Shown piece after piece: positions 1 to 64,000 of a stretch of 64,000 nucleotides of DNA. Below the pieces are notes generated by a model, which did no database searches, was not told where the DNA came from, and saw only the letters and a program-made list of their open reading frames with translations. The position numbers and the translations under genes were made by a program. The stretch lies in assembly GCA_010015585.1 (NCBI GenBank), contig ML975149.1; one strand, 5' to 3'. The first letter of the stretch is position 1; each line of letters begins with the position of its first letter. The stretch comes from Eremomyces bilateralis CBS 781.70. Its lineage: Eukaryota.

Positions 1-459
1 AAACGTCCGGAAAGTTCCGTGTCCCTCTGATCCTTGGCAAAATGATTGGCTGAAAAGTTATTTCATCTCGGAACTCTGTGGACTTCGTCGTTGCCGCCGT
101 CGCTGGGACCTGCGATCTCGTTAACTACATGAGCACCTTTTCACTAGTCTCACGGCATCAGACATATCCTACATCCGATTTCAATAGGAAAACAGCAGAT
201 TAGAATGTATATAGGCTTCTGCATATAGGCTTCTACATTCTAGGGGGTTGTTAGGGGAAGTGGGACATAGCATTGTAAGGTATAGACAATTCGACACTAT
301 AGAGCAGTCGAGTCTCACGGACAACGTCAATAGAAAAAAGTAAAGAAAAGGAAAGCAAGATCCTCAAGACATCTCCAGGCATCGTCTATGTTCTTATACC
401 GGCCGACAGTCCTGAAATCATCTACACAGACACTCGTTGCCTTCATCGTGTACGAAACC

Positions 460-2252
460 ACTCAATTCCGAGGAGGAGGACATTCTTGCTTCCTGACAAG
501 AGCTTGCACAAGTTTGCCCCGGTCGAGATGGTGCGCAGGTCGAGGACCCTGATCGTATTGGCGATCGAGAAATTGACCGTGCATATATCCTTGATGGCAT
601 GATCGGTAACTATCTCGACCTCGACCTCGAGTTCTGGAAGCGGATGAAGGCGGACTTTCCGGCCAACTTAGTAGCCGTTGCTGCTGGTACATATGCTAGC
701 CTAAATGGCAAACAGAAACTCTGCCAGGACCTCGTCATGCGTCACTTTCACGCCTACCAGGAGCACCGGCCTCCGCCTCAGCTCCTGCTAAGCATCGATG
801 GTAAGGGTGGGACAGGGAAGACGTACCTTATTATGATCCTTTCCGAGGCGCTTGAGACTGTCGCGAGTGCGATAGGCCATACTACCTCCCCAATCATTCG
901 AGCTGCTCCTACCGGTGTGGCCGCGCACAATATTTCGGGTAGGACCCTTCATTCTCTATTCCGCCTCACTCCAAAGGCCAGGCAGTACGAAAAGTTGTCA
1001 AAGCAAGCCGCTCAGGCTATTCAGGCTGCATTCAAAGGTGTTCAATATATCGTCATTGACGAGAAGTCAATGGTTGGTTTGAAACTCCTTGCTTGGATTG
1101 ACCGTCGATGCAAGGAGATTTGGCCTGATCGTAGTGACCTTCCATTTGGTGGCCTCAACGTTATCCTAGCTGGCGACTTCTTCCAGCTGCCGCCTGTTGG
1201 CGAGAAGCCTCTCTTTACCGGCCAGAACAACATTTCAAAGAACATCGATGAAAGTCATGGCCATAGACTCTACCAAGGCTTCTTCCGAACGATTGAGCTA
1301 GACGTTGTTGTCCGTCAGCAGGGACCTGAGGAGGCAATGTTTCGAAATGCACTCGAAGACTTACGAACCGGGAATGTCACGGTTGATAACTGGCGCCTTC
1401 TTGCCACGCGAGTTGCTTCTACCCTCTCGCCCAGTGACGTCCAAAGCTTCCAAGGTACCCTTCACGTCTACGCCAAAAAGGCAGACGTCATTCAATTCAA
1501 CCATACACAGATGCGCGAAAGTGGCCGACCAGTTGTCCTGATGATTGCAACTAATGAGGGGAAAGATGCAGCGAGCGCCACTACCGAACAAGCTGGTAAC
1601 CTGCAGAACATCCTCCCTATATCTATTGGTTGCCGTGTCATGCTTACCGAGAATATCTGGACCGAACGAGGATTGGTAAACGGTACTATGGGTAATGTAC
1701 GCGACATGGCCTGGGAAGCGGACGTTGAAGATCCCCGGAAGTCGCCTCCTACGGCATTATTGGTTGCGTTCGATAGCTATAATGGTCCATCCTTTCGGGA
1801 GGTTAACGGCGAAAAGCTCGTGCCTATATTCCGGTCCCGCCGAGACTTCGTTCACGGTTCTGTCGCCTGCCTGCGTACCCAGTTTCCATTGGTTCTAGCG
1901 TATGCTATCACCATCCACAAGAGCCAGGGAATGACACTTGAAAAGGCAGTGTTAAACATCGCTGATAAGCGGGACTTTGCGCCGGGATTAACTTATGTAG
2001 CTGTCTCGCGTGTTAAGTCGCTGAAAGGGGTGTTATTCGAAGAATCGTTTGACCTACCGCGATTGCGCATGCAGAAAACTGCTACAACTCAAGCCAGGAA
2101 CGATGATGTCGCTCGGCGGGCATTCTATCACGTCGCGTCCTCCGTACATACTACATACCGTCTACTCCTTGCGCAGCATGGCTAATGTGTCTATACAGGA
2201 TCCTCAGCAATTCGCGGTCGGTTTCATGCCACCGCCTCTACGACGTGTTTAA
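460..2252 (+). mobile_element. Helitron-type (Rep-helicase) element remnant: PIF1-family helicase half, 5'-truncated
   Basis: ORF 599-2185 has all PIF1 motifs (GKGGTGKT, AAPTGVAA, TLHSLF, IDEKSMV, FGGLNVILAGDFFQLPPV, GLVNG, QFPLVLAYAITIHKSQGMTL, YVAVSRV). The same frame continues upstream (SEEEDILAS*QELAQ...DRIGDREIDRAY) through a TGA at 494-496. No HUH Rep domain or clear termini are visible. Confidence 0.7.
599..2252 (+). CDS. PIF1-like SF1B DNA helicase (transposon-derived)
   Basis: Uninterrupted 528-codon ORF with all helicase motifs. A probable phase-0 terminal intron at 2144-2198 (GTACAT...GCTAAT...TACAG) adds exon DPQQFAVGFMPPPLRRV* ending at 2252. Confidence 0.85.
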
Positions 2253-3502
2253 CTTCCTGTCCGATCATCCTCTCCACCTCGGAGGTCGTCCCTGCTACTT
2301 GCGAGTGAGATCGATATACCTACAACAGGGTCTAACCCGTCCGGCACTCAAGGTTCCTGAATGGAGTCTGCGTAGATAGATCAAAATCAACTAGTTATAG
2401 TATATCATCTGCTGTTTATTTCATTATAAGTGGTTTAGCTACCGATGAAACCAGTACTAATAAGCGCGTGTGCTTGACTCTGTTCGCCCAAGGGCAATGA
2501 TGATACAAGATACACAGATGAATGAATCAAGCACACGGTCAGATCAAAAGTCGCTGTGATTGGCCGCAAAGGTTCAGGACTTCATCAGCAAACTGTGACT
2601 GGGTAATTATGTTATTAAAACTTGGGAGGTTCTGCTCCCTACGCTGCGCACCCCTTGGGTCCATTTATGACCCTCGGCCGTATTTTACTACGTACAATGT
2701 CTGTAGTGCATGAGTTAGTAGGGTTATATGCTCCATCAGTGCGACCTGGTTGTTATACAGGATCGATTAATGGGAAATGGGCGAGACCTCCAATACCTTC
2801 CTGCCTTGAGAGAGCAAAAGGGAGTTCGGGAAAGATCAGATCTTGACGAAACATTGGGGCGTCTTGGTTCGTGGCTCTGGGGATATCTGTGATATCACGA
2901 GGGCAAGTCAAGGACATTCGACCCTGATCGTGTCTTTGGAAGGGCCGCAAGGCTACGAACAAGCGTCTCATTCCGTATAATATGGCTAAAAGTACTTCGA
3001 TACATCTCACCTCGGAAAGGGGGGGGAAATCACCTTCGGGGCCAAGCTGTTGCAAATCAAATAGGCCAGCGCGCCAAAATGTCGATCGAGCCAGGTTTCC
3101 ACCTTGATTTCTTGTTTCCATTGAAAACCTTCATGTCAAATCTTTCTGATGAATCCTCGCCCAGAGCGCCGAAGCTCCATAAATTCATCCATGCGGGGTG
3201 GACGTGATAGAGGGACACCATTTGAATCGGGTCCTCAAGCAAACATTATTATACATTAAATTAAGATCCTTAATGAGAAATCAAATTGAATAAATCATCA
3301 GGGACTGGGTGAGCGTTTTCGGGTGCTCTCTGGACACCTCATAACCGTCGAATTTGTCCACCTCGGATGGCTGTAATTGTCCCTAAGCGTCAAGCCAACA
3401 TCAACCGTATCTAAACCCTGGCAGTGGACTTGGTGTGGGCTCCTAGAATGGGGAATCAGAAACTTCCTTTTAGTCTGGGCTAACGAGTATCATAATATAT
3501 CC

Positions 3503-3593
3503 GGGGATGTAGCTCATTTGGTAGAGCGTCCGCTTCGCATTCGATCTGAAACGTGACTGCGGAAGGTACAGTGTTCGACTCGCTGCTTCTCCA
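3503..3593 (+). tRNA. tRNA-Ala(CGC) with an 18-nt intron (~3540-3557)
   Basis: Acceptor stem GGGGATG/CTTCTCC with the G3:U70 Ala identity pair; D arm AGCTCATTTGGTAGAGC; anticodon stem TCCGC/GCGGA around TT-CGC-A; T arm CAGTG-TTCGACT-CGCTG; T-rich Pol III terminator immediately downstream. Confidence 0.93.
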
Positions 3594-3901
3594 TTTCTTT
3601 TTGCACTTTTTGACAAATGTCTATGTTGTAGATTATTTTCAAAGCCATTCCCTGATGGCTGTGGACGTGGAAATTCTGGAGGTTGATTTTTGGTGGAGGA
3701 CGGGGAAGTCACGCTCAGGTCTTGGCAAAATCCCGACGATGGTCAAACAATTCACGACACTTTGAAACCTCCGCCAACACGACGACACGCGCAATCTACC
3801 CGAATCAACCTCTGGACTGCTCCGAATTTTTTGGTCCTTGCGATCGGAACCCATTGTCGGTTGTCTACGCATGCGATAGCCCCAACGCCGAATCTGACAT
3901 C

Positions 3902-4284
3902 ATGAGCGTTCGTCTCTCCCCACCACATCGAGTCGACCCGCCTGCTAACCGCGTCGACAGTTCGTTCCTCTCAACCCGCGGCCGATGTTGCAGGGTCTCA
4001 TCAGCAAGGAGATAATCGTGCGACTGAAATGGGGCCAGACGGAGTACCGAGGCACTCTGATCAGCATCGATTCCTACATGAACATCCAGCTGAACAACAC
4101 GGTCGAATTCATCGATGGCAAAGAGACTGGGTCGCTGGGGCAGGTCTTGATAAGGTGCGCAGGCGACACAGACACAACTCGAAAGATGCACAGCGTTCGC
4201 TAATACTGGATTTGCAGGTGTAACAACGTCTTATGGGTATCGGGGGCGGGCGCGAAGGTTGCCGATTCGGAAATGACCGGTTGA
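3902..4284 (+). CDS. SMX3: Small nuclear ribonucleoprotein SmF (2 introns)
   Basis: Spliced product [46 protein letters not shown]...[17 protein letters not shown]..., containing Sm1/Sm2 motifs. Confidence 0.92.
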
Positions 4285-4565
4285 AGCGCGGACAGCGGGA
4301 GCGTTGCATGAGTTTCATAACAGTAAGAAGAAGAGGATACACCGATTGCGCAAATGTGGGAGATAGCGCGTCCAAACTGGACGCCAGGAGATTCCTGCGC
4401 AAATGCGGAACAGGTCCCAGGGACGATCGGACTTCATGTCGGGACGGGACGCAAGAAGGATGCCTACAAAACTGTGTCGTCTTTCTACGCATGATGCACT
4501 ACTATAAGTAGACGAAAAGATGGAGCGGGAGCTTCATTTTATTGCATTAACTACCAATATCGAGT

Positions 4566-7500
4566 CTAGTCTATCTCCTCAATCACAGGCTTCTTCGACG
4601 TCTCTTTATCTTTCAACGGGTTGACATCAAGGCCTTGCAAATCGTCGCTAAGGCCCGCTGCTGAAAGCTGCTCCCGGCCGTTCCTATTAAGCAACATCTT
4701 CATCCTCCATGCCTCCAGACTTTCAAGCACTGATCCGACATGGTCCTTCACAAGTTCATCCTCGTCCATATCAAGCACCCATAGCAGCACCTTTTCAATC
4801 CTGGTCCACTCAATCACCCCTGCGACGAAATCCAGAGAGTCGCCGTTCTCTTGCGCAGAATCAAGGGCTAGCAGCGTCGATAAGAAGATAAGGACGGCGT
4901 TTCGCCGAAGAATGGCTTTCTCGGGGCCTCGCTCCATAAAGAGGATAGAGATAGTGAGCTCTTCAATCCGTTCCCAATACTCGGCCACGAAGAGATCGAG
5001 CGCGCTTTCAAGGAGCTGGGCCAGAATGCTCAACGCTGAAACACGGATCCGGACATCCTCGTTTTTTCCAGTCTCTTGCCAACCCATGATGATGTTCGTC
5101 AGTAGCTCTGCATCAAGCCGATCTTCTTCGTTGTCCACGGGCTCAATGAGCGGGGCATCGGGTGCATCCCCTCCCCAAGCTTCGCTTCGTTCCGACTCCA
5201 ACTCCTGTTTCTGCTCCGCATCTTGTATGCGCCGATTCATCTCTCGGCTCCTTGCACCGCGTCTCGATGCGACCTGGATTGCTTTCCTGGCCATGTCCCT
5301 TGCAGACGTTTGCCAGTTCATACGCAGCGCCACGTTTCGATCCTCCGCCTTATTCTTGGTTAACCGAATCAGCGCTTCTGCCAAACGTTGGCGACTGTCA
5401 ATGCCCATTTTCTCCTCGTAATCGTCGAACGCTTGAAGTGCCATCGACACAACCATATGATCGGATTTCATCGCGAGTGCAACAAAGGCGTCGATCGCTG
5501 GCTGAAAAACAAAATCGTCCTCTTCGACTTCAATGGCATCGATGAGCATAGCGGCGAATGCAAGAGCGCTTCTGACTTTTGATGTAGACTGAATCAGCCG
5601 AGTAATATCTTGTATTGCCTGTCGGCGGATTGGAGGTTCTTGGGCAATGAGAGACTCCTCAGCGGCCGCGAGCAACCGTAGGTGTTCTTTCAGTGTGTTA
5701 TCTGCATCGATTCCCTGAACTTCGGTAAGTGCCGAACCTGGTTCCTCCATCCTCCTCAGGACGGCCATCATCGAATCGCGGAATACTTCATTCAGTGGAG
5801 GAGTGACGTCAAGCAGCAATCGTCGAAGGAGGGAGAATATCTCTTTCCGCTCGTGCGATGATTCTTCGATTATCTCTGGAACACCCGTCCGAACCACAAG
5901 ATCCAAGATCTCCAGCGCGATCGCAAGGATGGTGTCTTCCTCAGGATTGTTGTTATCACCCTCGTGTATGGACTCAACCCGAAATTTATGGCCGTTGTTT
6001 CTTTGCTTGGCAGCCTGTAGTCTGGCATGAAAGACTCTGATCACCAGTTCCAGTGTTCTTTTCGGTGTTGCTATGAGGAGGCGCGATTGGCTTTTCAATA
6101 TGGCCTGCGCGAGCTTCATCCGAAGAAGACGTTCAGCCGACACTTTATCGAGCTCATCCTCCAGGGTCGCTCTTGGTAAATTCATCTGCGCCAGTTTCGC
6201 GACCGGGCTACCTATTTGGGTGCTATTATCAGAGCTGCTATCTTGGGAAAGCAGCCAGTCTTCGATGATAGCCAGGTAGATGGATGCTTTCTCTTCATCC
6301 GCCACTCTAGCTGATGATAGGATATCGATAAATTGGTAGACCGCGATGTCAACCTTCTTGACAGTCTGGATAAAATCTTGAAAGTCTGTATTTCCTTTTC
6401 GACCCCTGATCTCGACTCCCCCGTGAGAGCCGGGGCCGAAGGTCCATTCCAACGGCCCATCCCAAAGGAGCCGGGAGCGGAGGACTTTGAGGTGCTCTAT
6501 TGAAGGCACGAGCAGAAAAAATGCTTTTAAAAGCGACATGCTCAATGTTTCGTATGCTGGGTCGACAGCGTGAACCTTTGAAAATATGGAAATCGCCCAT
6601 AAAGAAAGAAAGACTTGAGGGATGATTCTTGCGGCGATGCTCGCATGTGGTCGACCCATGACAAGCTTTCCAAGAAGATTGAGTGCAAACCATACGTCAC
6701 TATCCTTAACCCAAGGTCGAGAGGTATCGTGCTCGGTTACGTGAGGGTCGGCTAAGGTGCCGCCAGTGAGATAAGGCGGAGGGTTCAAAAGCTCGATCAG
6801 TGGCTTGACGTAGAAGTTCCAACCCCATGCCCCTGGTGCTCCTGAGCTCTTTTTGTTAAGGATCCCTTGTGCGATGATGAAAGCAGCAGCCTTGCTCAAC
6901 TCCGGTCCTGCCTTCTCGCCGAGTAGTTCGATCAACTGTTGTCCCGTATTGTAGAAAAAGGAAGAATCTTCTCCTCTTGGCAGGGCGGAGAATAGCTTCG
7001 CACATTCTTGTAGCGCCTCTAGCGGGAGAGGCAATGCTTCGGGCTGACCCCCTTGTACAGGGGTCGAACTACCAGCTCGAGCATGCTTGCCTGCGATGAA
7101 CTCGATTGTTTGCAGTACACCTCCTGGCCGAAGTGGAAGTCGTGCCAGCGTCCGACCAAGTTCAGCCTGCACCAGTTCCGGCAAAGGAGATGACATGAGG
7201 GCCGTGAATGTGAAGAGTAATCTCGAGATTGGGGACCTTTAATATGACAAGTTCAGCTGTGGAATGAAACCATCGTTGATCACGAGAGTGAATAGCGAGT
7301 CAGAGACTCGACTCCAACAATGCGAAAGGAAAATCAGACTCGAATAATAAGTTAAACAGATGAATTGGAGAGGAGAAACTCTGGGCAGGAAATGGGGGTT
7401 CTCAATGGCGGTTGGGCTGGTTGAAGGAGTGGAAAGACCTACCGGTCTACGAGTCGCTCGAACGAGCCCTTAATTTTCTCCTCACTCATTTCGGTATTAC

Positions 7501-8100
7501 CACCAAAAGAGTACCACGCAGTTGCGGAGACGATATCCATGAAACCTTGGTCTATTACCAGAGATGCAATACCGAGAGTAGGCTCCTCGACCAGTTTGTT
7601 GAGCGCAAGGAGTGCGCCTTCAAAGATCTCTTGATCCGGTGCCGGCAAGGGGCTTGACGGACTGAAGAGCACAGATCTAGTTCTTCTGTCATAGGGAATT
7701 CTGGTATGCTGCTGCATGAGCGGGTAGATGCCCCATACCACGATGAGGTCAAGCAGATAGTACACGTATTTAACAACCTCTGAATCGAGACTCGGTAATT
7801 CATTTTTGGCGCGAACCTTGGTTTGGTCTTCCCGGATGGAAGCATGGATCCTGTTCAGGATTCCAATGGCAGTCGGAATGTCCGTCGATGTAGTTTCCGC
7901 ATCGATATTAGGCTGCTGAACGACTTTCGCGAGATCCGAATGGGACGAAGACGTCGCCGCTCCATGTTTGACTGTGAAGTTTCAATATCAAGATCCATGG
8001 CCCAAGTTTCCACAAACAAACCGCTGGTCAAGAGTGGCGCTATGAACGTCCGCGCCGCCTCCACAGCCTTCATGACGTCGTTATTCTTGGACAGTGCCAT
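4566..8100 (-). CDS. RTP1: RNA polymerase II assembly factor Rtp1 / TANGO6-like ARM-repeat protein (multi-exon)
   Basis: 876-aa last exon is helical-repeat-like, with EDVRIRVSALSIL and ILRRNAV motifs and a C-terminal IEEID. Upstream exons from ATG 8100 join in frame through YLLDLIVVWGIYP. Confidence 0.75.
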
Positions 8101-8445
8101 GACTGCTGTCTCAAGATCTTGTAGATGGTGTCGTATCAGTGTGTTCGGATCAAAGTATCAACCTGGGCATCAATACAATATTTATTGATCCAAACTACGG
8201 CTCGTTGTCAAGGATGCCACGCTGAACCATGGGACTCGAGAGTGTCGGATGATCCAATTCAAGCCTCCATGACTTCATGCACCCGCTATGCCACAGACCC
8301 TACCGTCTTTCAATTTATCAAGCATGCCCTCTGGCACAGGAAGGAATAGGTAGCAACAAGTCTAACTTGCTGTAGGTATTGGGTTTAGAACTGGATTAGA
8401 GATTGAATCACTGAAATCATGACAAAGCTGAAGTGGTGGTCATAA

Positions 8446-8500
8446 TCACGTGACATTAAGACGGTCATGTGATCACGCGTCAAGCTTCGCGTCACCACGT
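8446..8500. promoter_or_regulatory. Bidirectional promoter motifs: E-box TCACGTGA (8446-8453), MCB-like ACGCGT (8475-8480) and CGCGT (8488-8492)
   Basis: The motifs cluster in the ~500-bp gap between the divergent genes starting at 8100 (-) and 8598 (+). Confidence 0.4.
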
Positions 8501-8597
8501 CGGCCAGAGATTCGATAAAGCACTCCATGATCATTTCAGTTGAGCGCCTACAAATCAACACCGTGCGAATGGCCAATGCCAGAAAGGGATCGCAATA

Positions 8598-10820
8598 ATG
8601 AAAAACGTCATTGCCGATTCAGAGGACGAATCCTCCGACTGGGATAATTGGCCATCAATCGCCAAACAATCGGGTAAGTTCGTCACAACACGATGTGCCG
8701 TTGCGTAGATGAATCGTGACGACCAATCTCCATTCCACAAGATGTGTGTCTTGTGCCAGTCACTAACATTCTAAGATGCACCAGATAAGCGCCATACTGA
8801 GCAACCAACTGCAGCTCGCGCGAGTAAGAAGCGTCAAAATTATGAGTCAGAAACGGGATTGTCATCTCGCTCTGGCTCGGATGCGAAGCGTCAGAAGATA
8901 GCAAAATCGAAGCATGGCTCTGTCGATAATGGAGATGGTTCCGATGAATCATTTCTCGAAATGAGCTGGTTAGATGGCCAAAGCGACGAGATGGTTGCTG
9001 TCGCATGCAATGAATATCGCACTGATGAAGCTACCACAAATCGCCCGGTATCTGACCGCGCAGGCACACCAAATGGAAGCCCTCCTGCCCATGTTTTGCA
9101 GTGGCATAAAGGGCTGACGAAGTCGAATGGAAATCAATCTTTAGACGACCACTCAACCAACCCAATCGCTGAGAGCGAAGACATCCCTCAACCGGCACCG
9201 ACGACTATGGACCTTCTTCAGACAGTTCCTGCGACCGATAGCATCTTAGGAGCATGGCAGACTACGGGTTCTATGAGGGATCAATTCTTCAACCACGAGC
9301 CTATGACCTTGTTTCCTGACCAACCAAGTACAGTGAGCAACGGCACACTCACGCAGCAGCAGCTGTATGGGGATCATCGGATAGAAGCTACTAATAACGC
9401 TGGAACGCTGGGAGACCGGCGAGTATCGGATTCCACATCCTTTCCTTGGTCCAGCTACATAAAGTCTCCTACTCTTCCATCCCAACAGCAAGCCAGCACC
9501 GCTGGGTCAATTGGAGGCAACGCAGGCAACGATAGGGAGTCTGTAGGTTTGGTTCTCACATCACAAGCCGATAATCACAACCTCGACTCGGCTATATGGG
9601 GAAGTATGAATCAAGGTGGATCACAGAATGGATCAGTACTTGTGAACACACCAACCCTGGGAGACTTTGAGCCTGAAGTGTCGCCTCCAAACGGGGATCG
9701 GTTCCAGTCGAATATTTTGCCAACTCAAGCAAAAGCAAGCCAGGATATGGATGTACCAGGCCATTCCGCGACCGAACCTTTCGAAAAGAAGAACGAGATA
9801 GACGGCCCGACCGCTCACGCTTCGGATTCAAGCTATGGTGACATTCCATCCGATGAATTAATCGGCCTGCCCAAAGAGCTTTACAATCCCCGACCTAGCC
9901 GATCGAGATCTAGCAAAGTCTCCAAAGAGTCGATTGATTTCTCGGTAAGACCCGAAAATGCCAAGAGAGAAAAGTCTCGAAAGAAAGCAAGATCCCTCGG
10001 CCATCTTATCTCACCAAAGCAGCATGACTCAGATCATATGGACGGTGCGGTCGAGGAAACCGGGCCACGGAGCGCATCATCTGGACCGGGCCACAAGAGT
10101 CGATTCGCTGCAGACCATGAAGAGGGAGCAGCCCAGCAGAGAGCTTATGTTGAGATCACACACAAACGCAAACCAAGTCAACAGACAGAACAGCTAGAGG
10201 GGCCCAAGCGTAAGAGAGGGAAGACGCGGAAGACCAAGAGCGCACCAATGCTCCCATCTTCGGAACTCATGGTATCTGAGCCAAACCCAAACCAACTCAA
10301 CTCATCAGAAGCAAAAGTTGAGGATTCCGCTGCGAAAGACGAGGAAGCTATCGATGTTCAAGAGAAGGCGACCACAGAAAATGGAACGGGAGAGAAATCA
10401 GAGGCACAAGCAATCCTTCAACAACCGCCTCCTGTCGACGTTCAGTCCCCTAAGAAGAGAGGTCGCGGGAGGGCTAAAAAACCCGCGGAGACCGGACATG
10501 TCCAAGTGCATCGGGATCTGGACCTTCCGCCTGAAGGTGCTAATATTCAAGAAGAAGCGACAGCGGCAAATGACCAGGCCCTGCGAGAGAAGACTCCGAA
10601 CATTGCTCATCATGATCCTGAGACTAATGAAGAGAAGTCGACCTCTCCAGAAAAGAAGAGCGAGCCTGGAAAAGCAAATGTGGCACACACTCTGGAGAAA
10701 GGCACAAAGCCATCGGATCGTCTCGCCCAGTCACCTCTTGGCAAGAGCAAAGTTCCATACCGTGTTGGACTGAGCAGGAGAGCAAGGATTACTCCGTTGC
10801 TTCGGGTTGTGAGGAAATGA
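8598..10820 (+). CDS. Conserved fungal low-complexity nuclear protein with AT-hook-like motifs
   Basis: First exon MKNVIADSEDESSD ends at a GTAAGT donor. The 653-aa main exon has IGLPKELYNPRPSRSRS, KRKRGK, KKRGRGR and the C-terminus KVPYRVGLSRRARITPLLRVVRK. Confidence 0.7.
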
Positions 10821-12875
10821 GATGAAAGCCACAAAGGCATGGAAGCGTGAGAGAATGCGGTAGGTGAGGCGCATAAATCGGACAGCAAAGTGTGGGCGAG
10901 TTTACAACTTCAAACGATGCTATGGCTTATCACGGAACGTGTATATTATACCTAACACAAGGACATGATAAGGACGGAATCCTTAGACTAGAAACAGACA
11001 GAAGGCTACAGTGTGCTATACCTACATTCAGAAAGAGACCATAATCATGCTTTCCATACTTTGTATCATATGAGGGCACTCGTTTCGCTTCTATTCCTTC
11101 TCATCCTCTGCCCAATATCCAGGTAACTGTTCACACTTCAACGGTTCTGGTGCATGGTGTCCGGCAGTTTGGAATCCAACTTCCACGCTCTGAGCAACTC
11201 CGAAGTCCAGATCAAGCACCACCAGGACTTCGCAATTCTTCGACTCGCGTAACCTCAGGGCAAACCTCATCCTCAATTAATGCCTCAGGGTTAGATTCTG
11301 ATTCACTGGACCCGGATTCTCCTTTTTGGCGAGATGAGGGCATGATGTAACGAAAGAGCGAATATTTGATACGTTAACAGCATCAACGATTGTTGTACGT
11401 ACGGAACCGCGACCTAATAATAAATCTGGCTTTTTTGTCGGAACAACATCGCGCCCAACAGGGGCTAACGAACAAGCATGAAATCCCTACCACTGCCAAG
11501 TTCTTCGGATGTATCTGTCAGCTCGGCGTCGTCGTCGATAATCGATATTTTTGATTTGGATGTCTGGTGACTTGGTGAGTGGACCTCATCCCCTCATCTC
11601 ACACAGATCTCAGTCGTCTGGAATCTGGACTATGGCACCAGAGGAGCGGAACTGCGGAAGACGACGCTTCCCCACATGATGATCAGGACGCATCCTGGCC
11701 CTGTCTATTAAAGGAAACGGGAAGTTTTATGACGATCAGCGGGATACCTACTCTAGTGGCAGGCTAGTGGATAACTTAACGATGGTCTCAAGTTGACGGA
11801 CGTTTGGACGACCAGCATGGTACGGAACTGCCGGATACAGTCCGGATCGGTAACGCTTTACGGAGTCGCAAAGTGTGAACGAAACTGAGGAGAGGAAAAT
11901 CCTGTTTTTCATCAATTCCAAGTGCTATTGGTTCGGGTTATCGGGACAGGTTGCTTAATCGCTGGACTTCAACCCAGGCTCTTCAACGCCAATACGAGTC
12001 GTCTCTATAACCCCTTGACAGTCGACCACGAAAAAATAATAGGGAGAGGACTATTGGAATTGAGAGTTTCACGACAGCGGAGTTGCATTCAAATATATGC
12101 ACTGTGCGAAGGTATGAATGGCCTGCCAAGCAGTCTATCACCAACCTTCAGATCTTTACTCCATTGGTCTCGGTCTCGGCCCTGGGATCATCAGCATACC
12201 ACGCGACAATCGACATATTGTTCCGTAGTGCGTCCACAATTCCCACGATGCGCTTTTGAGATACCTGTGACACATCTCATCTCGCTTTAAAACTTCAAGC
12301 GCTAGTGGCCTGATCCCTCAGCTACGCTAACACCAGGCCGCGATCCAGGCCAACGCCACTCCAAGGAAAAACGTCCATTTTAGGATCCGCACGAAAAATA
12401 TATCTGGGGCTATCCTGGCCAGAAGCGAGCCGGGGAACCGTATCATCCCAATCGCCAGTCCACCACCAGGCACCAGAACGTTTAAGCTTCTCCTTTGACC
12501 TAACGAGCCCTGTCTACCAGACCTCGCCTTCTGGTATGGAAACAATTCCTCCCTGCCAGATTGGTCCGAACTCTGAAGCCATGGTCCATGGATACCCAAG
12601 ACCAGTGTAACCCCGTGTGCGGTCCGGGTAAGTCGGTCTCCTGCCAGTATGAGCTTGGCTTGTTGTCAACCCTCAAAACACCTGTGTTTTCCTGTTCCAT
12701 CTGCTTGACTGTCCTTTTGTCTTAAACCTTCCATACATTCGCTTGTATATGACCTAACCGTTGATATTGTACTTGCCGGCTTACGTCGACTGTCAATCGT
12801 TTCTTCTTACTCTCGCTTTTTTGCAACTCATTGACGAGCATACCATATTTAATTTTTCATACTTAATAATCCAAG

Positions 12876-14948
12876 ATGCATCTTTTGGCGGCGTCGTTGG
12901 CCCTCTTGCCGGCCATTGCCGCTGCCCATGAGGGTTATCCCGGGCCAAGATTGTTCGGCGCTCCGGGGATGAAGAAAATGAAGATGCGGAGAGATGCGGT
13001 CGAAATCAACCATAACAAGGTTCGGTATGGTTCTGATGTCCAAGCAAGAGGTGTGAAGGAATCCCGCCAGAACGGAGGCACCGACGGGCGATGCGGCGAT
13101 GACGGCAACGGAGCAAGCTGCGCGTCAGGATACTGCTGTTCGATCGAGGTAAGCCGTTATTAATTATCAAGAACTTCGGATAGCAATTGACCTTCGCAAA
13201 GGGTTGGTGTGGTAACACTTCCGATTACTGCAGCGCACCAGACTGTCAATTCGAGTATGGTCCAGGATGCGATGCGAATCAGAAGCCATCCGGATCTGAT
13301 ACTTCCGGCGTCACTCGCACGAAGGTCGGGAACGTCGTCTATGGTGGCGAGGGTATCTATCACTGCACGGTTCCAGGCACCGTCGCGCTGACTTACGATG
13401 ATGGTCCTTACATCTACACGGACGCGCTCCTGAATCTTCTCAATTCCTACGGCGCCAAGGCTACCTTTTTCATCACCGGCAACAACATTGGCAAGGGGTC
13501 AATCGACTCCACCCCAGCCTGGGGTTCCGTGATCCAACGCATGGCTGCTGAGGGTCACCAGATCGCATCCCATACCTGGTCTCACCAGAACTTGGACGAG
13601 ATTTCCTCTTCCAAGCGCAAGGAGCAGATAGTCTGGAACGAGATCGCCCTTCAGAACATCGTCGGTTACTTCCCAACCTATATGCGACCACCGTACTCTG
13701 CGTGTATCACGCCTGCCTGTGAGCAGGATATGGCCGATCTCGGATACCATATCAGTTATTTCGATGTCGATACTGACGATTACAACAACCTCACCCCGGA
13801 ATTGATCCAGAATGCCAAGGACAACTTCGGGAACGCCGTCGTCGGCCCGACGAGCACCAACAAGTACCTCTCCATCGCCCATGACATCCACCAGCTCAGT
13901 GCGGAGGACTTGACCGTGTATATGCTCGAGCACATCCAGGCTCAAGGATTCCGAGCGGTGACGATGGGCGAGTGCATGGGCGACCCCATCCAAAACTGGT
14001 ACCGCACCGGCTCTGGTGGCTCCATCCCCTCCTCTTCTGTCCCAACGTCTACCCCCACTGGTACGCCGTCCACCGACGGAAGCTGTGGTGGCAGTGACGG
14101 AAAGAGTTGTGCTGGCGCTGGGTTTGGTTCATGCTGTTCTCAGTACGGCTACTGGTATGTCGAACCTCCGGGTCTACCTGTCTAAATGACTTCGCTAATA
14201 CTATGGCAGCGGTGATACCACCGATCATTGCGGAACCGGCTGCCAGTCTGCCTTCGGTACTTGCGGCGGCACTCCTACCGCAAGCCCAACTTCCACCCCC
14301 ACTGGCACACCGCCATCAACCGATGGGAGCTGCAGTGGCAGTGCCGGGACGACTTGTGCCGGCGCTGGGTTTGGTTCATGCTGTTCTCAGTACGGCTACT
14401 GGTAAGTAGAACCTTGGGATGTGCCTGTCCAAATGGTCTTTCTAACACTACGACAGCGGTGACACTACCGGTCATTGCGGAGCTGGCTGCCAGTCTGGAT
14501 TTGGAACTTGCACCGGTGGCGGTGGCGGCGACAACGTTTCCACTGACGGAAACTGCGGAGCTAATGGGAAGACCTGTTTGAACTCCGCCTTCGGGAACTG
14601 CTGCTCGGAGCACGGCTGGTGGTAAGTCTCCTACTTGAATTCTCGATCCTATTTCTACCATCGAATGTTCCTCATTAACCAAAACCTAGCGGTGCCACCA
14701 CCGACCACTGCGGCACCGGTTGCCAATCTGGCTTCGGCAACTGCGGCTCTAGTGTAAGTAACCCAGTTCCTTCAACCACCCCTGGAGATAAGCCGGGTAC
14801 CACGAACGGGTCCTGCGGCCCGTCTGTCGGTACGACCTGCGCCAACACGCCATGGGGTCTCTGCTGCGGTCGCGATAGCCAATGCACCAACAGCATCTTG
14901 CGGTGTACGATCGGCTGCCAGAAGGGTTACGGAACCTGCTACTCGTAA
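12876..14948 (+). CDS. Secreted CE4 polysaccharide (chitin) deacetylase with one N-terminal and four C-terminal CBM18 hevein modules
   Basis: Signal peptide; NodB motifs TYDDGP, HTWSH, MRPPY and IAHD; Cys/Gly-rich modules (CCSQYGYCG...CGTGCQSAFGTC) split by introns; stop TAA at 14946-14948. Confidence 0.92.
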
Positions 14949-16702
14949 AGAGGAAATGACACACAAGATTTAATGGGTATATGTAATGGAGGATCTCAAG
15001 ATTAGCGGGCAGCGAACGATATTGGTGCTTCCGATTGTAAAACCCAGCAGCGACTCCTATGGCGACCGACCCCCTTCGCGGAATTTCCGCGACAGACCTT
15101 AGGTCGCTATTAATGTTTATTTCCACAATGGGAATGTAATCATGCGATGAGCGTTCAGCGAGTCGAAGATGCACCTTAATTCTCCGCGCCAATCCGCTCT
15201 CTCGGATCAATCTCCTTCCTTTCACCTCTTTCTCACGTTCACCCCATGCCGCATTCTTGCTCTTGCTGCCAGCCACGTTTCTTCGTCGCCCGCATGCTCG
15301 GCCAGATGCTAACTTTCCGTACAGTAAATCCCGTGTCCCGGCAGTACTGGACACATCCTCATCCCTGTGCGCCACTCTAAGTGCGTCGGTAGCGTCACGA
15401 TGCTTCACCGTCGGGGATTTGGTTCTGGTGCTGGGCGCTAAGGTGCGTCCACAGCGAGCTTGTTTTGAAGCCACGGCGACGATGGCGTCCACTTGATACC
15501 AAAAGGGTATTTTTAGTCGACCCAGGCCAACTTTTCGAACGTTCTGGATGGCATGGGATGATGGGAAATAGAAAAAATGGGATTCATGGAAAAGCGATCG
15601 TATTGTCGGTATGGTAACTGGCACGGTATAATTACAGCGCTCAAAAATATCATATTCTTCATTACCGCATTTATCGTGTTCATTCTATGTTCTACTATGT
15701 ATGGTTCTCCTCCATTCCTACGTGTCGGCCCAACGTTGCCATCAAGTCTGCCCATTCTCACATGTCGACTGATTTGGATGCTGTTGAAGCCATCGTCAAG
15801 CCACGTTTCTTGGTATTGCCCCTTTCATCATTACAGCGCCGTCCAATCATCAGTTGAGCGTTAACGCACACAGCATTACCAAGCTGCCATGCGTTTCATT
15901 TCTTGCATGTTCAACTTTTCACTCCATGCCTGGTGAATAGTCTTCGGACTTTGCTAAATTCCGATGCTGTGGCGACTGAATAGCCCAACTTGGGGCCGGG
16001 TGGACGACGTGTCTTCGTCATCCAGCCTCCAGATATTTGATATCATTGCAGACATATCGCCCTTCGCCTCTCCTTCTCGGGGTTTTTCCCCAGCTGCTGC
16101 GCGCGTGCGGCTATGTATGCCTTCTCTCGGATTTATCTTGCAAATCGTGCCTGTTATTCACAAATACCTGCAGCTGATCCACGTAATGGACAGTCCAAAG
16201 TTCGTCGGACTTAATCGGTGTTATTCCATCGGACCAGAGTGAAACCTATCAATAGAAGTAAAATGCGATCATCCGTTCAAAAATATCGTTCGGACAAAGT
16301 CGGCATTTGTAAGTTGCGAGTGTTCGAAAGAATCATGTCTTTGTCTCTTGCATTCTCGTCTTTGCGATATGGCACCTCAATGGAAGGTCGCCTGAAGGAG
16401 ATACATAAAGCTCCGGTTCTCCATTTCCCAGTCGACGGTGAGTTATCTCTCTGTCAGTTATCTCTACTATCTACCGATTTCAAAGTCAAAGTCAAGCCAA
16501 ATCCTACTCAAAAAGGATGATAGATCATATTCGCGCCCCATCAGACACACCTGTCTCCGTTCCGCCTAGGAATGTCCGTAACCTCAAGAATCATGGCACT
16601 CCAAAGCCAATATCAGTGCTGTTCGTTGATTCGTCCAACTTCAGTGAGTGAGCAAGCGAAGAATGTCATCGCCTGGCTAATCATGTCTCAGGAGCATCCA
16701 TC

Positions 16703-17467
16703 ATGGCGCAGCTATACACAGAGATGTTGCGGCTCCTCTGGGTCAACAACGAACTCTGCAACCCCTTCGACGCAATCGAATCCGCCGGATGGGGTCTTAC
16801 GTCCCTATACGAAACCCTATCCGAGCCCTGCGTGGACCGATGCAAGTGCCTCTTCTGCACCAGTTTCGAACCCGACCTCGTCGCCCTCTCCTGCGTTTTA
16901 TGCCATCCCAAATGCCCCGAAGGCAAAGACCTCTCAGCAAGATTCGCCTCTCGCAAACCGCGACAGGTATTTGCCACCGACTTCACAGCGTTCACCCACA
17001 TCTTGTGCCTGGACGCTTTTTCGTTCGCGGTCGTCGAGGGGACGAGAGCTTGGGTCAAAGCAGAGAAATTATCAGACCTCGCGTCCGGAAACAGTCCTCG
17101 ATTCGCGAAGATAGTATCGCTTGGCCGCACCCGCAGCGTCCTCGAGAAATACCCGGTGAAGTTCTCCATGCGGTCCGAGAGCTCTTACATATCCCTACGC
17201 GATGCCATCTGCAATGACATCCACGACTTCCTAGAGCAGCATACCAGGTGGCGGTTACCCAAGGGAAAGCTGGTGGAATCTGCGAACCGCTGGCGCTCGC
17301 GACAATGTACAATCGCGGAGGCGGAGGTCTTGCTGCGGAAGAAACGGGTGGCGGGGAGGGTGGTGAAAGTGTGGACGGACAAAGTAATACCGGGTGCCGG
17401 GCCTGGGCCTATGACAATTGCTCTTTCTCATTCGAAGGGTGGAAGAAGAGGTACGAGCTTGCAATGA
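16703..17467 (+). CDS. Hypothetical protein (254 aa; Cys-rich N-terminal part; possible upstream exon from 16572)
   Basis: Long ORF with coding-like composition and an intron-like GTGAG...GCTAAT...CTCAG just upstream. No family recognised with confidence. Confidence 0.5.
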   Translation: MAQLYTEMLRLLWVNNELCNPFDAIESAGWGLTSLYETLSEPCVDRCKCLFCTSFEPDLVALSCVLCHPKCPEGKDLSARFASRKPRQVFATDFTAFTHILCLDAFSFAVVEGTRAWVKAEKLSDLASGNSPRFAKIVSLGRTRSVLEKYPVKFSMRSESSYISLRDAICNDIHDFLEQHTRWRLPKGKLVESANRWRSRQCTIAEAEVLLRKKRVAGRVVKVWTDKVIPGAGPGPMTIALSHSKGGRRGTSLQ

Positions 17468-18034
17468 CGCTCTTTGGAGAAAGGGTTACATTCGGGAGTT
17501 GGCGCTGGAAGTGGAGTCTAGTTGGGCTGATACCCCTGAGGTGCAATGATTTTATGCTCTCCCTATCCTTATTTGGCGCCCAAAATTCTGTTGTACCTGA
17601 TTGCGAGACATATACTTTTTTCCAAGTGTTTTAAGATCACTGTCTAGGTGCTAAGTCGTATTGAGTATTTAATCTTGACAGGGAGTCTATTGGATGTCCA
17701 CAGGCTGCGCAGCCCATCACAAACGATTGGTGCCTCAGGCTCTAAAAATGTTGGCCTTCGCAACATGTAAAGATACCAGTAGCCGAATTACCGATGTTAC
17801 TTTTACTGACCGAGCTGGAGGTGGAGGTCTTCATGACCAGCGAATTGGTGTAGTGTCTTTAGAAAATGTACTTCCATGCATTCGATATACAATATCAATG
17901 CGACTGCTCCCAATTTTGGACGGTCTATTGACATCGTAACGTCAATTCAAGGAGTAGCCGGCAACGAAAACACTGTTCAGGCATAGGAACCCTCTACTAG
18001 CTGTATTGAGCAATTTGGCTATACAAACATCATA

Positions 18035-18868
18035 ATGGCACCTCTAAAGCTAGCCACCGAGCCCCCACAAAACCTCTCCTTCCTGAAACTATCCTTCCCC
18101 GCCGACCGCGTCCTGCTCGTCACCATGAACCGGCCCAAAGACCTTAACTGCATCAGCCGCCAAGGCTCCACCGACATGCAGGCCGTATTCACCTGGTTCG
18201 ACGCCGAACCCAACCTTACCGTCGCCATCCTCACCGGCGCCGGTCGAGCGTTCTCCGCCGGCGCTGACCTGAAAGAATGGAACACGTCAATGAGCCCGGG
18301 GAGCGATTCCTCCAAGCGATTAGGCGCTCCGGGTCCGAAGCCCTTCAGTCGGAGGCTCGGGAAGAAGCCCGTGATCGCGGCGGTGAACGGGTTGGCTGCG
18401 GGAGGGGGGACGGAGTTCGCGATCAATTGCGACTTGATCGTCGCGTCGGAGAAGGCGACGTTCGCGTTGCCGGAGGTGAAGCGGGGTGTCTCGCCTTTTG
18501 CGGGCGTGCTGCCCCGGTTGATTCGGATTGTGGGTTTGCAGAGGGCGTCGGAGTTTGCGTTGACGGGGCGGACCATGAGTTCGCAGGAAGCGTTTACATG
18601 GGGCTTCGTGAACCAGGTGGTGCCGCAAGATCAAGTGATGGACGCGGCGCTGAAGTACGCCACAATGATTTCGGAGAACAGTCCAGATTCGATCATTTGC
18701 ACTCGAGCGGGTTTGCGACAGGGATGGGAGACGGCCTCGGTGGATGATGCGGCGGAGATAACCGTGCATGGCGCTTTTGCGAAGCTGCTGGAGGGTGAGA
18801 ACGTCAAGGAAGGGCTGCGGGCCTTCGCAGAGAAGAGGAAGCCGAGTTGGAAGCCCAGTCGTTTGTGA
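18035..18868 (+). CDS. Enoyl-CoA hydratase/isomerase (crotonase) family protein, peroxisomal
   Basis: Motifs AFSAGADLKE, KPVIAAVNGLAAGGGTE, FALPEVKRG and EGLRAFAEKRKP; C-terminal PTS1 SRL. Confidence 0.93.
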   Translation: MAPLKLATEPPQNLSFLKLSFPADRVLLVTMNRPKDLNCISRQGSTDMQAVFTWFDAEPNLTVAILTGAGRAFSAGADLKEWNTSMSPGSDSSKRLGAPGPKPFSRRLGKKPVIAAVNGLAAGGGTEFAINCDLIVASEKATFALPEVKRGVSPFAGVLPRLIRIVGLQRASEFALTGRTMSSQEAFTWGFVNQVVPQDQVMDAALKYATMISENSPDSIICTRAGLRQGWETASVDDAAEITVHGAFAKLLEGENVKEGLRAFAEKRKPSWKPSRL

Positions 18869-19010
18869 CCTGCGGATACCAAGAGTCAGCGTTGTCAATG
18901 AAGACTTGAGTAGGGAAAGATGATCGTTGGTAGTAACTTACGTAAAGCATTGGACTCTGCCATATCTTCGACGGTAGCCAGACATTTCCGGAAACCCAAT
19001 CGCGGACCTT

Positions 19011-19813
19011 TTAAGCTTCGACCTTAAGCTTCTCCATTTGCTCGACCTCATCATCCCCTTCATCTTCATCAATCTTGCCCACAAGACCCCTCTCCCACAG
19101 CTGCCTCCCAGTGATGCGAGGCTCTTCCTTCGCTATCTTCCGGCCCTTGCTATCGACAAGCGCCTCTTCCTGTCGTATCCTTTCCTCCTCCTCCAACTCC
19201 TGCTTGAACTTTGCCCTCCACGCCATGAACGACTCCCTCGTGACCGCCGATCCATGGAACTTCCGATTCTCCTCCTCTTCCACCTTCTGTGCTTCGGTCT
19301 CTCGCTCCAGTTCCTCGACCTTCTGCCTGTCCAATATCAATTGCTCGGCGAGCTCCTTGAGCGTGCTGATTATGGTGAAGATCATAGCCATCCCCATGCT
19401 TTCCTCGATGATCGGATAAAGGTTTTGGAGAAGCTGTTCTTTGTCTTCTTGAACGTCGAAGTGCGGATATTTGGGCGCATTGGGTGGCGATTGGATGTCG
19501 AGGCGCGGTGCTTCGTCGGGATACGCTTCTGGATATGTCACCTGGAGAAGTAGTTCCGCTAGAATTTTGTGTCAGAGACACCTCAATTCCGGATGGTGTT
19601 TGGCAACATACGCTGTTCAGTTTCGTCGTCTTCATGTCTCTCAACATCAAGCACTATTAAAACGCGGAATTCGTTTTCGGAGATATCTATGCTCATGTAA
19701 GATTATCGCCCGCCCAACGATAGGCGTTGTCTGAAAGGCATCATACCAGTAATTTCGTCCGGGAAGATGGACTCCAGGACCTCCCTCTCCTCCTGCTGCT
19801 CCTCTAGTCCCAT
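19011..19813 (-). CDS. GIR2: RWD-domain/DFRP protein Gir2 (RWDD1)
   Basis: Exon 1 MGLEEQQEEREVLESIFPDEIT; then YPEAYPDEAP, GMAMIFTII, KFHGSAVTRESFMAWR and ITGRQLWERG. Confidence 0.9.
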
Positions 19814-20599
19814 GGCTGAGTTTATTGGCTGAGTTTGTCCTGATCTAGCAATTCGCGTCCAAAATCGTCAATCAGGATAGTAGAAGAAGAGTGTTGCGTG
19901 CAGGATTGGCGAAAGGATGGAAATTGGCAATCGCTAGATTTTGGTAATTAAGGTAATGTATTAGAGGTGAATCAGCGGGGGTTCTTCGCATGGGTTGACG
20001 TTGAAAGGTTGAACGTCACCTGTCGTCGCCAATGTCGCCCAACTTCCACTTGTCCCCTCCTCATAGCTTTACAAACATCAACTATTGTATATTTATTTGA
20101 TACACACGCCAAATATCTAAGTCGGTTCATTGTGTAGAGATAAGAATCGATTGAAATCAGAGCTGCCATTAAAGAGCAAGGACTACCAAATACTGTCGGG
20201 ACTTAGCTGTGTGGAACACCGCGGGATGCTTGTTGGTAGAGTCGACCGCAGCGACGATGTAATATTGGTTGACAACTTCTTCATGGATTTTCCAGTCATC
20301 GATGGATTGGATAGATACGTGGAACTCGATCACCAACGGTGGAGAGGTTATTTGTGGTCTGAAATCGTTGATTGCTCTCTCTGCCTAAGTTCTAAGCATG
20401 CTAATCGAGGTTGTGTCTCGAAACTTCTCTCGCAAGCAGGCCATATCGAAGGCCAGAAAGTCCTGTCATTCCAATTCATTTACTCCTCACCAAACCAGGG
20501 CGTGGATAAATCCAACTTGAAATGGCATTAGCTCTTCGCTCTGCCTAAGTCAAGGAAGGGTTGCGCCGTTGATGCCGGAAAACATACCTCGACGATGGA

Positions 20600-21217
20600 C
20601 TAAATGTCCATATCATCGTACTTCGGGACTTTCTCATCGTACCGGCCGAAGATACTAAAATCTTCATCGTCGGGGTTCAGATAAGGGATGCTCGGAACCA
20701 CTCTAGCCTTGGGAGTCGCATCCTCGTCGACGGTGGATCTGTCGCCACGAGGTCGCTTGGAAGGCGTGTCTTCGTCGTCGTCGAGGTCGCTGGGGGTGGC
20801 GGTCCGAGCACGCTTCTTGGACGATGGGGTGCGCTTCGTGGCCTTCTTCACATTGGGAGTAGCAACGCCAGTCCCCGCCTTGTTGTTCGAGGCTGTAGGA
20901 GAGTTCGTACCGCCATTGGTGCTCTTGGACTGGGCAACGGCTCGAAGCTTCTTCCGGACAGCCGCGAACGCATTTCGAGCAGAGCCTTCGGTGTAGCCGG
21001 CGAGCTGGGCGAACTTCTTCATGTCGATCTAGGAAGACCGTGAAGTTAGTATTTAAGCACTCTCACTGAAGACAGGGCTATCGCTGTTAACTGGATCCAG
21101 CGATCTGGGACATACGTCAGGTTCATTCCCACCCTTGATCGACACCCAAGCACAGGCCATGATGTTAGTCTCTCGCTCGGAGAGGCCAAACGTGTCGAGT
21201 GTACGACTAGGAGCCAT
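20600..21217 (-). CDS. Small basic fungal protein of unknown function (1 intron)
   Basis: Spliced MAPSR...NIMACAWVSIKGGNEPD|IDMKKFAQLAGYTEGSARNAFAAVRKKL followed by a K/R-rich disordered tail; resembles a recurrent fungal helical domain family. Confidence 0.75.
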
Positions 21218-22948
21218 CTTTCTTGATGTTGGCAAGAGTTCTCGTGGTTGATTACTATTTCATTGTCAGTGTCGGTGATCAAAGACTTCAGTGTCAATCA
21301 GTGTCGAGAGGAACAAGTTGGAATTCTGGGTTCAGGCTTGGGATTGGGATTGGGATTGTATTGTCAGATACTCACTTGAGCTATTTCCGTATCACAGCGA
21401 GCACCCTGCTTGTTGAGGATGCTATCTCGAATATGTGGAGTGGTTGGATATAGACTCGGATTGACAGCTGATCACCGTCTACGATGTGCTATGGAATGGG
21501 ATGCTATCCTGAATGTGCAATGTCGTGAGTAAGAGTTTACGTTCGAGGTGAAGGGAGGAATCTTTATAGAAACAGAGATCGACCTGAAAGTGAATTAGGC
21601 TACGATGCAAACTGGCTGCTGGCCACGATGCATTTCACTTCGACAAGCAAAATGCACGAAAATGTGAAACCACATGATAATCGAATCATCACATGCACGG
21701 AGCCCGCCAAATATGCGGAGTTCCAGCATATGTGAATTTAGATCCCATATTCACTTCCACTTCGTGTTAGCTAGCATAGTAATACTTATGTCCTGGAGGA
21801 TGTATCTTCCACGGCAACGCAGCTTGCAGAGCGCCTTCATGCATTTCTAGTTCGAGTTTCTACACCACCAAAGATGCAGTTAAGTAAACTATACGATATA
21901 CCAGTTAGCAGATGATAGATGCTAATTGGCATTACCCCTGGAACGGCATTATAAATAGTCAACTATTCCTATAACCATTCTGCCCTGGCTTTGACTCGCC
22001 CCGCCGCCTATCTACTAGACTGCTATACGGTCCCTGTTCAACCTTTCACGCTGTCTGCTTCTAAGCTACTGATATATTAAGCCCAAACATTGTGTTTTTT
22101 GTGTGAATACACCGTTTTGTTCAGGTCTCTAGTACCTGGGGTACAAGCAAAAAGTTCAGTGCGCTCAGTGCGCTCAGTGCTAGCAAGTTGTCTATACTGA
22201 TTTCAAACCAATCAGAATCGAACAGCAACTTGCTCTGCTTTGAATTCCTTGATGGCTGATAGTTATATATATATTCTGGATAGATTCGATGTCCCCTTTT
22301 GAGAAATGGCAGGAGATGATGTGCGCTCAACTACGGTGAGCAGTGGGATTCATTTCCTTAGATACAGTAACTACCTAGGTACATCTACTAAAGACTATAA
22401 ACTGCCTCACCTATGGGAGTGAATGAATAAGGCGCTTTGGGAATCTGTGCAAAGGATACTGCGGATGAATGAATCAAGGTACTATATGTTTAAGACATGT
22501 TGAATCCAATTGGGAAAGAATAACAATAATTCAATCGGTTTCTGATACTTGTACTTCATCAACCTTGCCAAGGGCTGGGCCTAATAGTTCAACCTTAGTA
22601 ATTGCCTCTAGGGGACAAGCCTCGAGGTACCAGTTCAATTCCCAAAAGGGCTATTATTTTTTTACATTTTTTGGTGATTTCCAATTCCATACCCCAAATA
22701 GCACTTCACTTGATATCCAAATCCTATGCCCTACGGTCACGAAACAAGCTACCATATTAGATCCATTTGAGCGTTAGAAGCGGTACTGATATGGGATTTT
22801 CACAAGTAGACCTAATACCTCATGCGAGAAAATCTGGGAGTTGCATTCTAACGGACGGACGAACTCCCCTTTTAGTTCATCGATCTCATAACTGAGGCCC
22901 CGGGCACGCTGCCCAAACATTTCTGATATCCTATAGCCTGAAAACGCA

Positions 22949-24473
22949 TCACGTGCTACCAGGTCCGCCTAGCAGTGCAAATCTTCTCACGATTGATGGG
23001 CCGTATTCTTGGTACTCTGGATCTTGGTTAGCATCATCAGGAAAACGCTGATGGAAGTTGGCATACCTTGCTTCGTGTGGCAGTAGCTCCGGAACTCCGG
23101 CGTCTGTCCGAGTAGACTTCCACCAAACCATGGGCCGTGTCTCTGTCGCTTGTGAGTAATGACCTGCACATCCAACCCACCGCTCTTGGCGCCGCCGCTC
23201 TTCGCCTCGGAAGCCCGAATCCGCGCGTCCACGAGATGCTTGATATCTCGCTGCAGTCGTCGCCCGAAGTCCTTGTAGAGCGTCGAGCCACCGGACAAGA
23301 CAATGTTCTTGTACAGTCCACGTCGCACGTCGATCGGACTGGTCTGGATCACGGTGTCCACGATGTTGGGAAGCGGGGTCAGGAAGTCGGAGGAGTAGAT
23401 CTCGGGATTGAAGAAGATCTCGGGCGCTAAGAATCGCTCGTATCCCACGTCGACCGACGTCGACTTGCCGTTCGGATAGGTGATGGGATATTTGCAGAAG
23501 CGGTCGGGCTCTCGGTCATATCGAGCGAACTCCTTCACGATGTCGGGGCACACGTAGCAGAACTCCTCCTTTATCCGCTCGGCTGTTTTAAGGCTGCTGT
23601 CGGGCTCTCCGCGATCTCTTAGTAGCGATTGAACAAAGTATGTGATATCTCGACCGGCGATTGGTATGCTCTTGATGGAGGACCCGATGACATAACCCTC
23701 TGCCACCGGGATGACGTGGGTGACACCCTCTCCGGAATCAATCACCGTACCGGTTAGAGACCGGTCCTGTACTTTCGACGACGTCCACGAGGCCGCGAGA
23801 GCGAGTACTGCTTGCACAGCGATGTAAAGACCAGCACAGTTGAACGATTCAAACATGATTTCGGCCGTGTTCTCGCGGTTCTCGGGCGGGTTTAGAGGCG
23901 GTTCGGTGAGGAGGAAGTAGTGGTCCTCGGGCTCGACGCGAAGGTACTTAAAGATTGAGTTCGACCAGAATCGTTCCATATGGTCCCAATTCTCGATTTG
24001 TCCATGTCGGATGGGGTAATGGAGGCCGTATCCTACTGTTGTTAGCCATGACATCCTACACCAATACTCCCAACACTTGTCCTTACCTGGCCCAGCCGCA
24101 GCAGCTAGCGCTTCATCGCCAATGAAGAAATCTAGATCTTCCGTTCCTCGCTTCGCCGAAAGATGTGAGCCTGGCCCAGCGCCTCCGGTGAGGAATGACG
24201 GCTTGTTTGCGACAGCAGGCCTCCCGGATCCCGAACCAGCTCCACCAGCTCCGCTCTTCGTCGCGATAGCAGTCGGAAAGACAAACGAAGGCGAATCATT
24301 TCCGGCAAATCCTTCACAGCGTCAGCGACCGACGAACCTCGTCTCTGTGCGGAGAGCATACCTAGCTTCGAGTAACCCGTACCGCTGACGATCACGTATT
24401 AGCCATGACATCGTACGGCAAGGTGCGGAGAAGCTTACTTGTCCATGACAACGGCAGGAGTTTGGTTGGCCAT
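22949..24473 (-). CDS. ARP3: Actin-related protein 3 (Arp2/3 complex)
   Basis: [62 protein letters not shown] and [12 protein letters not shown]. Confidence 0.97.
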
Positions 24474-25605
24474 TTCGACCTCTGTTTTTACGGCGGTGCC
24501 GAAGTCCGATAGATCTTTAGAGTGATTGCGAAGCTTGAAATGTATGTAGGCAGTGGGTGGAATTGGTATGGCTAGTCGAGGAGCAATGAACTCGCGTCGT
24601 TCCGCCCCGCCGCCAAGAAATAGGTATGTTGGAGTAGCACGCCAATTGGTGACGACGGACTTGGAATGTCCAACTTAGAATGTCCAACTACGGCAAGTGT
24701 TTAGGTCGTTGCAGATATCAGTTGAGACCACAGCCAGATGACAATTGGGGAGGAGGAGATGATGGATTGAATATATAAAAATGGCGAAGGGACGCCTATG
24801 GCAACAGACATCGAGAAGAGTGAGGAGCGCTCCTGGCTATACGTCTGTATCAACGGTAATCCCTCTCTCACGCCTTGTTCTCGACAGATTCATTTCTCAT
24901 CTGGCAACACGGTCCACGTTGCTGTCTCCCGTAACAGCCTGAGCACTTCAATTCTTTCTCTATCCTTTGATCTTCTACTTTGAGGACGACCGGCAACAGA
25001 CCATAGTTTGTGTGCGATTAATTGTTATTCTTTCACTGAGCTTGTCTCTTACCTACGCTCACCACCGTGTATTCTTCTTAACTCTCCTCAGTCCTGTCAC
25101 AGTCTTCGCTACGTTCGATCCTTTGCTACGATACCTTAAGCGGAGACCTATCTCCATTATCAGAGTACTGCCGCTTCGGCGCCTATGACCCGTAGGACCC
25201 CAAACAGAGAAGCCCAATCTCCTTCTACTGGATGATCTCCTCTTACTCTCCATCACCCTTCAATTAGTTTCGAGCATGCCATTAGTCGACGGGACATCAC
25301 ATTATACTCTCATCGCGGTCACTCACTCTCATTCTGACCTGATCAGGTCCGTCCTTGGTACCTATTTCCTTCGCGACAGGCAAGGCTTTGCTACTTCACA
25401 TTCCATCCTAAAAGATCACACCAATCACTGTTGAACAAGCTCCCCAAACGCAGCATTGGAGGACAAAGGCTACCTTTGGCCCTTTCGAAAAGATCGCTGG
25501 CTTTTGCAGAGGATCCAGAGAATTCTGCAGATTCTGCACCTCTCCCAAGCCTCCGAGTCTGATCAACCAAGGTCCAGTCTCACCGGCTCTTGGAAATTCT
25601 CAAGA

Positions 25606-27604
25606 ATGTCTAAACGACATCGAGCCCCCATCATGGAGCCTAAAGGTCCCGAAATACCTGTGGTTTTCGTTCATGCCGGCGCGGGTTACCATAGCACTAC
25701 GAACGAGCCCGCCCACTTAGAAACATGCAAAGAGTGGGTGACAGATTGTCATATCCAAGTCGAGTTGCGAGCTAACTAGGATATAGGGCCTGCAGGATCG
25801 CCATGGCCTTGCTTAAGAACGGTTCAACGGCAGTCGAAGCCATCGAAGGTGCGATCAAAGTTCTGGAAGACCGAGAGATCACGAACGCCGGATATGGCAG
25901 CAATCTATCCATGGATGGTGTCGTAGAATGCGACGCGTCAATCGTCGATCACTTCGGCCGCAGTGGTGCTGTCGGCGCGGTTGCGCGTAAGTGATTCTAC
26001 TTGATCACGACAGCGCTTGCTAACATTCCAAAGAGATTAAGAACCCCATCTCCCTCGCACGCGTTATTCTCGAACATAGCACCAAGCAGCTAACCCTCCG
26101 TCGTGTACCTCCGAATCTTCTCGTGGCACAAGGAGCGACCGACTTCGCCTATGAGTACGGGATGCCCATATTGCCTTTCGACGCTCTCATTTCACCGGCT
26201 GCGAAGGAGCGGTGGCTGAGATGGAAGCACGACTTGGCCCTGGCGGAGCAAAAGGCGCGCGCCAAAGACCGATATACATCACCACTGGTGCAATCAACAA
26301 GGGACATGGATCCCGAACGTGAAGAGATGCGCAAGAAGCATACCAAACGGTTGCAACACGACGGATACTTCCGGAGTGAATATGAGCTGCTCTCCCCGAA
26401 ATTGAGTTCCGACCGAAGCAGTGACTCGTGGCCGTCCTTTCCGCCCTCTCCCTCAGCGGTGTCGGGAGCATCCGATCCGGCGAGACGGTCCCCATTAACA
26501 CGGCTGGACCTAGCTGCAGAACCTAGGAATGCCCAGGTCAATGAGGCTTCGCGCAATGCTTTCATCAACAGCACACAACATACCCCACCAGTCGACACCT
26601 TTCGGGAGGGATATCTACACAGCGGCGCAGCTGATCAAGCTGATAGCACCAACTTGGCTGGCGCAAGAAACTTCATCGATCCCTCGCCTCCCGAAATGTT
26701 CGCCCGACCTCGTCATGGCTGGGATCCTGTCCTACGAGCGCAGTTGGAGGCATCCGAGGAAAGGACGCTTCGAGAACCATCCCGTATGCAAGGAATATCC
26801 CCGTCGCCTGCTCCAAGCACGGACGGGGGGGTTGCCATCGACACCGATCAGCCCGATCACCGGACGGGGCCTTGCACCTGCGGTGCCGCTCCCGACGATC
26901 GACTGGTCTTAAGCAGCTTGACCGTCGACGGGGACCACATGTGCACCTGCGATCCACCCACACATTCCGACCCACCCCGCCTCGTCGACGCCGCCCCCTT
27001 CCCCAGTCGCTCCCGAGGCGAAGACAATGTCACCGACACCGTCGGCGCCATCGCCATCGACGAATGGGGCAACATCGCCTGCGGCGCCTCGTCCGGCGGC
27101 ATCGGCATGAAATACCGCGGCCGTGTCGGCCCCGCCGCGCTCGTCGGTGTAGGCGCTGCCGTCATCCCGATCGACCGAGACGACGACGACAAGACGTGTG
27201 TCGCGACGGTGACGAGCGGCACGGGCGAGCACATGGCGACGACGATGGTGGCGACGGCGGGGGCAGACCGGCTGTACCACGGCACGAAGAAAGGGCCGCG
27301 CGGGGCGTTCGCAGCGGCGGACGACGACGACGTGATGCGCGCGGTGATCGAGCGGGATTTCATGGGCCATCCAAGCGTGCGGAACAGCTCATCGGCCGGT
27401 GCGCTGGGCATTCTGAGCATCAAGAAGACGCGGGACGGCGCGTATCTCTACTACGCGCACAACACGGATTCATTCGCCGTCGCGTCTTACAGTGGGCGGG
27501 ACGAGGCGCCGCGGGCGACGATGTCGCGCAGTCCGGGCAATGGGAAGATTGCGACGGGTGGTCATGCGTACCCGAGTCGAGTCAGGCAGAAGGGCAACGC
27601 ATAG
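25606..27604 (+). CDS. Taspase1-like Ntn hydrolase (threonine aspartase / asparaginase-2 family)
   Basis: [11 protein letters not shown] and [20 protein letters not shown]; autocleavage D|TVGAIAID followed by [17 protein letters not shown] and SGTGE. Confidence 0.88.
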
Positions 27605-28174
27605 ACGCAGCTGTTGACGGAACCACGCCCCTGTCCTCTACACCTAAGACTCCTGTATTGTCTCCTATCCCGCACTCCTGGCCCTGATCATGGCAGGCAT
27701 ATTTTTCCTACAAAAGACTCGATGGGGATGGATGAGGGGGTCGTTTTCGGGTTACAGGCGATGCATTATCGGCATCCGGGAAGCTTCGCCCTCGTCACTT
27801 CCTCAGATACCCTTCGAGCTACGTCCGTTTCTCCCATTCACTTCAATTGTCCTGCCCTTCTAGCGAGCGCGTTGCCTTTTCATGGCATATCCGAAAGGGC
27901 CCGAACACATTTCAAGAAGCGAATGGAAACGTAGTATAGGTAGACTTCATCCGCCTCATGCAAAATCCGAAAACTTCCATTCTCATTTCCGAAACCGGAA
28001 ACCAACCCTATGCTTAGTTTAAAAATCAATCTATATCATTTCATTCAGCTCCTCCCATCAACCAGGAGTCACCAGACGCCACCGTGAATGCCTATCAATG
28101 CTCTCCCACCTCTCTCCCGCTTCACTTAAATCAATCGTACATGGCCTCGCGCTTTTTCGTGCCATCAGGGGGTA

Positions 28175-29502
28175 TCATCTCATCGGCGTGCCGCCACCCG
28201 GCGTGCTCCCGGCTGGGGTGCTGCCGCCCGGCCGCGGCGTCCCGCCATCGGGCAGGCGTTTCTTTTTCTTCTTCTTTCGCGGGACGACGGCGGGGGCGAC
28301 GTTGTGGTTGGCGGGGAGGGCAAGGTAGGTGCCGCAGGTGAGGCAGGTGGCGTCGGGGAGGGGTTCGCAGAAGACTGAGGGGTGAAGGTGAGTATGGGGG
28401 TATGGTGAGAGAGGGGAAAGGGAGGGGGGAGAGTAGATGCTTACTGCTGAGACACACGGAGCACACCCACCCGATATCCACCACTTTCCGATGACAAAAA
28501 CATGCCGCGCGGAAATCCACCTCTTCCGCCCCGGGTAGCACCAACCACTTCCTCGCCGCCGCATCCGGCAAGAACCCCATCATCAAATACTGCAGGATCC
28601 CTTGCGCCCGCACCACCGCCGCATCCTCCCCCTCCTTCTTCCCTGCCCCCACCTCCAGCCCCGGCGCGATGTACACCCCCCCGGTCGCGTCGCTCGCCTG
28701 CTGCAGAAACACTGTGTCGCCTGCCAGCTTCAGCACGTCGATGGGCACGCGGTTGCGCTGGGCGGCGAAGATGGTATTCATCACGGGGATGTACTGCGCG
28801 GCGAGGTCGCCGGAGACGCTGACGATCAGGATGCGCGAGCTGAGGGGGTCGTGGGCGGTGGAGGCGTCGGCGGGGGCGTTGATGGCGTCGGCGGTGGGGA
28901 GGACGGAGGAGGTGGTGTGGGTGTGGGTAGGGGCGGCGACGGGGGAGGCGAGGAGGGTGGCTTTGGAGATGTAGGTCATGGCAGTGGTGAGGGCTCCGGC
29001 GATGAGGGCAGTGGTGTGGGAGGAAGGGGGGGAGGAGGTGAGGAGGGAGCGGAGGTTGGAGAGGATCTGTTGCTCGACGAGGCGGAAGGGGCGGTATTTG
29101 TTGGCGTCGTCGGTAGGGGGGTGGGGGGTGGGGTCAGGTTGGTCGGGTTCGGTCATGAGAACGTCGCCGGTTGAATCGGTGGGGAGGGGGGGAGGGGGGG
29201 GGGGGTAGAGCCATTGGACGCAGTGGGTATGGCTAGCGAGCACGGCGACTTGGTTGGCGTGGTTGATGGCGAGGTGGGCGTTGATGAATACCAGGAGGTT
29301 GGCAACGACATTTTGGAGGGGAAGGGTGTCGGCGAGGAGGGACCATGCGTATGGGTTGGTGTCGAGGACTATGACAAGGAGAGAGGGCGGGGGAGCTGTG
29401 TCTCGTGTCAGTAGGATTCCATGGCGTGGTATAAGAGGATATCAATTTACCATCGGTAGATCGGACATGGAAGCTACTTGTAGTTCCATCGATGGCATTC
29501 AT
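28175..29502 (-). CDS. TFB4: TFIIH subunit Tfb4/p34
   Basis: SLLVIVLDTNP vWA start, QYIPVMNTIFAAQR and FLQQASDATGG; C-terminal Zn motif DFRAACFCH...CSVCLS|VFCEP...CLTC. Confidence 0.93.
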
Positions 29503-30785
29503 GGTGGACTCCGCATTCTGCTATATTCCTTCAATCGCCTGCACCAATTTCTCCGCAGAAGGGGGAGAAATTGGGAGACAATGAGAGGGATGGCTGATGG
29601 AACACCACAAACAATCTCACTCCTCCACCAAGGTCAGCTCCAAAAGTTGGCCGTAGGACGATGTGAACGTCTCTAGGGAAGTGCTAGTTCACGAGATATC
29701 TGATGGGTGGAAATATGAAGTGGACTGGATGAAGTCGTTGGTATCAATTTAGTGAAAGGTGATGGAGCCTTAGTGCCTGTCTGCCTGATATAATTTTTAT
29801 GCCTGATATTTATCTTCCACATGCACACAGTCTGCTTGATGCCTCATGTTGATGCCTTATGTCATCATCCACGATCCACGATCCCTGACTCCCTGAGTAT
29901 CGATCGGATCAGGTCTTTCTTGGCGATGGATCGATCAAGCATTCTGCATTCGACATTCGTATCAGCATTGACTACAGTTACAGAGGCGCACTGGAAGTAT
30001 TGAATTTGATGAATACCTTCGGGAAAGAAATATGGTTCAACAGTCAGCATTCCTTCATTCTATGCTTTTACCTCCCTTTTGGTCCTTCCTTCCTTACATT
30101 ACTGTGCCTACCACGCCTACCTAGATACTCTGTTGCATGACTCATCAACACCTGCGGTAATTAATACGTTACTCTACTCCCTAAGTTAGCACTTAGCGGC
30201 AACCTATACCTTAGCTCCTATCTATACCAGCCGTCGAATAATGAACAATATACCTAATATACCGACAGTACTTGCTGGGGTTACGTACTTCTGTCGAGCA
30301 TCTCAATAATTGGCAGTTGTATTCCATGGGCCTCGGGCTCTTCTGAACCCCTGATCTCCTGAGAGTTCTCCGTGAATTATCCATTCAGTTACATATTTCA
30401 CCTCAGTTACAAGTGACCGGTCAACCATCCTTGACTGTGTCGTGTCCCGGACGGAATAGGCTTACCTTTGTCAGCACTTCAATTTCAGCCCAAAGCTTGG
30501 CTACGCCTTACAGTGAGCTATCGCCCATCGGCCACGGTCCATGGACCATCTATCATGCAGGTCAGGGGTTGGGGCTTTTCGGCCGTTGACGATTCATTCA
30601 TTTGTTGTTCATTAATCATTTGCAGTCAGACGTGCCCTGGACCCATGGAGCGCCAAGTGCTGCCAAGATCCGTTCCCGCGCCTCCACCTCATGCCTGCAG
30701 TTGATCTCGCAATCCTCAACCTCCGTCCAGTGTGTCCATCACTTCTCCCTCACCCCCGAATGGGTGCTTCTTCATCCTCTACACC

Positions 30786-32174
30786 ATGGATTCCAAATCA
30801 GAGAAGGTACATTTGGCTTGCGACGAATGTCGCTCCCGGAAGTTGAAGTGCTCCGGAGAGCGTCCTCAATGCTCCCGATGCCGCATCGAAACCATGCATT
30901 GCGTGTACTCGACTCAGAAACGGATGGGCCGACCGAGGAAGCGGAAAAAAGGCGAGGTGGAGGACGATCCGGATACCGATTCGATTCTGTATGAGAATGG
31001 ATACGTGCCGAATGCGTCTGCGAGCAATGGGTATGCGATGCCCGAACCTGCCACGTCAGATTCATACATGATTCCTCCTTTCAGCGAGAGGGACTTCGGG
31101 TCGTTTGGTATAGACGACTTTGCGTTCGACTCGAGTCGTCAGCAGACGAACGGCCACGCGAATGGCCCGATGCAGCATACGAACGCTCCGGGGAATGGGC
31201 ATAACGCTGGCCAGAATAGTTCTCCAGCCCAGCAGCTGTGGACGCCACCCGTTCCACAGGAGAAGTATGCGACGACTCCCCCCAGCCATGATAATATCAA
31301 TGCCCCTTTGTCATGCCCCCCGATGCCTCAAAATATGATATATGCGGCAAACGGACAGCAACCCAGGTATGTCATAACAAAGTCGCCCGAAAAAGTCCGT
31401 TTGGCTCACCTCTCCAGTCCGATCCATAACCCCTCCCCCACCCACGTCCCTTTTGCATACGCCCCCAACGGTCAAGCCACCACCACGCCTCCCACCGTTT
31501 CCGGCAGCGCAAGCCCCCCCACCATGATCCCAACCCCCACCAGCATGACCCTCAGTCCCGCCTGTGCATGTCTCTCCAACGCCTACCTCGCCAACAGCAA
31601 CCTCCAATCCCTCACGCACACCTTCCCCTTCGTCCTCCCGCAGATCCGCGCCGCCATCACTACCGCCGCCGAGATCATGGAGTGCGAGTACTGCCCGAAA
31701 GACCCCGGTTCCGCCATGCAGAACATGTTCACCTTGGCCACGCTCCTCACCTCGACCGTCGACCATCTCCGCAAGATCCTCTCGTCCATCGACGACGAGG
31801 CCACCAAGGTCGAGGCATCCGGCGGCACCAAGCGGTTCCAGATGGGCGACGACTCGCCGGGGACGCGGCACATGCACACGGGGACGCCGGACTGCCCCGC
31901 GCGATTCCCGATCGAGCTGTCCTCGAACGAGTGGCGGTCACTCGCGAAGAATGTGGTGAAGTCGCAGATCGTCGGGACTGTCGAGGACGTGACGACGCTG
32001 CTTGGGGTAATCGACCGGCTCAACAAGCGGCAGAAGATGTGGCATGCGAACAAAGAGAAGACGAGCCAGATGCTGGGGAACTTCTCGAAGTGTGCAGCAG
32101 ATGAGAATGGGGAGTATACGTGCATGCGGATGATTCGTATGATTCGGGAGATGATTGATGTATTGGAGTGGTAG
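30786..32174 (+). CDS. Zn(II)2Cys6 fungal transcription factor
   Basis: ACDECRSRKLKCSGERPQCSRCRIETMHCVYS followed by MGRPRKRK; C-terminal CACL...CEYCP region; a possible in-frame intron near 31367-31417. Confidence 0.9.
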   Translation: MDSKSEKVHLACDECRSRKLKCSGERPQCSRCRIETMHCVYSTQKRMGRPRKRKKGEVEDDPDTDSILYENGYVPNASASNGYAMPEPATSDSYMIPPFSERDFGSFGIDDFAFDSSRQQTNGHANGPMQHTNAPGNGHNAGQNSSPAQQLWTPPVPQEKYATTPPSHDNINAPLSCPPMPQNMIYAANGQQPRYVITKSPEKVRLAHLSSPIHNPSPTHVPFAYAPNGQATTTPPTVSGSASPPTMIPTPTSMTLSPACACLSNAYLANSNLQSLTHTFPFVLPQIRAAITTAAEIMECEYCPKDPGSAMQNMFTLATLLTSTVDHLRKILSSIDDEATKVEASGGTKRFQMGDDSPGTRHMHTGTPDCPARFPIELSSNEWRSLAKNVVKSQIVGTVEDVTTLLGVIDRLNKRQKMWHANKEKTSQMLGNFSKCAADENGEYTCMRMIRMIREMIDVLEW

Positions 32175-32633
32175 GTTGATGCGGAAATGATGAATCGTGT
32201 TTTGGGCACGAATGGATGTTGAAAAGGGGCATTCCTTGACGAACCGTTTTTGTTTTTGGATACTCTCTCACGACACGACCGATGCATTCGCGGCGATTTT
32301 TCAGCTCTTGTTTCTCGGGATATTTTTTGGGCACCATAATTAGCGTCACGAGGTATCGACCTGGCGTTCTGGGTTTGATTTTTCCGGCGATTTTGATGGG
32401 GGTTCAAATCATCCTTCCATTAATGACCCACGCTACGGTGTGCAAGCTGGTCGGGGAGAATTCAGGGATACCTCCGCTCTTTTGACTGGAGATGAATAAA
32501 AGAAGTTCATGACCGTATGCCAATCGTCCGTTCCATTCGGATCTGCGCCGTGGGTATCATGATGCACGTGTCCACCATCCTGTCCTTATATACCCTCCTG
32601 CTCTAACGTCTAAGCCGAACCGTATATCCACCA

Positions 32634-33250
32634 TCATGCCGCGCTCGCTGCCTCCGCTCCCGGCTGCGCATTCTCCGCGAGGACCTTGTCTCTGATTGCT
32701 ACACCCAAACCGTCAGCATCCACCCTTAACACCACCACAAAACATCAAGCAGAGCGATAACTTACTATCCTCCACCGCCTTCACATTCTCCGCCTTCCTC
32801 CCCACAATCCCCTCCAGATTCTTTAAACTCTCCTCTAACTCCCCCACCTTCCGCTCATAAAACTCCCGCGCCTCCCCCCGGTCCTTTTCCACGAAAAATC
32901 CCGTCCCCACATCCACCAGAACCGTCTCCACGCTCGCCAGCGTCGCCGGCACGTACAGCGACTCGGTCATGGGGACGAGGATGGGTTTGTGGGTGTCTGG
33001 GGCGGTGTTCGCGGCCGAGAGCGCGGTGGTGAGCGAGGCCATGCAGTCGCGGAATTTGGACTGCGCGGTGCGCAGGGATTGGAAGGAGGTAGTGAGGTGT
33101 TGGAGTTCGGAGTTGAGTTGCTTTTGGAGGGCGTGGAGTTGGGGGAGGGGGAGCGTGTTGAGTTGGACTGTGGGGAGTTAGACGGGGATGGCAACTTCGG
33201 ATGGGATATGTACCTGCGTGGCCGGGGCCGCTGTTTGGTGTCGTGGCCAT
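32634..33250 (-). CDS. GIM5: Prefoldin subunit 5 (alpha type)
   Basis: ILVPMTESLYVPATL and VLVDVGTGFFVEK; two introns; last exon IRDKVLAENAQ...*. Confidence 0.9.
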
Positions 33251-33799
33251 TGTGGGAGATTGGTGAGAAGTCACACTTGTCTTGTCATTGACGCGAGGCT
33301 TGAATCTGATACAGGTATTCTTCGAAAGCTAGAGGTCAACAATTGACAGAGCTTCGGTGGAGCATCGTGAGATGATGTAAGCAATCACGTGTTTAGGTAC
33401 CAACAACAGAATTCCAACATGAACATCTTCGATTTCAACCACGATCTTGACTTCTTCCGCTTCATAAACCACGATACTGACGCGATCATATCCTGATCGA
33501 CCTTCGTTTCTCTAGAAATGGCGAATGATACATGACCGACGATCATGTCTACCGTAAGCCTACACAGGGCTGCGTTGATGAGATGTACATCGAGCGGGTA
33601 AGGTACGGTATTAAGTATGATATTGCTGGCCTTGTGCATACGAGGCGCATGTTTCCAGTCTTGCATGCGATATTGGTGACCAACCTCACCCCAACTTTGG
33701 CCACCGGGTACAGGTAATTTCAACAACATCCGCACTGCTCGACGATGATCTTCTGAAGTTCAGCTACGGATCAACGTTCATCGTCTCTATTTAAATACC

Positions 33800-35842
33800 A
33801 TGGACCCAGCTTCCATCCTTGGCGTTACGGCGGCGACGGCTTCGCTTCTCAAGCACCTGATTGAAGGCTCGCTTGGCTTACAGACAGCCTTGTGGGAAAT
33901 TAAAACGATTGACGAGACCACGGGAGGACTTGCTGGCGAACTGGGGGCGTTCCATTCGATTCTCATCGTTTTCGACTCCGAGTTGCGAGACCAGCAGTTT
34001 TTATCCCATGTTCACCGCTGGTGGGATCCATCTCGCCTGGAAGAGCTCTTGTCGAATGCGATCAAGACATATTCCAATCTCAGCAACATTGTGAAGGATC
34101 TTGGGAGGCAGAGGTCGGTGCTGCAAACTCTTCGACAGTACTACACTTCGCGACAGTACGACAAAGAGATTGGGCATCTTCGGTTGCGTATTGGGATATA
34201 TATCACGGCCTTGCAGATTCCGGTCGAATTAGGCCGTATACACAGCATCAGACAATCCATTACGACGGCACGGACGAAACCCGAAGCCCAATCTACTCGT
34301 ACTCAGAGAGATGTGGATGTGCTCGCGAGTCAAATCCTTGGCAGCAGGATTGTCTGATTAGAAGAAAGCATACGGACACTTTCGCAGGGCATCACGACTC
34401 TCCCAAGAATACGCGATCAGGTATGGTCCACTCCTATCCGGCAAGAATCTGGAGAACTCGTAGAAGTGGTGCAAACTTTAGCCGCCAGTGTGAGCGACGC
34501 AAGTAGTGTAAGCAGTGCGAGTTATGCGACCCACATCTCGAGTGCAACCTCGTCGATTGGTGCTCCCACCGTCGTCCAGACCTTCGTCTAGAGATCAAGT
34601 CCTGGTATCGTCGACGCCTTCCCCGAAAGTCCTCTCAACTATTCGCCCTCCATCCACGGCGCTCCACTCAGCAACCAGGCCCGTCTTAGGATCAGTGGCT
34701 GGATGAGCGAGATTTCTTCCTCTACCTCTGTTACTGATCTTTCTGACACTGCCTCAAGGCTGTCGTTCGGTTCCGACTACACATCAACACGGTACACCGC
34801 GCCCAGCACTGTTCCCCCGAGGCAAGACATCCGTGTTGAACTTGCGCAGCGGCGTTACAAATATGCCATGCATCTCATGGCGGAAAAGAAGTACGATGAT
34901 GCCATCCCACATCTGCGGCGCACTCTGAATTATTTTCGGACCCATTCAAACCCTAGCGAGTGCTTTGGAAGCGGAGTCCGCCTCCAGAACATTCAACTTG
35001 CGCTCGCCAAAGCGTTGTTTACAGGACAGTGATCCCACCGACGAAATTGAGAGTCTTCTCCAAAGCGTGGTTGATGACCCCGATGGGTCCTTGACGGAGA
35101 AGGCCGAAGCTGCCCAGTACTTCGCTGAGTGACTCTTCCAGAAAGCGGGACCTGGACTTGGAAACAGTCGTTACTTGAAGGAAGCCAAGGACTGGTGCGA
35201 ATCCACTGCGGAATGGTGGACCGATCCCCTTGGACGTGAGGACCCCAAAACGCTCAAGTCAATCGCTATGCTTGTCCGCATTTGTCGCACCCTCAGTGAT
35301 CCTGACGAACATATTTGGGGGGAATTGCTTCCAGAAGGCTACAATCGGTCGGCATCTATCGACTTACCAGTACACCCCTTCGACAGTGTCCTTCCGCTGG
35401 GCTATAGTTTTCGAGCGCCTTTCAAAGGCGACATGGATGTCAAAAGATATCCCGCCATATTTTTTCTCAGGACGGTGGGTATATTTTTGCCGACGTTCAC
35501 GGACTATCGGCCATGCAGCTTATGGGGGACCTCTCCACTGGAGAGGTCCAAGTATTTAAGTGTGAGGATTCTAGAAATCCCCCTCCCGACTGCTTCACCG
35601 CCTCAACTATTACCTTCGCCACGAACCGAACTAAACCAACACCCGGTATAAGGAGCTTGTATTACCCCACCCGAACTGATCTGGACAGGTTGGGTTCTAT
35701 TCATACATTGAGCCTGTTCGACGGGGCGACTAGGACGCAGCTTTGGGAAAGAAAGGAACAGTACGATCCAGAGAAGTATCAGTGGACGCAGGCATCCGAG
35801 TCTATCGCCCGCGAGGGCAGTCTGTCTGCATTTTACTTCTAG
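33800..35842 (+). pseudogene. Pseudogene: HeLo-like fungal N-terminal domain plus TPR-like helical repeats
   Basis: MDPASILGVTAATASL-type N-terminus. The frame is broken by TGA 34355, TAG 34589, a frameshift near 35020 and TGA 35130. TPR-like segments KYDDAIPHLRRTL and LGREDPKTLKSIAMLVRI. The 3' end is uncertain. Confidence 0.65.
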
Positions 35843-38375
35843 GCAACAATATCCGCTATCGGTATCCTCCGCAACATGCACCTGGAATAAAACAACTTAC
35901 TCAGTAGGATGGGTTGGTGACACGCTGATCATGCCAGCGTGTTTCCATCTTACACGGGGGCATTTGCCGTCCATGAATTTGAATATTCAGGTATCGGCAT
36001 ATCTCTCGGTATATGGCGGTCCGGGTATCGGAGCGTGGATATGGACCTTTCCTTCTCCGATCCGCTACATTTAACCTCGTTTCTTAATATCTCACCTTTA
36101 AACTCTGTATGAACCCTCTGGTTCCCCCTGATCCTGAGCCTCTTTGCCTCCGAGAGCAAGTCTGATCTCACTGAAGACAAGCTAGAACAAGGAGCCGGAG
36201 AAGCGCTTCGCGATCATTCTGCTGGGTGTCTGGGGAGAGAACGATACTGGGTTCATCTATAGACAAGAGGACCGGAGTCGCTGAAGCTACGGACCGACTA
36301 CACTGCCCGTCGATCACAGTTCCTGATTTTGAAACGCGCAAAGGAAGAGGATCTGGAGTACTATTCACCGCAGTACGAAATGTGTTCATGGAGCCATGGT
36401 AGATTACGCTCCTATGCTTAGGCGTAAGGGAATAATTCATGATTGGATTCTTAGACTTACGCACAAGCCCAGATAGGTTCTTGACACTTCGATCCGTCAG
36501 TAAGGAGAGCGTTCGTCATGGAATGATGTATCCCAGTCACGTGCAAGATGTGCTCTTCAACCTCATATTCCGTTCAGCGCTGGCGCAATGTATTCCATAG
36601 TACTGCACTGCTACTTCCGGAGGAGCATAATACTGCATACGGGAACATATCACCCATCCATGTTCCTGTTGGGTCCCAAGAAACCCACCATGCGACACTC
36701 CAACGTCCTCAGGCACGACACCAGACGATCTCCTCCCCCTTGCCCTTGAGCCCTTCTCACAGGGCTGAGCACTGAGCAGTGATCATCTCCACTCTCCGAT
36801 CCCCCAACAGCGCAATCTCATCCTTCCAGACCGGATGGGTGACTCACACTGTCACACAACCCCGTTCCCGCTAGCTCGTCCGTCATGAAACGCAGACTGC
36901 AGGAGTGGCTGCAGTCTGACCTGCACTCTGGAGTCTGCACGCTGCCATGCAAGTTGGATGATACGTCGCGAGTTCACCCGTGCGGTGGATGGGGCGCTGC
37001 ACGGCTGCACCGCCTGTTTGGGGGTGCTAATTGGTTGGAGGGGGGAGGGAGGGGGACAGGTGCGGTCAGATTTCAGAGGGGGGTAGACACAGTTTAGTGA
37101 TCGGGTTGTTGCGCGAGATGGGTTTCATGGACTGTAGTGGTCATGTCTCTACGAAGACGTCCTTCTAAGGATTGATTTGCTTCATACGAACCAGTCAGTC
37201 CGTCTGAAACTCTGAATGAGAAGCGTCATTTGGGGTGGCCGCAAACGTATCGTGGGTCCAGAGGATTCCGTTCTCTGGCGAAAGCTTGAATCGCCGAAAT
37301 TTCCGGGCTGTTTCCCCACGTCCCTGGCGATGATGAAGATCGTAGATCGACGGACCCAAACGAAGGTGAAAACTCGACCTTCTGATTATTCACCTGCATG
37401 TCCCAGTGTTACATTCTGGTTAACTTCACTCCTTTTCGCCCGTTTGCCCGCCCTCTTCCGAATCCTCTACTGTGATCCGTCAAGAGTTACTATGTAGAGC
37501 GGAGGCTAAGTCGGAGCGCCAGTTCCAACGATCAACCGATCCTCATGCCTCAGGAATTCAGGATTAAGGCGCGCTGGGAATTCCAGGATCCCCCTCCAGA
37601 ATTGTGGGATGCTGACTTGCTGAGCTCCGGTGTCTCTGAAAAGGAAACCGCATTTCCCATTTCCCCTGCAAGAAACCGGGCTTAGGTGTTAAGCGTTTGC
37701 GCCATGTAACTTGGAATTTTGATGAGGAAACGAAGGATGCGATTGGCGGGGAATAGTCCCGTTAACCGTTTAAGGAAACAGTGAGAAACTGATGGGCACA
37801 CGTCCGGACGCTCGTTTTGAATGTTGAAGCCAATATTGCCCAATAGGCCAATAGGCAAGATTTCTTCGTGTTCGCGATGCACCGCGGCGACTTTTGAGGG
37901 ATAGTGCCGCACACAGCCTCGGTGAGATGGTGATGGCCCTCCTACGCTGGACCCTGAGAAGTGGGAACAGGGCGGGCGGTGATGGATCTACTCTATTCGG
38001 TACCAGTGTTGGAAATTCAAGGTTGAAGGAGATTGATTGAATTCACCGAACGGGGTCGTAATTGATTGAATGGATCGCGACAACGTTGTTCGGTGTCCAT
38101 GAGGCTCCATGTGCCCAAACGGTATCTATCTTCTACGCCCTGTTCAGTTCCTGTGATGTGTAATCCGTCGGGATGATGCGGTAGCCTGACGCGGTGATGG
38201 GTGATGAAGAGATGCCTGATGTGAACCACCGACGCGGTTGAGGCAGGTGCGCCCTTTGCCGTCTAAAGTGGCTTAGGTGAAATTATTCCTATTGGGCCAA
38301 ACAGGGGGGATGTGGATATGAGTGGGTCTTTATAAACCCACGCTAGCCGATTTATCGAAAGTACAGGCGCATATG

Positions 38376-38382
38376 TGACTCA
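38376..38382 (+). promoter_or_regulatory. CpcA/Gcn4 response element TGACTCA in the cpcA promoter
   Basis: Exact TGACTCA ~260 bp upstream of uORF1, with a CCAAT box at ~38406-38410; a second TGACTCA at 36840-36846. Confidence 0.65.
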
Positions 38383-38639
38383 CACCTCTGGGGTGGGGCA
38401 TGTAGCCAATCAGAGGCTGGCTTCTATGAAACGTTCAGTGCAATACGGCAACCGCATCCAGAGGCCGCCCGCACACGGCACCCTCGCACATGATCAGCGC
38501 TGGCACGAGTTGGTAGATAAATGCCAACTGCTGCCTCAGGTCCCGTCACTTTTCTCTCTTTCTTTTCCTCCTCTTCATTCCATCAATATTCAACAACAAC
38601 CACATCATCACAACAATCACTGAAGAAAGATCCCCCAAT

Positions 38640-38654
38640 ATGGCGGTCTTTTGA
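38640..38654 (+). promoter_or_regulatory. cpcA uORF1 (MAVF*)
   Basis: ATG GCG GTC TTT TGA, the short first uORF typical of GCN4/cpc-1/cpcA leaders. Confidence 0.85.
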
Positions 38655-38833
38655 TCTTGTTCCACCTTCACTCCCTATTTTCGTCCTTTAAGGTCCAAAA
38701 TAGCTTCACACGCTCCATCTCGGAACTCCACCCACCATCACTCCCCTCAATCTCTAGAGACTCCCCCGGGACCTCTAGCTAACATTCAACCGTTCGACTT
38801 CACGTCGTTCACCACGGCTTCTCACCAGCAACC

Positions 38834-39010
38834 ATGGCTCCCCACTCCAGTTCCTCCAGCCTCAGGGCATCAGAATACTCCATCTACAGCAACCAACCCA
38901 AGCGAATCGTTCCCGCATCAGGACTTCGTGCTCTTCGACAATCTTCCGGCAGCAGCGTCACCAGCTCCGCCTCGTCGACCCAGTGCTCCAACGTCGGCGC
39001 CTTCGTTTAA
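38834..39010 (+). promoter_or_regulatory. cpcA inhibitory uORF2 (58 aa, MAPHSSSSSLRASEYS...)
   Basis: ATG in accATGg context, out of frame with CpcA, ending at TAA 39008-39010, 145 nt before the main ATG. Confidence 0.8.
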
Positions 39011-39155
39011 CTTGGCCAACCAAGGGTTTTACAGCTCTTCGGCTCCGTCTTCGTCTGTTAATATCCAACGACCGCCTCGTCCACCTGTCCCTCTGTTTGC
39101 AAGTAACAGTGCCGGGAATATAAATCAAGCTTCGCAGCCCCGCCCGACCGCAGCT

Positions 39156-39953
39156 ATGAACGGTACTACCTACCGTAACCGGCATCCTCAACCGCACTCG
39201 CTGACCATGATCTCAGACGATTTCAACTTTGACACCGGCCTCGCCGACCCGTTCAACTGGGAAGATGCGACCGTCGGAGCAGGCTTCACCGCCATCAACA
39301 ATGCTCCAGGTTCCACCTCCACCCAAACGGTGTCTCCGAAGGACCTGTTCAACGTCGATCCGCTCGCGTCCGCTCCGCCCTCGGCGGCCTTCACGAACTT
39401 GACGTCTCCGTCCATCAACGGGTCTCCCTTCGTTGGGGACACCTATGATACCTCGCCCATCTTCCAGGATGAGGGCGAAATGGGCGCCCACAACTGGTTC
39501 TCGCTCTTCCCGGACAGCACCGATAAACCATCCGCTCCTCTCGGCGAGCCGATGGTCCGCGACATGAGCAACCAGTCCGCCGCCAACCGTTCGAGCAGCT
39601 CCGCGTCCGACTCACCTGTCACACTCGAGTCTCGCCACCGCTCCGTCGGCTCCGGCAGCTTCTCATCGCTGTCCGGCATCACCAAGTCTCGCCGGCGAAA
39701 GGGTCCGCTCCCGCCGATCGAGGTCGACGGTGGCGACAAGGTGGCTCTCAAGCGCGCTCGAAACACCCTGGCCGCGCGTGACTCCCGCCAGCGCAAGCTC
39801 GAGCATGTCAACTATCTCGAATCGGAGAAAGCGCGCCTCGAGCAGTCCGTCGTCGATTTGACGAGCGAGAACAACTCGCTGCGCGACCGCCTTAACCGTG
39901 CAGAGGCGCGCTTGTCCAACTCGGGCGCCGCGTTCGACGGCAATGTGTTTTGA
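39156..39953 (+). CDS. cpcA: Cross-pathway control bZIP activator CpcA/Cpc-1 (Gcn4 ortholog)
   Basis: Main ATG 39156 and 54-nt intron 39163-39216. Motifs TVSPKDL, SAPPSAAFTNLTSPS, WFSLFP and LPPI...DKVALKRARNTLAARDSRQRK, then a leucine zipper. Confidence 0.95.
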   Translation: MNGTTYRNRHPQPHSLTMISDDFNFDTGLADPFNWEDATVGAGFTAINNAPGSTSTQTVSPKDLFNVDPLASAPPSAAFTNLTSPSINGSPFVGDTYDTSPIFQDEGEMGAHNWFSLFPDSTDKPSAPLGEPMVRDMSNQSAANRSSSSASDSPVTLESRHRSVGSGSFSSLSGITKSRRRKGPLPPIEVDGGDKVALKRARNTLAARDSRQRKLEHVNYLESEKARLEQSVVDLTSENNSLRDRLNRAEARLSNSGAAFDGNVF

Positions 39954-40775
39954 TTCGGGATTGGACAGGTTATCGACGTTATTCTTGGTATTCCCACCCG
40001 GTTGAACGCACATCGGGATGACGATTGTTCATCCACGTATTCTGATCTCCCTTTGGCTGGTGGCTCGTGTCTCTGGTGTGGGGATGCAGCACCACGCCTG
40101 TTCCTCAAAAGTTCTTATGATGTGTGTGCGTGTGGACGGTTCATTGTCTAAGCGGATTCGTCTTCCTTCCGAGGAGGATGTTTCCTGCTCTTAGACCTTT
40201 CCTTGTTTCCTACCTGGTACTACTGTTTGCTTTTATCCACACCACTTCCTCCCTTACCCTGGCCGGTTCTGACGTCTCCCTTCTCGTGAGGGATTGACTC
40301 GTGGCCATGCACTTTGCGCTTCATTTGAGAGAGGTTTTCCGATGCTCATCGCATCTCTGGTTTTGTTCTCGGCTCTGATTGAGTCTAGAGACAGCTTGGG
40401 GTGGTGGTCTCGGTGGATCAACAACGGATTTTAAGTTCGGACTTTCGCTGGCAGGATTAGGGCAGTGCGCCAATTTCAATAAACCTAATCTTGCCTCACT
40501 TTTGTGTTCATGCTGTGCCGTAGATTGTGATGAAGAACGCTGATGTAGTAGATTGTGAACCGAACCCTGCGTACAACTTCAATTGGATATCGAACTGTGG
40601 CTGGCGCCGTCGCTACCGTAGCCAACGCTTTGGCAAGATGTCTTGTATCTCCTCCCTGGACTCCCAAGAACTTCTACCCAGCAACCAACACTCATCTTCC
40701 ACAACACGGCAGTCATCCCATCCCCCATATTTTAATCCCTCTTCCCCTCCATCCTCTCCGCCACACGACGTCACA

Positions 40776-43436
40776 CTACAACACGCACCCATTCTTCTTA
40801 CTCGAATGCAACGCGCTCGTCCCTATCCGTAACCGCGTCCCACCCACCTCCACGAACGCCTCCACGAACCATTCATACCACACTTTTAGATCGTCCGTCT
40901 GCCGATGCATGGAAATCTGCAGTTCGGAACCGGCGGGGAGGTACATCGGTGTCTGTTTACTGAGTAAGTACATACGGTCACCATACCCAACTTCTACATC
41001 GGCGGGGTTTGCGGATGGAAATTGGAGGGCGAGGGAGAAAGAAAGAGAGAGATCACATACCTTCAACGGAAAAAACATCGGAAACCAACTCACCATCTCC
41101 CCACTCTTCGCCGCCATCGTCCCCGGATGCGTGCTCAGCTCCGTTCCCGGATACAGCTCCGCCTCGAAATACGCCGCCAGCCCATGGCACACCCCGCGTT
41201 CCGGCACCGCGAACGTCATCCGGCTGCCCCGCGCATTATGCTCGTTCCACCCCGACCCGCCCGTGCTACCCCCCGTGCCGCCCGCGGGAAGACCGCTGCG
41301 CCGGAGAGCGGAGTGCGCGAGGTGCGTAGCGGGGAGCGGGTGCGTGAAGGTCCAGCAGGGAGGGACAGTGGGTTGGATGGAGGGGTGGAGGGGGGCGGTG
41401 GGAATGATTGGGGAGTTGTGAGGAGAGGGTGACTCCGGTGACGGAGACGGCGACGCGGGTTTTCCTTCGCCTGCTGTGCTCGTGCTCGATTCGCTCGCGA
41501 CAGTGTAGGAGAGGTAGTCGAACGCGTGCAACATGACGACGTACGGCGTCTCCGGGGCGGTGGGGTCAGTGGGTTCGCGCGCGCGGATGTCGGCGTGTAG
41601 CTTCGGCGCGGCGATGGGGGTGAGGTAGGCGGAGTAGCTGCGCGGGATGGAAATGCCGTGCACGGGGTTCAGGACGTGCTGCACGCCGTCGAGACACTCA
41701 GGGGAGAGCTCGTTGTCGGCGAACGAGCCGAGCAGCTCGCTGATGAGAATGTCGACGTGCGCGTGCGTGCCGTCGGGGAGGGTTGGGCCTTTCCAGGCGC
41801 GCATGTCGGTCTTCACGACGGTAACGGCGCCATTCCAGATCGTCGCATTGTGGTGCTGGAGGACGACGTAGGCGTTCGGGTTCTTCTCGACGGCCCAGAG
41901 GGAGATGGGGACGCCGGTGGAAATGCTGGCTTGGAGGGCGCGGGTAACGAGCGGGCCGCGGCCGGCGCCGGCGACGGCGACGAGGGGTTTCCTGTCGGGG
42001 CCGGAGGTGGATTTGCCTTGGGCGACCCAGTCGCGGAGGCCTTGGGCGACGGCGCGCTCGTACCATTCGTATTTGATGGGGTCTTTTTCGAAGACCTCGT
42101 AGGTGATGCTCTCGAGGTTGTCGGTGAGGGGTTGGAGGGGCACTTGGAGGTAGTCTTGGTAGCCGGAGCCGAATTGCTCGATGGTGGGCTTGGGGGGTTG
42201 GTTGCGTTGGAAATAGCGGAGGTAGGAGAGGTGGGGGGTCGGGTCGTTAGTCACGCGGGTGCTGGTGCGGATGCCGGCGGAGGCGCTGCTGAGATGGGCG
42301 GCTTCAGTGGGGGTGGGGTCATCGATGGTCATGTCGTTCGGGGATCGTGGCACGTCGAGGCCATCTCTTAGGATGTCAAACCCCGGGAGCGGACCGACGT
42401 CGCTGAGGATGACCCACGGAGCGATCCGGAGCCGCATGTACCGGCTGATGAGGCTCTGGTGGGGTTTCGGGAGCACGGGTTGGCCTTTGCGGTTGTGGAT
42501 GAAGGCATTCCCGGGAATCAGAAGGATGCGGAGGGGTTCGCTGAACCAGCGGGTTTGGACATGAACGGAGGGGAGTTGACGGGGAAGACTCAGTCCTAGT
42601 GGGTTGTCAGATCAGGAGTCACATCGCGTATAAAAGCATCGAACGGCGCAAACGTTTGCGGATATCTTACCAACTGTCAGCCTCACATGGTATTGACAGA
42701 TCGTCCTGATGATATTCCATGCATCCCATGTCCCAAACGGATCCTCCTTTCCAGCCCCCTCATCCGTCTCCACGTAATTCGACCGGGCAAACCGCGAGAG
42801 ATGACCAAATCCCTCCCCAGAATCAGTAGCTGGATCATCTGTCATCGGGAACATGATGTGAAAAGTCAGATACGGCCCGATCGTCAATGCCTCCTTCACC
42901 GCTCGAGCAAACTGCGCTACTCCCGCCCCGTGGAGCGATCCATGATGCAATTTTGGGGCCTGCACAACGAGATTCGTGGCTCCGCAGAAGGCGGCAAAGG
43001 CGACCTCCTGGTTGAAGACTTGCCGGGACACGTTGGCGATGATGGGGTCTGGCGACGCCAGATCGATCCACGTGCTCGAGTGGACCAGCAGCTGCGAGAC
43101 CAGCTCATTCGGCATGAGATTGGTGTCGGATGGCTTGAGCGGTGGGATCAAAGGAGCGAGTCCTTCGTCAGCAGTCTTCTCCCCATCCAGCTCGGCGAGT
43201 CGGTCGGAGAGGCGTGATAAGACGCTCGTCCGATATTCCACCGTGGTAATCGGGGTGGTCAGCATGTTGTACTACGTCTCGGTCAGAATCTTTACTTTTC
43301 GTCCATGTTTAAGACTCACATCTAAATCCAGCGCCTGCTGAAGCACCTCGGTGGTGACGGGAACCGTGCGCTTGGTCTCATGCTGAGCGATGTAAAATTG
43401 AATCTCGTTCGCCATCGCTGGCAAGAGACTGTCCAT
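40776..43436 (-). CDS. HSL7: Protein arginine N-methyltransferase 5 (Skb1/Hsl7)
   Basis: TIM-barrel region WIDLASPDP...QEVAFAAFCG; YQDYLQVPLQPLTDNLESITYEVFEKDPIKY, GAGRGPLV, ISELLGSFADNELSPECLDG, SWFPMFFPLK and KVWYEW. Confidence 0.95.
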
Positions 43437-44848
43437 CTCGGACTGTTTAATAACCAAGAATCTACCGGTTGAATTTTCCACGGTGCGCTAAAAGCGATGT
43501 CAGATTTATGAAAGACTGGATTTTTTAGTGAATCGCATGGTATGGTAATGAGCACAAGGGGCTTTCGTGGGAGACAAAGTTTATATTGGCCTAGGAAACG
43601 TAACACCACAACCAGACGACGACGAAATAAAAGTGGAGCCTGAGGCGGAAAGGAGACGAGATTTAAGTCTGTGCAGACGAAGTATCCAGGCTGCAAGAAA
43701 GCAGTGTAGCATCAATTTGTCGGTTTCATAAACAACTTGCTGTCCTCTTTGTAGCCAGGGATTTGAAAATTCCCTTCGTGGTGACAGTGATTTGTCTGTC
43801 CATTCGATAACCAATTGTTTGCTCCTACCTTCCGCCCGGAGAGAATCGGAAATACGGACCTATGTACGCCTCACATCACTACGGCTTGGTACGATGCATT
43901 GTTTAGAGCTAGCATCTTCTGTAACTACCGGCAAGGTGGATTAATTGTTTGAGGAACCAAGAATCACATTTCAAAGGAAGATGTTGAGGGAGCGAGTGTC
44001 AAATAGTGCCAAACCATTCCCCCGCAACCATCTACTTGGTGCAGGTCGCGCTGCTTTCATATCGATTCGGATATCTAATCCCTATATGGGGATTCAAAAC
44101 TCTACTTATATACTCTTCCAAAGTCCTATAGCGCCCAAGTCCGCCTTTCTTGTCGCCTACGCGACTCAATTATAGTATAACGTCGAGATACCGTCGCCAG
44201 CATGCACCGTCGTATTCAACGTCACATTGCTACATTGATTATATGTGAGTAGATACTATGGCCCGTATTTAAAGTCGAGATCATACTCAAACTCTCCGAA
44301 CGAATACACCTTCTGCCGTCTCTTCCCGATTGATTTCACAACGCTCTATCTCTACGACCCAACCAAGTGTAACATCCCTACAGGATGTGTAGCGAAACCT
44401 AGCCCCTGTACGTACACTCCACGAATGCTCATGAAAAGTGATATGCCTGCATCGACTAGTGTTAAGAACATATCACAGATGCGGCTGAAGAATATGGCCG
44501 AGTGTGGTGCAAGGGAAAGCTAATGAGAACTTGAGATAGAACAGTTCATGATAGAAAGCAAATGGACTTGAGAAGATGGATGATCGACTGGCTGAATATT
44601 ATGATACTATACGAACGCTGAGAAATTTATCATGATATGAAGAACCATATACGCTTAACTCCAGATACCCCCTTTGTCTCCATCAATTTGATCAAATGGC
44701 GCAAGGAGTAGCTAAGACCAAAATCGAAACCAACTCGCTAAAATCAGGTTATTAAGCTTTCAATGCAGACACCTTAACAAATAGACACCTTGCTCTTTTG
44801 CCATCGCTTCAAACACACAAGCACGCTTTCATTCCATGTTCAGTCATC

Positions 44849-46776
44849 TCACAGGTACATCACACGATGTTCATCGATTGGCAGCAAGCTCTGCCGCTCC
44901 GCATCCGCATCCTCCTCCATCTGCTTCTCTCGGACATGTCGACCCTCGACAGCCGCAAATACCGTCAAGGCGCCCCCGATGATCGCTCCAGCGATGGTCA
45001 TACCGGCATTCACCGGAGTGGGATTGCCGCTCATAAGATCGAGGGTCAGGGCGTCCAGGCCGGATTGGGAGAAGTTGATGAGTCCGGAAAAGCAGATGAT
45101 GGCGCCGTAGATGCGGCCGAAGGTGGCGAAGCCGAAGACTTTGGTGGCGTAGTCGCTAGGAGTAAGTTGTCAGCTTTGTTCAAGAGAGAGGAGTGGTGGA
45201 TATGTCATTGTCAGGGGTTTACTTACGACACGGCGGAGTAATAGAACGGCCGAGCGATGACGAATAGAACCACGGTGATATAACCTGCCCAGATGAACGG
45301 CAGACAATTGACGACGCCGATAGCCGTGATAAGCACAACAATAACTCCAAGAACGGCCGGCACGCTAAGATGATTCAAGAGGACCGCAATAAAAGGCGTG
45401 GCGGCAACGCCGCCGATCGGGAGCGCGAAGTCGAAAAATACCGCAATCTGCCGCTCTCGGTCTTCGCCTACTAAAAACGAGTACTGGGAGTCCAGTGTCG
45501 CGATGAAGTAGTTCATCCGTAGCATCTGCAGCATCGTGAGGAGTAGGAGTCCGATAAACCATGGTGACAGCATCTGCCTATGCGCTGGCTGCCCGTGGAG
45601 CACGCCCCAAACTTCGCTAACGATCCGGCGTTCTTTTTCATATTCGGCCTTTTCGATCCGCTCGGCCTCGACTCCGACCAGCTCCTCCAGCTGACTAGCC
45701 CTCCTCTCCCTCCGCTTCGCTCGCTCCGCCCTTACCTGCCGCAGCTCCGCCCTACTCTCGATCTCGTCGTCCGAGTCATGAATATCCCGCATCGAATCCT
45801 GCGCCTTCTCGATCTTCTGCCGCAGCTCCGGCCCCGTATGGTAGCTCTTCGGCGGCATGACCAGGAACTCCAGGACCACGATCAGCACAGGAACCAGCGT
45901 ATACCCGAAGAAGAAATACGCCGGCGCAAACACCCGCGCGGACGCCTCGTACGCCAGCCGATAGAACAGAAACACCGCCGCCGACGCGTCGAAGCTGCCG
46001 GTCACAAGCGCCACGATGATACCGGAGTGCTTGGGGAAGGCGTACGCGAGCTGGAATGACGGGATGAAGATCGCGCTGCCACCAAGCGCGAGGAGGATGT
46101 TCGCGACGATGTAGCCGTCAAACGCGGGAATGGCGAAGGCGAGGCCCATCAATACGCTGCCGGCTGCCAGGAGGATGCTCCCGGCGACGTAGAGGACGCG
46201 GCGGCCATAGCGGTCGAGGATGGCGCCGATGGGGAGTGCGGAGACGTTGGTGGCGACGGAGGCGACGGTGAAGAATAGGTTTAACCTTGATGGTCGCCAT
46301 CAGATATTGCGTTCGACCGCTGAAGGTGGTGTGACATGACCTGCCCCTGAGATTCTTACCTAATATCTTGCTCAACGCACCCCGTACCGGTTTCACCCCC
46401 CTCATCATCTGTACACAGCTCTTGATACACGCCCTCGGCGATTAGTACCGGCTTCAATGCCGCAAAGCCAAAGACGATACCGGACGCCAGCCAGCACACA
46501 ACCACGGCAATTGATACTTGCACTATCGTTCATCACGTCAGTCCCAGGCCCTCTCCAATCCGTCGTCGACTCCCTCCTACCTAATCGTTTAAAAACCGGA
46601 ACTTTATACGCCGCTTCCCGACCCGTCGGAGGTGCCTCAGTCGACAGTAGAGGAAACGGGTCGAAGCTCAGAACGTGGCTTTGGACGCTCAGGCGGCGTT
46701 CCGGGGCGTCGAAAAGGGTATCGCCGATTTCGCGATCCACGCCCTCATTGGCCGTGACGTGTTGGGTTAAAGACAT
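44849..46776 (-). CDS. MFS transporter, Fmp42/LAT3-like (multi-exon)
   Basis: Many hydrophobic helices; motifs GAILDRYG, FPKHSGII...GSFDASAAVF, QMLRMNYFIAT and RPFYYSAVS|DY...KVFGFATFGRIYG. Confidence 0.85.
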
Positions 46777-47259
46777 CGACTTCGGGGCGGCCAATGGGAG
46801 AGGGGCACGGCTATAAAATGGCCGACATAATTTCGATTACGGCGAGGACAGTTGAGGAAGATAGGGATATTATAGGATTTGGTTCGTGGTGGTCATGCAT
46901 CGTTTCTTGTTTTTCTACTACTATCGCGATCTAGATCCTCTATGGACTAGAGTACAGTACGGTGGGCTCCTCGAGCTACGATGGGGACCCCTGGCCATTG
47001 CATCACCGTCAACATAAATTTCCTGCTTCGGACTCGGATCTCCCAAGACACAGAGCGCTTACGGTAATTGATGGACATCTGCAGCATCGGTTTCACAAGC
47101 ATTAATCCCTCACGGTGTGGTCTCATTCATGGTCAATTTGCGCTTATGTACATACAGTGGCTCAACTCATGTCAACGCAATTTGCTATCGAGCGCTCCTC
47201 GTCGAAGATCCAGATTATAGGGATACTTTCCTTCCTTGACTCGTTTCCGACTTCAGAAC

Positions 47260-48946
47260 TTAGCCGAACAACGCATCGGCCAGACGGATGCTCACCGTCT
47301 TGGTCTGCAGATAATTCTCCAACGCATCCTCGCCCAACTCGCGTCCGATGCCCGACTCCTTATACCCGCCGAACGGCAGCTGATGATGCAGCATGTTGTA
47401 CGCGTTGACCCAGACGGTGCCGGCCTTCAGGGAGTTGGCGACCTCGATGGCGGTGTTCAGATTGGTGGTGTGGACGGCGGCGGCAAGACCGTAGGTGGTA
47501 TTGTTGCCGAGGGCGATGACATCGGCCTTGGTCTTGAACTTGCTGATGGAGCACACCGGGCCGAAGATCTCCTCCTGCACGATCTTCATGTCGTCGGTGA
47601 CGTTGGAGAAGATGGTGGGTTCGATGAAGTAGCCTTTGTCGCCCTTGCGGGTACCGCCGATTTCGACCGTGGCGCCGGATTCTTTGCCGTGCTCGATGTA
47701 GCTGCGTGCTGTTAGCCAGGCACCCCGTTTTCGGGATCTATGAAACTTACCTCATGATACGGTCGTATTGTAGCTGCGAGACTTGCGGCCCCTGGAAGGT
47801 ATCCGCATGGAACGGATCGCCCACGACGTTCTTCGCCGCGCGCTCCTTGAACCGCTGCAGGAACTTCTCATAGATGCCCTCCTGCACGTAGATCCGCGAT
47901 CCCGCACAGCAACACTGTCCGTGATTGAAGTAGATCCCGAAGTTAACCCACGAGATGGCATTATCGATATCCGCGTCGTCGAACACGATGTTCGGGCTCT
48001 TCCCGCCCAGCTCGAGTGTCACCTTCTTCAAGTTCGAGTCCGCGGCGGCCTTCATGATCTGCCGTCCGACGACCGTCGAGCCGGTGAAGGCGACCTTGTC
48101 GATCTCCATGTGCGAGGAGATGGCGGCGCCGGCGACCTTGCCGAAGCCGGAGATGACGTTGATGACGCCGGGGGGGAAGCCGGCCTCCTTGATGAGTTCG
48201 GCGGCGACCAGGGCGGAGAGGGGGGTCTGTTCGGCGGTCTTGATGATCACCGTGTTGCCGGCGGCGACAGCAGGACCGATCTTCCAGCACCACATCAGGA
48301 TGGGGAAGTTCCACGGGATGATTTGCCCGCAGACACCGATCTGCTGGCTGTCAATTTCGAACTCAATTAGTCCAAATGAAAACCAAACTTACCGGCTCTT
48401 TCCTCACGTAATTGAACGTATCCGGCGTGGTATCCACGACCTTCCCCTCAATCTTATCCGCCCACCCGCCATAATATCTCAAGCACGCTGCCCCACCTGC
48501 CACATCGTTCTTCGCGATGCTGAACGCCTTCCCGTTATCCAGCGCCTCCACCGCCCCGAGCTTCTCAACGTTCGCCTCGAACAGATCCGCAAGCTTGCGA
48601 AGGTACTTTCCCCGCTGCTCGGGCGTTACGCGCCTCCATTCGCCATCGAACGCCGCGCGCGCCGCCTTGACGGCGATGTCGACATCTTTCTCAGTGGCTT
48701 CGTGCACGGAGCAGATGACGGATTCGTCGGACGGGTTGATGACATCGAAGGTCTTGCCGTCGACGCCTTTGACGAACTCGTTATTGATGAAGCTGGGATA
48801 CGGTCAGTTGGGGGTCTAAGGCAGTAGGTAAGCTGCTTGCGGGGTCGGGGGCTAGTGGCGACACCTGGTGTAGCTTGGTATACGTACAGGCCGGTAGGCT
48901 GGGTGTATTCACCCGTAGCGGGCGTCTTTAGCTGGACGGAAGTCAT
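47260..48946 (-). CDS. aldA: NAD-dependent aldehyde dehydrogenase
   Basis: [21 protein letters not shown], catalytic [16 protein letters not shown] and [15 protein letters not shown]. Confidence 0.95.
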
Positions 48947-50317
48947 TTTCACGGTTGGATGAAGACAATGGTATCAGGTGGTGAATTCAGCAATGTTCGA
49001 TCAAGAATCAAGAATCAAGAAAGTAGAGAGGGGAAGGGGAAATTCCATCCGTATCCGCTATTGCGGGGCGTGTGGACGGGTTTTTGCCCTTAGCAGGATC
49101 GTTTGTTTTGGCATGACGTGAGGAGGTTAGGGGCGACGGCCGACGACTGAGAAATCAGTGGGACCGACGCAGTGTCTACGCTGGTGAAACCCTTATTTTC
49201 ATATCTGGTAAGTAGTAACTAGTAACTGCTCATGGCCAGTTGCCACTATTATTACTGTCACAGCAAAAGGTCGACACGATTACTACGGTAGCTGCTGGCG
49301 GTGATGATTGATGGCTGCAGTCGTTCGGTCTGATGGAAGCCCGGCAATAGATGTGATAATAGCGTTTACTCCGTTCAGTTGTGCCCCTTCACTCCTTGCA
49401 ACCAGTAAACATCATGATTAGTATTAGGATGACATTTATGAACGGTCCATTTCCTCCTTCAGGATCAACCCCGCAGATGAGTGGCGTTCAGGCGCGTCAA
49501 AACATCCCGTCCCCCGCCTTGTGCGCGCATGGTATGACGAACCAATGCCATTGCTCCTCTTCATCCGCTGGTACCGTTCACGTTGCATTTCCGTCCGCCT
49601 GGGCAGCCTATCGAATTGTGGGATTGGGTCGATCTTGCCCTGATCACGTTGCCGATTGACTGAGAACCGGTTTTGTGTATTACAGGTGCGGGGGGATTTC
49701 TTCGTGTCGAGATTCGAGAATATTCCAGGCCCGCATTGGAGATGCTATTGCTTTAGGTGGTTAGTTGCAAGGAGCGGCGGTTAGATAAGGGTTTAGATCA
49801 GCATCAGCTTTAGCTTCGGGGACGTCGGCGCCGAAGGTGCGATGGCTTCGGCCGAGTGGGTTACCAGGACCGAATGGCGACATGCATCTCACTCGGTCGA
49901 TCGGAGGAGCTCGTCTGGATAGAGGGGACGAGTGACTTCTGCCTGTGGAAGGGGGTGGAAGCGGTTCAAGTCATATTGAAGGGGCATACGGATCTACGAG
50001 GGGCCGGAAACAGCTGCAAGTTGTCGCGATGAAGGGAGCACGATTTCAGCAAACACAAGTTGAGACTATGAATCCTCTGAATTCCGATATCTGTTGGAAC
50101 GAACAATCAATCAGATGCGCAATATGAGTTCCGATCCCCGCCCTCATCCCGTCTGTCTCAGCACCCAGCTGCCGAACGAACATTCTCGTTCCCTAATGCG
50201 ATGAATCAAATCAATCAATGCCTATTCTGATGCCCCGTCAACTCCTGCCATCGGTTTCCGATGTGTATGTGGTATTTCGATCGAAGGAAGTAGAGTTCGA
50301 TCCGGTGTCGTGTGCGT

Positions 50318-52136
50318 TCACATGATTTCATCGGTCATGCCCGTGTCGCCCCCGCTGGCGGGTTGGACCGCGCCGTTGGCCATGTTGGTGTCGGCGCTGG
50401 CGTCGAAGTAGTCGGCCATTTCGGCGTCGAGCTCGTCAGCCGTCTTGGACTTGGGTCGTCCAGCATTGCGGCCGCGGCTAGTCTTCTTGCCCTTGGCAGC
50501 CTTGTTGGCGGTCGCGGGCTTGGGAGTGGGCTTTGCGCCGGGTTTTCCGCTAGACGGACGTTAGTAACAGCTAAGATGTGATGGTCTGGCAGAACTTACG
50601 AAGCGCGCTCCGCGAGGGTCTTCGGGGCAGCGGGAGATGGGATGGACTTGGGAGAGAGGAGAACCTCAATCTATAACTTGTTAGTTGATGCAGAGCAAGC
50701 GAGTCGAATCCTCACGAACCCTGATCGGCTTCCCGTCAATGCGGAGACCGTCGAGTTCCTTCGCAGCCTTGGCAGCGGTCTCCTCGTGTCGGAAGATAAT
50801 GGTGGCGGTGCCACGGCTCTTGCCATCAGCGCCATAGGCGATAGTAACCCTCTTGGTTGGTCCAGCCTTCTTTCCAAAGAATTCCTATTACGTTGAAAAA
50901 CACGGGTTAGCCGAAGGTATGCAAGTCGTCGGAATGGATGGTATCCGCATCGAATCCATCGAGTATGTTGGTCCTCATTCGCTCCAAAAAATCTCCACCC
51001 AGAAGCATCAAGTCAAGCAGCGAGCAGTACAGCGAGCCAGCAGTGATTGTTAGCAGAAAGATCCAGAAGGAAATGTCCGTGCAACCACATAAAGGAAATC
51101 CCACAGCACATCCAACCAAGGAGTGCTAAAATATAACCCAAATCCCCCTAAGTGCGCAACAGCATGATACCAAGGGTAGGAAGCTTGGAAACTTTTGGAG
51201 CAGGAGGTCGACGCCCGCATCAACATCCCATGAGACCTGCTCAACGACCGAATAGTCAAGGAAACCGGCCTTCCCATCGTGCATAACCATATTCACAGCT
51301 GGTCGGAAATGGAACGGTCGTGAGATGTGGAAACTTGCAGCGATTGCCGTCCGAGGATAGGAAATATCGAAGCCATCAAAGGAATGCTGCTTGGAAGTTC
51401 ACTGCTGGTTCGCTGCGTATGCCGAAATGCCAAATGAGTGCCAACATGCCATGCCTCTGCCTCGCTCTCTTTGGTTGTGTCCATCTCAAGGCTGACTGCT
51501 TGCCAGGCAGGTGCCATAAAGAGAATGATCCAGCAAGCCAAGATTGCCATGCCCTATCAACACTGCCATGCCAAAGTTCTTCCATGGTTCAGAATGTCAC
51601 AACCGAACGATGGAAAGAGACCCGTTTCTGAGTCCTAAGGCTGGGGAATGCGGCGATGGTCTTTGCTTTGCGTCATGCCTATGATAGGCGAGCTAAAGCG
51701 TGTGATCTTCCACACGAGAGGGGCTTTGTGAGGGCTTATAAGACGTCCAGTAGTGTCATCCTCAGGAAGGTGAAGGAAACTCGATCGACTGCGAAAACCG
51801 CAATGTGGGGTCCGCCATCCACACTATTCAACGTACCTCGATCTGCTTCTCCTCGACGTCGCGAGGCTATGACATGTTAGTGATGATCCGAGTAGAACCA
51901 GTGTGATAGTGGCCACTTACGAGATTGCTCACAAGAATCTTGCTTCCATGAGCAGACCCAGTGAGAGAGACAATAGCCTTCTCGGCCGCTTTGGCAGCCT
52001 TGGTCTTCTTCGTGACGCCGCCAACGGGGGCGGGCTTGGCCTTGACGGCGGCGCGGCGAACCGGTCGGCGCTGACGAGTCTGGTTGCGCTTCTCGGTGAG
52101 GATGTCCCCAAGAGATTTCTCGAGCTGGTTGGACAT
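50318..52136 (-). CDS. YRA1: mRNA export adaptor Yra1/ALYREF with a 952-nt second intron (50885-51836)
   Basis: N-box MSNQLEKSLGDIL; RRM SKILVSNL|PRDVEEKQIE|EFFGKKAGPTKRVTIAYGADGKSRGTATIIF; C-box KSKTADELDAEMADYF. Confidence 0.92.
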
Positions 52137-52650
52137 GATGTCGATGATGATGATGTGTTTCGATGTATTAGATGGTGGCAAAAGTGGATGGTTGGCTCCC
52201 TGATTCGTGATCGGAGCCTTGAGAGATGAAACCTTGCGAAGGGAGGCGGAGAGTAGAAAGAATGAGACGCTTCTCTTCAAGATGAGGAAGAGATTGATTG
52301 ACGGCGGTATGAGCGTTGGATGGTTTGGAGGGGGTTTCTGAAATGTAAAACACGTCGATCGATCGGGAAAGCTAAAGGCGCGTTTGTTGATGACGATTCG
52401 GCTTGGCAAGCCTGATTATTACAAGTTGGACGTTGGAAATTGGAAAGTGGAAAGCGCGGTTATGCGGTGTTCTTTAGTTGGATGGGAAAGTAAAGTTGAT
52501 GGAAGAAAGTAAAATCAAGTGGGTGGTTGAAGTGGGATGGATTGGAGAAGGTGAACTGATGATGAAAGGAAAGGAGAGAGAGGGAAAGAGTCGGAGAACG
52601 AAAGGGAAGGGATGATTCATAGGGCATGAGGCATCAAGGCTGTGCATGAA

Positions 52651-52692
52651 TGTTGTTGCCTTTTGTTGCCTTTTGTTGCCTAGTGTTGCCTT
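52651..52692. repeat. 10-bp tandem repeat (core TGTTGCCT) x4 in the yra1/vps11 divergent promoter
   Basis: tgttgttgcc ttttgttgcc ttttgttgcc tagtgttgcc tt. Confidence 0.75.
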
Positions 52693-52921
52693 GTGTTTTT
52701 GTACCGGTAGGGGTGTTTAACACGTGTCGTTGTATCACGGCTAAACACAGGTAATCACCCACACCTCGACGCTTCAAGCTCAAGCAGCTCTATGGAATCA
52801 GGATCATGTTGATTGAAGCCTATTGTCCCCATTATCTTCAAATGATCAAGTCGTTCTTAGTCCTAGTCAAGATGGTTATGGGATGACGGACTTCTACTCG
52901 ATCGCATTGTCATAGAGCACG

Positions 52922-55900
52922 ATGGCGCTAACGTCGGTTGGTCAAGTTCCTCCTCAAGCCGTTGCGCTCTCTCTAACGAAGCTCTTATAGTGGAAGTCCT
53001 TCAAGTTCTTCGAGGTTTCTGAGGTCAAACTACCGGAAAGCGAGAGGACCTTACTCTCTGATGTATGTCTGACCTAAACATATGGTGATACAGCCACTTA
53101 CTAGTCCTCCAGCAAGGCGGCATCACCTGCGTCACCACCGGATCCGACAATGTCTTCTTCGGAAGCTCCGATGGCGTCGTTCGCATTCTATCCCAGGCGT
53201 TTAAAGTTGCCCGGTCATTCAAAGCCTACGATTCCACGGCCATAACGCACATGAAACAGGTCCAGGGGACCGCATTACTGGTCACGATTGCGGAGGATCT
53301 GTCAACCGATCCCGTGCTGAAGTTGTGGGCTCTGGACAAGATTGACAAAAGGACGGGAGCGCCAAGGTGCCAGACGACGATACATATACGGAATGGTGGA
53401 AAGAGGTTCCCAATATCTGCTTTCGACGCCCTCGAAGATCTCTCTCAACTCGCGGTCGGGTTCGCTAATGGGGCAGTGACGGTTGTACGGGGGAATCTGA
53501 TCCACGACTTGGGAAACAGCCAAAGAACCGTCTTCGAATCGGAGGAGCCGATCACGGGCATTGAGTTCCGCGTAGGAAATGCGATCACGCTTTGTATATC
53601 CACCACCTCAAGAATATCGATGCTAGCGATTTCCGGGAAAGGACAAGGTCAACCCGCACGAACTCTGGACGAATCCGGATGCGGAGTAGGGTGTCTGGCC
53701 CTGGACCCAAACACAAGAGAGCTGGTTGTTGCGAGGGAGGATGCGATACACTACTACGGTCCAAGAGGTCGAGGACCTTCGTTCGCATACGAATGCCCGA
53801 AGAAATCGGTCCACATACATAACGACTATGTTGTCATCGTCTCCCCTCCACAGTCGAATACACTACCCAGGTCAGCGCCAATGCGGACGTTTGGTGGCAC
53901 TGCAGCAGACGACCTCTTCAGTACTTCAAACTTCACGATCTTGAATACCGATTTGAAATTTATAGCGCACCAGGAGTCCCTACGTGCCGAAGTGAAGGCC
54001 GTCTTCATGGAGTGGAATGACATATTCGTGTTGACAACAGATGGAAAGGTATGCAACATGTCAATTCCGTATGCCCCTTTTCTAATTGCAGTAGCTTTAT
54101 CGGTACCACGAGAAGTCGCTGCAGCAGAAGCTAGAGCTCCTTTATCAGCGAAACCTCTATGTCCTTGCCATCAACCTGGTGCAAAAGCTAGGGGTGGATC
54201 GTTCCCAACAGAATGTCATATATCGCAAATACGGTGACTATTTATACCAGCGACAGGACTACGACACAGCCATGCAGCAATACCTGAAAGCGATTGACAA
54301 CACCGAGCCATCACAGGTGATTCGCAAGGTAATTCCCCGAACCGAAACCTTTACATAATCGTGCTAACAACCACAGTTTCTGGACACCCAACGGATCCAC
54401 AACCTCATAGATTACTTAGAGGAGTTGCATGAGCACCACAGAGCCACGGCCGACCACACGACCTTACTCCTGAACTGCTATGCAAAATTGAAAGATGTTG
54501 AGAAACTCGAGGAGTTCATCAAATCTCCCGGAGACCTGAAATTCGATTTGGATACCGCTATCGCAATGTGTAGACAGGGTGGATACTTCGACCAAGCAGC
54601 CTACCTTGCACGCAAGCACGAAGAACATGAGCTGGTCGTGGACATTTTGATAGAAGATTCAAAACGATATGCGGAAGCAATTGCATATATCTGGCGGCTT
54701 GAGCCGGAAACTGTAAGCTGGTACCCTTTTTTTCTTTTGAGAGCTCAGGACTGACATTCAGGAAGGCGTTCAAGAATTTCATGAGGTTTGCCACGGTCTT
54801 GCTTGAGAATTGTCCTCAAGACACTACAAAGCTCTTCCTCGACTATTACACTGGCCAGTACAAGCCCAAGAAGGATGCGGTCGTGGTAACCAATAACCCC
54901 ACTCCCACAAGTTACGGTCTCGCCACGACTGCCACAACCGCTGTCCAGAATCTGGCTGCTCTTCTGCCACTCCCTTATATGAATACTAGCACCGTCCAAA
55001 GTCCTAGCTCAGCCAGCGACCAACAAACCACGGTGAGCCAGGCTCACATTGTGGAGACGAACGCAGATGATCCCCCAGCGGACTATGATATCCCTAAGCC
55101 ACGATCGGCTTTCCCGGCTTTCGTCGACCACCCGGAACAGTTTGTCGTTTTCTTGGAGGCGTGCGTTAAGAGCGACGATGTCAAGGACGAAGACCGAGTG
55201 GATCTATATACGACGTTGTTCGAGATGTACCTCCACAAGGCGAGCTCCTTGAGAGGGGACGATAAGAAAGCCTGGGAAGACAAGGCCCGAGAACTGGTGG
55301 ACGACAAGAAGGTTTGTTCAGTATTGTTGACCAGTGACCATTTTTCTAATACCTGTTATAGATCCCCATGGAAACCTCCAATGTCCTTCTGCTTTCCGAC
55401 CTTGAAAATTTTAAAGAAGGGAGTACCCTTGTCCGAGAGCAAGAAGGCCTCTATTTCGACATCTTCCGCTCGTACACGCGGGCCAAAGACACCGCCGGCG
55501 CAATCAAAGCGCTCCGAAAATACGGTCCCGAAGAGCCGCAGCTCTATCCCGCCGCGCTCCAGTACTTCACATCTAGCGAAGCGATCATGCACGAAGCCGG
55601 CGCCGAGTTCGAAACCGTGCTAAACAAGATCGATGACGACGGCCTAATGGCCCCGCTCCAAGTCATCCAGACCCTCAGCACCAACGGCATCGCCACCATG
55701 GGCATGATCAAGAAATACCTCAGCAAGTCCATCGACCGCGAACAGCAGGAGATCACCAGCAACCGACGCCTCATCCACTCGTTCCGCGCGGACACCGAGA
55801 CGAAGCGCGGCGAAATCGAGGAGCTAACAAACAACCCCGCGACCTTCAAAGTCACCCGCTGCTCCATCTGCGGCGGGACGCTCGACCTGCCCGCTGTGCA

Positions 55901-56147
55901 CTTCATGTGCAAGCACTCGTTCCATAAGCGTTGCCTAAACATCCAGGACGACGCGGAGGAGCAGAAGGTCGAGTGCCCGGTGTGCGCGCCGCAGAACGCG
56001 ACCGTAAGAGCAATTCGGAAGGCGCAGGAGGAGAGCGCGGATCGGCATGATATGTTCTTGGATGCGTTGGCAAGGAGCAGGAACAAGTTTGAGGTTATCA
56101 CGGAGTGGTATGGGAGGGGGGTCATGTCGGCGCCGACGCCTGAGTAG
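52922..56147 (+). CDS. VPS11: HOPS/CORVET core subunit Vps11 (Pep5), multi-exon
   Basis: MALTS|WKSFKFFEV start; beta-propeller; clathrin-repeat HTTLLLNCYAKLKD; C-terminal RING CSICGGTLDLPAVHFMCKHSFHKRCL...CPVC. Confidence 0.95.
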
Positions 56148-56603
56148 CGAACTTTGGGGGTGGACGTTTAAGTGGCTCCGGTTGCCAAACCTGTCGCTAA
56201 ATATGTAGAGAGAATCAATGATACCCCATGAATAAAGACTCCTATCCAGGCCACGCCACTCCTCCTTTTAGCGCTTGAACTATCTCCTGTGTAAAATCGC
56301 GTACAGTACCTTTAAGGGGGTCGATAGCGATAATTGCAAACGACGTCGACGTGCCTTCCTCAATGACATAGTCTCAATAGCCGATTGACAGTGATATCTC
56401 AATCTTTTGGAGATACTGTCGACAAATCAAAATTGTACAATTCTGTCAAGCATTCCCTACGTTAAGTCTCTTTGAATTCCTGCAAGCCCCCTTAAGATAC
56501 CTATTTGCACGCACAACCTTACCCTCGTCTCACAATAAAACGCACTTACTTCTGCTCCTTCATTCCCTCAAACAAATCTCGTCTCAACCGTCCCAAAACA
56601 AAA

Positions 56604-56722
56604 ACATACGACAGCGAACATTCCCATGTGGTCACCCACCATAGTACTGCTTCGCCTCGGACCAGCTTATGTACGGCAGATCGGACGGGATGCCCAGGTT
56701 TCTGGTCGATGTGGCCGTATGT
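56604..56722 (-). rRNA. Dispersed 5S rRNA gene (119 nt)
   Basis: Minus strand ACATACGGCCAC...CCCGTCCGATCTGCCGTACATAAGC...AGTA...GGTGGGTGACCAC...GAA...CTGTCGTATGT followed by a T-run; TATATAAA about 25-30 nt upstream (56745-56752). Confidence 0.92.
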
Positions 56723-57161
56723 ACTTGGAGTTGAGGTGAATAAGTTTATATACGTGGTGACAATGGCTTTCTCCGGCCATAGGGTTACCATATGGAAAGG
56801 AAGCCCAAAAAGGAAGCCGAGGATTGGGTCGGACGGTTCGGAATCCTGTGGGGATCCGATATGGACGTTACGGGCCCGTTCTCTGCTTTGTGACTTGGGA
56901 GGCGAGTTGGAATATTTGGGATACCCACCGCTAAACCCCGATGGAGTAATTCATAGTTTGTGTTTGTTTACATACGTGCCGTGTCCGATGGTCGACAGGG
57001 CGAGGGACATTCAGCTATCGTCACGAGTGGATCCTTTAGCTCCTACTGTATGCAGCGGGTGATCTGTAGCCTTGATGCGACTCCTAGAAGGGCGATGGCA
57101 ATTAGGTAAAATAAGAAAGTATTCACTGGATGGGATCTGCCTGACTTAATAGTTCATCTTG

Positions 57162-58204
57162 GTCCCCCCCTCCGAATGTATGTCGGAGTAAGCGCTCTGG
57201 GCCACTACGCCAAGTCGGCCAGCCACCCAGTCGTGGCTAAGACGTCGGAAACACTAATTAGAAGGGGTCTGGGGGGCGCTGCAGAACAGGGGCGTGCAAG
57301 GAGCAAGGGGAAGAGGCAGGCCGCGTGCGATACGCATACGTCCACACGGTGTAAGCGGAGACGGGACTCCAGCGAGCGGAGGAGATCATCCAAATGGTCA
57401 GGCAAGAAGCCCAACTACACCGCCGTAGGGGAGGCAGGAGTCCCCCACCGCAACCCCTGCGCATAAAATCCGCCATAGGGAAGTGGGCGGATCGCAACTA
57501 GCAGGAGGAATGGCAACGCAAGGCCCAGAACCAAACGGCAAGCATCTGGAAGGGCAACTGGTGCGAGGACCGCCTAAAACTATGATGGAGCCCCAAAACA
57601 CGTCGCCACCGCCCTCTTCCTCCTCCGTTCTGAAGTGATCGGTCTCAACGCATGGCTTGCACAGGTCAGAGTTCCGGAGATACGCCCAGGTTGCGCCTGT
57701 GAGTGGCCTGCGCAAAGAGTACGCCACGTTCTGATCCATTGCTCAATACACGAACAGGCTCGGCTATAGCTATTCGCACAAATCCAAACACAAGACTTGC
57801 TAGAGATCCTCTCCGCCCCGGCGAGTGCAATAGCGGCGGCCCGCTGGATAGTCGCACGCAACCTACTCCTACAATTCCAGTTCGCTAGCAAGATCGAAGA
57901 GGAGGACAGTTCAGGTTTCACGCCGTTCCAAGAGATTAGAGACGAATAGGGGGAGGGAGGAGGATGGTATGCCTGTGTAATGCAGGCGGTTCGCAAGATA
58001 TCTGCAAGAGTGGAAGCAGTGGTTCCCAGCGATGAACAACGATTGAGGATAAAAGTAAGGCTAAAGCGGGCAATCCGCCGTAGCGCTAGCGTGGTTTTCT
58101 AAATGGTTTTCCCACGGGGTTTTTTGTCCTCCATAGTAGCGATACAGCCTGCATGGACTAGATAGGGCCGTATGGTATCAGGCGTTAAATAGACCAAATA
58201 ATAA
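57162..58204 (+). mobile_element. 5'-truncated, degenerate Tad1-like non-LTR retrotransposon (LINE)
   Basis: ORF2 C-terminus remnant (ATALFLLRSEVIGLNAWL...CACEWPAQRVRHVLIHC CCHC knuckle...AAARW...LLLQF, stop 57947-57949) with internal stops; (AAT)n tail; TSD TAATAGTTCATCTTG (57147-57161) / TAATAGTCCATCTTG (58205-58219). Confidence 0.88.
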
Positions 58205-58834
58205 TAATAGTCCATCTTGAAGTTTTGATTATCTCCTGCTTAGGCCTTCGAAGCCGGCAGGTTTGATACGTCCCCAGTGTGGTTATTTTGAGGCTCTCCA
58301 TTGAGTCATATATTTTGTCACATTATTGGACACCTACCAGAGATGCCACTGGCCACACTAGCAGTTAAATCGGTATGGCACACGTAAGACTTTACATTGC
58401 TACAAGAACTTCCCGCCAACGAGAGTGCAGCCGTTGGAAATCAGAGGTTATTACTTATTGTCATCACGCAAGATTTCTTCCTTCGTTCTTTATCTCAAAT
58501 AAGCTCGGGTGTATCTACCCTGCGATGAATCCTACTTCGTACACAATACAAGCGTCTCATTCCTTCTGTCGGAAAACCTATTGTTTCCGTGATTGGTTAA
58601 CTCATTGACACGTTAAACCAATCAATAGCAGCTGAGTCCCTGCCGAACCTGGTGGTTCAACCCCGGGGCACCTAGATCCCTTGGACAGATATAAATGCCG
58701 CGCGAGGGACGCACAACATGTTGATGTTTTCGGATCTTAGTCCTTGTGATCGTCCTCAAAGTCGAGCTGCCTCCTGTCGAACGAACAGTATCCCCGATTC
58801 AGCCTTGCTCTTCTTTACTGTATTTTCTTGAATC

Positions 58835-60039
58835 ATGCCAGAGCTATCCTTCACTCCCGTCCTTCCCAAGGGGAGTCTCGTCCTTGTGTCGGGGGCAAAT
58901 AGCATGCTGGGAAGTCATGTTGTAAAACAGCTCTTGGAATACGGATACAAAGTCCGGGGGACAGTCCGTGACGTGGAGAAAAACGCCTGGATGGTGGATT
59001 TCTTCAAGAGCTACGGAGAAGAAAGCTTCGAGCTCGTGAGGGTCCTTGATATTGCAGTGGCGGGGGCATTTGACGATGCAATCCAGGGTAGGTGATCTGA
59101 GATGGCATATGAAAAGGGGGCAGAGATTGAACAATAGTTGACAATAGGATGTGCTGGCGTGATCCATCTGGCAATGGTCACGAACTGGGCTCCAAATCAT
59201 CCAGATGATGTCGTACCACTCGCCGTCGCCGCAACATTGGGGTTCCTCAAATCTGCCGCCGACACCCCGAGTGTAAAGCGTTTCGTGCATTGCTCCTCTT
59301 CAGCAGCAGCCAGAAGACCGACTGCCAACGTACGACGGGTGATTGATTCAGACACGTATAACGATGAGACTGTTCAAGCCATTTATGCCGATAAAGGAGA
59401 AATACAAGGACTCGACAAAGCATTTGCCGTCTATACCGCGAGCAAAGTTCAGAGCGAGAAAGCAGCTTGGAAGTTCGTGGAAGAAAACAAGCCTCCCTTT
59501 GTATTTAATACGGGTGTGTATTCTAATCATGTACACGTCAAAGGTTCGAAAGCTGACTTGCCTAGTTCTTCCCGAACTTTGTTTTGGCGAAATATTTAAC
59601 GCGGAGAAGCAAGGCTTTCCATCTTCGGCCGGATTTGCCAAGGCCTGCTTTGAGGGAGACCTTAACTCCTTCGCATTCCTTCCGCCCCGTAGGTGTCATC
59701 TTGGACATGCGCTTGTTCTTCTTCTACTAACGGATCCTAGAACAATATGTCAATACGGAAGACGCCGCTGTGACCCATATTGCAGGCTTGATTCACCCGG
59801 ACGTCACCAGCGAGCGACTGTTTGCCTTTGCTGAGCCGTTCAATTGGAATGACGTCCTTGCGGTCTATCGCAAGCTGTTTCCAAGCAATAAATTCCTGGA
59901 TGATATGGACCTTGGTAAGGATTTGTTGGAGATCAAGGGACATGATAGAGTGGATCGACTGCTGAAGGAGATGGGACGACCCAAGGGGTTCAGGAAGCTT
60001 GAAGAGAGCCTCACCCAACTTACGAAGGCGTTCGCCTAG
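58835..60039 (+). CDS. Extended SDR / aldehyde reductase II-like NAD(P)-dependent oxidoreductase (3 introns)
   Basis: VLVSGANSMLGSHVVKQLLEYGYKVRGTVRD, GVIHLA, VKRFVHCSS and the catalytic YTASK. Confidence 0.9.
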
Positions 60040-60560
60040 GTTGCTGCTTGGACAATCCTGGAGATAGGATTGGGGATATTTCGCCCGAATTAGTACTGAA
60101 TACTTTCCATACCTAGATACTGCCGAACACAATCAAACCCAAGGTATTCTTGTCTTGACCGAATCCAATACAGAACGTCGTCCAAATTGGCTTTCCAACG
60201 CCTACTCGCCACCTCTACAACGCGAATAGATGCAATCTAATGTGATTTGGACCGAGTATACCGTACCAGGCAACTCATGCTTGAAGAATGTACTTGGACA
60301 TAAGGATTCAGGATGAACAGAAATCATGTTATGAGCAAGACCGAGAGGTTGACGATATGACCTGATGCCCTTGGAACGGATATATTTCGGATGTTGGAAA
60401 GTGACCCACAAAATTTTGCGGGATGAACCAGAACTGGACCGCAGACGCGATTGAACCTTCATCGTGAACACTAGGATCTTCAACTTTTCCATTCCAATAC
60501 GATACCGTGTGAGACTCTAGCAGACTCTGGCTTAAATTTTAGCCTGATTGGATATCGAAA

Positions 60561-61598
60561 ATGGCAGCACCTCGAGCCCTCATATCCTCGTTGCGATGTA
60601 CAGGCTGCCGATCGCCCATCGTCCGGCCTTTTCTTCCATCTTATACTGAGCGCGTTCCGCCTCCCCGACGCGAATTGAGTCGCCTATTCACTACCTCGAT
60701 CCGGAAAAACGTAGAAATACCAGCGGAAGGCTCTCATAATAGCCGCAATGACACCCCCGAGCCTTCTCCCGACTCGTCTCTCCCGTGGTACCTACAACCC
60801 GCCCACCGACAACCTACGCTCCTCACATCCCCTATCGCCTCTGCGCCACTCCCCGACCTTCCTTCGAACCCTCCACCACTTCTCGCGCCGCTCCTTTCTC
60901 ATATCAACGAGGGCCTCGGCCTTACGGATATCTCATTGCTCGACCTGCGCCAACACACCTCCAGCATCTCTCAACTTACCGCCATCCCCGAGTCGCTGCA
61001 CCCGCCTACGCTAGGCCCTTCATTATTAATGCTCATCGCGACCGCTCGGAGTACGCCGCATCTACACTTGTCCTCTCAGAGATTGTGTCGCTGGCTGCGG
61101 ACGGAATGGAAACTGAGGGCTCGAGCGGATGGTCTACTGGGTAGAGGAGAGTTGCGGAGAATCGGGAAGCGGAAGGCGAAGAAGGCAAGGACGTTGGCGA
61201 GGAGAGGGTTGATGGAGAATGCGATGGGAGGGGCGATGGGAGGGATGGGTGAGGAGGGGAATAGCTCGGGATGGGTTTGCGTCTATGTTCCCGGTGTCAA
61301 GGCCGGGGAGTTGGAAGATGTGACGAATATGGAGCCGGAGAACGACCTGACTGAGATTGAACGGCACGATGGGTTCGTGGGCTTCGATGAGACCGAACAA
61401 GGAAGTACGGTGGTGGTGCAGGTCATGACGGAGGCGAAGAGAGCGGAGCTGGATCTGGAGGGTCTATGGAGTGGATGGATGCACCGTGAGCAGAAGAGAT
61501 GGGCTAAGATTGATTTTCAAGCGGAGGAAAAGGCCAGAGAGATATCTGAAGTGGTCGCTGGGGATTCGGATCGAGGCTATTTCAAACCAATGGCTTGA
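60561..61598 (+). CDS. ATP25: Mitochondrial Atp25-like protein, RsfS/Iojap-type N-terminal domain only (345 aa)
   Basis: Arg-rich presequence; PWYLQ, GLTDISLLDLR, TLGPSLLMLIATARS..HL...LCRWLR, ADGLLGRGEL, GWVCV and VVQVMTEAKRAELDLEGLW. Confidence 0.8.
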   Translation: MAAPRALISSLRCTGCRSPIVRPFLPSYTERVPPPRRELSRLFTTSIRKNVEIPAEGSHNSRNDTPEPSPDSSLPWYLQPAHRQPTLLTSPIASAPLPDLPSNPPPLLAPLLSHINEGLGLTDISLLDLRQHTSSISQLTAIPESLHPPTLGPSLLMLIATARSTPHLHLSSQRLCRWLRTEWKLRARADGLLGRGELRRIGKRKAKKARTLARRGLMENAMGGAMGGMGEEGNSSGWVCVYVPGVKAGELEDVTNMEPENDLTEIERHDGFVGFDETEQGSTVVVQVMTEAKRAELDLEGLWSGWMHREQKRWAKIDFQAEEKAREISEVVAGDSDRGYFKPMA

Positions 61599-61947
61599 CG
61601 AGCTCATGGAATCGCCACACACGTTGCCAACCTCAAGGACCTCGCAGTCTACAATGGACAAGCCGTTTGGGCTGAACTTTACGAAGCCATAACCTCTCCC
61701 GGCTCCCGGAGGACACTGATATATGTATGTATCTGAGTATTGGGCATTTAGGCTTCAACCACTTCGCTGCCTTATCCACTGAAATCATCTGCTGGCATGT
61801 GAATTCCGATACTTACCTATCTATGTAACTAAGAACTTCATCAAATGCATCATCGACTACGTCAGAGCCTCCATTATTGTGTTCACCAAGGAGCCGTGCA
61901 ACTTCCGGAATCCGGGAAGGATGTGGCGATGCTAAATCCAAAATAGC

Positions 61948-62405
61948 TTAAGCACCAGCGGCACCTTGAGCACCAGCGGCACCTTGAGCACCAGTGGCAC
62001 CTTGAGCACCAGTAATACGGTAGCACCTTAAGCACCAGCGGCATCTTAAGCACCAGTAGCATCTTCAGCACCAGCGGCACCTTGAGCACCAGCGACACCT
62101 TAAGCACCAGCGACATCTTAAGCACCGGCATCTTAAGTACCGGCACCTCAAGTACCGGCACCCTAAGCACCGGCACCCTGAGCACCAGCGAGGCCTTAAG
62201 CACCGGCACCTTGAGCACCAGCGGCACCTTAAACATCGGCACCTTAAACATCGGCACCTTAAGCACCAGCGGCACCTTAAGCACCAGCACCTTAAGCACC
62301 GGCACCTTGAGCACCAGCGGCACCTTAAGTATCGGCACCTTAAGTATCGGCACCTTGAGCACCAGCAGCACCTTAAGTACTGGCATCTTGAGCACCAGCG
62401 GCGCC
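61948..62405. repeat. Minisatellite of ~28 mixed 18-bp (AGCACCAGCGGCACCTTR) and 15-bp (AGCACCGGCACCTTR) units
   Basis: Directly visible; variants are overwhelmingly C-to-T or G-to-A transitions. Confidence 0.95.
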
Positions 62406-62618
62406 TGCGGCGCCACCGCCATTTTATGAATCCCTGGAGCATATCATGGATGCATCGATATTGAGGCTGACATTCTGATGGCGATGACACGAAGCACAAT
62501 CAAACATCCATGGAGATGATTCGGATTCGCCGACAGCTGCAGCGATATTGACCCGCCAGGAAGATCCAGATGTTTTAGTGACGCTGTGGCAGATGACTTG
62601 CATATCGAGTATGTACAA
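61948..62618 (-). pseudogene. Mutated gene remnant with a GAAGAQ/GAGAQ repeat domain
   Basis: ORF 62424-62618 runs in frame through a TAA into NGGGAAGAAGAQ...; many repeat Gln codons (CAA) appear as TAA. Confidence 0.55.
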
Positions 62619-64000
62619 TCGAGGTTGACAAATATCTTGGTTTCAAGGACTCCGAAATTCACCCCAATGCCGTCATCTCCAACCCACGTGTGATAGGGTA
62701 GGGCATGTGGATTTCAGAATGACCTGCCAACTCGAGGCAGCACGTGCAAACAGCGGCAGAAAAGTATTAGGGCGCTTTCGCTTGATGAATGGTGAGTTGA
62801 CACCATCCTTTCCAAAGAAAATTGTCCGTCGCTACAACACAGCGGATCCGGATGGATCCGTCAGACATGTGAGACGCTGCAACGAAATTCGCTGGATAGG
62901 GATGATTTCCGAACGCTTCGGAGGCATGATGAAACCACACGGCAGCCGACCGCTCGGATCTCCCGCAAGGTTCCAATATCCAAAGACCAGAACTCACGTG
63001 TTGGAGTGGAATGAAGTGGAGTTGCAGCATGATCTACCCCACAACCGCAACCCCTTGCCGACTCACTGGGCTGAGGTCCCACATCCCGAGCCCCGAGGCG
63101 AGGTTTCGGTACTCATGTACCTACTTGGTACCGCGACCTCTGCGTACCAGAAATATTAGGACGACAAGGAATTCAAATTGGTAATCCGGAATATCACATC
63201 CGGAATACCACCGAATATCTAGGAGGAACCATCCTCGGAAGTTGGGAGGAATACTGGAGGGAGTAATATTCTAGATTGTTCCTTGGAGTCTAACCTGTAT
63301 TGGTAAGTGTTCGCAGCGAAAGTCCCAAGCCAATATCACGAAACTCGGCAAAAGTTGGGAAATGGATAGTGACGATATTTCTGCCGTGTTATTCAATGCC
63401 TCGGAGATGAGTCGTTTCGGGTCTCGGGACCAAGTCACGATCTTTGCGGAAACCCCCATGGCCCAGATTGGCCGAGCGCGGACGCGGTGGTCTGCTAGAA
63501 ACTTTAGTCTCTACTCTCTAGTTAGTAGAGGTACACGTCGACAAACTTTGCGAAAGAGCTAGACTTGTGCGCTGGGACTTGTCAGGGGCCTCAGAGCGAG
63601 GATATTATAAATGAAAGTGCAATAACCTCCGAACATGGTTAGTACTCGCCACGTGCCAGCACGCAAAGGACACATCATTCTATTCAGCATCTCGACGAAA
63701 TGGGGAAGTCCAATATCATTCTATATCTTCGGCGTTTAATTTCCGTTCCAAGTGATACTGGATACGGGTATACGCAGCGGAAGTTGTTAGTTCAACTAGT
63801 CCCTGCAGTCTGCGGACAATCCGAGCGAATCCGCAAAGATGGTGCATTCGGGCAAGTACGGAATGGAGACACTCGTCCTTGGTAAAGCCTAGATCGAAAC
63901 CGTTGCGCTAGGGAAGCCAAGCGACTCGTCGAATGTCGCGACCGATGTCGTCGATGACGGGAGAAATAGGAGCCAGCGTGAAGGGGTTTCAAAAATCGAT

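Follow-up and report, generated by a model that had tools for sequence, protein, structure and literature searches.

The window (the whole stretch of DNA that was analysed, 64,000 nucleotides from Eremomyces bilateralis CBS 781.70) contains on its + strand what is probably a Dothideomycete cpcA/cpc-1, the bZIP gene of cross-pathway control, together with its 5' leader. The CpcA frame is open from stop to stop over 38655..39953 (432 codons, + strand), and its homologues carry the names cross-pathway control protein 1 or general control protein. The bZIP_2 profile matches residues 365-410 of the 432-aa frame with 26.2 bits (cut-off 22.3), and bZIP_1 reaches 27.4 bits, just under its cut-off of 27.6. 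The annotated 247-aa protein (P0009) is identical in sequence and has its first residue at the main ATG at 39156. The coding part of exon 1 comprises this ATG and a few further nucleotides (ATGAACG, 7 nt, 39156..39162, +) and is followed by a 54-nt GT..AG intron (39163..39216, +), which is in frame and stop-free. Exon 2 (39217..39953, +) runs to the TGA stop and includes the bZIP region at approximately 39738-39893. A spliced joint, 39161/39216 (cut +1), is found at a depth of 9286, and an unspliced through-contig (39133-39244) at a depth of 2241. An intron after the main ATG is conserved in the relatives and is always translatable; therefore, splicing never breaks the long isoforms. No relevant report on the retention of a cpcA intron was found in the literature.

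Transcript and upstream reading frames

The cpcA transcript extends approximately over 38603..40385 (+), as judged from RNA contigs of the runs X3 and X4. Both runs are RNA by guess; X3 was taken as such because of the spliced joint and the gene-shaped depth. In X3, the depth is 0 in 38455-38545 and lies in the thousands from the bin 38546-38636 onward. The 5'-most contigs begin at 38606 (X3) and 38603 (X4), both without a loose end, and the last high-depth contig stops at 40354; such contig ends give only a weak hint of the true transcript ends. As the RNA contigs begin near 38603, the first upstream reading frame (uORF1) is placed on the transcript, and the contigs of the two runs span 38603-38814, uORF1 included. 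A transcription start downstream of 38700, which an earlier sequence-only reading of this DNA had named as evidence against its proposal, is thus not the case.

TGACTCA at 38376..38382 (+), located approximately 225 nt upstream of where the RNA begins, matches the recognition element of CpcA/Gcn4 (CPRE) and constitutes a possible autoregulatory site. The CPRE consensus is known and occurs in cpcA promoters (PMC3199737); with 6 matches in the window vs 9.25 expected, the motif alone is at chance level. A scan for promoters and terminators of the bacterial type, which is not pertinent to a fungal gene, returned no matches.

The first AUG on the transcript opens uORF1 (38640..38654, +), which reads ATG-GCG-GTC-TTT-TGA (MAVF*) and lies in phase 0 with CpcA. 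Its start has the strong context CCCAAUAUGG, with A at -3 and G at +4; its length of 5 codons including the stop is within the published range of 3-6, and the peptide MAAF or MAVF is kept in most of the related leaders. That uORF1 shares the CpcA frame and is separated from it by a single UGA (38652-54), as had been stated earlier, is exact in the sequence. The second upstream frame, uORF2 (38834..39010, +), consists of 58 codons and a stop (59 codons in the published way of counting, where the range is 35-70), starts in the strong context GCAACCAUGG and overlaps the extension of the N-terminus, being in the +2 (= -1) frame relative to CpcA. The offset of the uORF2 start codon (uAUG2) is 2 in every anchored locus.

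Near-cognate codons and coding character of the extension

The sequence-only reading had described the CpcA frame as open and AUG-less for 167 codons, from 38655 to the main ATG, and had placed in-frame near-cognate codons upstream of uORF2 at ATA 38700 (aaaATAg), ATT 38784 (aacATTc), ACG 38802 and ACG 38814 (accACGg); both descriptions are correct. The context of ACG 38802 (ttcACGt) is poor. The other ACG (38814..38816, +), with A at -3 and G at +4, lies within UUCACCACGG (38808-38817), 20 nt upstream of uAUG2, and corresponds to the published near-cognate codon NCC8; an ACG in an NCC8-type context is found in the anchored loci. ATT at 38784..38786 (+, GCUAACAUUC) corresponds to NCC7. The place of the published NCC6 (CUG; PMC5487733) is occupied at 38775..38777 (+) by CTA, which is not near-cognate here: the gene has GGACCUCUAG, whereas Eurotiomycetes have GGACCUCUGA (PMC5487733, Fig S2A). 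According to the same source, NCC7 (AUU/AUC/AUA) is present in 74 of 100 species and NCC6 (CUG/UUG) in 77 of 100, neither being obligatory, and Dothideomycetes are listed with NCC8 only, whereas this gene has AUU as well.

ATA at 38700..38702 (+, aaaATAg), referred to as NCC-I, is a near-cognate codon conserved in position. The position, chosen by eye among the in-frame near-cognate codons at an aligned motif, holds ATA, ATT, TTG, CTG or ACG in 42/42 distinct contexts, with A at -3 in 39/42 and G at +4 in 34/42, and wherever it encodes Leu (16 cases) the codon is TTG or CTG in 16/16. In Dothideomycete-type leaders NCC-I sits 15-45 nt behind uORF1. A further upstream near-cognate codon of this kind (ATA/TTG/CTG), present here and in the relatives, was not found in the text and Figs S1 and S2 of PMC5487733 as available. 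ATA 38700 is likely the 5'-most start of the extension.

Downstream of ACG 38814, the extension evolves as coding sequence. Its conserved coding part (38817..39155, +) is marked by pN/pS and by invariant residues: in pooled form, pN/pS amounts to 0.44 for the CpcA frame vs 1.32 and 1.25 for the shifted frames (codons +7 to +100 after the ACG, 489 pairs), i.e., the purifying selection is frame-specific, and W61, D90, F91, L93 and R142-F148 are invariant in the homologues. The motifs FDFTSFTT, QQPWLP, DFVLFD and RPPVPLF, noted earlier as protein-like, are conserved in the homologues too. In a divergent relative (run X5), all indels of the extension and the main ORF are multiples of 3 (-3, +3, -12, -9, +3).

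Phase of uORF1 among related leaders

The phase of uORF1 relative to CpcA was scored in 51 metagenome-derived related leaders (43 different), none of them close to the window (best identity 54%). Phases 0, 1 and 2 occur in 27, 22 and 2 rows, and phase 0 is found in 25 of 39 distinct leaders, window included; the a-priori chance of an in-frame uORF1 is 1 in 3. Conservation of the phase, which had been proposed as a check, is not observed. On the tree the phase changes at least 9 times (8 without L058 and L060, 7 if L006 is reassigned), and sister rows or groups differ in it, such as L010 and L011, separated by one nucleotide, or L068 and its relatives L067 and L071. Different phases are also seen in two rows not analysed in one tree, L053 and L066, whose leaders are nearly identical. 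A phase-1 clade with the uAUG1 context CGAACAAUGG, which is the context listed for Alternaria and Pyrenophora (PMC5487733), retains uORF1, both near-cognate codons and uORF2. In a 3-state Markov model on the tree, unequal stationary frequencies (0.60-0.63, 0.31-0.34 and 0.06) are preferred to equal ones (2dlnL of 9.0 or 6.6, df 2). The in-frame uORF1 of the window therefore shows the most frequent state of a character that varies, and is not judged to be more than a chance arrangement.

The trees were built with FastTree and their branch supports are local SH-like values only; the branch of the window is long and its placement unsure. L058 and L060 combine a leader like that of L008 and L002 with a body identical to L056; they were judged to be chimeric contigs and left out of the 49-row trees. 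L027 and L031 (aberrant 5' ends without a recognisable uORF1) were left out of all trees, and L047 and L048 (uORF1 of 19 codons) of the stop counts over 39 leaders. Phase 1 of L006 was considered as a case of spacer lability and rejected: a one-base difference in a T-run lies between the upstream motif and the ACG. In a nearer relative (run X5, below 90% identity), 38553-38747 is unaligned (193 vs 197 letters), and the difference of +4 is possibly located upstream of uORF1. The positions -541 and -344 given for Leptosphaeria maculans (PMC3199737) are one base off the universal -1 frame of uORF2, and the species was left out of the phase scoring.

A spacer of 15 open codons (38655..38699, +) separates the uORF1 stop from the first of the conserved near-cognate codons. 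Its length modulo 3 differs among the relatives, and pN/pS is not applicable to so short and variable a stretch. A frame-0 stop is present in the spacer of 1/39 leaders, vs 7.3 expected from shuffles, and the other frames have 8 and 5; by the same shuffles, a 45-nt spacer is stop-free by chance in approximately four of five such leaders. The stop deficit and the excess of phase 0 leave room for a weak in-frame preference. Both results could also go back to an ancestral phase 0 that was lost mainly through 1-nt deletions, and the leaders are not independent of each other.

Comparison with known leaders and routes to CpcA isoforms

The two-uORF design with a non-AUG extension known from Pezizomycotina, to which the sequence-only reading had referred, is matched by the gene point for point. 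It was described by Ivanov et al. 2017 (mBio 8:e00844-17, PMC5487733) for Neurospora crassa cpc-1 and 100 Pezizomycotina homologues; Eremomyces bilateralis is absent from the species list as available. The shared features comprise two uORFs (a short first one whose context is optimal, and a long second one in the -1 frame), an in-frame extension that lacks AUG, has at least 160 codons and is stop-free from uAUG2 to the main ATG, ACG (NCC8) and AUU (NCC7) in the contexts given above, and purifying selection on the extension. In N. crassa, uORF1 lies in frame 2, whereas here it lies in the CpcA frame (PMC5487733). Saccharomyces cerevisiae GCN4 and mammalian ATF4 are likewise bZIP starvation regulators with a reinitiation-permissive first uORF followed by an inhibitory one; as presented in PMC5487733, GCN4 differs in having four uORFs and in being without an N-terminal extension or non-AUG isoforms. 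L. maculans cpcA (Elliott et al. 2011, PMC3199737) shares a 4-codon uORF1 (MAAI) and TGACTCA in the promoter, and its uORF2 resembles those of Aspergillus; it differs in that it was reported to be intronless, and no extension is discussed in the available text.

The locus is best explained as a known two-uORF, non-AUG-extended cpcA leader, in which the in-frame state of uORF1 is an incidental and evolutionarily labile property of the spacer and not a selected readthrough device (probability of approximately 0.8). The 4-codon uORF1 in its strong context would capture scanning ribosomes and permit reinitiation, and the long uORF2 would be inhibitory. The AUG-less extension would be entered at near-cognate codons upstream of uORF2, with ATA 38700, ATT 38784 and ACG 38814 as candidates, and under starvation delayed reinitiation would reach the main ATG at 39156. 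We infer the starts used and the response to eIF2alpha phosphorylation from the N. crassa work.

A tentative alternative, clearly less probable than the reading above, is that only the part from approximately AUU/ACG (38784/38814) on is translated, and that the openness and conservation further upstream reflect a constraint at the RNA level (e.g., reinitiation-promoting elements). From NCC-I to ACG, pN/pS shows no frame preference (0.83 vs 0.77 and 0.89); translation of this part therefore rests on the openness of the frame and the identity of the codon. Moreover, AUA generally performs weakly as a start. The MLOGD coding signal, as far as it is given in PMC5487733, extends in the 5' direction only to NCC6. 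Against this alternative, the CpcA frame has stops between NCC-I and ACG in 0/39 distinct leaders, whereas shuffles predict 27.6 and the other two frames have them in 39 and 37, so that the openness noted in the window extends to 39/39 leaders from NCC-I onward. Furthermore, among the anchored leaders only L006 has the upstream motif out of frame with the ACG, and the codon of this motif, at the position picked by eye, is always near-cognate. Entry into the extension by frameshifting (+1/-2 inside uORF2, or from the uORF1 AUG) is named as a formal possibility by Ivanov et al. (PMC5487733), and the -1 frame of uORF2, seen at every anchored locus, is noted there for all Pezizomycotina. It appears very improbable here: initiation better explains why near-cognate codons are conserved that have A at -3 and G at +4, and in N. 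crassa four NCCs supported initiation in vitro (PMC5487733).

Readthrough of the uORF1 stop had been suggested as a further route. UGA 38652 would be decoded as sense, yielding an AUG-initiated, full-length extended CpcA that would escape both the reinitiation control and uORF2, and phase 0 would be selected; we consider this reading unlikely. The anatomy permits it, no AUG precedes that of uORF1 on the RNA, and the context of this AUG is strong; the prevalence of phase 0 (stationary frequency of about 0.6 in the model) is likewise in its favour. Going upstream from the ACG, one meets the uORF1 stop as the first in-frame stop in every phase-0 leader, and TAG followed by C occurs in 13/19 distinct phase-0 types, TAA being more frequent in phase 1. 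This link is lost in 6 independent pairs (2 the same way, 0 opposite, 4 unchanged; p ~0.5), in which neither the stop type nor the +4 C tracks the phase. The 7-9 phase switches among 49-51 rows, sisters included, likewise speak against it, and whole phase-1 clades keep all the other elements. In favour of readthrough, the uORF1 stop of the window, as of only one other leader (L068), is UGA, the leakiest stop. The leaky fungal motif is UGA followed by CU, stronger with A and then G (Stiebler et al. 2014, PMC4207609), whereas the window has UGA UCU (then UGU). The cases of that study share with this locus a UGA stop and an open frame into functional sequence; they differ in that the C-termini of full-length proteins are extended in a CU-dependent manner, with context and extension conserved, whereas the stop at this locus closes a uORF of 4 codons and the relatives do not keep the in-frame relation. 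No stimulatory RNA structure is predicted in the 100 nt 3' of the uORF1 stop (MFE of -9.4 kcal/mol, z = -1.4, with 17/200 shuffles at least as good), and readthrough is far below 0.1% for most genes (PMC5133446, in the part available).

Returning to the two-uORF leader with non-AUG initiation, two of the three proposed routes to CpcA isoforms, reinitiation and non-AUG initiation, agree with the published model and its sequence features; readthrough of uORF1 is not supported, given the labile phase, a stop context not known to be leaky and the lack of a predicted structure. Low-level incidental readthrough of the uORF1 stop may occur. The earlier impression that uORF-stop readthrough giving an N-terminal extension had not been described is borne out by the literature searched: the word 'readthrough' has 0 occurrences in the text of Ivanov et al. 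2017 as available (PMC5487733), and Dunn et al. 2013 treated uORFs and readthrough separately.

The gene constitutes one more case of the published architecture, and its annotated 247-aa protein omits the known non-AUG extension. Use of NCC-I would lengthen the extension by approximately 40-50 residues, from a start placed where reinitiation after uORF1 should be inefficient, and NCC-I bears on why inter-uORF translation increases under starvation, a question posed by Ivanov et al. With low probability, an in-frame uORF1 might be weakly favoured in Dothideomycete cpcA because a few of the many ribosomes translating MAVF/MAAF read through. The isoform produced by this improbable route would be AUG-initiated and maximally extended, and would depend neither on start-codon stringency nor on eIF2alpha-dependent reinitiation; if true, uORF-stop readthrough would be a new way to N-terminally extended proteoforms.

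Layout and transcription of the cpcA leader

The leader of cpcA, the cpc-1 homologue encoding the bZIP protein CpcA, has the layout proposed by the sequence-only reading, with uORF1 in the CpcA frame and one UGA before 167 AUG-less codons. On the plus strand, uORF1 (ATG 38640-GCG-GTC-TTT-TGA, stop at 38652-38654, peptide MAVF, uAUG1 context CCCAAUAUGG) is followed by a stop-to-stop frame of 432 codons, which opens at 38655, ends with the TGA at 39951-39953 and contains a C-terminal bZIP domain; codons 1-167 are without ATG, the first of which lies at 39156. All four in-frame near-cognate codons (NCCs) named in that reading are present: ATA 38700 (aaaATAg), ATT 38784 (aacATTc), ACG 38802 (ttcACGt, a poor context) and ACG 38814 (accACGg). 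On the same strand, uORF2 (38834 to 39010, uAUG2 context GCAACCAUGG) encodes 58 aa at an offset of 2 relative to the CpcA frame.

Most of this finding is already in print. In the 100 Pezizomycotina cpc-1 homologues described by Ivanov et al. 2017 (PMC5487733), uORF1 has 3-6 codons, uORF2 has 35-70 codons in the -1 frame, the extension spans at least 160 codons, and no in-frame stop separates uAUG2 from the main AUG. The window shares with them the uORF layout, the extension, NCC8 (ACG in 98 of 100 species, with A at -3 and G at +4; here ACG 38814, UUCACCACGG) and NCC7 (AUU in 74 of 100; here ATT 38784, GCUAACAUUC), but differs at the place of NCC6 (CUG in 77 of 100), where it has CUA (GGACCUCUAG), which is not near-cognate. 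Dothideomycetes are listed there as retaining NCC8 only. Neurospora crassa uORF1 is in frame 2, whereas that of the window is in the CpcA frame. The AUG-dependent routes found in the available text of that paper involve only frameshifting, from a uORF AUG or within uORF2, and the term "readthrough" is absent from it.

uORF1 and the entire leader are transcribed. No sequencing run is on record as RNA; run X3 was treated as such by its behavior (depth shape and a GT..AG joint). Its depth is zero in 38455-38545 and reaches thousands from bin 38546-38636 onward. The first X3 contig begins at 38606, while a contig from another run, X4, extends unbroken from 38603 to 38814; neither start shows a loose end, which gives a weak hint of a true 5' end near 38603/38606. 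As contigs cover the leader from these positions, transcription does not start downstream of 38700, an outcome that the sequence-only reading had considered adverse to its proposal. Two ATGs farther upstream, at 38490 and 38521, fall outside the covered RNA, so uORF1 has the first AUG. A CpcA/Gcn4 recognition element, TGACTCA, occurs at 38376-38382, about 225 nt 5' of the RNA start, and would fit the reported transcriptional autoregulation of cpcA genes; the element occurs six times in the window, below the 9.25 expected by chance.

Coding signal and a conserved upstream near-cognate codon

Metagenome contigs were scanned with an alignment of the window frame and eight extension-bearing homologues, yielding 331 stretches, 226 of which encode a relative. 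The best 80 of these 226, many of them transcript-like contigs of 1.5-1.8 kb, were retained; tblastn with the extension peptide of the window matched 66 of the 80, and the ACG of a "TTAS..W" motif served as an anchor in 60 of those 66 and in the window. An upstream ATG is present in 52 of the anchored loci and in the window, and the nearest one almost always opens a 4-codon uORF, MAAF or MAVF, 123-231 nt 5' of the ACG.

Over codons +7 to +100 past the ACG, the CpcA frame has a pooled pN/pS of 0.44 (489 pairs) and the shifted frames have 1.32 and 1.25, in agreement with PMC5487733. In X5, a divergent coded relative, every indel in the extension and main ORF is a multiple of three. Upstream of the ACG (350 pairs), pN/pS shows no frame preference (0.83, 0.77 and 0.89). 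Between the uORF1 stop and the ACG, 38 of 39 distinct leaders have no stop in the CpcA frame; the other two frames contain stops in 39 and 37 of the 39 (shuffles predict 29.7). When this interval is split at a conserved motif (D/K/T-I/L-A/D; GAC-A..-NNN-G), the part from motif to ACG has frame-0 stops in none of the 39 leaders, with 27.6 expected.

The motif codon, represented in the window by ATA 38700, is near-cognate in 42 of 42 distinct contexts (ATA 21, TTG 9, CTG 7, ATT 4, ACG 1), although it was picked by eye among the in-frame NCCs at the aligned motif. It is flanked by A at -3 in 39 contexts and by G at +4 in 34, and all 16 leucine codons there are TTG or CTG. In the aligned loci it lies 38-52 codons 5' of NCC8 and 15-45 nt past the uORF1 stop, and in all 39 leaders no stop interrupts the CpcA frame from there onward. 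This codon, read here as the putative 5'-most start conserved for the extension in this group, does not belong to the conserved NCCs (NCC6-8) reported in the available text of PMC5487733.

Phase of uORF1 and proposed readthrough of its stop

The sequence-only reading had added a new route, readthrough of the uORF1 stop, which would give an AUG-initiated extended CpcA. The uORF1 phase is not conserved. In a FastTree phylogeny with 51 rows, 43 of them different and with L027 and L031 excluded because their 5' ends are aberrant, uORF1 is in the CpcA frame (phase 0) in 27, in phase 1 in 22 and in phase 2 in two, with a minimum of nine changes. The number falls to eight (49 rows) without the chimeric-looking L058 and L060, and to seven if L006, whose phase-1 state depends on a single base in a T-run within the coding-like part, is reassigned. 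Starred sisters differ (L010 in phase 1, -164, vs L011 in phase 0, -165; L068 in phase 1 vs L067 and L071 in phase 0), as does L053 (outside the tree; phase 2, -208) from L066 (phase 0, -207), which has a near-identical leader. A well-sampled clade with the uAUG1 context listed for Alternaria/Pyrenophora in PMC5487733 is uniformly phase 1, as are four leaders of another class with a uORF1 of 2-3 codons. All of these leaders retain uORF1, the NCCs and uORF2. The frame is thus kept from the upstream NCC onward and not over the 15-45-nt spacer behind uORF1, whereas selection for a readthrough product would predict the reverse.

Some preference for phase 0 is nevertheless suggested by its presence in 25 of 39 distinct leaders. 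Under a three-state Markov model, unequal stationary frequencies (0.60-0.63, 0.31-0.34 and 0.06) also fit better than equal ones (2dlnL 9.0 or 6.6, df 2). The spacer from uORF1 stop to motif is also seldom interrupted in frame 0 (stops in one of 39 leaders where 7.3 are expected, compared with 8 and 5 for the other frames). These results are modest, the metagenomic contigs being non-independent and the tree quick, and they are also expected if an ancestral phase 0 was worn away mostly by 1-nt deletions. Neither stop type (TAG/TGA vs TAA) nor C at +4 tracks phase in six independent pairs. Fungal leakiness depends on the stop and the two bases downstream, the leaky context being UGA-CU, which is stronger when A and then G come next (Stiebler et al. 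2014), whereas the window has UGA UCU UGU. The predicted fold of the 100 nt starting at the stop has an energy of -9.4 kcal/mol (z = -1.4), which does not favor readthrough either. As readthrough is far below 0.1% for most genes (PMC5133446), any such event here would be at background level. Readthrough is not supported by phase, stop context or structure, and would be a trace event at most.

Other features of the uORF1 region deserve mention. The MAAF/MAVF peptide is strongly conserved, and a pyrimidine run usually follows the stop (TAG/TAA CTYCCY) regardless of phase; this suggests that the uORF1 coding or termination region is itself under constraint, perhaps for reinitiation competence. 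In one lineage (L047/L048), uORF1 has 19 codons (MAASLTSS...) instead of four, as if the stop were lost, with the remaining leader kept. The metatranscriptome contigs L058 and L060 combine a leader resembling one species (L008, L002) with a body identical to another (L056). They probably arose as assembly chimeras, with the junction in the conserved ACG region, and call for caution in studies of leader evolution on such contigs.

Gene models and a translatable intron

The identical annotated protein (hypothetical protein, Eremomyces bilateralis CBS 781.70, 247 aa) starts at 39156 with the intron spliced, so the annotation lacks the extension. The next best homologue is only 58% identical, which marks the lineage as isolated. 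Several public Dothideomycete CpcA models (alignment of P0001-P0008) contain the AUG-less extension preceded by unrelated N-terminal stretches of 20-120 residues that start at an upstream ATG and cannot be aligned with one another, likely annotation artefacts around a non-AUG start.

The X3 joint removes a 54-nt intron (39163-39216) directly 3' of ATGAACG, in frame and stop-free; an unspliced contig (39133-39244) is also present. An intron of about 48-60 nt at this place, 7 nt past the main ATG (ATG NNN G|GT...), is carried by 29 of 48 distinct related sequences (the window, L002, L006, L009, L011, L012, L015, L017-L019, L025, L026, L028, L030, L031, L035, L036, L038, L041, L043, L044, L047, L050, L052, L055, L062, L066, L067 and L071). 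It is in frame and stop-free in all 29, the chance expectation of a translatable intron being roughly 1 in 7. Spliced and unspliced contigs occur side by side in X3 and in L061/L062, L055/L056 and L024/L030. No mention of a translatable cpcA intron was found in the available text of PMC5487733, where "intron" occurs once, in the methods, or in literature on cpcA "intron retention".

This region is an ordinary example of the published leader architecture. The comparison adds two modest by-products, a conserved upstream NCC and an always-translatable intron whose retention, as it is in frame and stop-free, would add about 18 residues and leave CpcA and its extended isoforms unbroken.
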